From IMG/VR virus record IMGVR_UViG_3300009838_000005: a stretch of DNA of 43,376 nucleotides; one strand, 5' to 3'. Below, piece by piece: positions 1-43,376 of this stretch. The DNA comes from a virus. Within the stretch, counting starts at the first letter, position 1, and each line of letters opens with the position of its first letter. Below the pieces are notes generated by a model. That model was not told where the DNA came from. It ran no database searches and saw only the letters and a list, made by a program, of their open reading frames with translations. A program made the position numbers and the translations under genes.

Positions 1-123
1 CATGACGGCGGTTGACGTTGTGTGGACGGCCACGGCTGGCGACTGGACGGCGGGCCGCTATGTCAGCATCCATGACGACACGTCCACCACGGACAAGCTG
101 ATGAACTCCTACGATTATGCGAG
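1..123. repeat. Circular-closure overlap, identical to 43254-43376
   Basis: The first 123 nt (catgacggcggttgacg...acgattatgcgag) recur verbatim as the last 123 nt. The repeat lies inside a CDS, so it closes a circle rather than forming a biological terminal repeat. Confidence 0.9.
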
Positions 124-193
124 TTCGTTCACCGTGGGCAACGGCGAGACCTTCACTCTCGACTTTGGTGCGAGCCTCGCCATCTTCGCATGA
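1..193 (+). CDS. 3' part of a wrap-around hypothetical virion-module protein (gene starts at TTG 43030; 138 aa on the closed circle)
   Basis: The frame is continuous with 43030-43376 across the overlap. Stop TGA 191-193 overlaps the next ATG (ATGA). The gene lies between portal and fibre genes. Confidence 0.6.
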   Translation, partial: MTAVDVVWTATAGDWTAGRYVSIHDDTSTTDKLMNSYDYASSFTVGNGETFTLDFGASLAIFA

Positions 194-552
194 GTGACGC
201 CATTCCGTGGGGCAACCAGCCCCGGACGCTTGCTTGGGAGCCGTTGGACAGTCAGCACATTCTGGCTTGCCCACGGCTTCCGCTGGAACGTGTGCTGCGG
301 ATGGCTCCGAGTGCGCGGCGGTTTTTCGAGAAGCTGGAAAACCACGCCCCGAATGAGTGCTGCCGTCAGGTGGCGAACATCGAGATTGAAGCCTGGTATT
401 CTTGCCCCACGGATCAGGCCAAGGGGATACCGGACATATACAAGCTGCACTGCTCTTGCGGGCGCTGTCATGTGTCATTCTGTGTTGGTGGAAGCAAGAA
501 CCCGGTGACGGGCGAAGTTACGCACCCGCGTCCATTTTGGGAAGTCCGATAA
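190..552 (+). CDS. Hypothetical Cys-rich protein (120 aa)
   Basis: There is an ATGA overlap with the upstream gene. The C-terminal half is Cys-rich (NECC...YSCP...LHCSCGRCHVSFC). Competing ORFs 194-508(+) and 115-471(-) look like off-frame shadows. Confidence 0.5.
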   Translation: MSDAIPWGNQPRTLAWEPLDSQHILACPRLPLERVLRMAPSARRFFEKLENHAPNECCRQVANIEIEAWYSCPTDQAKGIPDIYKLHCSCGRCHVSFCVGGSKNPVTGEVTHPRPFWEVR

Positions 553-1425
553 ATGGCCATTAGCCTAACACATACCACGGTCGCAGTTGGCACGGACGCC
601 GGGAACGGGGAAATTGCCAAGGCTGAGTGGAACGAAAACCACACAATCACGATGGCTGCGGATCGCCTGTTGGGCCGCACCACGGCGGGAACGGGCGCGG
701 TTGAAGAAATAACCGTTGGAACGGGCCTGACCCTCTCTGCCGGGTCTCTGGCCGTCACGGGGTCAACATATCAGCCGCTGGACAGTGAACTTACGGCGCT
801 GGCGGGGCTTGTCTCTGCCGCCGATAGGTTGCCTTATTTTACGGGCTCTGGCGCGGCATCACTGGCGACTTTCACGACTGCGGGACGCAATCTTTTGGAC
901 GATGCGTCCGCTTCCGACCAGCGGACAACGCTCGGCGTCGGGACAGGCGATAGTCCGCAGTTCACGGCGATTAATCTTGGACACGCTTCAGACACGACAC
1001 TGACCCGCGTATCTGCGGGCGTGATGGCAATCGAAGGCGTCAACGTTGTGACGACCAGCGCCACGCAGACGCTTTCCGGCAAGACGATCACAGACCTCAT
1101 TCTTGAAGGCGCGGTGGACGAGGAGGAGTTCACGATTACGGACGCGGCGGCGTTCGTCATCGACCCAAGCAACGGCAGTCTTCAGAAGATCACGCTTGTC
1201 ACTACCAGCCGCACGCCAGCGGCGGCTCCTGCGGGCTGGACGGCAGGAAAAGGCTTGCTACTCAAGATCAACGACGGCACGAACTGTACCATCAACTGGG
1301 GAACGCTCGGCGTCACGTGGGTCGGCGGCACTGCTCCCACGCTGGCAACGACCGGCTGGACTGTCGTGGCGCTGTGGCGCGATGCTGATGCGATCTACGG
1401 CAAGCACGTCGGGGATGTTGCCTGA
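553..1425 (+). CDS. Tail-fibre-like protein, cassette 1 (290 aa)
   Basis: Gly/Thr/Ala/Ser-rich fibre-type composition (GTGLTLSAGSLAVTG, DSELTALAGL, RTTLGVGTG). The C-terminal pattern W..G.APTL..TG matches the second fibre gene 18895-19767. A paralogous partner gene follows. Confidence 0.6.
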   Translation: MAISLTHTTVAVGTDAGNGEIAKAEWNENHTITMAADRLLGRTTAGTGAVEEITVGTGLTLSAGSLAVTGSTYQPLDSELTALAGLVSAADRLPYFTGSGAASLATFTTAGRNLLDDASASDQRTTLGVGTGDSPQFTAINLGHASDTTLTRVSAGVMAIEGVNVVTTSATQTLSGKTITDLILEGAVDEEEFTITDAAAFVIDPSNGSLQKITLVTTSRTPAAAPAGWTAGKGLLLKINDGTNCTINWGTLGVTWVGGTAPTLATTGWTVVALWRDADAIYGKHVGDVA

Positions 1426-2144
1426 TGCAGCCGATCTGGAAAAAGCTGCTGGCTCCTACTGCGGCCGGGAATATTGAGTTTGTCGGGGGGAGTATCACTT
1501 CGAAGGTTGGTGCAACATCGGGAAACTCGACGATCTCCTTGACGAGCGGATTAACGGGAGGAATTGCGTCGTCCGTGTCTGACGGAGATTTGGTTATTGC
1601 GGTGTTTGCGACAGGATCATCGGCAGACCGAACGCTTGCTATCACAGATGGAACAAACAACTACACGCTTATTGGTTCCGAACTTTGGTCAAATGATACA
1701 AACGACACAAACTTAAGGGTAGCGTACAAGTTTGTTTCCGGGGACACTTCGACCACATTCGGACCAACGGGCAACGCGCAAGATGCTGGAGCAATGGCTG
1801 TTTATGTGTTTCGCGGCGTTGATGCGTCTCCGTTGGATGTTAGCGCGACAACGGCAACGGGGTTGAGTTCAACGGCTGCTGATCCGCCTTCTATAGAACC
1901 TGTAACGGCGGGGGCTTTCATTGTTTGCATCGGTGCCACGAGCGAAGAGCCGACCTTTACTGTTCCTTCTGACCTCATAGACTTTTTGCAAGTCCGACAA
2001 ACCGATACATACCCGGTTGCTCTTGGGATTGGTCATAAAGATGACTGGACGAGCGGAGCATTCGACGCCGCTGCATTTGCTCCTAGTTTTAGTGATTCAA
2101 TCCCGTGTTGGGCGGCCATGTCTATTGCCCTTCGTCCAGCATAA
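1425..2144 (+). CDS. Fibre-associated protein, paralogue A (239 aa); putative distal receptor-binding or fibre partner
   Basis: TGATG overlap with the fibre gene. Full-length paralogue of 19772-20494 (shared SGLTGGIASS, VIAVFATGS..DRTLAITDGT, NLRVA.K, VYVFR.VD, AAM.IALR). Confidence 0.6.
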   Translation: MQPIWKKLLAPTAAGNIEFVGGSITSKVGATSGNSTISLTSGLTGGIASSVSDGDLVIAVFATGSSADRTLAITDGTNNYTLIGSELWSNDTNDTNLRVAYKFVSGDTSTTFGPTGNAQDAGAMAVYVFRGVDASPLDVSATTATGLSSTAADPPSIEPVTAGAFIVCIGATSEEPTFTVPSDLIDFLQVRQTDTYPVALGIGHKDDWTSGAFDAAAFAPSFSDSIPCWAAMSIALRPA

Positions 2145-2156
2145 GGAAGACATGAG

Positions 2157-2618
2157 ATGTATGCAAAGATAGTTGGCGGGTTGGTTGCGGTTTATCCTTA
2201 CACCATTCGCCAGTTCAGGCTCGACAACCCACAAACTTCTTTTCCAAAGGATATGTCCGAAAGCCTTTTGGCAGAGTATGGCGTTTACCCTGTAACGCGC
2301 GTTGAACAGCCCGCATATACGCTCACGCAAGACCCGGTGGAGCAGCAGCCACAACAGATCGACGGCGTTTGGACGCAAGTGTGGGCGATGGTGGATGTGA
2401 GCCCGGAGGAAGCTGCAAGGCGGCAGCAGGACGCGGTAGACGCAGCGCACGCTGAGGCCGTCAAGGTGGATGCCTTTGTCCAGAACTTCATCGCCATGAC
2501 GCCAGCCAAGGTCGAGAGTTACGTCGCCAATAACACGGCGAACCTTGGACAGGTCCGGGCGCTGCTCACGAAAATGGCGCTGATGCTTCTGGCGCTGGCG
2601 CGGCGGGAATATCGCTAG
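2157..2618 (+). CDS. Hypothetical protein, tail-fibre-assembly/chaperone-like (153 aa)
   Basis: The N-terminal pattern VYPYTIRQFRLDNPQTSFPKDMSESLLAEYGVYPV resembles phage fibre-assembly proteins. The gene lies just after a fibre cassette. The function is tentative. Confidence 0.45.
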   Translation: MYAKIVGGLVAVYPYTIRQFRLDNPQTSFPKDMSESLLAEYGVYPVTRVEQPAYTLTQDPVEQQPQQIDGVWTQVWAMVDVSPEEAARRQQDAVDAAHAEAVKVDAFVQNFIAMTPAKVESYVANNTANLGQVRALLTKMALMLLALARREYR

Positions 2619-2625
2619 TTAACCA

Positions 2626-3732
2626 ATGGCCGGGACATTTGACACTGGCATATTTGACAGGGGGATATTCGACCACCCGTTCAAGGAACTGGTGGCGGAT
2701 GCCGGTTCGTTTGTCTTCACGGGAACGGACGCAAGCCTTGAATATGGACGTGAGGTTGCGGCTGGTGCGGGCGCTTACGCATTTACCGGAACCGATGCAA
2801 GCCTTGAGTTGGGCCGCGAGGTTCTGGCCGGGGCTGGTGCCTACACATTCACTGGCACGGACGCCGCGCTTGAGTATGGCCGCAAGGTCATTGCAGACGC
2901 CGGAACCTACGGGTTCACCGGCACGGATGCGAACCTTGAGTATGGGCGGGAAGTCGCGGCTGGTGCTGGTTCCTATGCCTTCACGGGACAGGATGCCAGC
3001 CTAGAGTACGGGAGGGAAGTAACCGCAGGAGCCGGGTCTTATGCCTTTACCGGGCAGGACGCGGCTCTTGAATATGGCCGGGAGTTGGCCGCAGACGGCG
3101 GTTCCTACGCATTTACCGGCGTTGACGCCACGCTCATCAAGTCTGGCGGCGATAAGGTTCTTGGGGCGGACGCTGGCGCTTATGCCTTTACCGGGCAGGA
3201 CGCGGCCCTTGAACTAGGCCGGGAAGTCGCGGCAGACGCGGGTAGCTACGCATTCAGCGGCACTGATGCCGATCTTGAGCACGGGCGCGAACTGGCCGCA
3301 GAAGCCGGTTCATACGCTTTCACAGGGCAGGACGCCACGCTTCAGAAGACAGCGGCCTTGGCCATTGTGGCAGAGGCCGGGGCCTTCACGTTCACCGGCA
3401 CGGACGCAACGCTTGACTATTCCGGGGCTGCACAGGCCGCACCTGAACCGCCGCGATATGGTGGCGGCGCTCCGATCTGGTCCGAAGTCAGTTGGTTCCG
3501 CAAGAAGAAGAAGCCCAAGAAGGAAGAACTGATTGAGGAGGTTGCCGAGATTGTCGAACAGGCAGTCCCGGCAGTCACGGAGCAGGAAAGCCGCGCCGTT
3601 GCCCAGCGCATCGTTGCACAGGTCAGTTACGCGCAACTGCGGCAGATACAAACCTTGGAGGCGTTCATTGCCCGCGTAGAGGCTGAACTGGCCGAAATGG
3701 ATGACGAGGAAGTGCTGCTTCTTGCAGCCTAA
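2626..3732 (+). CDS. Tandem-repeat structural protein (368 aa, eleven ~22-aa repeats)
   Basis: The repeat consensus is GREVAAGAGSYAFTGQDASLEY, present 11 times. It is followed by PPRYGGG, a KKKKPKK stretch and an acidic helical tail. The gene lies in the structural operon. Confidence 0.7.
   Translation: MAGTFDTGIFDRGIFDHPFKELVADAGSFVFTGTDASLEYGREVAAGAGAYAFTGTDASLELGREVLAGAGAYTFTGTDAALEYGRKVIADAGTYGFTGTDANLEYGREVAAGAGSYAFTGQDASLEYGREVTAGAGSYAFTGQDAALEYGRELAADGGSYAFTGVDATLIKSGGDKVLGADAGAYAFTGQDAALELGREVAADAGSYAFSGTDADLEHGRELAAEAGSYAFTGQDATLQKTAALAIVAEAGAFTFTGTDATLDYSGAAQAAPEPPRYGGGAPIWSEVSWFRKKKKPKKEELIEEVAEIVEQAVPAVTEQESRAVAQRIVAQVSYAQLRQIQTLEAFIARVEAELAEMDDEEVLLLAA
2695..3435 (+). repeat. 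Eleven in-frame tandem repeats of ~66 bp (63-75 bp)
   Basis: The units were counted from the translated ORF and are aa 24-270 of the 2626-3732 product. Confidence 0.85.
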
Positions 3733-3744
3733 ACAGGAGTACCA

Positions 3745-4647
3745 ATGTCCGAGTTCTTGAACTCACTCAACACGCCCGACAATGCCCCCGGCCAGTCATG
3801 GGCCGCAGAGGTTGCCGCCGCAGAGGCTACGGAAGCCCCAGCGCCCGCGCCTGAGCCCGTTGCAGAGGAGACGGCACCAGAACCCGCCCCCGAAGCGGAA
3901 GCCGCTCCCGCGCCCGCAGAAGCCGCTCCTGAGCCTGCCGAAGATGACCGCCGCGTGCCGCTCAAGGCATTGCAGGAGGAGCGGGCCAAGCGGGCAGAGT
4001 ACGAGCGCAAACTGGCCGATTATGAGCGGCGCATGGCCGAACTGGAGCAGCGCACCAAGGCACCGGAGCCGGAAGCACAGACGGAAATTGACCCCGAAAC
4101 AGACCCTATCGGCGCACTCAAGGCCGCCCGCGACGAACTCCGCAAGATGCGCGAGGAGGCGCAGCGTCAACAGTATGAAGCGCAATTGAATAACATCGCG
4201 CACGCTGCCGCGACACAGTTTCAGCAGCAAGCCCCCGACTATCGGGACGCCTACCAATATGCACTCAGATCAAGAGCACAGGAGTTGCGTGTGCTTGGCG
4301 CGGATGACGCGACCATTCCGCAGATTTTGAAGCGCGAGGAGATGAACCTCATCGCAACCGCCGTGAACAGCGGGCGCAACCCGGCAGAGGCTATTTACGA
4401 GTTCGCCAAGGCGCGAGGCTACGCCAAGGCGGCTCCCGCGCCTGTTGCCGCTCCCGCTCCTGCCGCGCCCGATCCGGCGCTACAGCAGGCCAAGAAGGCG
4501 GTTGCCGCGTCTGCATCAGCAGGCGGTGCGCCCGCAAGCAAGGGCGAAATATCGGACGCCGATGCCGTGAACCTCAAGGGCGCGGCCTTCGATGCCTACT
4601 GGAACAAGAAATTTGGCGGGAATCGGTCTTCGATCTTCCGCGAATAG
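3745..4647 (+). CDS. Scaffolding protein (putative, 300 aa)
   Basis: AGGAG RBS. The N-terminus is Ala/Pro/Glu-rich and is followed by a long charged coiled-coil segment (ERAKRAEYERKLADYERRMAELEQ). The gene sits directly upstream of the capsid gene. Confidence 0.6.
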   Translation: MSEFLNSLNTPDNAPGQSWAAEVAAAEATEAPAPAPEPVAEETAPEPAPEAEAAPAPAEAAPEPAEDDRRVPLKALQEERAKRAEYERKLADYERRMAELEQRTKAPEPEAQTEIDPETDPIGALKAARDELRKMREEAQRQQYEAQLNNIAHAAATQFQQQAPDYRDAYQYALRSRAQELRVLGADDATIPQILKREEMNLIATAVNSGRNPAEAIYEFAKARGYAKAAPAPVAAPAPAAPDPALQQAKKAVAASASAGGAPASKGEISDADAVNLKGAAFDAYWNKKFGGNRSSIFRE

Positions 4648-4660
4648 CAACCCCTAACCC

Positions 4661-4768
4661 GGTGCCGCCGACCTCAACGGGCGTCCTTCGCTAGGCCAGC
4701 GTCAAAGGCCAAAAGGTGCCGCCAACCTGAATGGGCGCTTCGCCGCTGACCAGCGTCATTGGTCGGAA
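4661..4768 (+). repeat. Two tandem ~54-nt imperfect repeats in the capsid-gene 5' leader, each ending in a hairpin
   Basis: Both units start GGTGCCGCC(G/A)ACCT. Their hairpins are GGCC-agcgtcaaa-GGCC (4694-4710) and GACCA-gcgtcat-TGGTC (4748-4764), with a compensatory G-C to A-T change. Confidence 0.6.
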
Positions 4769-4800
4769 ATTCTCCAACACCACTTTCAGGAATTAGTGAA

Positions 4801-5189
4801 ATGGCTACAACCGATTATCCGGTTGGTCATCCGCTTGCCGTGAAGCTGTGGTCGAAGAAAATTGCGCGTGAAGCACTGAAGGAAACGATGGCCATGAAGT
4901 TCATGGGCACGTCTTCCAACAACCTCATTCAGGTTTTCGACGACACCAGCAAGGGCGCGGGCGACCGTATCCGAGTCCCACTCCGTATGCAGCTTTCGGG
5001 CCGCGGCGTGGGCGAAACCGATGCTCTGGAGGGCAACGAAGAAGCCCTTTCGACCTACTACGACGACACGCTCATCAATGATCTGGCGCACGCCGTTCGC
5101 GTGAAGACGACCATTGACGCCCAGCGCGTGCCGTTCAGTGTCCGTGAGGAAGCCCGTCTTGGCATTCAGGACTGGTATTCCGACCGCAT
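4801..5189 (+). CDS. Major capsid protein, exon 1 (HK97-fold, N4 gp56-type family)
   Basis: Starts at ATG 4801. The sequence MATTDYPVGHPLAVKLWSKK...FMGTSSNNLIQVFDDTSKGAGDRIRVPLRMQLSGRGVGETDALEGNEEAL is the N-terminal signature of this capsid family. The frame enters the intron after U5189. Confidence 0.8.
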
Positions 5190-5986
5190 TAACTCTGTCA
5201 GTGCCCTTGCTGCGTAAGCAGCATTGAATAACCCCGTGAATTGCTGGAAAACCTGACCATTTAGTTGCAGGCAATCAGCAGCCAAGCTTGAATTGTTGGT
5301 ACGCATATGCTATAAAAAGTGTATGGAAACCAGCAACCGGAAATGCAAGAAGTGCGGTGATGAAAAGCCGCTGGCCGAGTTCCCCAAGCACGACAAAGGG
5401 GGCCATCGGCACGAGTGCAAAGAGTGTCAGCGGAACAGAATACGTGGGTGGGAAGCCCGCAACGCTGACAAAAAGAAGGTAAACGCCAAGGCTTCATATG
5501 ACCGTCTGCGGGCCGATCCAGAGTGGAGGGAACGCAGAAACGCTCAGAAGCGCGTAAGCAGCGGCAATAATTATGCCGCCCGAACCCGCGATGAAGTCAT
5601 TGCCGCTTATGGTGGGCCGATCTGTGCTTGCTGCGGTGAAACGGAACCCAAGTTTCTGACGATTGACCACATCAACAATGACGGTCACCTTCATCGGAAG
5701 CAAGGGAATGGCGCTACCAATCTTTACAACCATCTGAAAGCAAGAAAATTTCCTCCAGGCTTTCAGGTTCTTTGCATGAATTGCAATTTCGGAAAGGCTC
5801 GAAACGGTGGCATCTGCCCCCACAAGAGCCGTCAAGAAGGTTCAGAGACTATCGCGCAAGCGAGTACGCTCAAGTGAGCGGAAGCGCGGGGCACCCGGAT
5901 AACGGGTGATGATATAGTCCGAACTCATCAGAAATGGTGAGCAGCCGAAAGGCGGTTGCGGCGTAACGCCCCGCAACGAACGTATG
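5190..5986 (+). mobile_element. Group I intron (797 nt) carrying an HNH homing endonuclease ORF
   Basis: Core elements are P 5239-5253, Q 5273-5283, R 5840-5854 and S 5908-5920. The internal guide TGTCAGTGC 5196-5204 pairs with the ligated exons GCAT|TGACA. The terminal base is G5986. A GNRA hairpin lies at 5208-5223. Confidence 0.8.
5323..5877 (+). CDS. Intron-encoded HNH homing endonuclease (184 aa)
   Basis: N-terminal zinc-finger cysteines (CKKCG...CKECQ). The HNH core is CACCG...LTIDHINNDGHLHR...NLYNHL...LCMNCNFGK. ATG 5323 is preferred over TTG 5293. The 3' end overlaps intron element R. Confidence 0.8.
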   Translation: METSNRKCKKCGDEKPLAEFPKHDKGGHRHECKECQRNRIRGWEARNADKKKVNAKASYDRLRADPEWRERRNAQKRVSSGNNYAARTRDEVIAAYGGPICACCGETEPKFLTIDHINNDGHLHRKQGNGATNLYNHLKARKFPPGFQVLCMNCNFGKARNGGICPHKSRQEGSETIAQASTLK

Positions 5987-6674
5987 TGACACGATGCTTG
6001 CCAACCAGTTGACGGGCAACACCGCCGTTTCGGACACGCTCTATACCGGCAACAACGCCGCTGTAGCGCCGTCGTCCGGCACGGGTGCCGATCGCCGCTG
6101 GATCATCCGTGAGCAGGACACCGAGTCCGACCACACCACGGAAGCCTCGCTTTCCACGTCCGACACCTTCAGTCTCAAGCTGCTGGATCGCGCCGTTGCG
6201 ATCGCAAAGACTTCCAGCCCGCTCATCCGCCCGATCAAGGTGGGTGCGCAGTCCTACTATGTCGCATTCCTCCATCCCTACCAGGTGAAGGACATGCGGA
6301 CCTCGACCAATACCGGCGACTGGCTTGATATCCAGAAGGCCGCGATGGGCGGGGGCGATGTGAACGACAATCCCATCTTTACGGGTGCGCTTGGCGTTTA
6401 CAACGGTGTCGTGCTGCATGAGTGGACCCGTCTGCCGAATGGCATCGGTGCGAACTCTGCCAACACCCGCCGGGCCGTGTTCTGCGGAGCGCAGGCTGTA
6501 TCTCTTGCTTGGGGCCAGGGTTATTCCGAAGCCCCCAAGTATATCGAGGATTTGTTTGATTATGACCGCCAGTTCGGTGTGTCGGTTCAAACGATAATCG
6601 GTGCCAAGAAGACGCAGTTCAACTCCAAGGACTTCGGCACTATCGTAATGTCAACCTACGCCGCAGCGCCGTAA
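5987..6674 (+). CDS. Major capsid protein, exon 2
   Basis: Continues as (I)DTMLANQLTGNTA...VAFLHPYQVKDMRTSTNTGDWLDIQKAA...FCGAQAVSLAWG, typical of the same capsid family. Exons of 389 + 688 nt give 1077 nt, a 358-aa product. Confidence 0.8.
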
Positions 6675-6689
6675 AGGAGGGAACCGAAA

Positions 6690-7139
6690 ATGGCTACCGC
6701 AACCTTTACCATCGCTGGTCCGATGGCGGCCTCGTACAAGCATAACGAGGTCATCACCAAGGTTCAGTCGCTTGTTTCGACTGCCACTTGGTCAAACGGT
6801 GACGTGTACGTTCTGAACAACATCAAGCTGCCTCACGGCGCTATCGTGACGGATATCAAGGTGAAGGGCTCCGTTGTAGACGGAACCTATCTGCTTGAGG
6901 CTGGCACGGTCGGCTCCGCTGGCGTGATTGACGTGTTCGGTTCGCGCACGTTCTCGGCAACCGCTGTTCTGGCGCTGACGACTTTCAGCCCCATCGTGCA
7001 GAACGTGCCTTACACCATATCAGTTAGCGACGATGCCGCAGACCGGTATCAGACGTTCGCTGTGCGTGTGGACGGTGCCGCGACCTCTGGAACGACCTCC
7101 GTGTCGCTTCAGTTCGTCGTGACCTACGTCTGCCGCTAA
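6690..7139 (+). CDS. Head-associated protein, possible capsid decoration protein (149 aa)
   Basis: Strong AAGGAGG RBS. The gene lies immediately after the capsid gene and before a terminator, and its composition is beta-rich (Val/Thr/Ser). The function is inferred from position only. Confidence 0.5.
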   Translation: MATATFTIAGPMAASYKHNEVITKVQSLVSTATWSNGDVYVLNNIKLPHGAIVTDIKVKGSVVDGTYLLEAGTVGSAGVIDVFGSRTFSATAVLALTTFSPIVQNVPYTISVSDDAADRYQTFAVRVDGAATSGTTSVSLQFVVTYVCR

Positions 7140-7146
7140 CGGCATC

Positions 7147-7172
7147 GGGGCGGGGGCTTCGGCTCCCGCCTC
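7147..7172 (+). terminator. GC-rich stem-loop after the capsid/decoration genes
   Basis: GGCGGGGGC-TTCG-GCTCCCGCC (one G.U pair) starts 8 nt after the stop. There is no clear U tract, so it may be a partial terminator or a stabiliser. Confidence 0.5.
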
Positions 7173-7198
7173 ATCCCCTCACATCACCAGGAGCATCA

Positions 7199-8659
7199 AT
7201 GAGCCTCGCGGAAGCAATTCAGGCATTGCAGGACGAACACCTGACCATGACCAAGGAGGGGTGTACCGACCCCAACAAATGGGCAGCCCTGGAACGCAAA
7301 TATCTGCACTGGCTCAACCGATACCCCGACAGACCGGAGTTGCTATTCCAACTCGGCACCTATTACATGCAGCAGGATAAGCGCGGCCTTGCCATTGCGC
7401 TGATTGAGCGTTCCGTGAAGTGCGGCGCTCTTGGCGCTGGGCCTTATCTGAATATTGCCGCCGCCTATAAGCAGGACCATAACGACGAAAAGGCGCGGGA
7501 ATACTATGACAAGGCGCTTGTGGAGTCAGAGAAGCACCCGCCGCAAGGGCCGGTGAACAAAGACAAGGCTTTTGCGCTTCACGGCATCGGCTCTCTGTTT
7601 GTCAATGCCGGTCAGCCTGCCTTGTGCAAACTCTGGAGCGAACGCGCTCTTGCGGTAGACCCCGACGACCGCCACGCGCTTTGGAACAAGGGCCTCGCCC
7701 ATCTGGAACTCGGTGAGTGGGAGGAAGGCTTTAGAATTTACGACACCGCAGGCTTTGATCCGGGCGGCATCATGCCGACTGAGCGCAAGCTGAAGGCCTA
7801 CGGCGGCTTGCCCAAGTGGGACGGAACGCCGGGTCAAACGGTTGTGACATACGGTGAGCAGGGCGTGGGCGATGAAATCATGTTCGCGTCCATGATTCCC
7901 GACCTCATGAAGGACTGCAAGGTCATCGTGGATTGTGACAAGCGTATTGAAAAGATGCTGAAACGGTCCTTCCCCGATCTGGAAGCGGTCTACCCGACAA
8001 GCGATGTAAACGCGCCTTTCCCGTGGAAGGCAGACCACACGATTGATGCATTCGTCCCGATGGGAAGCCTGGGGCGGCACTACCGCAAGAAGGCGGCGGA
8101 CTTCCCGAAGGTGGCTTATCTCAAGGCGGACCCGGAGAAGATCGAGATTTGGGGCCAGCATCTTGCCACGCTGCCCAAGGGGTTGAATGTCGGCCTGTCA
8201 TGGGCCGGTGGCTTGCAGAAGACGCGCTTTGACAAAAGGACCATTATTCTGGACCACATGCAGCCGCTTCTTGAAACCAAGGGCGTGAACTTCATAAGCC
8301 TGCAATATCACCAATGGGCGGCGGATGAATGCGCCCGTGTCGGAAGCCGGATTGGCGTCCCCATCTACCATTGGGGCGATGCGATTGCGGACTATGAGGA
8401 CACAGCAGGGCTGCTGATGAACCTCGACCTTGTGATTACCGTCAACACGTCACTGCACCATTTGGCCGGTGCGCTTGGCGTGAAACAGTGGTGCATGACG
8501 CCCAAGTTTGTGGCGTGGCGATACGGAATATCTGGCGATAGCCCTTGGTATGGAAACTGTGAAATGTTCCGTCAGAAGAAAGATGGAGAATGGCGGGGGG
8601 TAATAGCCCGCGCCGCTGCCAAATTAACGACACTTGCTGATGTTAAGTTGGCCGCATGA
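7199..8659 (+). CDS. TPR-repeat protein with a C-terminal GT9-like (GT-B) glycosyltransferase domain (486 aa)
   Basis: The N-terminal half has TPR-type repeats. The C-terminal half carries KWDGTPGQTVVTYGEQGVGDEIMFASMIPDL and VGLSWAGG, the signature of TPR + glycosyltransferase-family-9-like proteins. Confidence 0.65.
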   Translation: MSLAEAIQALQDEHLTMTKEGCTDPNKWAALERKYLHWLNRYPDRPELLFQLGTYYMQQDKRGLAIALIERSVKCGALGAGPYLNIAAAYKQDHNDEKAREYYDKALVESEKHPPQGPVNKDKAFALHGIGSLFVNAGQPALCKLWSERALAVDPDDRHALWNKGLAHLELGEWEEGFRIYDTAGFDPGGIMPTERKLKAYGGLPKWDGTPGQTVVTYGEQGVGDEIMFASMIPDLMKDCKVIVDCDKRIEKMLKRSFPDLEAVYPTSDVNAPFPWKADHTIDAFVPMGSLGRHYRKKAADFPKVAYLKADPEKIEIWGQHLATLPKGLNVGLSWAGGLQKTRFDKRTIILDHMQPLLETKGVNFISLQYHQWAADECARVGSRIGVPIYHWGDAIADYEDTAGLLMNLDLVITVNTSLHHLAGALGVKQWCMTPKFVAWRYGISGDSPWYGNCEMFRQKKDGEWRGVIARAAAKLTTLADVKLAA

Positions 8660-9096
8660 AAAACGATATATGCAGCCGGATTTTTAACAGAATAACCGTC
8701 AACAAAGAGAATGGGTGTTGGGATTGGACTGGTAGTTGTGACGGTGCCGGATACGGACACCTCACATTTGAAGGAAAGACATGGAGGGCCACGCGTCTTT
8801 TGTACACCGCAATGCGGGGGGCCATTCCAGATGGAATGCAGGTTTGCCACAGTTGCGATAACAGAAAATGCGTAAATCCAGAACATTTGTTTCTTGGAAC
8901 AAATTCTGAAAATCAGAGAGATGCTTCGGTCAAGGGCAGACGGGGAGGACAAAAACTCACTTTTGAGCATCGTTCAGTCATTGACGGTATGAGGGCGGAC
9001 GGACTGAGTTATCATCAAATCGCCCGCGTTATGGGCGTTGCATCAATGACCATTCATAGGTTCTGCAATAGGCCCTGGAGGCGTGAGGCATGCTGA
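8656..9096 (+). CDS. Free-standing HNH homing endonuclease with a C-terminal HTH (146 aa)
   Basis: Motifs are CWDWTG...GYGH...VCHSCDNRKCVNPEHLFLGTNSENQRD plus LSYHQIARVMGVASMTIHRF. ATGA overlap upstream and ATGCTGA overlap downstream. Confidence 0.85.
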   Translation: MKNDICSRIFNRITVNKENGCWDWTGSCDGAGYGHLTFEGKTWRATRLLYTAMRGAIPDGMQVCHSCDNRKCVNPEHLFLGTNSENQRDASVKGRRGGQKLTFEHRSVIDGMRADGLSYHQIARVMGVASMTIHRFCNRPWRREAC

Positions 9097-9602
9097 TAAC
9101 TCCCGAATACAAGGCGCTTCAGAAGCAGTTGCACGCGGAGGCCCCGCACTACGGCGTGAGCGGTGAACGGTATACAGATATAGTCCGGCAGATCAGCGAT
9201 TGGGGCCGATTGCCTATTCTAGATTACGGCGCTGGCAAATGCACGCTGGCCAAGGCGCTAGGCCCTGCCTACCGCGTTACCAACTACGACCCTTGCATTG
9301 AAGGGCTGGACACGCCACCAGAACCGCATGACGTTGTGGCTTGCACGGACGTTATGGAGCACGTTGAAGCGGACTGCATCCGCGACACACTGGCGGAATT
9401 GCGACGCCTGACGAAGCAACGCATCCTGTTCGTCATCAGCGTTGTTCCGGCTCAGAAGGTGCTTGCGGATGGACGCAACGCGCACATTTCGCTGTACCCT
9501 GTAGAAACATGGATTGACATGATCCGCGCGGCAGGGTTCGAGCCCGGAGACAAGTTCGACGATGGCGAAGGCTTCAACACGTTTGGTCTCATATGCCGTT
9601 AA
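9090..9602 (+). CDS. Class I SAM-dependent methyltransferase (170 aa)
   Basis: Motif I is ILDYGAGKCTLAKALG. An acidic motif follows in VTNYDPC, and VVACTDVMEHVE is typical of the Methyltransf_11/23 type. No DNA-methyltransferase DPPY/NPPY motif was seen. Confidence 0.7.
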   Translation: MLITPEYKALQKQLHAEAPHYGVSGERYTDIVRQISDWGRLPILDYGAGKCTLAKALGPAYRVTNYDPCIEGLDTPPEPHDVVACTDVMEHVEADCIRDTLAELRRLTKQRILFVISVVPAQKVLADGRNAHISLYPVETWIDMIRAAGFEPGDKFDDGEGFNTFGLICR

Positions 9603-9835
9603 AGTATAAAATCGATCCGCTGAACGTAGACATTGAAGGCACGATTTGCGCCACGCTCCGCGCCATCTGGCGGGTAGCGGACAGTGCCGGGAACGACGAA
9701 ATAAAGGACTTGGCGGCAATTGCCTTCGACAAGGCAAACCGCATGGACAAGGCGCTGAGGAAATACCGCAAGCGGTTCATGCAACTGCCTGAAGTCGTGC
9801 AAATGGAACTGCATAACATCAAAGGAGACGAGTGA
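9593..9835 (+). CDS. Hypothetical protein (80 aa)
   Basis: The gene overlaps the methyltransferase stop and the next GTG start (GTGA). Its composition is charged and helical. Confidence 0.5.
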   Translation: MPLKYKIDPLNVDIEGTICATLRAIWRVADSAGNDEIKDLAAIAFDKANRMDKALRKYRKRFMQLPEVVQMELHNIKGDE

Positions 9836-10611
9836 ACTTGTACAAGGCGCTGACGAAAGCGGACATATTCAACGTTTGGGTGGGCTATGACAGCCGGGAG
9901 CCAGAAGCCTTCGACGTTCTCAAGGCATCAATCCTGAAGCACGCCACAATGGCCGTGAACATCCAGAAGCTGGACGAGCGGGCGTTGCGCCACGCTGGCC
10001 TCTACCGCCGCACATGGCAGGCGGACGGGTGCCAGAAGGTGGACAAGATCGACGGAAAGCCGTTCAGCACGGAGTTTTCGTTCACGCGGTTCCTGGTGCC
10101 TGCGCTGATGCAGTGGGAAGGCTGGGGGCTGTTCGTAGATTGCGACCAGATGTTCCTGACCGACATTGCCGAAATGCTCCACGAAATGGACCCGACGAAG
10201 GCGGTTCAGGTGTGCCAGCAGAACTATCAGCCGACCGAAGGGCTGAAGATGGACGGGCAGAAGCAGGAGCGATATTTCCGCAAGAACTGGTCGAGCGTGA
10301 TGCTGTTCAACTGTTCCCATATTGGGAACAAGTGGCTTACGCCGGATGTGGTGAGCACGGAAACGGGCTCATGGCTGCACGGCTTCGGCTGGTTGCCGGA
10401 CGGCGACATTGGCGACCTTGACCACGCTTGGAATTGGATCGATGGATGCACGCAGGTGCCGCCGAAAAACGTACATTTTACCTTGGGCGCGTGTTGGTTT
10501 CCCCATCTTCGCCATGCCGACCAGCCATACTTTGAGGAGTGGCGGCAAATGGCCAAAGAGATCGGTATTTGGCGTCATATGTGTGAAAAACAGGACAAGC
10601 AAACCGCATGA
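9832..10611 (+). CDS. GT8-like (GT-A fold, DxD) glycosyltransferase (259 aa)
   Basis: FTRFLVPALMQWEGWGLFVDCDQMFLTDIAEMLHEM matches the GT8 arrangement (RF.vP.L ... vD.D ... i.eL). GTG start in a GTGA overlap. Confidence 0.55.
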   Translation: MNLYKALTKADIFNVWVGYDSREPEAFDVLKASILKHATMAVNIQKLDERALRHAGLYRRTWQADGCQKVDKIDGKPFSTEFSFTRFLVPALMQWEGWGLFVDCDQMFLTDIAEMLHEMDPTKAVQVCQQNYQPTEGLKMDGQKQERYFRKNWSSVMLFNCSHIGNKWLTPDVVSTETGSWLHGFGWLPDGDIGDLDHAWNWIDGCTQVPPKNVHFTLGACWFPHLRHADQPYFEEWRQMAKEIGIWRHMCEKQDKQTA

Positions 10612-11093
10612 GCTTTAGAAAAGGCTGGGATTCAAGAACCCCAGGAACTTTGGAGCAACATTGGTCGCGCTATGTAAGTGACCGCCCCGCCAACACCTGC
10701 TGGGAATGGCAAGGAGCAAAAGACAAAGACGGGTATGGGAAGTTCTGCCACGACGGGAAGCACCTTCGTGGACATCGGGCTTCCTACATGATCCACCACG
10801 GTGAAATTCCTGATGGACTTTTGGTGTGCCACACCTGTGACAATCCATCTTGCGTGAACCCGGCGCATCTTTTTTTGGGCGATACGCGGATCAACACGAT
10901 CGACATGATTCAGAAGGACCGTGGGCCAAGGCAAAAACTGACAACCCAAGACGTTCTTAAAATCCGCGAGTTGCTAGCGGAAGGCTACGGAACGGAAGAC
11001 CTTGCCATAAAATTCAAGGTTCATAGGTATACTATTTGCCGCATTCGAAGCGGCAGGCGCTGGGGTCATGTGCCGAATGAGGCCGCAGCATGA
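10608..11093 (+). CDS. Free-standing HNH homing endonuclease with a C-terminal HTH (161 aa)
   Basis: Motifs are CWEWQG...GYGKF...VCHTCDNPSCVNPAHLFLGD. It is a paralogue of the genes at 8656, 24147(-) and 33974. ATGA overlaps at both ends. Confidence 0.85.
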   Translation: MSFRKGWDSRTPGTLEQHWSRYVSDRPANTCWEWQGAKDKDGYGKFCHDGKHLRGHRASYMIHHGEIPDGLLVCHTCDNPSCVNPAHLFLGDTRINTIDMIQKDRGPRQKLTTQDVLKIRELLAEGYGTEDLAIKFKVHRYTICRIRSGRRWGHVPNEAAA

Positions 11094-11266
11094 ACTTTCC
11101 AAAGCGCGGCGAAATTGCGCAACGTGTTCTCGACATGACCCGGCCTCAGTATGCGCGGGAGCCTGTCTCAAAGCCGCAAGTCACGGCACCAAACGACGAA
11201 TGCCCGAAGTGCGGGAAGCGCGTGGGGCGGGGCCGTTACATGCATATAAAGAATTGCAAGGGGTAA
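11090..11266 (+). CDS. Small zinc-ribbon-like protein (58 aa; below the ORF-track cutoff)
   Basis: MNFPKRGEIAQRVLDM...ECPKCGKRVGRGRYMHIKNCKG. ATGA overlap with the HNH stop. It ends 3 nt before the next RBS/ATG. Preferred over the Arg/Cys-rich 11068-11292 ORF. Confidence 0.5.
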   Translation: MNFPKRGEIAQRVLDMTRPQYAREPVSKPQVTAPNDECPKCGKRVGRGRYMHIKNCKG

Positions 11267-11269
11267 GGA

Positions 11270-11905
11270 ATGACCACCCGTTCCGACATTGAAGCGCAGA
11301 TTGCCGACGATCTGGCCCGTTCCGACCTTACCAGCCAAATCACGGCGGCGGTGAACACGGCTATTCGTTCCTATCGTTTCGAGCGCCTTGGCTTCAATGA
11401 GGCGTACAAGGTCACGGCCACGCTGTCCACGTCTGCCGATGTGATGACGCTGGCAAGCATTTCCGTCCGCTTCCGCAAGCTGGACCGGGTTCGCATTGTC
11501 CGCGCGGCGGGTGACTATCTCGACCTGTATCACCGGGATTATGATTGGATCATGAGCCGCCAGGACGTGCGCGTGACATGCCAGCCGGTAGAGTATGCCG
11601 TGTATAATCAAGCCATTCATTTCGACAGCATGGCGGATCAGGATTACACGCTGCTTCTGGACGGCCTCAAGGAGTTGGGAAGTGCGGCGTCCGCGTCCTA
11701 TTCCGCCCAAGACACTAGCGCATGGTTCAATGATGCCCGCGAACTGATCCGGCATCGTGCCAAGCGCGAACTGTATGCCAACGTGCTGAAGGACATGGAA
11801 CTGGCAGCGGCGGCGGGCGCGGCTGAGAAGGAAGCCCTTCGCATTCTCAAGGCCGAACACGGCGAACAGATCAGCACGGGCTTCATTCGCCCGACAGAGT
11901 TCTGA
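11270..11905 (+). CDS. Head-to-tail adaptor-like protein (211 aa; P22 gp4-position analogue)
   Basis: AAGGAATG RBS. The assignment rests on gene order and size upstream of a ~480-aa hub-like gene. No motif was recognised. Confidence 0.45.
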   Translation: MTTRSDIEAQIADDLARSDLTSQITAAVNTAIRSYRFERLGFNEAYKVTATLSTSADVMTLASISVRFRKLDRVRIVRAAGDYLDLYHRDYDWIMSRQDVRVTCQPVEYAVYNQAIHFDSMADQDYTLLLDGLKELGSAASASYSAQDTSAWFNDARELIRHRAKRELYANVLKDMELAAAAGAAEKEALRILKAEHGEQISTGFIRPTEF

Positions 11906-11907
11906 CC

Positions 11908-13368
11908 ATGCGTGTTCTGTTCGGACGGCTCCAGACGGACCAGCCCGACTTGCTCAACGGCGACCTTGAGCAGGCGGAAAACTGCATTCCGTACATTCAG
12001 AGTTACGGGCCGTTTCCCGAACCAGTGGCCTATTCCGCCGCCGCCGATAGCGTGGTGCGCGGGGCGTACTCAACCAAAGACCTGTCCGGCAACGTCTTCA
12101 CCGTGGTTGCCACGGCGGGCAGCCTGTACAAGGAGAGCAGCACGGCGCTGAACAATATCAGCCGCACGGCGTCTTACACGACCGCCGCTGATGGCCCGAA
12201 TTGGGAGTTCGAGACCTTCGGAAACACGGTCCTTGCGGCAAATGGTTCTGACCCCATGCAGGTCTATACCATCGGTACGTCAACCGCGTTCGCAGGACAG
12301 TCCGCTTCCGCTTCCGCGCCCATCGCAAGTCATATTGCCGTGGTGCGCGACTTCCTGTTTACCGGCAATCAGCCGAACATTGAAAACCGCGTGCAGTGGT
12401 CGCGCATCAACAATCCGCTCCGCTTCGATATTTCGCAGCGGTTCCAATCCGACTTCCAGGACTTGCCCGGAACAGATCAATCTATCAAGAAGGTTACGGG
12501 CGGTGACTTTGCGGCCATCCTGACAAACACGTCCGTCTGGCGGGCAACCTATGTCGGTGCGCCGCTCATCTTCCGCTTTGACGAGGTTGCCCGAAACGTA
12601 GGCTGCTATGCCTCCGGGTCAGCGGCCCGCTATCAAAACCTGACCTTCTTCCTGTCCGATTCCGGCATGTATGCCTTCGACGGGCAATCGTGCCAGCCCA
12701 TAGGCGTTGAACAGGTGGACGACGCAATCCTTGACGAGATAAACACAGGCTTCCTGAACCGCGTTACGTCCACCATTGACCCCGTAAATCGCCTCTACCT
12801 CATGGCATACCCGTCCACGGCGTCCACGGATGGAACGTGCAACCGCATTGCGATCTATTCATGGATCAAGCAGCGGTGGGCATTTGCTTCTGAGAACGTG
12901 GAGTTCCTATTCAACCACATGACCGGCGGCTACACGCTAGAGGGATTGGACGCGCTCGGCACGCTCGAAACGCTGGCCTTCTCTCTGGACAGTTCCGCAT
13001 ATCAGGGCGGCCTTTCGGCGCTCTCCTGCATCACGGCGGACCACAAGATCAGCCGGTTTACGGGCGATGCAAAGACGGCCCGCTTCACCACTGGCGAGGC
13101 AGAACTTGTGAAGGACGCCCGCGCCTTTGTGCGGTCGCTGCGCCCCCTGGTGCAGGGCAATTCCTCGACTTCAATCAACATCGAGGTTGGAGGCAGGGAC
13201 AGGCTTATTGACGCCGTATCATGGACCCCTGCGTCCGCGATGAATGCGACCGGTACTTGCCCGGTGAGGTCTAACGCCCGCTATCATCGCTTGCGGATGG
13301 AAGTCTCGGGCGGCTTCGAGGGCGTCATGGGTTCTGAGGTTGAGTTCACCAAGGAAGGCGTTCGGTGA
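11908..13368 (+). CDS. Tail hub/nozzle-like protein (486 aa; P22 gp10-position analogue)
   Basis: The size and synteny fit, and the sequence is beta-rich with repeated aromatic-Gly motifs. Assigned by position only. Confidence 0.45.
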   Translation: MRVLFGRLQTDQPDLLNGDLEQAENCIPYIQSYGPFPEPVAYSAAADSVVRGAYSTKDLSGNVFTVVATAGSLYKESSTALNNISRTASYTTAADGPNWEFETFGNTVLAANGSDPMQVYTIGTSTAFAGQSASASAPIASHIAVVRDFLFTGNQPNIENRVQWSRINNPLRFDISQRFQSDFQDLPGTDQSIKKVTGGDFAAILTNTSVWRATYVGAPLIFRFDEVARNVGCYASGSAARYQNLTFFLSDSGMYAFDGQSCQPIGVEQVDDAILDEINTGFLNRVTSTIDPVNRLYLMAYPSTASTDGTCNRIAIYSWIKQRWAFASENVEFLFNHMTGGYTLEGLDALGTLETLAFSLDSSAYQGGLSALSCITADHKISRFTGDAKTARFTTGEAELVKDARAFVRSLRPLVQGNSSTSINIEVGGRDRLIDAVSWTPASAMNATGTCPVRSNARYHRLRMEVSGGFEGVMGSEVEFTKEGVR

Positions 13369-13724
13369 GCAACCGCGTCTTCAGCCTTAACGATTCCGGC
13401 AACGCATTCCGCCGCACGGACGCCGCGCCGGTCAAGATCGGCGGCCTGTACAAGACCGATGACGGCATCAGCACCTTCACGGATGGGCAGGGCAACAAAT
13501 ATTGGTTCGTAGATACGACCGCCGCGCCCGTTGTGGTGCCGCTCCCTGCGGCCTCGGAGGCTACGGCGGACGTCATCCATACGGTCAAGATTATTGCCGG
13601 GTCCAACTCCTGCACTATCACGCCGGATAGCGGAAACATTGACGGCGCGGCCTCCTTTGCCTTCACCACGCTTTACGCCTCTTACTCTTGCGTGAGCGAT
13701 GGCGAAAACTACTGGATTATCTGA
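13365..13724 (+). CDS. Hypothetical virion-module protein (119 aa)
   Basis: GTG start in a GTGA overlap and TGATG overlap downstream. The gene is embedded in the tail gene run. Confidence 0.55.
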   Translation: MSNRVFSLNDSGNAFRRTDAAPVKIGGLYKTDDGISTFTDGQGNKYWFVDTTAAPVVVPLPAASEATADVIHTVKIIAGSNSCTITPDSGNIDGAASFAFTTLYASYSCVSDGENYWII

Positions 13725-14395
13725 TGAGTTATGAAAAGGACAAGCTGGACAGTTATGTGACAAGCGGGTCGCTCTCGACGGCGCTTGCTCCCTATGTCAC
13801 GTCTGCAAGCGTGTCCGCTGCAATTGCCGCCGCTGTTGGCACCATTGACCTATCGGCCTATGTCACCAGCAACAGCCTGTCTGCTGCCGTGGCAACGGAT
13901 GCGCTGACGGTGCGCGGCGCGGCTTCTGTATCCGCAACGCTTTCGGCAGGTGCCGTGACGGTTGCGGGGAGGCCCGTTGGGCCCGTTCTGCTCGGGTACA
14001 CGCCTTTGAGCGCAACACAGGAAGTGCGGTTTTCCGGCTCGTGGTCCGATTTTGCCATTCTCGAATTGGTTGTGCATTATCAGGTTGAGAGCGGCGCGGC
14101 ATCAACACGCCCGCTCGATATTTACAGCGATGGCGGAACAACGTCATTCCTGACAATGGGCAACACAGGCATGACGGCGGCAGCGAACCAGATCGTCATC
14201 ATGCAGGCCAGAATTGCGGGCGGGAACGGGCTAGGCGTCAAGTCGATATTCGCTGAAACATCACGCGCTCTTTTGGTGGGGTCGATGGTTATGACCTCAA
14301 CAGCGAATACGGCTGTTGTAAATTGCATCCAATACGCATCGACAGCCACCATGACGAGGGGCGCGGCAATGCTTTACGGGTGGCGTTCCTCATGA
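13724..14395 (+). CDS. Needle/fibre-like protein (223 aa)
   Basis: The N-terminus has repeated (S/A)YVTSxSLSxA motifs, which also occur in fibre gene 18895-19767. It occupies the P22 gp26 position. Confidence 0.5.
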   Translation: MSYEKDKLDSYVTSGSLSTALAPYVTSASVSAAIAAAVGTIDLSAYVTSNSLSAAVATDALTVRGAASVSATLSAGAVTVAGRPVGPVLLGYTPLSATQEVRFSGSWSDFAILELVVHYQVESGAASTRPLDIYSDGGTTSFLTMGNTGMTAAANQIVIMQARIAGGNGLGVKSIFAETSRALLVGSMVMTSTANTAVVNCIQYASTATMTRGAAMLYGWRSS

Positions 14396-14850
14396 GCAAA
14401 TACGCGGTTCACGGCGTCCCCGCTGATAACATTTACGGAGTGTGGGAAGACGCTTGGTCCTACCTCGAAAAGGCCATCGCCCGCTTTCCGAATGTGCCTG
14501 TTCCGTTTGACGAGGGGGCCGTTCTCAAGAAGCTGTTTGCCCGCGACATGCAATTGTGGATTGGCTGGGACATTGACGCCGCGCGGGTCACAGGGGCGCT
14601 GGTGACAGAGATTGTCAAGGATGCAAAGCACCCGGACAAGGTGTTCATGAGCATCCCGCTTGTGGGTGCCGACAACTGGAACGCCTGGGGCGATGAATTA
14701 TGGACGATGCTGAAGGCGTGGGGCGTTGAAAACGGCTGCACTCATGCGCTTGGCTACGGGCGGCGCGGATGGACGCGGCTTTATGGATTTGTGGATTGCG
14801 GCACGACTGACGGCGGATTGCCCATGTTCGTGCGTAGCCTAAAGAGGTGA
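14392..14850 (+). CDS. Hypothetical virion-module protein (152 aa)
   Basis: ATGA overlap with the upstream stop. ATG 14392 was chosen over the 14323 extension. Confidence 0.55.
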   Translation: MSKYAVHGVPADNIYGVWEDAWSYLEKAIARFPNVPVPFDEGAVLKKLFARDMQLWIGWDIDAARVTGALVTEIVKDAKHPDKVFMSIPLVGADNWNAWGDELWTMLKAWGVENGCTHALGYGRRGWTRLYGFVDCGTTDGGLPMFVRSLKR

Positions 14851-14853
14851 CAA

Positions 14854-15684
14854 ATGGGCAAAGGTCAGAATAACGAACAAAAGTCGGTTCAGAAGGCCGA
14901 ACCGTGGAAGCCTTTGCAGCCCTATCTGAAGGGCGCGTTTGCTGATGCGGAACGCAACTATCAGCAGGGCGCTCCGGGCTTCTTCCCCGGCCAGACGGTC
15001 GCGGGGCAGTCGGGATATACGACACAGGCTTATCAGAACATGGCGAACCGGGCCATGCAGGGCAACCCGCTCATGGGTCAGGCCAGCGGGGAGATCGGCA
15101 AGATACTCAGCGGGGATTACCTTGACCCCAATAACAATCCCGGCTTTCAGGGCGCACTTTCTGCCGCCATTCGGCCCGTCACAGACGCATTCCGCAATGA
15201 GGTGATGCCGGGGATTGACAGCGCGTTTTCGTCTGCGGGGCGGTACGGCTCTGGAATGCAGGGTCAGGCGTACAGCGATGCAAATCAGGATTTGGCGCGG
15301 GGCGTTGGCGACATTTCCTCGAACATGGCGTTTAACAACTACGGCATGGAACGCGGCAACATGATGAACGCGCTCGGCATGGCACCGGGCCTTGCCGCGA
15401 ACGATTACAAGGATATTTCAATGCTTGGCCTCGCAGGGCAGGGCATGGACGATTATAACCAGCGGCTTATTGATGCCGAACGTGAGCGGTACGATTACAA
15501 CGCCAACAAGGACATGAGTTGGCTTCAGAATTATGTGGGGCTTCTCGGTGGTGCGCCCGCTGGCAGCACGGAAAGCACGATGAAGACGCCCGCGCCAAAT
15601 CCGTGGGCAACGGCGCTCGGCCTCGGCTTGCAGGGTGCCAGTATGCTTGGCGGCTTGGGCGGCTATCGCCAAGGCATCTATTAA
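14854..15684 (+). CDS. Ejection/internal virion protein-like (276 aa)
   Basis: This is the first of three consecutive Gly/Ala/Gln/Asn-rich genes in the position of P22 gp7/gp20/gp16. Assigned by synteny only. Confidence 0.45.
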   Translation: MGKGQNNEQKSVQKAEPWKPLQPYLKGAFADAERNYQQGAPGFFPGQTVAGQSGYTTQAYQNMANRAMQGNPLMGQASGEIGKILSGDYLDPNNNPGFQGALSAAIRPVTDAFRNEVMPGIDSAFSSAGRYGSGMQGQAYSDANQDLARGVGDISSNMAFNNYGMERGNMMNALGMAPGLAANDYKDISMLGLAGQGMDDYNQRLIDAERERYDYNANKDMSWLQNYVGLLGGAPAGSTESTMKTPAPNPWATALGLGLQGASMLGGLGGYRQGIY

Positions 15685-15696
15685 GGGACCGATCAC

Positions 15697-16827
15697 ATGA
15701 ACCTTATCAAGAAATTCGTGACGGGCCTTGGCAATCAAACCGCGCCCTTCGGCTTCGCTCCCGATGACCCGGAAGCGGGCTACAAGGCGGGGCTTGGCTA
15801 TATTGGCGACATTGGCGCAAATCTCCTTGCCAACAATCAGGGCGGCGTGGACCCGTTCGCCAATCTCGGGACGTCCATGCTCCAAGCCAAGGACAGTTCC
15901 ACGCAGCGGAATAAAGAGCAGTACACGGCGCAACGGCTGATGGAAGAAGCTGCGATGAAGCGGCAGGAGCGGGAACAGGCGCAACAGCAGGCAGCACAGC
16001 GCGAGGAGTTGCTAAAGTCCCTGCCGCCTGATGTGCAGATGAAGGCACGGAGTGTTCCCGGCTATCTTGAGGCGTACATGAACGCCACTGATCCGGCGTT
16101 GCAACAGCCTGAACAGCAGAAACTTTACACCGTTGGCGGTGCGCTTGTGGACGCGGACGGGAATGTCCTTTATCAGGGCGACACCGGTAGCGGCTCTGGC
16201 GTTAAGTGGAAGACCGTGACGCTTGAAGATGGCGTTTATGCTGTTGACGAGGCAGACCCAACAAACAAGGTTAAGATTGGTGATAACAAAAAGGGCGACA
16301 CTCGCGCCTCTGCGACAGAACTAAAACAGCTTTGGGCTTCCGAAGACGAGTTGCCGATTCTCGACAATACCATTGATTCGCTTCAGGTGGCGCGTGAACT
16401 TAACAAGAAGACGTTTACAGGATGGACGGCTGGAACGCGCGGGTGGATTGGCACCGCGATTCCCGGTGCTGAAAATGTTGGTATTGATCCAGAAGCGGCA
16501 AAGGCAACGCGAGAGTTTGGACAGATCATGTCTCTTGAGGCAATCAAGGCTATGTCTGAAACTCTCAAGGGGGCGACAACTGACCGTGAGTTGGCGCAAT
16601 TCGTGGAAATTCTCGCCGACCCAAGCACCCCACCAACAATTCGGGAGCGCACAATTGATCGCATGATCTCTCTTGCTGAAAAAGTAAGAACGAACAAGTA
16701 CAATCGCGTTCAAGAACTGAGGCGTTCGCCCAATCAACCGGCGTCATCGGCAGACGGCATTCCTGATGGAATTACGCCTGATGAATGGAACGCAATGACT
16801 CCTGACGAGAGGGCGGAATGGCAATGA
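15697..16827 (+). CDS. Ejection/internal virion protein-like (376 aa)
   Basis: This is the second of the three-gene run. It has a Q/E-rich central coil (QEREQAQQQAAQREELLK). Confidence 0.45.
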   Translation: MNLIKKFVTGLGNQTAPFGFAPDDPEAGYKAGLGYIGDIGANLLANNQGGVDPFANLGTSMLQAKDSSTQRNKEQYTAQRLMEEAAMKRQEREQAQQQAAQREELLKSLPPDVQMKARSVPGYLEAYMNATDPALQQPEQQKLYTVGGALVDADGNVLYQGDTGSGSGVKWKTVTLEDGVYAVDEADPTNKVKIGDNKKGDTRASATELKQLWASEDELPILDNTIDSLQVARELNKKTFTGWTAGTRGWIGTAIPGAENVGIDPEAAKATREFGQIMSLEAIKAMSETLKGATTDRELAQFVEILADPSTPPTIRERTIDRMISLAEKVRTNKYNRVQELRRSPNQPASSADGIPDGITPDEWNAMTPDERAEWQ

Positions 16828-18779
16828 CAAAAGAGCAAAAACGCGCCCTTGCCTTGGCTCGCGCAAGGCTTCGCCTAAAGCAAGCGGGAAGTGCAGTCTC
16901 AAGCCCTTCCGCTGGCATGGACTCCGAAATTAGCGACATGTTGCCGAATGCGAGAGTGAGCAAGTCGGAACGCGAGTTTGCGGCCCTACCCGGATGGGCA
17001 AAGCCGCTCGTCGCGGCAAACGACCTTGTGGGACTTGCGGCCAACGGGATGACCTTTGGCTTCGGAGACAAGGCTCTTGCGAAGGTTGATGAACTTGTCG
17101 GGCGCGGCTCATACGATGAGCGCCTTTTCAAAAGGCGCGAAGAAACCGCCGCATCCCGTGAGCGGGCAGGCATTCCTGGGGCTGTTGCGGAGATCGGCGG
17201 GTCTGTTGTTCCGGCAGTCAAGGCCGCACAGATGGGGCTTACGGCAACCCGTCTTCCGGGTATGTGGGGAAAACTTGGCGGAATGGCCATTGACGGGGGG
17301 GCTTTTGGTGGTTTGACCGCTGCTGGCAACGATTCAAACATTGGCCTTGGCGCTGGTGTCGGTGCCGCCCTTGGTGCGGGCGGGCAAGCCGTGGCCAAGG
17401 TTGGCGGGGCGCTTGCTAAGCCGATCACGTCTCGATTATTCCCGCAGAAGGCCACTCAGGGAGTTCTTACCAAGGCAATGGACGAGGCCGCAACCAATCC
17501 GCAGGCTATTGCGCAAGACTTGGCGAAGGCCCGCGCCGATGGTCAGGACGTATATTCCGTTATGGACGCTATGGGCTATCCCGGCCAGCGACTTGCCAGA
17601 AACGTTGTTCGCACCCCCAACGAGGGGCGAACGCCAATGGTGGAGTTCTTGAACAAGCGGCAGGCGGGGCAGGGGCGGCGTGTATCAACTGCGCTTTCCG
17701 AAGGCTTTGGCGACCCGGCAACAGCCCTCAAGCGCACGGAAGCACTTAAGCAAAGCCGGAAGGCCGGTGGCGATATAAACTATACTGCCGCCCGAAATTC
17801 GGCGTCCAGTGTCAACACCGATAACGTCATAGCCAAGATCGACAGCATTGCTGGCAAGCCCACAATCGGCGGCAGGGTAATGAACGTTCCCGGCATGGCT
17901 GATGATACCATCCAAGGGCTTATGACTCGCGTGCGGTCCATGCTTGTGGGCCGTGATGGACGCGCACAGAAGATCGACTTCAATGCGCTTCTCACTGTCC
18001 GCCAAGACATTGGAGACATGGCAAGCGCCGCATATCGCGCCGGGAAGAATAACCAATATTCAAAACTCAAGGCGGTTCTGGATGAACTGGATTCAGCCCT
18101 TGCGGGCGCGTCCAAGGATTACAAGAAGGCGCTGACGCAGTACGCAGACGATTCCAGAGTCATTGACGCCGTGGATGAGGGCAGGGCCGCAGCGATGGGC
18201 GGGCGGTTTGAGGACACCATTCCGGCCTTCCAGAAGAAAACCCCGGCACAACAGGCAGCGTTTCGCGCCGGTTACGCCGATCCGCTCATTGCCCAAACTC
18301 AACAGGCGGCGGTGGGCGTCAACAAAGTGCGTCCACTTATCAATGATGCCTTTGGCCAGGAGTTCCCCGCTTTTGCCGCACCCGGTCAGGCTCCCCAGCT
18401 TGGACGCAGAATTGGCCGCGAACAAGCCATGTTTGAAACACGGGATCAGGCGTTGGGCGGTTCACGAACGGACATGAACCTTGGTGACGAGGCAGACATT
18501 GGCCTTTTAGACCCGTCAGTGCTTGGCAACATGCTTTCAGGCAATCTTACGGGCGCTGCCAAGAATGCCATTCTTCAGGGCATATCGGCGCTAAAGGGGC
18601 AACCGCCATCTGTCCGCAAAATGCTGTCAGACGCGCTCCGCGCCAATGATCCGGCTATTGCACAGAAAATGCTGTCAGACGCCGTTTCCCAAATCAACGC
18701 CAGCCAACAGCAGAAACAGGCCATCGTCCGCGCCTTGATGCTGCTGGGCACGGCTGGGACCGTCCAAGCCCAAAACTAA
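16818..18779 (+). CDS. Ejection/internal virion protein-like, largest (653 aa)
   Basis: This is the third of the run. It has Gly/Ala-rich putative membrane-active segments (GGLTAAGNDSNIGLGAGVGAALGAGGQAVA). Confidence 0.45.
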   Translation: MAMTKEQKRALALARARLRLKQAGSAVSSPSAGMDSEISDMLPNARVSKSEREFAALPGWAKPLVAANDLVGLAANGMTFGFGDKALAKVDELVGRGSYDERLFKRREETAASRERAGIPGAVAEIGGSVVPAVKAAQMGLTATRLPGMWGKLGGMAIDGGAFGGLTAAGNDSNIGLGAGVGAALGAGGQAVAKVGGALAKPITSRLFPQKATQGVLTKAMDEAATNPQAIAQDLAKARADGQDVYSVMDAMGYPGQRLARNVVRTPNEGRTPMVEFLNKRQAGQGRRVSTALSEGFGDPATALKRTEALKQSRKAGGDINYTAARNSASSVNTDNVIAKIDSIAGKPTIGGRVMNVPGMADDTIQGLMTRVRSMLVGRDGRAQKIDFNALLTVRQDIGDMASAAYRAGKNNQYSKLKAVLDELDSALAGASKDYKKALTQYADDSRVIDAVDEGRAAAMGGRFEDTIPAFQKKTPAQQAAFRAGYADPLIAQTQQAAVGVNKVRPLINDAFGQEFPAFAAPGQAPQLGRRIGREQAMFETRDQALGGSRTDMNLGDEADIGLLDPSVLGNMLSGNLTGAAKNAILQGISALKGQPPSVRKMLSDALRANDPAIAQKMLSDAVSQINASQQQKQAIVRALMLLGTAGTVQAQN

Positions 18780-18830
18780 CCCGGCCAGCCGTGGTTAAAT
18801 AGGTATAGGCCCGTCATCAAAACGATGATG

Positions 18831-18862
18831 GACGCCCAATGCCACGGCGTCAGCTTTTGTTT
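18831..18862 (+). terminator. Rho-independent terminator-like hairpin
   Basis: GACGCC-caatgccac-GGCGTC is followed by agcTTTTgTTTc. It lies ~50 nt after the stop of the 653-aa gene. Confidence 0.55.
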
Positions 18863-18894
18863 CTGCATTCCCCCCTATACCACAGGAGCCATAG

Positions 18895-19767
18895 ATGGCC
18901 AACTTTAGAAAATGGTCCTCGTCGGCCAGCGGCAATTCTTCCGTTGCGGGAGGTGCCAACACCATAAATTTCGCAGAAGGCCAGGCCCCCGGCTCGGTCA
19001 ATAACTCTGCCCGCGAGATGATGGCCCAAATTCGCGCCATCTACAGCCCGGATGAGTGGGGCTGGGTAGAGCATAGCGCCACGGCCTCTGTAGCCTCACA
19101 GACGGCGTTCAAGCTGGCAGGCGACCAGACGGCCCGGTGGGTGGCAAACCGCCGCTGGCGGCTCCGCAGCGGCTCCAGTGACCGCTATGGCACGATTGTC
19201 TCGTCTTCCTACACCTCAGAGACCACAATCACGGTTACGGTTGATTCCGGTTCCCTATCCGCTTCCCATTCCCTGGCGGCACTTTCCAGCGTGTCGGACA
19301 ACCACGTTCCGGCTGACTACCTGACCGCCGCTGATCTGACGAACTATGTTACCTCGAACAGCCTTTCAGCGGCCAAGGCGACCGCCGCCAATTTTTGGGC
19401 CAACGATGCCGACAAGTTCCTTGTGACGGACAAGGTATGGAGCGCGGCGGGGTCCGTGGCGCTTTCCTACAGTGCGGGCGGCACGACCACGGCAGACTTC
19501 TCCGCTGGCCTCAACTTCACGCTCACGACCGGCGCGGCGGACTCGACCCTTGGCGTTGCCAATGCCTCGAAACTGCAATCCGGTTTCATCTATATCACGC
19601 AGGGCGCAACGCCCCGAAGCCTGACATTCTCATCCGCCTGGGTGTTCCCGTCCGGCACAGACCCGACGCTGACGGCATCGGCGGGCGCGAAGGACATCCT
19701 GTTTTATCAGGTCATCAGCACGACCGGGCCAATCGTGTTTGGCAACCTCATTCGCAACGTGAGTTAA
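18895..19767 (+). CDS. Tail-fibre protein, cassette 2 (290 aa)
   Basis: AGGAG RBS. The N-terminal INFAEGQAPGSVNNSAREMMAQIRA motif is common at fibre N-termini of alphaproteobacterial phages. It also has the NYVTSNSLSAA motif and a C-terminal SGTDPTLTAS pattern. Confidence 0.65.
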   Translation: MANFRKWSSSASGNSSVAGGANTINFAEGQAPGSVNNSAREMMAQIRAIYSPDEWGWVEHSATASVASQTAFKLAGDQTARWVANRRWRLRSGSSDRYGTIVSSSYTSETTITVTVDSGSLSASHSLAALSSVSDNHVPADYLTAADLTNYVTSNSLSAAKATAANFWANDADKFLVTDKVWSAAGSVALSYSAGGTTTADFSAGLNFTLTTGAADSTLGVANASKLQSGFIYITQGATPRSLTFSSAWVFPSGTDPTLTASAGAKDILFYQVISTTGPIVFGNLIRNVS

Positions 19768-19771
19768 GACC

Positions 19772-20494
19772 ATGCTTCCGGGTTTAGGTGGCATCGTCGT
19801 GGGCAGCAGTGCGCCGGATAACATCGTGTTCGTGGGAGGCGCGGTTGCTGACTTCGCGGGCAGCGCCGCGACCAGCCGAACGCTTGCTCTCAACTCGGGT
19901 TTGACGGGCGGCATAGCCTCGTCTGCCTCGTCCGGTGATTTTGTCATTGCCGTGTTTGCCACGGGCTCCAATACAGACCGCACACTGGCCATCACGGACG
20001 GCACCGATCCTTATGAACTCATAGGCTCGGAAATGTACGTTGACGGTAGCGCGTTTGATGTAAATCTGCGCGTGGCTTTCAAGCGTATAACAGCCGACAC
20101 GCAGGTCACTTTTGGACCTACGGGCAGCGACAATGACGCCGGGTGTTATGCTGTGTATGTGTTTAGAAATGTGGACACTGTAACGCCGATTGACGTGGCG
20201 GTCACAATTGCGACAGGTACGGACAGCGATGTTGACCCGGCCAGCATCACGCCAAATTCACAAAACACTTTCCTTGTCGTGATTGGAGCCGGTGGAGAAG
20301 TGGAAGAAGTTGGGAATTTCACATCTTCAGAACTGACGGACTTCCTCGCTACATCAAGCAATGACCTTTATGATTGTATTCTCGGCATTGGCCATGTCCC
20401 AAGCTGGCCGGGTGGCGCGTTCAATCCGGCTGCTTTTGGAAACTCAAACGTAAATGCATGGGCCGCGATGACAATCGCGCTTCGTTCCGCTTGA
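19772..20494 (+). CDS. Fibre-associated protein, paralogue B (240 aa)
   Basis: Full-length paralogue of 1425-2144. It occupies the same position downstream of a 290-aa fibre gene. Confidence 0.6.
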   Translation: MLPGLGGIVVGSSAPDNIVFVGGAVADFAGSAATSRTLALNSGLTGGIASSASSGDFVIAVFATGSNTDRTLAITDGTDPYELIGSEMYVDGSAFDVNLRVAFKRITADTQVTFGPTGSDNDAGCYAVYVFRNVDTVTPIDVAVTIATGTDSDVDPASITPNSQNTFLVVIGAGGEVEEVGNFTSSELTDFLATSSNDLYDCILGIGHVPSWPGGAFNPAAFGNSNVNAWAAMTIALRSA

Positions 20495-20508
20495 TAGGGG
20501 GGGCTTTC

Positions 20509-20775
20509 ATGGAAGACTGGCACTTGGACAAGAAGGTTCCCATCAGCATCATTGTAATGTTTGTCATCCAGACACTTACGCTGGTTTATGTCGGCACGAC
20601 ATGGAAGACGAATATAGATAACCGAATCGAGCAGCTTGAGAAGTCAGGCGACAAAACGACTTCCTATGAAAGCCGCATCCTCATTCTTGAGCAGCAGTTT
20701 GGCTATATCCGCTCCGACTTGGCAGAAATAAAGACGCTGTTGCGCCGTCAGGTTCCCGCCCAGCCGATTGACTGA
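20509..20775 (+). CDS. Small membrane-anchored coiled-coil protein (88 aa)
   Basis: MEDWHLDKKVPISIIVMFVIQTLTLVYVGTTW forms one TM segment, followed by a heptad-like region. ATG 20509 was chosen over the 20374 extension. Confidence 0.55.
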   Translation: MEDWHLDKKVPISIIVMFVIQTLTLVYVGTTWKTNIDNRIEQLEKSGDKTTSYESRILILEQQFGYIRSDLAEIKTLLRRQVPAQPID

Positions 20776-20776
20776 T

Positions 20777-21007
20777 ATGCGGAAGGTCCGGTTTTCGCAC
20801 AAACGGAACAAGGGCTGTTGGGGCAAAGCCTACATTGACGAATGGCGCATTGAAATTGACCCCGAACTAGAACCCAAGACAGAAATGGATATCGCCCTGC
20901 ACGAGGGGCTTCATCTGCTTTTCCCATACACCGAAGAAAACCACATAGACGAAGCCGGAAAGACGCTGGCCGACCTTTTATGGCGTCTTGGCTTTCGCAA
21001 GGAATAG
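20777..21007 (+). CDS. Mini SprT-like zinc metallopeptidase-motif protein (76 aa)
   Basis: CWGKAYIDEWRIEIDPEL...IALHEGLHLLFP shows the SprT-like layout with an HExxH motif. Confidence 0.5.
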   Translation: MRKVRFSHKRNKGCWGKAYIDEWRIEIDPELEPKTEMDIALHEGLHLLFPYTEENHIDEAGKTLADLLWRLGFRKE

Positions 21008-21015
21008 GAGTGTGG

Positions 21016-22026
21016 ATGCCCGTTAAATTCACGGATGATGAATTTATCACAGCCTGGAAGCGGCTTGGATCACCCGCAGCGGTGGCGAAGGCGCTGGGGC
21101 TTAATCTGAGGGGCGTATATGCTAGACGCAAGGCAATTGAAGACCGTCACGGCCTAATTCTGGACAGCGCCATCAATATTCGCAGCGGGCGGCCAAAAGC
21201 GCATGTTGACCGCATAGGACACCGCATCACGCTGGACATTCCAGACGGTCAGGTGGTCATCTTCGGAGATGCCCACTATTGGCCTGGGGACAGGTCAACA
21301 GCGCACCAAGCACTTGTGCAGATCATCAAGGAATTGAAGCCGGAACTGGTCATCTGCAACGGTGACGCCTTCGACGGTGCCAGAATATCGCGCCACCCGG
21401 CCACGTCATGGGCCAAGATGCCGGAAGTGGCTGACGAACTGGCCTATTGCCAGGAAATGCTAGGCGAGATTGCCAGCGTATGCCCTAACAGCGCGAAACT
21501 CGTCTGGAACATGGGCAACCACGACACCCGGTTTTCGGCGCGGCTTGCACAGCAGGCGGGAGAATATGTCGGGGTTCCGGGGACTGACCTGCCGGACCAC
21601 TTCAGCGAATGGAACTTTGCTTGGTCAACGCAAATCAATGACGACACGATGGTCAAGCATCGGTGGCATAACGGTCTTCACGCGGCATGGAACAATGTTT
21701 TGAAGTCTGGTTTTCACCTTTTCTCAAATCACTTGCACCGGCTATGCGTTACGCCGCTAACGGACTATCGCGGGCGGCGCTACGGCGTGGATTGCGGCAC
21801 TCTCAGCGACTTCGGCCCGACTGTTGATAAGTTCATCTATGGCGAGGATAATCCGTTCAATTGGGGGTCCGGCTTTTGCGTGGCGACATACAAGCGGGGG
21901 AAGCTGCTTCCGCCTGAGTTGGTTGTCGTGCAGGACGGCGTAGCATATTTCAGAGGGCGTGAAATTTATTCCGCACACGGCGCAATTTTGCCGCAAAAGA
22001 AGGGTAAGCAGAAGGTCGCAGCATGA
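21016..22026 (+). CDS. Calcineurin-like metallophosphoesterase with an N-terminal HTH-like segment (336 aa)
   Basis: Motifs are GDAHYWPGD, NGDAFDG and GNHD in canonical order. AGGAG RBS upstream of ATG 21016. Confidence 0.7.
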   Translation: MPVKFTDDEFITAWKRLGSPAAVAKALGLNLRGVYARRKAIEDRHGLILDSAINIRSGRPKAHVDRIGHRITLDIPDGQVVIFGDAHYWPGDRSTAHQALVQIIKELKPELVICNGDAFDGARISRHPATSWAKMPEVADELAYCQEMLGEIASVCPNSAKLVWNMGNHDTRFSARLAQQAGEYVGVPGTDLPDHFSEWNFAWSTQINDDTMVKHRWHNGLHAAWNNVLKSGFHLFSNHLHRLCVTPLTDYRGRRYGVDCGTLSDFGPTVDKFIYGEDNPFNWGSGFCVATYKRGKLLPPELVVVQDGVAYFRGREIYSAHGAILPQKKGKQKVAA

Positions 22027-22475
22027 GCATCCTTCCGCCATCCAAGCTGGTAGTAATTGAAAGCCCGTTCAGGGCTACTCCGTACTACACGCAAGAGCAA
22101 CATCGCCTTTACCTATACCACGCGGTTGCGGACTGCATCCGGCGCGGCGAGTCACCTTTCGCAAGTCATCTGATCTTGCCGGAAGTGCTCAACGATGACG
22201 ACGAATACGAGCGTGCTTTGGGAATAAAGGTCGGCACAAATTGGGGAAAGTATGCCGACCTCGTTGCCGTGTATTCATGCTTGGGTGTGAGCCCCGGAAT
22301 GAAAGCGGCCATTGCCCACTACAAGAGCCTGAACAAGCCGATAGAATGGCGCAGGCTACCTGACCGCATTGTTACAGCGGTCAAGGGTTTCGGGGAGTCA
22401 ACCTTAATGGAGACGCCCCCGGATGAAGATATGGATTACCCTAGCGGCGCTGCTGTGCCTCACAACGGCGGCTAG
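22023..22475 (+). CDS. Hypothetical protein, DUF4406/nucleoside-deoxyribosyltransferase-like fold suspected (150 aa)
   Basis: The pattern is KLVVIESPFRA...GESPFASHL...DLVAVY...SPGMKAAI. The assignment is weak. Confidence 0.4.
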   Translation: MSILPPSKLVVIESPFRATPYYTQEQHRLYLYHAVADCIRRGESPFASHLILPEVLNDDDEYERALGIKVGTNWGKYADLVAVYSCLGVSPGMKAAIAHYKSLNKPIEWRRLPDRIVTAVKGFGESTLMETPPDEDMDYPSGAAVPHNGG

Positions 22476-22803
22476 TGCCCATGATTGGTATATCGGCCAA
22501 CGCGACCCCGTAACAGGCGGATCTTGCTGCACCACGGCAGCAAGCGCCAAATCTGGCGACTGCAACGAACTGCTCATTGAGCCGGGTGTTCTTGAACCCG
22601 TGCCGGAAGGCTACCGGATCAGGCTGACGGTTGAGCAGGCCCGCAAGCTGAACCCGCTCCGCACGATGCCAGTGGATACGATTGTCCCGGAAGAACGCAT
22701 TCAGGAATCGGGCGACGGCAATTGGCATATGTGCATCCCGTCCTATCCCGTTGGGAACATGAAAGCGGACTTCTTCTGCTTTTTCCGTCCGGGAATGCTC
22801 TGA
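22423..22803 (+). CDS. Secreted hypothetical protein (126 aa)
   Basis: The signal peptide is MKIWITLAALLCLTTAASA|HD, and the mature part is Cys-containing. The gene overlaps the upstream gene by 53 nt. Confidence 0.5.
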   Translation: MKIWITLAALLCLTTAASAHDWYIGQRDPVTGGSCCTTAASAKSGDCNELLIEPGVLEPVPEGYRIRLTVEQARKLNPLRTMPVDTIVPEERIQESGDGNWHMCIPSYPVGNMKADFFCFFRPGML

Positions 22804-23441
22804 TGCCAAAAGGGCGGGGTTTCGAGCCAGAACAGTATTACGGGCAAAAGTACGGGCGGTTGACTGTCCGCAAGTTCTCCGAGTTCCGGCAATCGGGAAA
22901 GCGGTTCCGGCACGCCATGTTTCTTTGTGGTTGCGATTGTGGCGCTACGTACGAAGCAAGCATTTATTCGCTCCGCAGTGGCAACACAGCAAGCTGTGGG
23001 TGTCTGCGGCGTGAAATGATGACTACGCACGGCCAATCCAGAACAGTGGAATATCAGATTTGGGAAGGAATGGTGCGGCGCGGCACCGGGAAAGAAAACC
23101 GCAATTCATATTATCATCGGGGCATTCACATTTGCGGGGAATGGTTAGGGGAATACGGATTTGCAAGGTTCATCGAACATATAGGGCCACGGCCAAGCCC
23201 AAAGCATAGCGTGGACAGAATTGACAATAACCGTGGCTATGAACCCGGAAACGTTAGGTGGGCCACACCCGCAGAACAGTCGAGAAACACACGACGGAAC
23301 AAGTGGGTTACTGTTGATGGTGAGCGGATGTGCCTGCGTGATGCCTGCAATCGTGTTGGTGTAAAATATCATACAGCGTTGTACAGGCTTAAGCGTGGGT
23401 GGGGCGAAAACAGGGCTCTATCCCCGGTGGAGGCCGCATGA
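22803..23441 (+). CDS. HNH-superfamily (degenerate HNH_3-type) homing-endonuclease-like protein (212 aa)
   Basis: YGRLTV...CGCDCG...SCGC forms a zinc module, followed by SVDRIDNNRGYEPGNVRWATPAEQSRN. TGATG and ATGA overlaps with the neighbours. Confidence 0.65.
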   Translation: MPKGRGFEPEQYYGQKYGRLTVRKFSEFRQSGKRFRHAMFLCGCDCGATYEASIYSLRSGNTASCGCLRREMMTTHGQSRTVEYQIWEGMVRRGTGKENRNSYYHRGIHICGEWLGEYGFARFIEHIGPRPSPKHSVDRIDNNRGYEPGNVRWATPAEQSRNTRRNKWVTVDGERMCLRDACNRVGVKYHTALYRLKRGWGENRALSPVEAA

Positions 23442-23704
23442 ACGCCATCCTCGCCGCCCTTCTCCTCGCCCAGCAGCAGCCCTGCGGCCCGACAGGCATG
23501 GTCGAAAAGCGCATTGCAGACCAGTACGGCGAAAGCATCGTTGGCGCTGGCGTGACGGCTGGCGGCGTGATGTTCCTCACCAGCAACCCGACAACCGGAA
23601 CATTCACAATCATGTTGCGCCGCCAGGACGGCATGACCTGTGTCCTCATGGGCGGCACGGGATACGCGACACAGGACAGCATCGAACCAGGAGAAGACCT
23701 TTGA
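23438..23704 (+). CDS. Small exported protein (88 aa)
   Basis: The N-terminus MNAILAALLLAQQQPCG is signal- or lipoprotein-like but not a canonical lipobox. ATGA overlap upstream and TTGA overlap downstream. It sits next to the endolysin. Confidence 0.5.
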   Translation: MNAILAALLLAQQQPCGPTGMVEKRIADQYGESIVGAGVTAGGVMFLTSNPTTGTFTIMLRRQDGMTCVLMGGTGYATQDSIEPGEDL

Positions 23705-24135
23705 ACCGCAAGCGCACGAATTGGCTCGTCATCCACTGTAGCGCAACCCGCGCCGTCATGGACGTGGGCGTTAAGGAAATAACCCAGTGGCATCGCGCCC
23801 AAGGATGGAGCGGGTGCGGTTATCACTATGTCATCCGCCGCTCGGGCAAGGTTGAGGCGGGCCGCCCCGTGGACGCCATCGGCAGTCACGTCAAAGGCCA
23901 CAACGTCGATTCAGTCGGCATCTGCCTTGCGGGCGGGCTGAACAACGAAACCTTCAAGCCGGAAAACAATTACACTCCGCAGCAGTGGGACACTCTCCGC
24001 AAGCTGTTGACGGGGCTTTTGAAGAAGTATCCTAAGGCCAAGGTTCTAGGCCATCGGGATTTTGCGGGAGTGGCAAAAGCGTGCCCCTGTTTCCCGGCTA
24101 AGGTGTGGGCAAAGAAAAACGGCTTCCCCGTTTGA
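23701..24135 (+). CDS. Endolysin: N-acetylmuramoyl-L-alanine amidase (T7-lysozyme/PGRP type, 144 aa)
   Basis: Motifs are WLVIHCSAT, GYHYVIRRSG, SHVKGHNVDSVGICLAGG and AKACPCF. The TTG 23701 start is coupled to the upstream stop. The longer 23395 start gives an Arg/Pro-rich off-type N-terminus. Confidence 0.85.
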   Translation: MNRKRTNWLVIHCSATRAVMDVGVKEITQWHRAQGWSGCGYHYVIRRSGKVEAGRPVDAIGSHVKGHNVDSVGICLAGGLNNETFKPENNYTPQQWDTLRKLLTGLLKKYPKAKVLGHRDFAGVAKACPCFPAKVWAKKNGFPV

Positions 24136-24146
24136 TGTGTACTCCG

Positions 24147-24698
24147 TCATCTTTCTATTCGGCGTCTTCCTGCCCTGATATTGCAAACAAGGGCGGGAGA
24201 CACGCCGAACTTTCTAGCCAAGGAACGAACACCTTCCGCGCTGTTGCGAATTTCTGCAACGGCCTCATCAGACAGTTTTTTAGGTGGGTGTCCGTGACGA
24301 CCGCGTTCAATTTTGTCGGCCATGTTGTCCTTTTGCGTTCCCTTGATCAAATGTCGCGGGTTTACACATGGCGGATTGTCGCAAGTGTGGCGGATTACTT
24401 CTGCTTCAGAAACTTGCCCGTTATGCATTTCGTAAGACAGCCGGTGTGCGCGGATCAGTTTATCGCGTCCCTTGCCAATCACTCCGTATCCGTAAAAAGT
24501 GGTCCCGCCAAGCCAAGGCCAGCATTCATCTGCGCCACGTTTATCAACCTTCTCCCAAAACCGATCTGCAATGGGCCTGGATGTCCATTTAGCGGTGTTG
24601 GACGCTCTGCATTCTGGCGAACAATATTTCGATATTGTTGCCCGATAGGGTTTGACCTTGTAGGCCATCCCGCAAACTGTGCATGTCAAATCAATCAT
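24147..24698 (-). CDS. Free-standing HNH homing endonuclease with a C-terminal HTH (183 aa), antisense within the lysis cassette
   Basis: Motifs are CWPWLGG...GYGVIG...IRHTCDNPPCVNPRHLIKGTQKDN plus VRSLARKFGVSPALVCNIRAG. It is the only - strand gene in the late arm. Confidence 0.85.
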   Translation of the reverse strand: MIDLTCTVCGMAYKVKPYRATISKYCSPECRASNTAKWTSRPIADRFWEKVDKRGADECWPWLGGTTFYGYGVIGKGRDKLIRAHRLSYEMHNGQVSEAEVIRHTCDNPPCVNPRHLIKGTQKDNMADKIERGRHGHPPKKLSDEAVAEIRNSAEGVRSLARKFGVSPALVCNIRAGRRRIER

Positions 24699-24712
24699 AG
24701 GAGCATGTTAAC

Positions 24713-24889
24713 ATGATTACCTCGGTGGACAAAGCGTTAGTTGCTATGGTGATGGGCTTGCTGTTCATCATTCAGAGCTTCACCGGCTTCAACTTGAGTT
24801 GGATTTCGGAGACGCAAATCACAACCATTATCGGGCTTCTCACGCCGGTTCTGGTGTGGGCTATCCCGAACAAACAGACTTCGGCGTGA
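24713..24889 (+). CDS. Holin-like small membrane protein (58 aa; below the ORF-track cutoff)
   Basis: MITSVDKALVAMVMGLLFIIQSF...IIGLLTPVLVWAIPNKQTSA has two hydrophobic segments. AGGAGC RBS. The gene is adjacent to the endolysin region. Confidence 0.55.
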   Translation: MITSVDKALVAMVMGLLFIIQSFTGFNLSWISETQITTIIGLLTPVLVWAIPNKQTSA

Positions 24890-24890
24890 T

Positions 24891-25139
24891 ATGTCCGCGC
24901 CGGAGGTTATCGGCTATGTGCTTGTCGGCCTCGGCTTAATCGCCGGGGCCTTCCTCTTTGCGCGAAGACCTGAGTTCTGGATTGAATTTGGCTACAGGCT
25001 GTTTCAACGCCTGTGGCCGTTTGTGTGGGCGTTCGTGTCCAAGCGCATGAGCCCGGAAGACGAGAAGGCCATGCGCGACTGTGCCAGGCGCGGCGGGGAG
25101 TGGGACAACTTCGCCAAGAAGTGTCGGAACAAACGCTAG
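24891..25139 (+). CDS. Holin/antiholin-like membrane protein (82 aa)
   Basis: Hydrophobic segments are VIGYVLVGLGLIAGAFLFA and LWPFVWAFV, followed by a basic C-terminal tail. This is the last gene of the late arm. Confidence 0.5.
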   Translation: MSAPEVIGYVLVGLGLIAGAFLFARRPEFWIEFGYRLFQRLWPFVWAFVSKRMSPEDEKAMRDCARRGGEWDNFAKKCRNKR

Positions 25140-25471
25140 TCCTTCCCGATCATCGCCCGGATGGCGACGGCGATGTTTGCGTCATTGCACCACGCCATCG
25201 CATTGGCGAAGTCTCCGCTGTTAGTGCAACCGCAGTCACAGAACCATGTCCCGTCTGGCGTCTGTTCTACGCAGTCACAGGGCTTTCTCTTCGGTTCCGC
25301 CACCCGCGCCGCTTCCTCCAGCACCACGGCTATGGCGGCGTCTGCCTCAATACGATAGTCTTCTTTGGTGCCTTCCTCGCCAAGAACATCCCATTTTGTG
25401 CCGCCGGTGTGCTCGTATATCGCTCTCGCCACCTTCTCGCGCAGCGCCGCGCGGGCTTCGTCACTTGTCAT
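25136..25471 (-). CDS. Hypothetical Cys-rich protein (111 aa)
   Basis: GAGGAG RBS 8 nt upstream of ATG 25471. The C-terminus carries a CDC...CDCGC cluster. This is the last gene of the - strand arm. Confidence 0.55.
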   Translation of the reverse strand: MTSDEARAALREKVARAIYEHTGGTKWDVLGEEGTKEDYRIEADAAIAVVLEEAARVAEPKRKPCDCVEQTPDGTWFCDCGCTNSGDFANAMAWCNDANIAVAIRAMIGKD

Positions 25472-25646
25472 TGGCGTTGCTCCTCGGTTTTGCGTGGACA
25501 GGGCAATCTCCAGAAATCCAAAACTCAACGCCATTTTTGGTCTGCACACCGCGCCCATAATGATTGTCTATCACGGGGCAAGTGCAGCCATCGTTAATGG
25601 CTGCCTGACTGCCGGGGCGGGGGGTGGCTGATGTCATGTCATTCAT
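25461..25646 (-). CDS. Small Cys-motif protein (61 aa)
   Basis: GGAGGG RBS. The motif CTCPVIDNHYGRG...ISGDCPVH is zinc-binding-like. Confidence 0.55.
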   Translation of the reverse strand: MNDMTSATPRPGSQAAINDGCTCPVIDNHYGRGVQTKNGVEFWISGDCPVHAKPRSNANDK

Positions 25647-25648
25647 CG

Positions 25649-25894
25649 CTAGCACCCTCCGCAATAGCCGCTCTCGGAGGCATACTCCCCGCTGGTGCGG
25701 GGCTCCGTGAGGGGGAGGATGATGGCGGGGGCGGTGCAGTGGAACAGGGCCACATACTCGGTAGGTTGCTTTGCCGTCATCCCCGGCCACGCATTGATGG
25801 CGGCGGCGATGATTGACGAAACGCTGCCGCCGTTCTGTTGACATTCCATGGCTGCCCAAAGAGCTTCTTTCGGTAGTTGATTATTTGTCAGCAT
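25649..25894 (-). CDS. Hypothetical protein, LPLTEP paralogue 2 (81 aa)
   Basis: GGAG RBS before ATG 25894. It shares LPKEAL.AA...IAAAINAWP...ILPLTEP with the gene at 25881-26126. Confidence 0.5.
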   Translation of the reverse strand: MLTNNQLPKEALWAAMECQQNGGSVSSIIAAAINAWPGMTAKQPTEYVALFHCTAPAIILPLTEPRTSGEYASESGYCGGC

Positions 25895-26126
25895 CGCTGG
25901 GCTCCGTAAGGGGGAGGACAAGATACGAGACAGGCGTATTTATATCTTGTCGGACAAATCCAACTTCCGGCCAGCTTCGCAGCATGGCGAGGCAGGCGGC
26001 GCGGGCAATACTAAGCGCATACTCCCGGTCATCCTCGCCAAGTTTTTCCCATCTATGCCCCATGACAATGCAGACATCTTGAGCCGCCTCTTTCAGCGCC
26101 TCGGGCGGGATGGTGATGTTAGTCAT
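25881..26126 (-). CDS. Hypothetical protein, LPLTEP paralogue 1 (81 aa)
   Basis: MTNITIPPEALKEAAQ...LVLPLTEPSDADK. The ATG 26126 start forms an ATGA overlap with the upstream micro-ORF. Confidence 0.5.
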   Translation of the reverse strand: MTNITIPPEALKEAAQDVCIVMGHRWEKLGEDDREYALSIARAACLAMLRSWPEVGFVRQDINTPVSYLVLPLTEPSDADK

Positions 26127-26206
26127 GGGCTCCTCCAAACAACGAACATAAACCCTGCGGTCATGCAGATTATGAATGTCATGACTATGATACCCTCCTC
26201 ACTCAT
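26123..26206 (-). CDS. Hydrophobic micro-ORF (27 aa), tentative
   Basis: MSEEGIIVMTFIICMTAGFMFVVWRSP. It exactly bridges two genes, with a TGATG overlap at its start and an ATGA overlap at its stop. Confidence 0.3.
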   Translation of the reverse strand: MSEEGIIVMTFIICMTAGFMFVVWRSP

Positions 26207-26469
26207 CACTCACCTCCCTTCTCTGGCGCGGCCTGTGCGGGGGAGAGGGCTTCGCGGGCTAACTGGCGCACCTCAAACGGTGTCGGTTCCCACCTGTTGG
26301 GAGCACCCCACGCGGGGGCATCAGCGATTTGTCGCAACACCGCCTCCAGTTCCTTCACGCGGGCGGTGAGGCTGGTGACTTCATTGCCAAGAATGACAAT
26401 GCTTGCGTCACGGTCATCCAAATGCTTTCTGAGTTCCCATGCTGGCATCATGTCAGGTGTTAGACTCAT
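26206..26469 (-). CDS. Coiled-coil paralogue family member C (87 aa)
   Basis: It has one LTARVKELEAVL motif and the shared C-terminal ALSPAQ block. Confidence 0.55.
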   Translation of the reverse strand: MSLTPDMMPAWELRKHLDDRDASIVILGNEVTSLTARVKELEAVLRQIADAPAWGAPNRWEPTPFEVRQLAREALSPAQAAPEKGGE

Positions 26470-26801
26470 AACTTGTCTCCGTCAGGCTGTGCGGGGGAGA
26501 GGGCGGCGCGGGGATCACCGTGGAGAGCTATAGCGGCAACCATTACAGGATCACCCCTGCCCGTCAGCACGCAGTCTAGCGCCGCCTCCAGTTTCGCCAC
26601 GCGGGCGGTGAGGCTGGATACGTTGTAGTTTTCACTGGCAAAGTCCAGGTGGGCAGCGTCTAGCGCCGCCTCCAGTTCCTCCACGCGGGCGGTGAGGGTT
26701 ATAATCTCTTGCACCTTTTCTTGATACTGCCTCTCGCATTCAGCGCGGGCTGCGGTGAGGGATTCATATTTCTCGACATATTCAAACGATACGACAGGCA
26801 T
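26466..26801 (-). CDS. Coiled-coil paralogue family member B (111 aa)
   Basis: It has two motifs (LTARVEELEAAL and LTARVAKLEAAL) and the C-terminal AALSPAQ block. Confidence 0.55.
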   Translation of the reverse strand: MPVVSFEYVEKYESLTAARAECERQYQEKVQEIITLTARVEELEAALDAAHLDFASENYNVSSLTARVAKLEAALDCVLTGRGDPVMVAAIALHGDPRAALSPAQPDGDKL

Positions 26802-27332
26802 CTACTGTCCTCCTGTAGGTGCGGGGGAGAGGGCGGCGCGGGCGATGGTAAAAGCCTCGCACAAGGCGGCATTGCAAGCACAGACGTCATCGTGATCATA
26901 GTTGCTTGGGTTCAGTTCGCCGGGCAGGTCAAAGATTGCTTGCAGCGGCGCCTCCAGCTCCTTCACGCGTGCGGTGAGACGGAGGTTGTCTAGTTGCAGT
27001 GACAGGTTTTGATCTACCAGTTCCAAGGGGTAATAGATTGACCATGCTATTCCTGCGGACAGCGCAACCGCGCTCGTGACCTCATGATTAGGCCGCGAAA
27101 TCCATGCGGACTTTTCATCAAGCACGCGCTCGACGGCCTTATAGATTGGCGAACCGCAATCCGCTGCCGTGATGATGGCTTGCAGCCTCTCCACCTCTGC
27201 GGTGAGGCGCGTTAAGGTGTCTGCAGCTTCGGCGCATGTACACCCGGAGCGAACGTCCATTACCTTGCAACGGTCGTCGCAGCATTCAATGCACGGGTCT
27301 CCGCGCCGCAGCCTCTCCACTAAGTCACTCAT
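26802..27332 (-). CDS. Cys-rich plus coiled-coil paralogue family member A (176 aa)
   Basis: GAGAGGA RBS before ATG 27332 (MSDLVERLRRGDPCIECCDDRC...). Motifs are LTAEVERLQAII, LTARVKELEAPL and C-terminal AALSPAP. The upstream part of the 267-aa ORF is an Arg/Gly/Cys-rich shadow. Confidence 0.55.
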   Translation of the reverse strand: MSDLVERLRRGDPCIECCDDRCKVMDVRSGCTCAEAADTLTRLTAEVERLQAIITAADCGSPIYKAVERVLDEKSAWISRPNHEVTSAVALSAGIAWSIYYPLELVDQNLSLQLDNLRLTARVKELEAPLQAIFDLPGELNPSNYDHDDVCACNAALCEAFTIARAALSPAPTGGQ

Positions 27333-27613
27333 CTGCTGTCCTCTCTGGTGCAAAATTCCTCTGGTAGGAACGGAGCGTCTGGCAGGGCCGCCCACGCATA
27401 GACACCACGCACTTCCTCGCCGCGCGGGCCGTGTGTCCACTTCTTGCGGCCCCTGTGCCAATGGGCAATGGTTACAGTTGTGCGCCATTCCGGCTTTTCG
27501 CCCCAAATGGCCGCCGCTAGCCGATCCTCTGCATCGCCACCCGTGCGGCGTGCGACCAGCACATCTCCCCACGGGCGTGTAGCGCCTTTTTTGATGTAAA
27601 CCCAACCCGTCAT
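27329..27613 (-). CDS. Hypothetical protein (94 aa)
   Basis: MTGWVYIKKGATRPWGDVLVARR... There are ATGA overlaps at both the start (27613) and the stop (27329). Confidence 0.5.
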   Translation of the reverse strand: MTGWVYIKKGATRPWGDVLVARRTGGDAEDRLAAAIWGEKPEWRTTVTIAHWHRGRKKWTHGPRGEEVRGVYAWAALPDAPFLPEEFCTREDSR

Positions 27614-27879
27614 GGTGCGGGAGCCTGCCTTCTGAGACGATGCGGTGAAGCTGTGCCGTAGCCGTTGCCGTAGCCGTTGCCGTAGCCGTAGCCGTAGCCG
27701 TTGCCGTAGCCGTTGCCGTAGCCGTTGCCGTTGCCGTAGCCGTTGCCGTTGCCGTTGCCGTAGCCGTCGCCGTAGCCGTCGCCGTAGCCGTAGCCGTCGC
27801 CGTCGCCGTAGCCGTTGCCGTAGCCGTAGCCGTAGCCGTTGCCGTCGCCGTAGCCGACTGGCCTTATAGTGGGGGCCAT
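27610..27879 (-). CDS. (Tyr/Asn/Asp)-Gly dipeptide-repeat protein (89 aa)
   Basis: MAPTIRPV-(Y/N/D G)x34-TASPHRLRRQAPAP. This frame alone has a start (TGATG) and a stop (ATGA) coupled to both neighbours. Confidence 0.5.
   Translation of the reverse strand: MAPTIRPVGYGDGNGYGYGYGNGYGDGDGYGYGDGYGDGYGNGNGNGYGNGNGYGNGYGNGYGYGYGNGYGNGYGTASPHRLRRQAPAP
27655..27858. repeat. 34 tandem hexanucleotide repeats GCCGT(A/T/C) (last unit GCCGAC)
   Basis: Counted directly. Only the last position of the + strand hexamer varies (A/T/C, never G). Confidence 0.9.
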
Positions 27880-28175
27880 CAAAGCCCCCACTCCGCAGGC
27901 ACCGGGACGCAGAAAATTTCAGCGCCTTCGGGAATGTCAACATCGGCAACGGGGCGAAGATCAGCCTTAGCTTTCTTCGGGGCGTCAATCATCGCGGCAA
28001 ACCCAAGGCTTTCCCACTTGAAGACATGCAGGGCGCGGGACAGCCGGATGCGCCCGTTCTCGCGGGTCACATCGCCAGCAAATATCCATCCACGGTCAAC
28101 CACCACCACGGCGCGGTTGCCGCTTGCCTTGTTAATCGGGGCATATTCCACGCCGTCAATAATCACGTTAGCCAT
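27879..28175 (-). CDS. Hypothetical protein (98 aa)
   Basis: MANVIIDGVEYAPINKASGNRAVVVVDRGWIFAGDV... GGAGAATGAACG precedes the ATG. This is the first gene beyond the int-proximal gap. Confidence 0.55.
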   Translation of the reverse strand: MANVIIDGVEYAPINKASGNRAVVVVDRGWIFAGDVTRENGRIRLSRALHVFKWESLGFAAMIDAPKKAKADLRPVADVDIPEGAEIFCVPVPAEWGL

Positions 28176-28205
28176 CGTTCATTCTCCTGTTGATGATTGG
28201 TTGTT

Positions 28206-28390
28206 AGGTGCGGGAGCCTCGAAAGAACCCCAAACAAATTCAATGCCGCCTTTAAACAAGGTGCAGGAGCGCAAGTCATTGACCGCGCTATGATGTTTCA
28301 GTTCAACCGGGGTCGCCATCGCTATTTTTTGTCCTTTCGTTTCAATGTCTTAATCTCAGGTGCGGGAGAGTTGGGTGTGAGGTGCGGGAG
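28206..28390. other. Candidate attP: three direct AGGTGCGGGAG repeats flanking an imperfect inverted repeat
   Basis: The 11-mer occurs at 28206-28216, 28358-28368 and 28380-28390. A core-like inverted repeat AGCGCaaGTCAtTGACcGCGCT lies at 28268-28289. The region abuts or overlaps the int 3' end. Confidence 0.35.
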
Positions 28391-29392
28391 AAATGCGTTC
28401 CCGATATGCCCCGCCGCAACCGCCGCATTCCGCCGCCTGTCAGCCTCTCGGGTGTACAGTTCAGCCTCCTCCAGTCTTGACCATCCGAACATCGCCATAA
28501 GCTGGTGCGCCGTGGCCCCGCCTTCTGCCGCAATGGTCGCCCCCGCCTTCCGCAAGCCGTGCAGACGGCCTGGAACCCCTGCCGCCACACAGGCACGCCG
28601 GAACCAGTTTCCCAACGAAGCGGCGCTCCGATAGGGCAAGAAGGCCAGTTCCCCAGGGGGCCCCGCGTCAATAGATGCTTGCAAGGCCGGGAAGATCGGG
28701 ACGTGCACCCATGCCCCGGTTTTCTGCGTCTGGATTGAGATGACGCCATCCCGCACATGCTGACGGCCAAGGATGGCCAGATCGGAGCGGCGCAAGCCGG
28801 TAAACAGCGCCAAGTCCATGCAAAGCCGTTCGCGGGTGCCAACCGGCCAACGGGCATGGAAGCGGGCGACCTCTTCCAATGTCCAAGCGTGGTGGCCATC
28901 GCTCTTGATCTTGTGGCGGGTCGCGCCTTGAACCGGGTTGACCGGCACCAGATCGACGGACACGGCCCAAGCGAACATCTGGCTCATGACCTTGCGGAAC
29001 GTGTTCCCGGCATGGGGCGGGCGGCGGTCTACGGCCTCGTTGATGTGGCGGCGGGTGATGGCGGCAAACGGCACTTGCCCCGACTCCGTGACAACCCGCT
29101 TGAGGATGTTGTCCCTCATGCGCCTTGTGGACGGCTTGAGGTTAGCCCAATGGGCGCTGCGCTTGTATGCGTCCACAAGCCATTCCAGCGTGCCCTTGTG
29201 GGCCTTGCTGGCGGGCTTCTCGGCATTGGTGAGGGCGGCAGCATAGGCGGCACGGAAACCCGGCTCAGTGGGCGCGGGAATCCTGATCCGAGGCGCATGT
29301 TGGGAGCGGCGGAAATAGTAGACCGTTTTCCCGTGACGGGTGCGCTCGATCTGGACATGCGGTGGCAATTTGCGGGGCATGGGCTGGATCAA
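28322..29392 (-). CDS. int: Tyrosine integrase (356 aa)
   Basis: The C-terminal catalytic region has LFTGLRRSDL, HGLRKAGAT and GWSRLEEAELYTREA (R...HxxR...Y). The N-terminal arm-binding-type region reads HVQIERTRHGKTVYYFR. Confidence 0.85.
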   Translation of the reverse strand: MIQPMPRKLPPHVQIERTRHGKTVYYFRRSQHAPRIRIPAPTEPGFRAAYAAALTNAEKPASKAHKGTLEWLVDAYKRSAHWANLKPSTRRMRDNILKRVVTESGQVPFAAITRRHINEAVDRRPPHAGNTFRKVMSQMFAWAVSVDLVPVNPVQGATRHKIKSDGHHAWTLEEVARFHARWPVGTRERLCMDLALFTGLRRSDLAILGRQHVRDGVISIQTQKTGAWVHVPIFPALQASIDAGPPGELAFLPYRSAASLGNWFRRACVAAGVPGRLHGLRKAGATIAAEGGATAHQLMAMFGWSRLEEAELYTREADRRRNAAVAAGHIGNAFLPHLTPNSPAPEIKTLKRKDKK

Positions 29393-29556
29393 AGTCTTAT
29401 CTCGCCCTGATAGTCAACTTGCCCCTTGGGCATCGCCACGGGAACGATGCGGATCGTCCCGTCCTGCTGGACCTCAACCGTCATGCCGTGCTCACGCGCT
29501 ACGGTCAGCGCGCGGGCCAGGTCGGCCTTGGTGAATGTCGCAGGGCGGCGGCTCAT
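29389..29556 (-). CDS. Small protein upstream of int (55 aa), possible excisionase/directionality factor
   Basis: MSRRPATFTKADLARALTVAREHGMTVEV... There is an ATGA overlap with the HNH stop, and its stop overlaps the int start. The function is inferred from position only. Confidence 0.4.
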   Translation of the reverse strand: MSRRPATFTKADLARALTVAREHGMTVEVQQDGTIRIVPVAMPKGQVDYQGEIRL

Positions 29557-29921
29557 CTCGGAATTACACTCCCGTCCATCTTTCGTTTCCATTTCGAGGC
29601 CCGCGAGCCGGGAAGCGGGTTGCGCGTGGTGCGAATACCGGAATGCTTGTCTCGCTGCCTGACTGTCTTCGCGGCTTGCGGCGTGTCGTGATTCGCCGTC
29701 TTGAAGCGATGGCATGACGGGCAAACAGCCAGGCAATTGTCAAGACTGCTGTCCCGACTATTGGCCCATAAAATTGCATGGTCAAATTCCACGCCATAGC
29801 TAAGATCAGCGCCGCAGCGGATTTGTGCAGGAAGCCCATATAGTTCACCGAATGCCTCGCATCGTTTGCCGCTGCGTTGAAGCGCCTCGCGCTTGATGGG
29901 TTTGGAAAAGGTGCGGCTCAT
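29553..29921 (-). CDS. HNH nuclease (122 aa)
   Basis: The His-Me finger reads YGVEFDHAILWANSRDSSLDNCLAVCPSCHRFKTANHD. The gene lies in the recombination module. Confidence 0.75.
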   Translation of the reverse strand: MSRTFSKPIKREALQRSGKRCEAFGELYGLPAQIRCGADLSYGVEFDHAILWANSRDSSLDNCLAVCPSCHRFKTANHDTPQAAKTVRQRDKHSGIRTTRNPLPGSRASKWKRKMDGSVIPR

Positions 29922-29923
29922 GG

Positions 29924-30199
29924 CTAAAATGGCAAATCGTCGCTCAGTTCAGCATCCGGGAACACCCGCCTGACCTCCTGCTTAATCTCCGCAGCCGGAT
30001 CGGGCCTCGCGCTGGTGCCGTCCTTGCGTTTGACGGACAGGGAAAAGAACTTGCCGCTCTTGCCTTCCTTAATCCAACCTGACAGCCAATAGTCGTGGCC
30101 ATCCACGTTGATTGACCCGTTGTAATCGGGGTGGGTGTCCTTTTCCTTGCAGTTGTTTTTGAACAGTGCGCCTCTGTTAGTATTGTCAAAGTCGGTCAT
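29924..30199 (-). CDS. Small protein ending in an SSB-type acidic tip (91 aa); minimal SSB-like protein
   Basis: The C-terminus ...AELSDDLPF mimics the conserved SSB tip (DDDIPF). The gene is adjacent to ERF. Confidence 0.45.
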
Positions 30200-30618
30200 G
30201 CTGCCTCCTGTGTTTCTGCAACGGGATCAAATCCGCACACCTCGGCAAGCCTTGCCGCTGCTGCGTCAAAAAACGCCTTGAATTGGGCGCTGTCCATTTT
30301 CGCCATCGCGGCGCTGTCGGGTATCATCACCAGGCGACCGTCCATTGACTTGATCGGCGTCACGTATCCAAGATCAAGTTTCAGCGCATCGTGAAGGTGT
30401 TCGGCTGTCGGCCAAGCGTCAGTGGCAGACACTACCGTCTGGAGCATCGCCCAATAGAGCCTCAGTTGAGGCAGGGAACGGCGCTTCTTAACACTGACCT
30501 CCACATCGCTATGAACGGCGTATTGCGCCAGCAGATCGGATGCCTGGCGGGAGCGAGGCTCTAGGCCACGCTCCGTGCGCCGCAAAACGAGCGGTATCTT
30601 TTCGCGGTCAGTCTTCAC
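30196..30618 (-). CDS. Recombination-module hypothetical protein (140 aa)
   Basis: Translationally coupled between the ERF and SSB-like genes. It contains [12 protein letters not shown]. No function was assigned. Confidence 0.5.
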
Positions 30619-31244
30619 GCCAGCACCTTCTCAAGTTCCGCCTTGCGGTCGGCATATTCAACGCGCAATTCGTCCAGCCAGTCAGCGGGCAGCTTGTCAA
30701 TCTCTGTCACGTTGTTCTTGTGCCAATCGGCCAACGCCTTGACCGTGGGGGCGCTCCTGATGGCCTTGACGAAGGCATCATATGCGCCACGGTTTGCAGC
30801 CTTGCTTGCCCCGTATGTGCCATTCACGGACGGCATGACGGCGGGCTTTTCGTGCGTGGATGCGTTCGCCGCGTTTGCATCGTCATCTTCATCGGCGCTG
30901 ATTGAGCACATGGCCGACAGTGAGTAGCGGCGGGCGTAGGTGTACGCGCTGCCCATCGTCTGCGGCTTGTCATAGGCGATGGGGTAACGGCTTTCCATCC
31001 ACTGGCCGGACTTGTGCATGAGCCGGGTGACGACGACAATTCCGCTGTCCGTGGTGTCGGTTCCCTGCACAACCGCGAGGCCGTGCTTGGTGAGCGCGGG
31101 CATTACCGTGTCACGAATACCAGCAAGATCGGCGTATTTGCTTTTGAAGTGCGGGTTGATCTTGTTCAGCGTAGCATTTTTCATCTCGGCCTGTGCGGCG
31201 GCGAGTGCGGTTGCCAATTCGTTGATGCTGTCACTCGTCTTCAT
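30615..31244 (-). CDS. erf: ERF-family single-strand annealing protein (209 aa)
   Basis: The pattern INELATALAAAQAEM..., NPHFKSKYADL, HKSGQW, QTMGSAYTYARRYSLSAMCSISADEDDDA follows P22 Erf. Confidence 0.8.
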   Translation of the reverse strand: MKTSDSINELATALAAAQAEMKNATLNKINPHFKSKYADLAGIRDTVMPALTKHGLAVVQGTDTTDSGIVVVTRLMHKSGQWMESRYPIAYDKPQTMGSAYTYARRYSLSAMCSISADEDDDANAANASTHEKPAVMPSVNGTYGASKAANRGAYDAFVKAIRSAPTVKALADWHKNNVTEIDKLPADWLDELRVEYADRKAELEKVLA

Positions 31245-31368
31245 CGTCTGTCTCCTCGCCCCATATCAGGGCTTCAATTGCATCGTTCAGGTCATAATCA
31301 GGATGGCTTTCGAGGAATGCCGCAAGCCGATCCTCAAGGCAGTTCCAGGGGGCGGGGTCGTCGTCCAT
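31231..31368 (-). CDS. Small acidic protein (45 aa)
   Basis: MDDDPAPWNCLEDRLAAFLESHPDYDLNDAIEALIWGEETDDEDE. TGATG coupling to the upstream micro-ORF. Confidence 0.4.
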   Translation of the reverse strand: MDDDPAPWNCLEDRLAAFLESHPDYDLNDAIEALIWGEETDDEDE

Positions 31369-31433
31369 CACAGTCCCGCTCCCACAATCATGAAGACAAA
31401 CAGGCCCAGGCAGATGAGATAATCGCGGGCCAT
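31368..31433 (-). CDS. Hydrophobic micro-ORF (21 aa), tentative
   Basis: MARDYLICLGLFVFMIVGAGL. Its start overlaps the upstream stop (TAATG) and its stop overlaps the downstream start (TGATG). Confidence 0.3.
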   Translation of the reverse strand: MARDYLICLGLFVFMIVGAGL

Positions 31434-31684
31434 TATCTGTCCTCCTCATACTCAGCGCGTGCGATGGCTTGTTCCATCGGGGTTTCGGGGTCAGGCGGCA
31501 TCAGCTTTTCGACGCGGGCAGCGGCAGCTTCCAAGGAAGACTTGCTAATCGCGGCACTGTTCGGGACCATCCGCTTGGCCCAGTTGTCCCATTCATCGCC
31601 TTCGTAACGGTCCAGAACGTTGCGGGCGTATTCCGCCTCATCAAGCAATTCGTTGATGGCGGTCCACAGCTTCTTGTCCATCAC
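31433..31684 (-). CDS. Hypothetical early protein (83 aa)
   Basis: Acidic helical protein in the coupled chain of the early-left operon. Confidence 0.55.
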   Translation of the reverse strand: MMDKKLWTAINELLDEAEYARNVLDRYEGDEWDNWAKRMVPNSAAISKSSLEAAAARVEKLMPPDPETPMEQAIARAEYEEDR

Positions 31685-31920
31685 GCGGCCTCCTCGTCAG
31701 CGTCAATCGGGAGAATGGTGACGGTGGAGGTGGGTGCAAGTTCGCGCTCTACAAGGTCGAAGCCAAGGGCCTCGGCAAACTTTTGAGCGTGTCTCAACGC
31801 CTCGTCAGTATAAAGCTTGGACACGCGCCCGGTTTCGGTTTTGATGACGTGAGCAGTAATCAAGTCGTTTGACGCTGCCTGTGCGTGGTAGTGTGCTTCC
31901 CACATTTCGTCGGTTTTCAC
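31681..31920 (-). CDS. Hypothetical early protein (79 aa)
   Basis: Part of the coupled chain. No motif was recognised. Confidence 0.55.
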   Translation of the reverse strand: MKTDEMWEAHYHAQAASNDLITAHVIKTETGRVSKLYTDEALRHAQKFAEALGFDLVERELAPTSTVTILPIDADEEAA

Positions 31921-32141
31921 TGTTCATCCTCCTTAGTGATTGTTCCCTGACCACCACACCAACAGCAGCGGTAATCGTATTCAGCGTCACGGCCCGAGCC
32001 TTCGCAGCGAGTGCAAATGGTCTCGCCGGGTGCCAGCGTGACGAGCGTGTAAAATGCAGTCCCGTCCACGCCCACGCCGTCATAAAGACGGGCTGTGTGG
32101 GGCGGGTCTTCTCGCAACTGCATCATGGAAACTTTGGCCAT
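31917..32141 (-). CDS. DnaJ-type zinc-finger protein (74 aa), first gene of the early-left operon
   Basis: It has two CxxCxGxG motifs (CTRCEGSG and CCWCGGQG). AAGGGAG RBS. Confidence 0.6.
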   Translation of the reverse strand: MAKVSMMQLREDPPHTARLYDGVGVDGTAFYTLVTLAPGETICTRCEGSGRDAEYDYRCCWCGGQGTITKEDEQ

Positions 32142-32168
32142 GCGGCGCTCCCTTGGTATGGGAGGACA

Positions 32169-32195
32169 TTACACTGTGTAACGGACGGGCGCAAG
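32169..32195 (-). promoter_or_regulatory. PL-like promoter/operator cassette (operator palindrome TTACACTGTGTAA at 32169-32181)
   Basis: On the - strand it reads CTTGCGCCcgTCCGTTACACAGTGTAA. This matches the + strand cassette at 32913-32939 at 25 of 27 positions. It lies 28 nt upstream of the first early-left ATG. Confidence 0.55.
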
Positions 32196-32230
32196 CAAAT
32201 TCCGTTACAATATGCAAATTTTTGCCAGAC

Positions 32231-32261
32231 AATAAAAAACCCCGGAGAACCGGGGCTTTTG
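32231..32261 (-). terminator. Rho-independent terminator ending the cI/moron transcript
   Basis: The stem is CCCCGG-agaa-CCGGGG. On the - strand it is followed by TTTTTTATT. Confidence 0.8.
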
Positions 32262-32279
32262 TCAGCGGCGGATGAGTGG

Positions 32280-32465
32280 CTAATGCAGACCGAAAAGCCG
32301 TTCCTTGATAAACCGGCCCATGAGTGACGCCATATCGGCCTCAGTTGTCCGCACAATCAAGCGGCGCACACTATCCTCGAAGGTCAACCGCACCAGGCGG
32401 TGCTTTAGCTCAAAGTCCAAATGGCATGATTTAGCGTCAAATATAGAGTTCTGAAGGTATATCAC
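32280..32465 (-). CDS. Moron-like small protein downstream of the repressor (61 aa)
   Basis: GTG start 6 nt after a G11 run. The first ~20 codons are visibly AT-richer than the rest of the genome. The terminator follows directly. Confidence 0.45.
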   Translation of the reverse strand: MIYLQNSIFDAKSCHLDFELKHRLVRLTFEDSVRRLIVRTTEADMASLMGRFIKERLFGLH

Positions 32466-32471
32466 TTGTCA

Positions 32472-32482
32472 CCCCCCCCCCC
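32472..32482. repeat. Homopolymer C11 (G11 on the coding strand)
   Basis: Counted directly from a-ccccccccc-cc-a. It lies between the repressor stop and the GTG of the moron ORF and acts as its only SD-like sequence. Confidence 0.9.
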
Positions 32483-32500
32483 ATATGTTAGGTTGTGTGA

Positions 32501-32866
32501 TTATCGCTTTTTGTGTGTTCCCGGCTTGACATTATCACTGTCATGAGGATTTGTCGCGGGATTTGTGAAGCCTTGTAATACCTGCAAGGCCAGATCGCGG
32601 CGATCGGGCGGGATGCTTGCCCACACATTCAAAAGCGCATCATCGGCAGGCGTGCCTTCGGTGAGCAGGTCCAGGGGGCTGCAACGCAGCGCAAGGGCCA
32701 GCTTCTTCAAGTTCGAGACTGAGATATTCCGCGCACCACTGGCCATCAGGGACACATAAGAAGGTGACATATCAGCCCGCGCGGCCAATTCCTCGACCGT
32801 CAAGCCTCGCAATCTCCGCAGCTCATGGATTCGGTTTTTCAGCACAAAGGGCGGTTTGCGCCGCAC
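32501..32866 (-). CDS. cI: CI-like repressor, XRE-family HTH (121 aa), no S24 peptidase domain
   Basis: The HTH is LTVEELAARADMSPSYVSLMASGARNISVSNLKKLALAL. GGAGGA RBS and GTG start. It is divergent from the cro-like gene. Confidence 0.75.
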   Translation of the reverse strand: MRRKPPFVLKNRIHELRRLRGLTVEELAARADMSPSYVSLMASGARNISVSNLKKLALALRCSPLDLLTEGTPADDALLNVWASIPPDRRDLALQVLQGFTNPATNPHDSDNVKPGTHKKR

Positions 32867-32912
32867 GGTGGCGGTCCTCCATAGACAATATGTAATTTTT
32901 CGGAAGAAACCC

Positions 32913-32939
32913 CTTGCGCCTTTCCGTTACACAGTGTAA
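32913..32939 (+). promoter_or_regulatory. PR-like promoter/operator cassette (operator palindrome GTTACACAGTGTAAC at 32926-32940)
   Basis: The sequence is CTTGCGCCttTCCGTTACACAGTGTAA. It is an inverted copy of the cassette at 32169-32195 and ends 10 nt before the cro-like ATG. Confidence 0.55.
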
Positions 32940-32948
32940 CAAGATGGC

Positions 32949-33152
32949 ATGGAACCGCTGGAACAGTACAGGATCAAAAACGGACTGACCAAGACGCAGC
33001 TTGCCGGAACGCTTGGCGTCTCGCCCGCAATGATTAGCCTGATTGCGTCCGGCGCACGTAAACCCGGTTTCGCGCTGACACAGCGGATTGAGGCCGTCAC
33101 CGGCATTCCGCGCCACATCCTCCGGCCTGACGTTTATGAGGCCGCGCAATGA
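32949..33152 (+). CDS. cro: Cro-like HTH regulator (67 aa)
   Basis: The HTH is LTKTQLAGTLGVSPAMISLIASGARKP. It is divergent from the repressor. Confidence 0.7.
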   Translation: MEPLEQYRIKNGLTKTQLAGTLGVSPAMISLIASGARKPGFALTQRIEAVTGIPRHILRPDVYEAAQ

Positions 33153-33253
33153 ACCCCGCCCACGCTTCCCCTGCAAACAGCGTGAAAAGAGCTTCCTCCC
33201 CGCTCGGCGGCAACTTGGCCCGTCCACAAGCCAACTCCCGGACAGGCCATTCC

Positions 33254-33409
33254 TTATTCCGTCAGCCGCCGCACGATGGCGCTGCTGACATCTCCAATCC
33301 GAACGAACCCGCCGTTTTCCTCCCTGCGGCGGTTCTGACGGGGGCGGCGTGTCGGTTGGGTTCCACGCCGCTCCCGTTTCCATTTCATCAGGTTAATCAC
33401 TTCACACAT
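33254..33409 (-). CDS. Small highly basic protein (51 aa), antisense to the rightward operon; tentative
   Basis: AAGGAG lies 9 nt upstream of ATG 33409. The product is MCEVINLMKWKRERRGTQPTRRPRQNRRREENGGFVRIGDVSSAIVRRLTE. It competes with the + strand ORF 33149-33505. Confidence 0.3.
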   Translation of the reverse strand: MCEVINLMKWKRERRGTQPTRRPRQNRRREENGGFVRIGDVSSAIVRRLTE

Positions 33410-33464
33410 CTGGACGGTCTCCTTTGTTCTCTGTCTCGCAACAGGAAACATAAGGAGGTTCACT

Positions 33465-33842
33465 TTGCAAAACGCACCAAAAGACTTTGGGCAAGCGGAG
33501 CGTGAAATGGATGTGACCGTTGCACGCGACCAGCACCACGCCTTGGTTACTAGGCTCATGACGGGTCCGGGCGGATCGGAATCTGCCATGCACCGCGCTG
33601 AAAGGCAGTTTGGCCTTCCGTATTGGGCGCAATTCGCGCTTCGATACAAGCGCCGCGCAACGCCCGCATTTATTGCGCGGGTGCGAGAAGCATATCTTTC
33701 AGTGTTGGAGCAGTCCCTCAAGAAAGACATTCACGAACTCAAGACGGAACAGGCAAGGGGCGGCGCGGATGCTGGCATTGAGGGTCTTATTTCTGAGGCT
33801 GAGGGTCTTCTTAGCCGTATCAAAAGCAAGTCGTCTGCTTAG
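33465..33842 (+). CDS. Hypothetical early protein (125 aa)
   Basis: AAGGAGG lies 6 nt before TTG 33465. The product is helical and charged. Confidence 0.6.
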   Translation: MQNAPKDFGQAEREMDVTVARDQHHALVTRLMTGPGGSESAMHRAERQFGLPYWAQFALRYKRRATPAFIARVREAYLSVLEQSLKKDIHELKTEQARGGADAGIEGLISEAEGLLSRIKSKSSA

Positions 33843-33854
33843 GAAGGCGCGGCG

Positions 33855-33977
33855 ATGAAGACCCGCCTCACGCTTTCCCAACTCCCGCCTTCCGTCAACG
33901 CCATCTGGCGTCATGGCAAGAACCGCACCTATCGCACCCGCGACTACATGACATGGCAGGGGAGGGTTGATCGGTGA
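33855..33977 (+). pseudogene. Stranded 5' fragment of rusA (40 codons)
   Basis: MKTRLTLSQLPPSVNAIWRHGKNRTYRTRDYMTWQ duplicates the N-terminus of the intact RusA at 34473. It ends in a GTGA overlap with the HNH start. Confidence 0.7.
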
Positions 33978-34480
33978 AGCGCAAGTCTCCTTGCTCAGTT
34001 GTCCCACCCGAAATTCGGTTTGCGAAGAAAGTTTACAAGACAAGCTCTTGCTGGGTCTGGACTGGCGCAAGAAACCGAAAGGGTTATGGAGTGTTTTCTC
34101 TTTGGCCCAACGGGAATAGGACCGCGCATAGGTATTCGTGGGAGTTGGCAAACGGGCCGATCCCCAACGGGATGTTTGTTTGTCACAAGTGCGACACTCC
34201 GCATTGTGTCAACCCGGATCACCTGTTTTTGGGGACGCCGCGCGATAACACGCACGACATGATCGCGAAGGGAAGGCACAGCCGGGGCGAAGAACACGGT
34301 GAAAGCGTTCGAAATGCCAAGAAAGGCAATCGCAAGCTAACAGAGTACACCGTTTTGAAAATTAAGGAGAAGATCCAAGGCGGCTACACTCAGCGCAGTA
34401 TCGCCAGGATTTACGGCATCAGTCAGGCAACCGTCGGCCAGATTAGCCGTGGGGTTACTTGGAGGACTGTCAATGGCTAA
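33974..34480 (+). CDS. Free-standing HNH homing endonuclease with a C-terminal HTH (168 aa)
   Basis: Motifs are CWVWTG...GYGVF...VCHKCDTPHCVNPDHLFLGTPRDN plus YTQRSIARIYGISQATVGQISRG. Confidence 0.85.
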   Translation: MKRKSPCSVVPPEIRFAKKVYKTSSCWVWTGARNRKGYGVFSLWPNGNRTAHRYSWELANGPIPNGMFVCHKCDTPHCVNPDHLFLGTPRDNTHDMIAKGRHSRGEEHGESVRNAKKGNRKLTEYTVLKIKEKIQGGYTQRSIARIYGISQATVGQISRGVTWRTVNG

Positions 34481-34853
34481 GACGCGCATCAATCTTGCTC
34501 ACCTTCCTCCGTCAGTAAATGCGATTTGGCGGCACGCAAAGGGCAAAACTTATCGAACCAAGACATACATGGAATGGCGCAACTCCGAAGGCTGGAACAT
34601 CATGGCGCAGATGATAAAGCAGCCGAGTTTTAAGGGGCCAGTTTACATCACGCTGGCCATGCGCCGCCGCCGCAAGAACATGGACGGCGACAACTTCCAA
34701 AAGGGCATTTTTGACCTGCTTCAGCATCTCGCAGTCATTGATGACGACAAGAACATCATGGGCTGCAACTGGTTCTGGACCGCCGACCTTCCTGCGGGCA
34801 TTGCCGCTGAAATATCCATCGTCCAGGCGGATGAACTCGGGGCGGCGGCATGA
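34473..34853 (+). CDS. rusA: RusA-family Holliday junction resolvase (126 aa)
   Basis: Motifs are LPPSVNAIWRH, YITLAMRRRRKNMDGDNFQKGIFDLL and VIDDDKNI. GGAGGA RBS before ATG 34473. Confidence 0.8.
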   Translation: MAKTRINLAHLPPSVNAIWRHAKGKTYRTKTYMEWRNSEGWNIMAQMIKQPSFKGPVYITLAMRRRRKNMDGDNFQKGIFDLLQHLAVIDDDKNIMGCNWFWTADLPAGIAAEISIVQADELGAAA

Positions 34854-35371
34854 AGCGCACGATTGATTGGACCGCCTCACAGGTTGCCGAACTCATCACG
34901 TTCTGGCGACAGGGCCTTACCTCATACCAACTCGCCACGCATTTCAACGTCACGCGCGATAGCATCATGGGCAAGCTGCACCGCGAAAAACTACGCCGTG
35001 CCACGTCAGGCGACCCCATCGAACGCCGCGCCGTGGCGAATACCGGAACCATCACAAAACGACGTTACACACGGAGGGAAGCCATGTTGACTTTGCCTGA
35101 ACGTGCCGGGTCTGTAATGCGTATCGTTGAACCGCCTCCCACGCCCCCGGATCAGGGCCAGCTTGCCAGCATCGTTGACGTCACCGGGTGCCGCTGGCCG
35201 ATCAAGGATGACCCCGAGTTTATCGGCGGCGTGGCGTTCTGCAACCACGAACAGCGGGACGGTTCCCCGTACTGCCCATATCACGCTCACAAGAATGTTG
35301 CGCCGTGGTCGGCAGAGGCCATCCGGCGAACCATGAGCCAAGCTAACTTCATTGCCAAGAGGTTTCCATGA
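34850..35371 (+). CDS. gcrA: GcrA-like cell-cycle regulator homologue (173 aa)
   Basis: The N-terminus WTASQVAELITFWRQGLTSYQLATHFNVTRDSIMGKLHR and the C-terminus CRWPIKDDP...FCNHEQRDGSPYCPYH follow the GcrA layout. Confidence 0.75.
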   Translation: MKRTIDWTASQVAELITFWRQGLTSYQLATHFNVTRDSIMGKLHREKLRRATSGDPIERRAVANTGTITKRRYTRREAMLTLPERAGSVMRIVEPPPTPPDQGQLASIVDVTGCRWPIKDDPEFIGGVAFCNHEQRDGSPYCPYHAHKNVAPWSAEAIRRTMSQANFIAKRFP

Positions 35372-35883
35372 ACGCGGATCAAGCAGAGAGGCACATCAAG
35401 AGCCAACTGGACGGGCGGTTTTTCACCATGATGGTGACGCCAGGTTTTGAAGCGGAGCCCTATGTTGACGAGCGCCGCGTGCCGAAGGATTATATCCCCG
35501 ACCACCGCCCCGCATGGTCAACCGACATGGAAGGCGGCGAGGTTGAGCACCACAACGCCACGCCGTTCACGGCTGAACAAGACGCGAAGTTGCTTGAAAT
35601 GCGTGCCGCTGGCGCACGCTGGCGGGTTATCGGCGTTGCCATTGGCCGGTGTGTAAACAATACCCGCGACCGCTACAAGGCGATTTGTCGAGAGCGTGGC
35701 ATTGACCCCGGTCCCACAAGGCTCCCGAAACCGCCGAAGGTAGCAATTCATATCAAGGAGCGGGCGTTTGCCTTGAAACTTGACGGATATACCTATGTGC
35801 AGATCGGAGAAATGCTTGGCCTGACCAAGTGGCAAGCGTCTGACGCGGTTCTTCAGGTCAAAAAGCGGAGGATGGCAGCATGA
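35368..35883 (+). CDS. Putative transcription regulator (171 aa): Myb/SANT-like segment plus a C-terminal HTH
   Basis: The two segments are FTAEQDAKLLEMRAAGARWRVIGVAIGRCVNNTRDRYKAI and YTYVQIGEMLGLTKWQASDAV. Confidence 0.5.
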   Translation: MNADQAERHIKSQLDGRFFTMMVTPGFEAEPYVDERRVPKDYIPDHRPAWSTDMEGGEVEHHNATPFTAEQDAKLLEMRAAGARWRVIGVAIGRCVNNTRDRYKAICRERGIDPGPTRLPKPPKVAIHIKERAFALKLDGYTYVQIGEMLGLTKWQASDAVLQVKKRRMAA

Positions 35884-36005
35884 ATACGCCCGTCTTTGTC
35901 GGACTGCTCGCACTGGCGGAAGTTTACGTGGTTTGGATTTCTTACAGCCTTGGCCACGCAACCGGGTGGTTGGAAGGCATGGAAATACGGCGCACCAAAG
36001 AGTGA
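35880..36005 (+). CDS. Hydrophobic micro-ORF (41 aa), tentative
   Basis: MNTPVFVGLLALAEVYVVWISYSLGHATGWLEGMEIRRTKE. ATGA overlap with the upstream stop. Confidence 0.3.
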   Translation: MNTPVFVGLLALAEVYVVWISYSLGHATGWLEGMEIRRTKE

Positions 36006-36051
36006 ATAATGTGATTGCTCCATAAAGTCGGTTTTGAGGTAAAATCCTTAC

Positions 36052-36696
36052 ATGAACTTATCCGCCACCATAGCCAAGATGAGAGCCTGCGGGATGACCG
36101 CAGAGGCTATCTTGCTTGCTTTGGAATGTTTGGTCCTTGACCAGACGCCCGAAAGGTCAGGTGCCGCGCGGAGGCAAGCGGCCTATCGGGAACGTAACGC
36201 GTTACGTAACAAGCATAACGGTGACGTAACACGTGCCGTTGACCCTTCCCCCCTTGTTCCCCCCCTTTCCCCCACACCCCCTAACCCCCCCTATAATCCC
36301 CCCATCCAATCAAAACCAACGCGCGCAAAGCCCGCAACGGAATTGTCGGATGAGTGGGAACCGGACGGCAAAACTTGGAAACTTGCCGAACAGCTTGGTT
36401 TCACCAACCAAGAGGCTTGGGACCAACTCGACCGAATGCGGGATTGGGCCAAGAACGCCGGGGCCAAGGGGCGGAAACCCGATTGGAACGCCGCATTTCG
36501 CAACTGGCTGAAAAGGACCGCCGATGAACGACAAGCCCGCCCTTCAACCCCTCGCCAACGCAATAACCTCACCGACACTCTCGCCATCCTCGATGCCGTC
36601 ACCGACGAGAAAATCCGTAGAGCAGGCGGATATGGGGAGGAGGGCGGCGAAGAAGATATTGGCCAGTTACCCGGATTACGGCAAAGCGCCGCCTGA
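36052..36696 (+). CDS. Hypothetical protein, possible replication-initiation/organiser protein (214 aa)
   Basis: A Pro-rich linker is encoded by C tracts. The C-terminal W.P......FT..EAW.Q..RMRDWA......K.DW.AAFRNWL pattern is seen in phage replication-module proteins. The assignment is weak. Confidence 0.4.
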   Translation: MNLSATIAKMRACGMTAEAILLALECLVLDQTPERSGAARRQAAYRERNALRNKHNGDVTRAVDPSPLVPPLSPTPPNPPYNPPIQSKPTRAKPATELSDEWEPDGKTWKLAEQLGFTNQEAWDQLDRMRDWAKNAGAKGRKPDWNAAFRNWLKRTADERQARPSTPRQRNNLTDTLAILDAVTDEKIRRAGGYGEEGGEEDIGQLPGLRQSAA

Positions 36697-37090
36697 GTAT
36701 GCCATCAACCTTGCAGAATACCTTTCGTTCCTCACCCCTGATGAAATATCCGTGGTGATGCATCCGAAGAACGGCGTCACCGCCCGGTGCCAGTATCTCC
36801 CAACCAATGCCGAGATACAGGCATGCCTTAGGGAGCATGAGGAAAAGCAGCGCCTGTTCACGCCGAGCAACTCGGGCTATCAGCGGTTCGAGTCGGTTTG
36901 CACGCCGCAGGACGCCAAACCGGACAAGACGCCATTCCGGCCTTACCCGAAACTGTGGTCTGAGTTCGCGGACGAACCGTGGCTGATGAAGGGCCACACA
37001 TTCGAGACGCTTACGGAGGCCAGCCGCAGCCTTGCGATGTTCGGCAAGGACGCGGCCCGCGATGTACTGGCGCGGAGGGTAGGGGCTTGA
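36632..37090 (+). CDS. Hypothetical protein (152 aa)
   Basis: ATG 36632 was chosen. The upstream part of ORF 36524-37090 is a Ser/Pro-rich off-frame overlap with the preceding gene. Confidence 0.5.
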   Translation: MGRRAAKKILASYPDYGKAPPEYAINLAEYLSFLTPDEISVVMHPKNGVTARCQYLPTNAEIQACLREHEEKQRLFTPSNSGYQRFESVCTPQDAKPDKTPFRPYPKLWSEFADEPWLMKGHTFETLTEASRSLAMFGKDAARDVLARRVGA

Positions 37091-37557
37091 CCTCCTGGTT
37101 AATCATCCGCACTGACCACGCAAAAGAGCAGTATGTTGCCCGTCAGATCGCCAACATGGGTTATGACAATTGGGTGCCGGCGCAATTTATTGTCATTCGG
37201 CCCACAATAACACGCCGGGTCACGGCCTGCGGACGGTTGATGAAAGTCAAGGAACTGCCGATCCTTCCTCGTCGCCTGTTTGCTCGGATTGTGGATTGCC
37301 ATGACCGGGAAACGCAGTCGGAACTGGCAAGCCTGCGGCATTGCGCTGGTATCGAGCGGGACGGTGAACAGCGGCTGATCCTGATCCCCGATGCGGAGAT
37401 TGCCCGATTCCGCGCCGCAATAGACGCGGAGAACACGGCTGCACTGGCGCTGGCTCAAAAGGCGTCTCGGAAGCAAAAAGCCAAATGGCGCTCATTGCAT
37501 GATGCGCTGTTGGACATGATTGACTCAGCAAAAGCACAGATGGAGCAAGCGGCGTGA
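37087..37557 (+). CDS. NusG/RfaH-like N-terminal-domain protein, candidate late antiterminator (156 aa)
   Basis: SWLIIRTDHAKEQYVARQIANMGYDNWVPAQ...LPILPRRLFARI resembles the NusG NTD pattern (W..v.t....E..v...l...g....P......P.fP.ylF). TTG start in a TTGA overlap, preceded by GGAGGG. Confidence 0.4.
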   Translation: MTSWLIIRTDHAKEQYVARQIANMGYDNWVPAQFIVIRPTITRRVTACGRLMKVKELPILPRRLFARIVDCHDRETQSELASLRHCAGIERDGEQRLILIPDAEIARFRAAIDAENTAALALAQKASRKQKAKWRSLHDALLDMIDSAKAQMEQAA

Positions 37558-37778
37558 GCGATTGGGCTAGTAAAAAAGCTGAGGACATAGGCAGTTGGCC
37601 GGGTGTTTGGTTGAATGATACGCAATTAATTGCTTTGGCTGCTTTGTTTCGGAAAGAGCGTTGTGCCGCGTTGGATGAGGCGGCGGAATGCGCCATCGAC
37701 AATCAAGACTGTGATGCGTTTGAAATAGCTGACGCAATCCAAGACTTGAAGGGGCAGCATCCCGCCTTAATTCTGTAA
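37554..37778 (+). CDS. Hypothetical protein (74 aa), last gene of the early-right arm
   Basis: GTG start in a GTGA overlap. A terminator follows. Confidence 0.5.
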   Translation: MSDWASKKAEDIGSWPGVWLNDTQLIALAALFRKERCAALDEAAECAIDNQDCDAFEIADAIQDLKGQHPALIL

Positions 37779-37824
37779 CAATCTCTGTGCTATATGTTTC
37801 TAGTCGTTGCACGACCAAGCTGCT

Positions 37825-37868
37825 AAAAGACCGACTCGACGGCGGAAACTCAAGTCGGGTCGGTTTTA
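37825..37868 (+). terminator. Rho-independent terminator between the early-right and late genes
   Basis: The stem is GACCGACTCGA-cggcggaaac-TCAAGTCGGGTC (imperfect), flanked by AAAA upstream and TTTT downstream. Confidence 0.65.
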
Positions 37869-38112
37869 GCATAACGCATATGCCGCTCAAGAGGGTTCGC
37901 CCCGTGGCTGCGGTCCTCGCACACTGCGAGGCAGCGTGATGATTTACGTCAATTTATGACGGGGTGTGGGCTCAAATCCATACGGTAGGTCTGCCAAGAT
38001 CACGCCAAACCCGTCACCCCATTCCCGCCCAGCCCCGGCTAGCTCATCCAGCACTGCGTAAGAGTCCGTGTGCGCCTGCGGCGGGAACCCCTTCACAACC
38101 AAACGGAGTCCC

Positions 38113-38298
38113 ATGCCAGATCATCTGACCTACACAGGCGCGACTGCCCTTGCCAAACGCATCCGCGACTATTGGGCGGCACAGGGCAAGGCGGTCAACA
38201 CGCGCGTTGAGGGATACGGCCCGATCAGCCAGCAAGGAACACACTACGTTTTCGCCGTCCGTTCCGACATGATTAACGGTTCTCCCCGCAATTCGTAA
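38113..38298 (+). CDS. Hypothetical protein (61 aa)
   Basis: GGAG RBS before ATG 38113 (MPDHLTYTGATALAKRIRDYWAAQGK...). This is the first ORF after the terminator. Confidence 0.5.
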   Translation: MPDHLTYTGATALAKRIRDYWAAQGKAVNTRVEGYGPISQQGTHYVFAVRSDMINGSPRNS

Positions 38299-38313
38299 CA
38301 AAGGAAATTACAC

Positions 38314-38478
38314 ATGAACATTTACAAGTCTGGCAAGTCTCACGGCTCCACGACCGCTGAAATGGGCAAGAAACCCAACTCGGTCGGCACCAAGGTCATG
38401 CATTCCGCCGGCAAGTCCAGCGGCACTGACCGCATGGGCGATCCCAAGGGCGCTCCCGCTATGGGAAAAGGCAAGTAA
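38314..38478 (+). CDS. Small Lys/Gly/Ser-rich protein (54 aa; below the ORF-track cutoff)
   Basis: AAGGAAA RBS. The product is MNIYKSGKSHGSTTAEMGKKPNSVGTKVMHSAGKSSGTDRMGDPKGAPAMGKGK. The antisense ORF 38340-38813 was judged a shadow. Confidence 0.4.
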   Translation: MNIYKSGKSHGSTTAEMGKKPNSVGTKVMHSAGKSSGTDRMGDPKGAPAMGKGK

Positions 38479-38487
38479 TCAGACACC

Positions 38488-38736
38488 ATGTCTGAGCGTG
38501 GACGCAAGCCTGGGTTCGTCATGTCAGCCGAACACCGGGCTAAAATCCAAAACAGCAACATTCTCAATGCCTTGATTGAACACGTCGAAGGCAGCAGGGA
38601 AATGTCGTCCACGCAAGTCACAGCGGCCCTTGGATTGCTCAAGAAGGCGCTCCCTGACCTGTCTGCCGTAGAGATTGGTTCCGACCCTGACAGGCCAATG
38701 AGGATGACGTTTGAGTGGATGAAGCCCAGCGAATAG
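38488..38736 (+). CDS. terS: Putative terminase small subunit (82 aa)
   Basis: The gene lies immediately upstream of terL and overlaps it. It has a basic N-terminus (MSERGRKPGFVMSAEHRAKI). Assigned by position. Confidence 0.5.
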   Translation: MSERGRKPGFVMSAEHRAKIQNSNILNALIEHVEGSREMSSTQVTAALGLLKKALPDLSAVEIGSDPDRPMRMTFEWMKPSE

Positions 38737-40025
38737 TCATCCCATATTCGCCCCGCCGCCATTTCCTCCCCTATCACGAAACCGCCAAACGCTGGCGGAT
38801 CATCGTTGCACACAGAAGGGCGGGAAAGACAGTCGCATGTGTCAATGGCCTCATTCGTTCCGCTCTTACCTGTCCACGGCCTGAGCCAAGAGTTGCCTAT
38901 GTCGCGCCGCTCTACAAACAGGCCAAGGATGTCGCCTGGAGCTATCTTAAAGAGTTCACCAGAGACATTCCAGGACGAGGCGTCAACGAATCAGAACTTC
39001 GGGTTGATCTTCCAAACGGAGGACGGGTCCGCCTTTACGGTGCCGACAACCCTGACGCTCTCCGAGGCTTGTATCTTGATGATGCTGTCCTTGACGAATT
39101 TGCCGATATGCGACCGCGCTTCCTTCCAGAGGTTATCCGTCCTGCTCTCTCGGACAGACGGGGAAGCCTGACCCTTATCGGCACGCCGAAGGGACACAAC
39201 GAATTTTACGACCGCTGGCAGGGCGCTGAGAATGACCCGGAGTGGTTTCGCATGATGCTCAAGGCGTCTGAAACCAACATTGTTGACGCCGAAGAGCTTG
39301 CATCCGCCAGAAAGATCATGAGCGAAGCGCAGTATGCCCAAGAATACGAGTGTTCTTTCGAGGCTGCGATTGAAGGAGCTTACTACGGCCTTCTTCTTGA
39401 GACGGCTGCGCAAGAGGGCCGAATCGCCGCGTTGCCGCACAATCCTGCACTTCCCGTCTTTACTGCATGGGACTTGGGAGTTGGAGACGACACAAGCATC
39501 TGGTTCGCGCAGAGGTCTGGCGGTTGGATTCACGTTATCGACCACTATGCAACCAACGGACAACCCGCAAACCACTACGTGGATGTACTTCGGGCCAAGC
39601 CCTACACCTATGCCCGTCACTTTCTGCCGCATGATGCCGAAAACCGTGAGTGGACCAACGGCAAATCAAGGCTCGACACACTCAAGGCGCTCGGCCTTAA
39701 GGATTGTAAAGTGATCCCGCGCATGGCTGTTGACGATGGCATCAACGCGGTTCGGTTGCTTCTGCCGACATGCCGCTTCGATGCTGAGAAGTGCGCGACA
39801 GGGCTTGAAAGCCTGAGACAGTATCGGCGTGAGTACGACGAAAACAAGCGCGTGTTCAAGCCGTCGCCGCTGCATGACTGGACGAGCCACGACGCCGATG
39901 CGTTCCGTTACCTCGCAACGGGCATGGAACCCGACGCCGCGATACCGCCAGACATTCCCCGCTATGCGGGCCGCAGACGGCGCGGTGATGCCGCATTCTC
40001 AGATGACAGTGGATGGGCCGCGTGA
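38715..40025 (+). CDS. terL: Terminase large subunit (436 aa)
   Basis: The Walker A-like motif is IVAHRRAGKT and the Walker B-like motif is GLYLDDAVLDEFADM. The C-terminal nuclease region reads AWDLGVGDDTSIWF...FLPHDA...HDWTSHDADAFRY. Confidence 0.85.
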   Translation: MDEAQRIVIPYSPRRHFLPYHETAKRWRIIVAHRRAGKTVACVNGLIRSALTCPRPEPRVAYVAPLYKQAKDVAWSYLKEFTRDIPGRGVNESELRVDLPNGGRVRLYGADNPDALRGLYLDDAVLDEFADMRPRFLPEVIRPALSDRRGSLTLIGTPKGHNEFYDRWQGAENDPEWFRMMLKASETNIVDAEELASARKIMSEAQYAQEYECSFEAAIEGAYYGLLLETAAQEGRIAALPHNPALPVFTAWDLGVGDDTSIWFAQRSGGWIHVIDHYATNGQPANHYVDVLRAKPYTYARHFLPHDAENREWTNGKSRLDTLKALGLKDCKVIPRMAVDDGINAVRLLLPTCRFDAEKCATGLESLRQYRREYDENKRVFKPSPLHDWTSHDADAFRYLATGMEPDAAIPPDIPRYAGRRRRGDAAFSDDSGWAA

Positions 40026-41668
40026 CAGATGACGAAATGAACACGGACGCGCCCGACATGATGCTGGAAATACGCCAGCGTTATGAGGCCGCGCGTTCCC
40101 ATGCGTCCAAGTGGCGTGAGGAGGCGAGGGAAGCCTTTGACCTTTACGCCGGTCGCCAGTGGTCGGAACAGGACCGGCAGAAGCTGATTGAACAGCAGCG
40201 CGTGCCGGTGACGTTCAACCGCGTGGCCATCCTGATTGATGCCGTCATCGGCTATGAGGTGAACAACCGACAGGAAACGCGTTACATTCCGCGCACGCCT
40301 GGCGATGCCAAGGTCAATGAACTGCTTACCGAGGCGGCGAACTACTTCAGGGACGCCTGCGACGCTGAGTTCGAGGAGTCCGACGCCTTCCGCGATATGT
40401 GCATCTGCGGCATGGGATGGACGAACGACCGCATCACCGACGAACGCAACCCCGATTATGATTTGGTGCGCGACCGCGTTGACCCGCTTCGCATGCTGTG
40501 GGACGCTTCCAGCCGCAAGCCGAACCTCGAAGACGCCAGATATATCTTTTATGAGACCACCTATTCCAAGGACGAGGCCAAGGCGCTTGTTCCTGAATGG
40601 GACGGCGAATACGTTCACGCCGATTGGCTTGGTGATGACGTGGACGACACCATCGGCAGCGAAAACCCGCGCGATGCCTACAAGGGCCAGGACGATGGCC
40701 GTTCGGCAACCCGCAATGTCCGCGTGCTTGAATATCAATATGTTGTGGACAAGATCGAACACGTCATCACGAACCCGGAGACGGGCGAAGTTGGCACGAT
40801 GACGGACGAGGAATGGTTTGACCTCAAGGAGGACGAACACAAGGCATTTGCGCCGTACCACGCCACGCGCCGCACCCGCGAATGGAAACGGTGTTTCTGC
40901 ATTGGCGGGGAGCATTTCCCGGTTGAACATCCCTATCCCAAGGGGCCGACTTATCACTGCATCACGGGCAAGCGCGACCGCAACACAGGCTATTGGTTCG
41001 GCCTGCTGCGTTCGCTCCGCGACCCGCAGATGTGGAGCAACAAATTCCTGTCTCAGATCATGCACCTCATCAATACGTCGGCCAAACCCGGCTATGACAT
41101 TGAGAAGGGCGCGATTGACAATGTTGCCACCTTCGAGGCCAAGGCGGCGCGTCCTGGTGCAATCAACGTCTTCAGTGACGGTTCGCTTCAGCAGGGCCGT
41201 GTCCAGCGCCGCGAAGCCGTGGGCCTGCCGCCTGACCTCGCTAACCTGATGACCTACGCCAACGAAAGTATGCAGAACGTATCCGGCGTCAACTCAGAAT
41301 TGCTCGGCATGGCTGACCGTGAACAGGCGGGCGTCCTTGAGTACCAGCGCAAGCAATCCGCCGTGACGCTTCTTGCGCCGCTGTTCGACAGCTTCCGCCG
41401 TTACCGCAAGATGGCGGGCCGGTGCTGGTTGTACTTCATGCAGCAATACCTGACAGACGGGCGTCTGATCCGCATCACCACGGACGACGGCGGGCAGATG
41501 AATGTTCCGTTTCAGATGGGGCAGATACCGAACCCGGCATTTGGTGGCGCTCCGCAGATGCCGCCTGACATGATGGGCGGTCAGCAGCAAATGCCGCCGC
41601 AAGGTTTGGCGATGCCTGCCGAAACCGCGCCCATGCCGATGCCTCAGTTGGGGGTGCCGAATGGATAA
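40013..41668 (+). CDS. Portal protein, N-terminal ~2/3 (551 aa ORF)
   Basis: It follows terL. The sequence has portal-type features (RQWSEQDRQKLIEQQRVPVTFNRV...). It ends in a Pro/Gln/Met-rich low-complexity tail just after a G5 run. Confidence 0.7.
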   Translation: MGRVTDDEMNTDAPDMMLEIRQRYEAARSHASKWREEAREAFDLYAGRQWSEQDRQKLIEQQRVPVTFNRVAILIDAVIGYEVNNRQETRYIPRTPGDAKVNELLTEAANYFRDACDAEFEESDAFRDMCICGMGWTNDRITDERNPDYDLVRDRVDPLRMLWDASSRKPNLEDARYIFYETTYSKDEAKALVPEWDGEYVHADWLGDDVDDTIGSENPRDAYKGQDDGRSATRNVRVLEYQYVVDKIEHVITNPETGEVGTMTDEEWFDLKEDEHKAFAPYHATRRTREWKRCFCIGGEHFPVEHPYPKGPTYHCITGKRDRNTGYWFGLLRSLRDPQMWSNKFLSQIMHLINTSAKPGYDIEKGAIDNVATFEAKAARPGAINVFSDGSLQQGRVQRREAVGLPPDLANLMTYANESMQNVSGVNSELLGMADREQAGVLEYQRKQSAVTLLAPLFDSFRRYRKMAGRCWLYFMQQYLTDGRLIRITTDDGGQMNVPFQMGQIPNPAFGGAPQMPPDMMGGQQQMPPQGLAMPAETAPMPMPQLGVPNG

Positions 41669-42527
41669 GGGCAACATCTCACAGCAGCCCTATTTGTCCT
41701 TCTTTCAGGACGATACGGCTGAATATGACGTGATTGTTGACCAGTCCTCATCGGCTCCGAACCTGAAGGAGGCGACGTGGGGCGCAATCCAGCCGTTGCT
41801 GCCGATCGTCGGCCCGACGATGGGGCCGGAAGAAATGGCGTTGGTGCTGGAATATTCGCCCATGCCGGAATCGTTCCTTGAGAAGTTCAAGGCATTGCAG
41901 GAAGCCAAGGCACAGCAGCCGCCCCCTCCTGACCCGGAAATGATGAAGGTCGAGGCCATGAAGCAGGCCAAGGCCGCTGAGTTGCAAATGCGCCAGCAGG
42001 AAGCGCAAGTGGAAATGCAAGTCGAGGCGCAGAAGAACGCGCAACAGATGGAGTTGGAACGGCAGAAAGCCGCTGCACAGATTGAACTTGAGCGTATGAA
42101 GGCCGCCGCAAATATCCAGCTAGAGCGCGAGAAGGCACAGGTCCAGTTGATGATGGACCGCGAACGCATGACGTTCGAGCGTGAGAAGGCCGAAGCAGAC
42201 ATGGAGTTCCGTGAGCGGTCCACGAAGGCCGACAGGGACAGCAAACTTGAGTCTGCCCGCTTCGACGCGGCGCTAAACTTCAAGGATAACCCGGAGCAGT
42301 TGAACGAAATGCTTCACGACAAGAAACTGACCGCAGCCATTGAGCAGATGACGCAGGCCATGGCCGCGCTGGCTCAGTCGCAGATGCAGATGGTTCAGTC
42401 CCAGGCCGAATCCAATCAGGCCATTGCTCAAAGCGTGGCTCAGATGGGCGCTGACCTGAAGCAGGCAATGACCAAACCGAAGCAAATCGTCCGTGGGCCG
42501 GATGGCCGCGCAATAGGAGTCCAGTAA
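41661..42527 (+). CDS. Portal protein C-terminal part (crown plus Gln/Ala/Glu-rich barrel-like coiled coil), a separate 288-aa ORF in the +1 frame
   Basis: AEYDVIVDQSSSAPNLKEATWGAIQPLLP plus a long Q/A/E-rich helix parallels the P22 gp1 C-terminus (YECYTDVGPSFQSMKQQN... then the barrel). Confidence 0.6.
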   Translation: MDKGNISQQPYLSFFQDDTAEYDVIVDQSSSAPNLKEATWGAIQPLLPIVGPTMGPEEMALVLEYSPMPESFLEKFKALQEAKAQQPPPPDPEMMKVEAMKQAKAAELQMRQQEAQVEMQVEAQKNAQQMELERQKAAAQIELERMKAAANIQLEREKAQVQLMMDRERMTFEREKAEADMEFRERSTKADRDSKLESARFDAALNFKDNPEQLNEMLHDKKLTAAIEQMTQAMAALAQSQMQMVQSQAESNQAIAQSVAQMGADLKQAMTKPKQIVRGPDGRAIGVQ

Positions 42528-42528
42528 G

Positions 42529-43017
42529 ATGGGGTTCACCGCTGAAAACGTGCGGGAACTGCTTTCATATGACGCTGAAACGGGCGCTTTCACATGGCTT
42601 AAAACAGCTAGCAATCGGCGCAAGCAAGGCGAAATTGCCGGGTGCCTGTGCAAGAGAAGCGGATATGTGCTGATCGGCTACAGAGGGCGCATTTACAAGG
42701 CCAGCCGGTTGGCATGGCTTTATGTTCACGGTGAATGGCCATCAGGTGTGATTGACCACATCAACGGCAATCGCGCCGATGACCGCATATCCAATCTGCG
42801 CGAAGCAACGCAAGGGCAGAACGTGAGGAATCGCGGAAAGCAGAAGAACAACAGTTCTGGCTTTAAGGGCGTTTCTGCACACCAAGGAAAGTGGGTAGCG
42901 CGTCTTACGATAGACGGAAAGACGATTCGAGCGAGCGGTTTTGATACGCCAGAACTCGCCGCTAATGAATATTCCAAAATGGCACGCCTTTATCACGGCG
43001 ATTTTGCCAGAACCTGA
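42529..43017 (+). CDS. HNH homing endonuclease with an AP2 DNA-binding domain (162 aa)
   Basis: The HNH motif is VIDHINGNRADDRISNLREATQGQNVRN. The AP2-type domain is SGFKGVSAHQGKWVARLTIDGKTIRASGFDTPELAANEY. Confidence 0.85.
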   Translation: MGFTAENVRELLSYDAETGAFTWLKTASNRRKQGEIAGCLCKRSGYVLIGYRGRIYKASRLAWLYVHGEWPSGVIDHINGNRADDRISNLREATQGQNVRNRGKQKNNSSGFKGVSAHQGKWVARLTIDGKTIRASGFDTPELAANEYSKMARLYHGDFART

Positions 43018-43029
43018 CAGGAGGCCAAC

Positions 43030-43376
43030 TTGGCGACATTTACGAAATACGAGCCTTTTATCCAAGCCCTTGTGAATGAGGAAGTGGACGTTTTCGGCAC
43101 AACCGACACGTTCAAGGCCGTCATTCATTCGGACGCGCCCGTCGTGGCGACCGATGATGAGTTGGCGGACCTTACGCAGATCACCGGCACCGGCTACACG
43201 GCAGGCGGCGAGGACATTCAGAACGATGGCACGCGCTCGGGTGGCACTGTCACCATGACGGCGGTTGACGTTGTGTGGACGGCCACGGCTGGCGACTGGA
43301 CGGCGGGCCGCTATGTCAGCATCCATGACGACACGTCCACCACGGACAAGCTGATGAACTCCTACGATTATGCGAG
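43030..43376 (+). CDS. 5' part of the wrap-around hypothetical virion-module protein (continues at base 124 of this window)
   Basis: AGGAGG (43019-43024) lies 5 nt before TTG 43030. The frame is open to the end of the window and is continuous with 1-193. Confidence 0.6.
   Translation, partial: MATFTKYEPFIQALVNEEVDVFGTTDTFKAVIHSDAPVVATDDELADLTQITGTGYTAGGEDIQNDGTRSGGTVTMTAVDVVWTATAGDWTAGRYVSIHDDTSTTDKLMNSYDYA
43254..43376. repeat. Circular-closure overlap, identical to 1-123
   Basis: See the feature at 1-123. Confidence 0.9.

Follow-up and report, generated by a model that had tools for sequence, protein, structure and literature searches.

How does a phage produce its major capsid protein when the gene encoding it runs into a stop codon and resumes far downstream in another reading frame? 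In the window analysed here (a metagenomic phage stretch of roughly 43 kb), an N4-gp56-type major capsid gene (PF13252) occurs in two pieces, 4801-5189 and 5987-6674, that are separated by a 797-nt insert (5190-5986). The answer that we consider very probable is that the insert is an IA2-like group I self-splicing intron that carries an HNH-type gene and interrupts the capsid gene at codon 130. Its identification as a group I intron is well supported, and it represents an ordinary further case of a known kind of mobile element.

Two capsid exons and a restored reading frame

The upstream piece (exon 1) matches positions 3-132 of the PF13252 profile (100.5 bits; the Pfam cutoff is 23) as well as phrog_334, major head protein; the downstream piece (exon 2) matches positions 130-375 of PF13252 (142.2 bits; same cutoff), that is, the two pieces together span positions 3-375 of a profile of 376. 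The exon-1 frame ends at the TAA at 5215-5217, and the capsid frame picks up again in a different frame. Joining 5189 to 5987 yields 389 + 688 = 1077 nt, which encode a 358-residue product that reads ...DWYSDRIDTMLANQ...; the stop, the frame change, the length of the interval and the size of the joined product had all been proposed in the original prediction and are confirmed by translation. The predicted sequence of the ligated junction is ...GACCGCAT|TGACACGATG.... The sole ATG in exon 2 is at 5994, with I, D and T encoded upstream of it, and the predicted tryptic peptide of the spliced product is IDTMLANQLTGNT....

The joined protein is colinear with its uninterrupted homologues, as had been proposed: it aligns without gaps, across the predicted junction, with 40 of these (many also of 358 residues; identity at most 92%); homologues carry the name 'N4-gp56 family major capsid protein' at JGI and NCBI. 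All the uninterrupted ones are single chains that are unbroken at the junction point, and the residues at this point are conserved in them (...DR-[I/L/V/F]-D[T/Q]...). The junction 5189|5987 is the only one that agrees both with the two U/G rules and with the protein alignment. Moving it one base upstream (5188|5986) places Ser at a position that is always I, L, V or F in the homologues, and moving it one base downstream (5190|5988) gives an identical protein but breaks the omega-G rule, so both alternatives are ruled out. An intein is likewise ruled out by the stops in all continuing frames, the frame change and the separate ORF.

Two ORFs on the minus strand (4786-5274 and 5928-6590) lie antisense to the GC-rich capsid exons and are without support as genes. 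A promoter and terminator scan of 4600-6800 yielded no promoter-like site, and so none before the intron ORF, which counts against our preferred explanation. Its single terminator-like site is on the minus strand, and shuffles gave more.

Table 1. Features of the interrupted capsid gene and its intron, in window coordinates.
Feature	Position	Strand	Description and basis
Capsid exon 1	4801-5189	+	389 nt; codons 1-129 and first two bases of codon 130; last base U5189
P1	5186-5204	+	exon GCAU 5186-5189 and U5190 pair with AGUGC 5200-5204; U5189.G5201 wobble at 5' splice site; sequence and local fold
Group I intron, IA2-like architecture	5190-5986	+	RF00028 match, helix covariation, fold z = -3.76
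P10	5196-5200 with 5987-5991	+	guide UGUCA pairs with exon-2 UGACA; 5 bp
P2 hairpin	5208-5223	+	UGCUGC-GUAA-GCAGCA; exon-1-frame stop TAA 5215-5217 in GNRA loop
P3 5' strand	5232-5238	+	CCCCGUG; pairs with 5885-5891 CGCGGGG
P4 and P5	5242-5280	+	P4 5242-5247/5275-5280 around P5 5252-5255/5268-5271; elements P and Q; Rfam alignment
P6 and P6a 5' strands	5281-5291	+	P6 5281-5282 with 5840-5841; P6a 5287-5291 with 5832-5836
Intron ORF	5323-5877	+	184 aa; ATG start; stop TGA 5875-5877
P6a and P6 3' strands	5832-5841	+	P6a 5832-5836; P6 5840-5841
P7 5' strand	5847-5852	+	GACUAU, inside element R; pairs with AUAGUC 5914-5919; pseudoknot with P3 domain
P7.1 and P7.2	5852-5880	+	UCGC-GCAA-GCGA 5852-5863; CGCUC-AAGU-GAGCG 5867-5880; subgroup IA-typical, between P7 and P3'
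P3 3' strand	5885-5891	+	CGCGGGG; covariation; comparison with L127
P8 hairpin	5892-5908	+	CACCCG-GAUAA-CGGGUG; covariation
P7 3' strand	5914-5919	+	AUAGUC, inside element S; covariation
P9, P9.1, P9.2	5924-5977	+	P9 5924-5941 and P9.1 5944-5953 with GAAA loops; P9.2 5955-5977; MFE fold
Terminal guanosine (omega G)	5986	+	sequence
Capsid exon 2	5987-6674	+	688 nt; third base of codon 130 to stop codon

A covarying group I core

The Rfam family Intron_gpI (RF00028) matches 5189-5941 over its full model (1-253) with 35.5 bits (E 1.5e-5 in a search of the whole window, 3.4e-7 on 1 kb) and is the only Rfam match across the 43-kb window in E-value mode. The same scan of the whole window at the gathering threshold reports nothing, that is, default cmscan is silent because 35.5 bits is under the curated gathering score of 50; the covariance-model search proposed with the original prediction therefore returned a full-length match, but one below the curated score. 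We attribute the shortfall to the 545-nt ORF insertion (a local end) in P6, with which it coincides; an ORF-less relative with a near-identical core (L002-A) scores 83.7 bits against RF00028.

Once the ORF is deleted, folding of the intron gives z = -3.76 (none of 200 shuffles does equally well), and the MFE fold recovers P2-P5, P7.1, P7.2, P8, P9, P9.1 and P9.2. All of the helices from P1 to P10 can be located, and the core helices P3-P8 are in canonical order with the P7 pseudoknot. Between P7 and P3' is a 31-nt insertion relative to RF00028 that folds as P7.1 and P7.2, class features of the subgroup (PMC3984707); from their presence we assign the intron as IA2-like. A group II intron is ruled out by the lack of domain V/VI features and the match to the group I model.

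The four conserved elements are located exactly where they had been predicted, namely P (AATTGCTGGAAAACC, 5239-5253), Q (AATCAGCAGCC, 5273-5283), R (GTTCAGAGACTATCG, 5840-5854) and S (GATGATATAGTCC, 5908-5920). The positions predicted for the hairpin (5208-5223), the internal guide (TGTCAGTGC, 5196-5204), the exon ends (GCAT, 5186-5189, and TGACA, 5987-5991) and G5986 are also correct in the sequence. The motif GAACGU(A/U)UG| ahead of the 3' splice site is common to four related introns (L001, L002-A, L129 and L130). P1, at only 5 bp, is short, which counts against our preferred explanation.

Covariation within the family was measured in an alignment of 36 introns, with the partner strand slid as the control. 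Canonical pairing is 95% in P3, 100% in P4, 90% in P6a, 92% in P7, 88% in P8 and 88% in P9, compared with 6-62% for the slid partner. Double changes are found in 6 of 7 pairs of P3, in all 5 pairs of P6a, in all 6 pairs of P8 and in 6 of 7 pairs of P9, and 4 pairs of P4 covary; in P7, canonical pairing is invariant or almost invariant at 5 of the 6 pairs. The only Rfam match in the window, the fold and this covariation together bear out the claim of a group I intron.

Diverged copies at the same capsid site provide a second comparison. In one of these (L127), 49 of 66 pairs are unchanged, 10 have compensatory changes, 2 are changed on one side and 5 are broken. The compensatory changes are located in P3 (two), P7.1 (one), P9 (two), P9.2 (four) and P1, in which the exon change A5188->C is matched by the guide change U5202->G; this exon/guide pair agrees with the assignment of P1, P10 and omega G in the original prediction, which we find to be right. 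P2 of L127 is a different 8-bp stem that keeps the GUAA loop. In two other relatives (L129 and L130), the P8 pair G5897-C5903 is replaced by U-A. The same-site copies, with ORF identities of 63-67%, preserve their helices by compensatory changes, and this requires selection on the RNA.

These comparisons also bear on the possibility that the intron is decayed and no longer splices, so that the capsid is made as two polypeptides (residues 1-129 with a short tail, and a product from the Met at 5994) or the phage is defective. An Rfam score under the gathering threshold and two capsid pieces that are both ORFs with possible start codons would be compatible with decay; however, each core helix is intact and canonical, the intron retains omega G, P10 and the U.G pair at the 5' splice site, the same-site copies hold their helices by compensatory changes, and the uninterrupted homologues have no break at this point. 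In addition, the element is identical on 10 large contigs: the same intron ORF is encoded by 10 contigs of 20-50 kb, so the phage circulates and must make capsid; samples behind ENA ERZ27257455 are among those from which it comes. We regard decay as very improbable.

For a self-splicing intron, the predicted course of events would begin in the late pre-mRNA, where P1 would arise as the guide pairs with the last bases of exon 1 and sets the U5189.G5201 wobble at the splice site. P7 would bind an exogenous guanosine, which would attack after U5189; the guide would then also hold exon 2 via P10, and docking of G5986 would be followed by exon ligation to give the 1077-nt ORF and the 358-residue protein. 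Production of the capsid would hence depend on RNA splicing, that is, the most abundant protein of the virion could be made only after splicing if this reading holds. A capsid gene that needs splicing would therefore be fragmented by gene callers, as it is in the gene calls of metagenome assemblies and in MW202512.1 (described below); recognizing the intron gives the correct 358-residue capsid protein.

The intron ORF and its overlap with the core

The protein encoded by the ORF carries a CxxC...CxxC zinc ribbon at its N-terminus, and a helical linker connects this to an HNH-type (beta-beta-alpha-Me) nuclease motif at the C-terminus; a mechanical ORF call begins earlier, at a TTG at 5293. The catalytic/zinc motif CxxC ... 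D-H ... N ... CxxC-N is present, and C101, C103, C104, D115, H116, C151, N153, C154 and N155 do not vary among 44-46 homologues (conservation of N119 is at least 90%). The best PHROG profiles are phrog_1035, 'endonuclease VII' (2.7e-17), and phrog_2255, 'HNH endonuclease' (2.2e-16). The AF2 model has a pLDDT of 87.5, and a fold search of BFVD gives 34 matches with E <= 1e-3, mostly named HNH endonuclease, with TM-scores of only 0.2-0.44.

Other resources give no such match. Pfam has no HNH match to the ORF even at E <= 10 (only noise below cutoffs, such as DUF6510 and Stc1), NCBIfam has no match, and a Foldseek search of the PDB yields nothing significant, the best matches being the beta-beta-alpha-Me nucleases T5 SciA and Hpy99I at E 0.35-0.6. 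A phmmer and profile search of PDB sequences is also without significant matches (E 0.07-1.8; profile E >= 0.1); the weak ones are to a zinc-finger protein, a group II maturase region and the N-terminus of Hpy99I. The assignment as a nuclease therefore rests on the PHROG profiles, the motifs and the predicted-structure matches with low TM-scores, and these support the prediction of an HNH-type endonuclease. The HNH label of the original prediction thus stands on these profiles, motifs and folds but not on the HNH models of Pfam and NCBIfam. We found 2934 homologues of the ORF, and among the best 120 none has a Pfam domain on record, that is, a family of about 3000 proteins escapes the current Pfam and NCBIfam models, and the intron context supplies its functional label.

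Could the ORF instead be a free-standing HNH homing endonuclease gene located between two capsid halves, with no ribozyme and with the frame restored in some other way or never? Such genes are common beside phage structural genes (PMC3706429), and this ORF family is also present in other contexts; however, the sequence flanking the ORF provides a complete, covarying group I core that RF00028 matches over its whole length, and the boundaries, which restore the frame, follow the group I rules with single-base precision. A free-standing gene is, in our judgment, even less probable than a decayed intron.

Most of the ORF is housed in the P6a loop (5292-5831), where Rfam places the 545-nt insertion; it starts in this loop, continues through P6', J6/7, P7 and P7.1 and ends within P7.2. 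The original prediction correctly placed the ORF between Q and R, but the overlap that it described, with R/P7, is too short, since P6a', P6', J6/7, P7, P7.1 and half of P7.2 are all included. P6', J6/7, P7, P7.1 and P7.2, read in frame, supply the final 15 codons of the ORF (EGSETIAQASTLK...), and among the 120 best homologues the tail EGS[T/E]TI..GST.KR occurs in at least 28, proteins that are otherwise only ~45% identical. Because the ORF runs into P7.2, its translation would compete with folding of the ribozyme, and this counts against the explanation that we prefer.

A bolder reading, to which we give a minor share of our confidence, is that the intron and its endonuclease gene form a co-evolved dual-coding unit and, jointly, that the capsid gene family is a hot spot for introns. 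If so, a ribosome could complete the endonuclease ORF only by unwinding the catalytic core; synthesis of the endonuclease and splicing of the capsid mRNA would then exclude each other on any one transcript, and the element would carry a switch of its own that selects 'spread' or 'make virions'. The hot spot, with at least three independent insertion sites (codons ~32, 130 and ~265), could serve competition between phages via marker exclusion.

Related introns and intron-less alleles

Megablast returned no match to 4700-6800 from the phage collection, which therefore contains no named close relative. At codon 130 the intron is polymorphic among relatives: two (L124 and L125) have intron-less alleles, and that of L124 reads ...GGTACAGTGACAGAAT|CGACACGGCCCTGGCC.... 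Other relatives have related introns at two further codons of the capsid gene, ~32 and ~265. An assembly artefact, that is, a chimera that joins the capsid gene to unrelated intron-like DNA, is the least probable alternative, since the architecture recurs independently in ENA, JGI and Logan assemblies and in the diverged relatives L001, L127, L129 and L130, even though the window is itself probably a metagenome assembly.

Between the window and L001, identity is 94.5% in the 3' 199 nt of the intron, 84.9% in adjoining exon 2 and 76.8% in the next gene. The higher conservation of the intron relative to its flanks fits lateral spread; in part it could be due to constraint on the RNA instead of mobility. 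By analogy with other phage intron endonucleases, homing would proceed by the HNH-type enzyme cutting or nicking intron-less capsid alleles of co-infecting relatives, into which the intron would be copied by repair. With related introns at three of its sites as well as intron-less alleles, this capsid gene family provides a natural system for studying the choice of homing site.

The T4 td intron, a subgroup IA2 intron whose GIY-YIG endonuclease is I-TevI, is mobile by DNA homing. By description, the intron in the window resembles td in having P7.1/P7.2 between P7 and P3', an endonuclease ORF in the P6 extension loop and an in-frame stop soon past the 5' splice site. Unlike td, its ORF is HNH-type and not GIY-YIG and extends into the catalytic core (P6', J6/7, P7, P7.1 and P7.2), and its host gene encodes a capsid protein, not an enzyme of nucleotide metabolism.

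Capsid genes interrupted by group I introns that have homing endonuclease genes are known from earlier work (PMC3706429). Pope et al. 2013 (PMC3706429) demonstrated splicing of the intron in the major capsid gene of mycobacteriophage LittleE by RT-PCR and N-terminal sequencing. As in the window, exon 1 of LittleE ends in U and the intron ends in G (PMC3706429); however, the capsid gene of LittleE, a siphovirus of actinobacteria, is unrelated, the two introns have no sequence relationship, and the LittleE endonuclease is LAGLIDADG-like and encoded by the opposite strand. Lactococcal phage Tuc2009, as cited in PMC3706429, has a group I intron in a capsid subunit gene; in so far as that citation describes it, the likeness is by description, and its host is a low-GC Gram-positive, unlike that of the window. 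With the intron in the window, a Proteobacteria-type podophage lineage joins the few phages in which a capsid-gene intron is documented.

Over 90-140 nt, the 3' core of the intron shares 72-78% identity with regions of PhAPEC5/PhAPEC7, pYD6-A and Dickeya BF25/12 whose annotation is 'HNH endonuclease inducing intron mobility' or 'DNA polymerase'. The HNH-bearing introns of these podophages, and of LUZ24, are located in DNA polymerase genes and not in capsid genes; judged from the 3' core, the podophage DNA polymerase introns and that of the window belong to the same IA2-like core family.

The homologous capsid of MW202512.1 (Podoviridae sp. ctDrO704, Manatee Spring) is about 50% identical to that of the window. 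Its gene, too, is interrupted by an intron of group I, for which RF00028 gives 47.5 bits (E 4.7e-10); this intron is inserted near codon 32 and not 130, and in P6 it has an ORF of the same family whose tail likewise reads through the core. It is unannotated in the GenBank record, which lists the pieces of the locus as 'hypothetical protein', 'icea protein' and 'major capsid protein'.

Capsid gene and predicted splice junction

The original prediction was that a group I intron with an HNH endonuclease splits the major capsid protein gene; the match to RF00028 (Rfam Intron_gpI), the colinear 358-aa product and covariation bear this out, and the finding is real and well supported. Each sequence string that the prediction quoted is present at its place in the window sequence. 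In the ORF listing (Table), the piece upstream of the intron matches positions 3-132 of PF13252 (Phage_capsid_3, N4-gp56 type; 100.5 bits) and the downstream piece matches positions 130-375 of 376 (142.2 bits), so the two are consecutive halves of one capsid protein; a match to PHROG 334 ('major head protein') agrees with this assignment.

Joining 5189 to 5987 gives, as predicted, 389 + 688 = 1077 nt that encode 358 aa. A search of 5.8 billion proteins identified thousands of capsid homologues (many exactly 358 aa, identity up to 92%). The 40 uninterrupted homologues that were aligned with the conceptual product are gap-free at the junction, that is, colinear as predicted, and keep the context ...DWY[SA][DE]R-[I/L/V/F]-D[TQ]..AN.... 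Two other joins, 5188|5986 and 5190|5988, also give 1077 nt. The former places Ser at an always-hydrophobic position; the latter leaves the protein identical, but the intron would end in U. The join 5189|5987 is the only one that fits the protein alignment plus the group I rules, by which U precedes the 5' splice site and the intron ends in G. Codon 130 is AT|C in three alleles that lack the intron (L124, L125 and the corresponding place in the related locus L002) and AT|T in all intron-bearing alleles, except CT|T in L127, a same-site copy of the intron. In the intron-bearing alleles exon 2 begins with this last T, which takes part in P10.

Positions of the features in the window, and of the related intron in MW202512.1
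Feature	Position	Strand	Detail
300-aa ORF, Ala/Pro/Glu-rich	3745-4647		directly upstream of capsid
Capsid-frame ORF	ATG 4801 to TAA 5215-5217	+	ORF listing
P1	5186-5190 / 5200-5204	+	U5189.G5201
P10	5196-5200 / 5987-5991	+
P2	5208-5223	+	GUAA loop
P3	5232-5238 / 5885-5891	+
P4	5242-5247 / 5275-5280	+
P5	5252-5255 / 5268-5271	+
P6	5281-5282 / 5840-5841	+
P6a	5287-5291 / 5832-5836	+
Intron ORF, 184 aa	ATG 5323 to TGA 5875-5877	+	ORF listing
P7	5847-5852 / 5914-5919	+
P7.1	5852-5863	+	GCAA loop
P7.2	5867-5880	+
P8	5892-5908	+
P9	5924-5941	+	GAAA loop
P9.1	5944-5953	+	GAAA loop
P9.2	5955-5977	+
Omega G	5986	+
Third ORF, another frame	ends 6674	+	ORF listing
Large terminase	38715-40025
Portal	40013-41668
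MW202512.1 intron	L126:2154-2900 = about 27010-27757	-

Ribozyme core and its covariation

The covariance-model match expected for a group I intron depended on the scoring mode: scanning the window at the curated Rfam thresholds gave no match, but in E-value mode RF00028 aligns end to end (model positions 1-253) with 5189-5941 (35.5 bits; E = 3.4e-7 on a 1-kb stretch and 1.5e-5 on the whole window), the sole match to any Rfam family in the whole window. The alignment contains two insertions, one in the P6 loop (5289-5833, 545 nt) and another, of 31 nt, between the P7 5' strand and the P3 3' strand. The helices in the Table are based on the window sequence, this alignment and predicted folds. 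With its ORF deleted, the intron has a predicted folding energy of -99.3 kcal/mol (z = -3.76), which no shuffled sequence out of 200 reached, and the pseudoknot-free MFE structure recovers P2, P3, P4, P5, P7.1, P7.2, P8, P9, P9.1 and P9.2. Judged by its layout, in which the P6 extension houses the ORF, the intron is probably of the T4 td type (IA2); class IA is defined by the peripheral elements P7.1/P7.2 between P7 and P3' (PMC3984707). Two stop codons lie in ribozyme hairpins: the TAA that ends the exon-1 frame (5215-5217) is within the GUAA loop of P2, and the TGA of the intron ORF (5875-5877) lies partly in the loop of P7.2 and partly in its 3' strand.

Scanning IMG/VR for the R...S core pattern returned at least 120 loci; the 18 nearest the window by BLAST contain 33 further introns above the Rfam gathering score (53-106 bits), which we aligned with the ORF-deleted window intron and two introns from L002. 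In this family alignment the window helices are retained with abundant double changes. P3 has 95% canonical pairs with both-side changes in six of its seven pairs, P4 has 100%, P6a 90%, P8 88% and P9 88%, and P7 (92%) is nearly invariant; as a control, shifting the 3' partner by 1-2 columns lowers canonical pairing to 6-62%. The ribozyme architecture is present in the window and conserved in the family.

Homologues of the intron ORF led to further intron copies at the same capsid site: two close ones, L129 and L130, and a diverged one, L127 (ORF identity 63%). Between the window and L127, 49 of 66 pairs are unchanged, 10 are compensatory, 2 are one-sided and 5 are broken, the last mostly at helix ends and in distal P10. 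One of the compensatory changes lies in P1, where exon base A5188 is C in L127 (codon 130 CTT, Leu, vs ATT, Ile, in the window) and guide base U5202 is G; in P8, the pair G5897-C5903 is U-A in both L129 and L130. These compensatory changes therefore indicate that the pairings have been under selection, including the one between exon and guide by which the splice site is defined.

Intron ORF

The HNH label rests on PHROG matches of the 184-aa product ('endonuclease VII', 2.7e-17; 'HNH endonuclease', 2.2e-16), on an invariant motif and on predicted-fold matches; neither Pfam nor NCBIfam gives a match. At E <= 1e-3 the product has 2934 homologues; among the best 120, none has a Pfam domain on record and nearly all are unnamed. 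In the homologue alignment, C8, C11, C32 and C35 are invariant and form an N-terminal zinc ribbon; C101, C103, C104, D115, H116, C151, N153, C154, N155, C165 and H167 are also invariant. The pattern CxxC...DH...N...CxxCN is that of zinc-bound beta-beta-alpha-Me (HNH/endonuclease VII-type) nucleases. The AlphaFold2 model (mean pLDDT 87.5, ~50 over the last 15 residues) has 34 Foldseek matches in BFVD at E <= 1e-3, mostly named HNH endonuclease, with low TM-scores (0.2-0.44); in the PDB no match is significant, the top ones being the beta-beta-alpha-Me nucleases T5 SciA and Hpy99I. The product is a probable, not proven, HNH-type nuclease. A promoter scan found no sigma-70-like promoter upstream of the ORF.

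From its start inside the P6a loop, the ORF runs through P6a', P6', J6/7, the P7 5' strand and P7.1 to its stop within P7.2; ORFs that reach into intron core sequence are a known arrangement (PMC3984707). Its C-terminal tail, QEGSETIAQASTLK, is the in-frame translation of GAAGGTTCAGAGACTATCGCGCAAGCGAGTACGCTCAAGTGA, that is, of P6'/J6-7/P7/P7.1/P7.2 (window 5833-5877). At least 28 of the best 120 homologues (P0121-P0240), which are otherwise ~45% identical, carry a similar tail, EGS[T/E]TI..GST.KR... The conserved tail of this endonuclease family is translated ribozyme core, a result a little beyond routine, and its conservation as protein probably reflects RNA constraint.

Relatives, distribution and phage context

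The capsid of L002 is 83% identical to that of the window; its gene has no intron at codon 130 and two group I introns elsewhere, one ORF-less (3707-3992, after codon 31/32, Rfam 83.7 bits) and one (~4690-5548, after codon ~264) with a 200-aa ORF 42% identical to that of the window. P1 is canonical with U.G in both. In GenBank MW202512.1 (Podoviridae sp. ctDrO704) the capsid gene is interrupted at about codon 32 by a group I intron (47.5 bits, E 4.7e-10) that the record does not annotate. The ORF in this intron belongs to the same family and bears the label 'icea protein', and the capsid is entered as small, separate CDSs. This capsid gene family contains related introns at three different codons, again a little beyond routine. 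The 3' 199 nt of the intron (window 5788-5986) are 94.5% identical to L001:1-199, from a related contig, vs 84.9% for the adjoining exon 2 and 76.8% for the next gene; this suggests lateral movement of the intron, and RNA constraint may contribute. The identical intron ORF occurs on 10 contigs (20-50 kb) in assemblies from ENA, JGI and Logan, which indicates that this phage is found repeatedly in nature. Group I introns cluster on several IMG/VR contigs: within a few kb, L075 has five, L003 and L085 four each and L074 three, every one of them scoring higher than the Rfam gathering score.

Phages are a classic setting for group I introns that carry homing endonuclease genes. A capsid-gene intron has been reported for lactococcal phage Tuc2009, and for the one in mycobacteriophage LittleE both RT-PCR and sequencing of the protein established splicing (PMC3706429). 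The core of the window intron is 72-78% identical to HNH-bearing introns that lie in the DNA polymerase genes of podophages. Because both kinds are already documented, the window intron is not a new type. From the family (PMC3984707), we infer catalysis, nuclease activity and homing. The capsid pre-mRNA would fold the ribozyme, with the TAA in the P2 loop closing the exon-1 frame; guanosine would attack after U5189, followed by exon ligation at 5189|5987. Either the unspliced RNA or the excised intron would serve for translation of the endonuclease, which in mixed infections would cut or nick intron-less capsid alleles, with repair copying the intron in.

The window is apparently a circularly permuted phage genome of ~43 kb that also contains virion protein genes. 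Among 50,697 deposited phage genomes, none is a close relative at the DNA level; the nearest named capsids (Rhizobium phage RHph_Y1_10, Paracoccus phage KLEP18-1 and Microcystis phage Mae-JY35) are ~50% identical. The 300-aa ORF preceding the capsid has no family match (Pfam and PHROG at noise level only) and by position is probably the scaffolding protein. The portal family phrog_156 is matched by two overlapping ORFs in different frames, a 551-aa ORF (40013-41668; profile 4-482) and a 288-aa ORF (41661-42527; profile 501-654); the pair may represent one portal that is split or frameshifted, or the second ORF may be a distinct gene whose C-terminal domain is portal-like. In L002, a 546-aa P22_portal product is followed by a separate 225-aa ORF.
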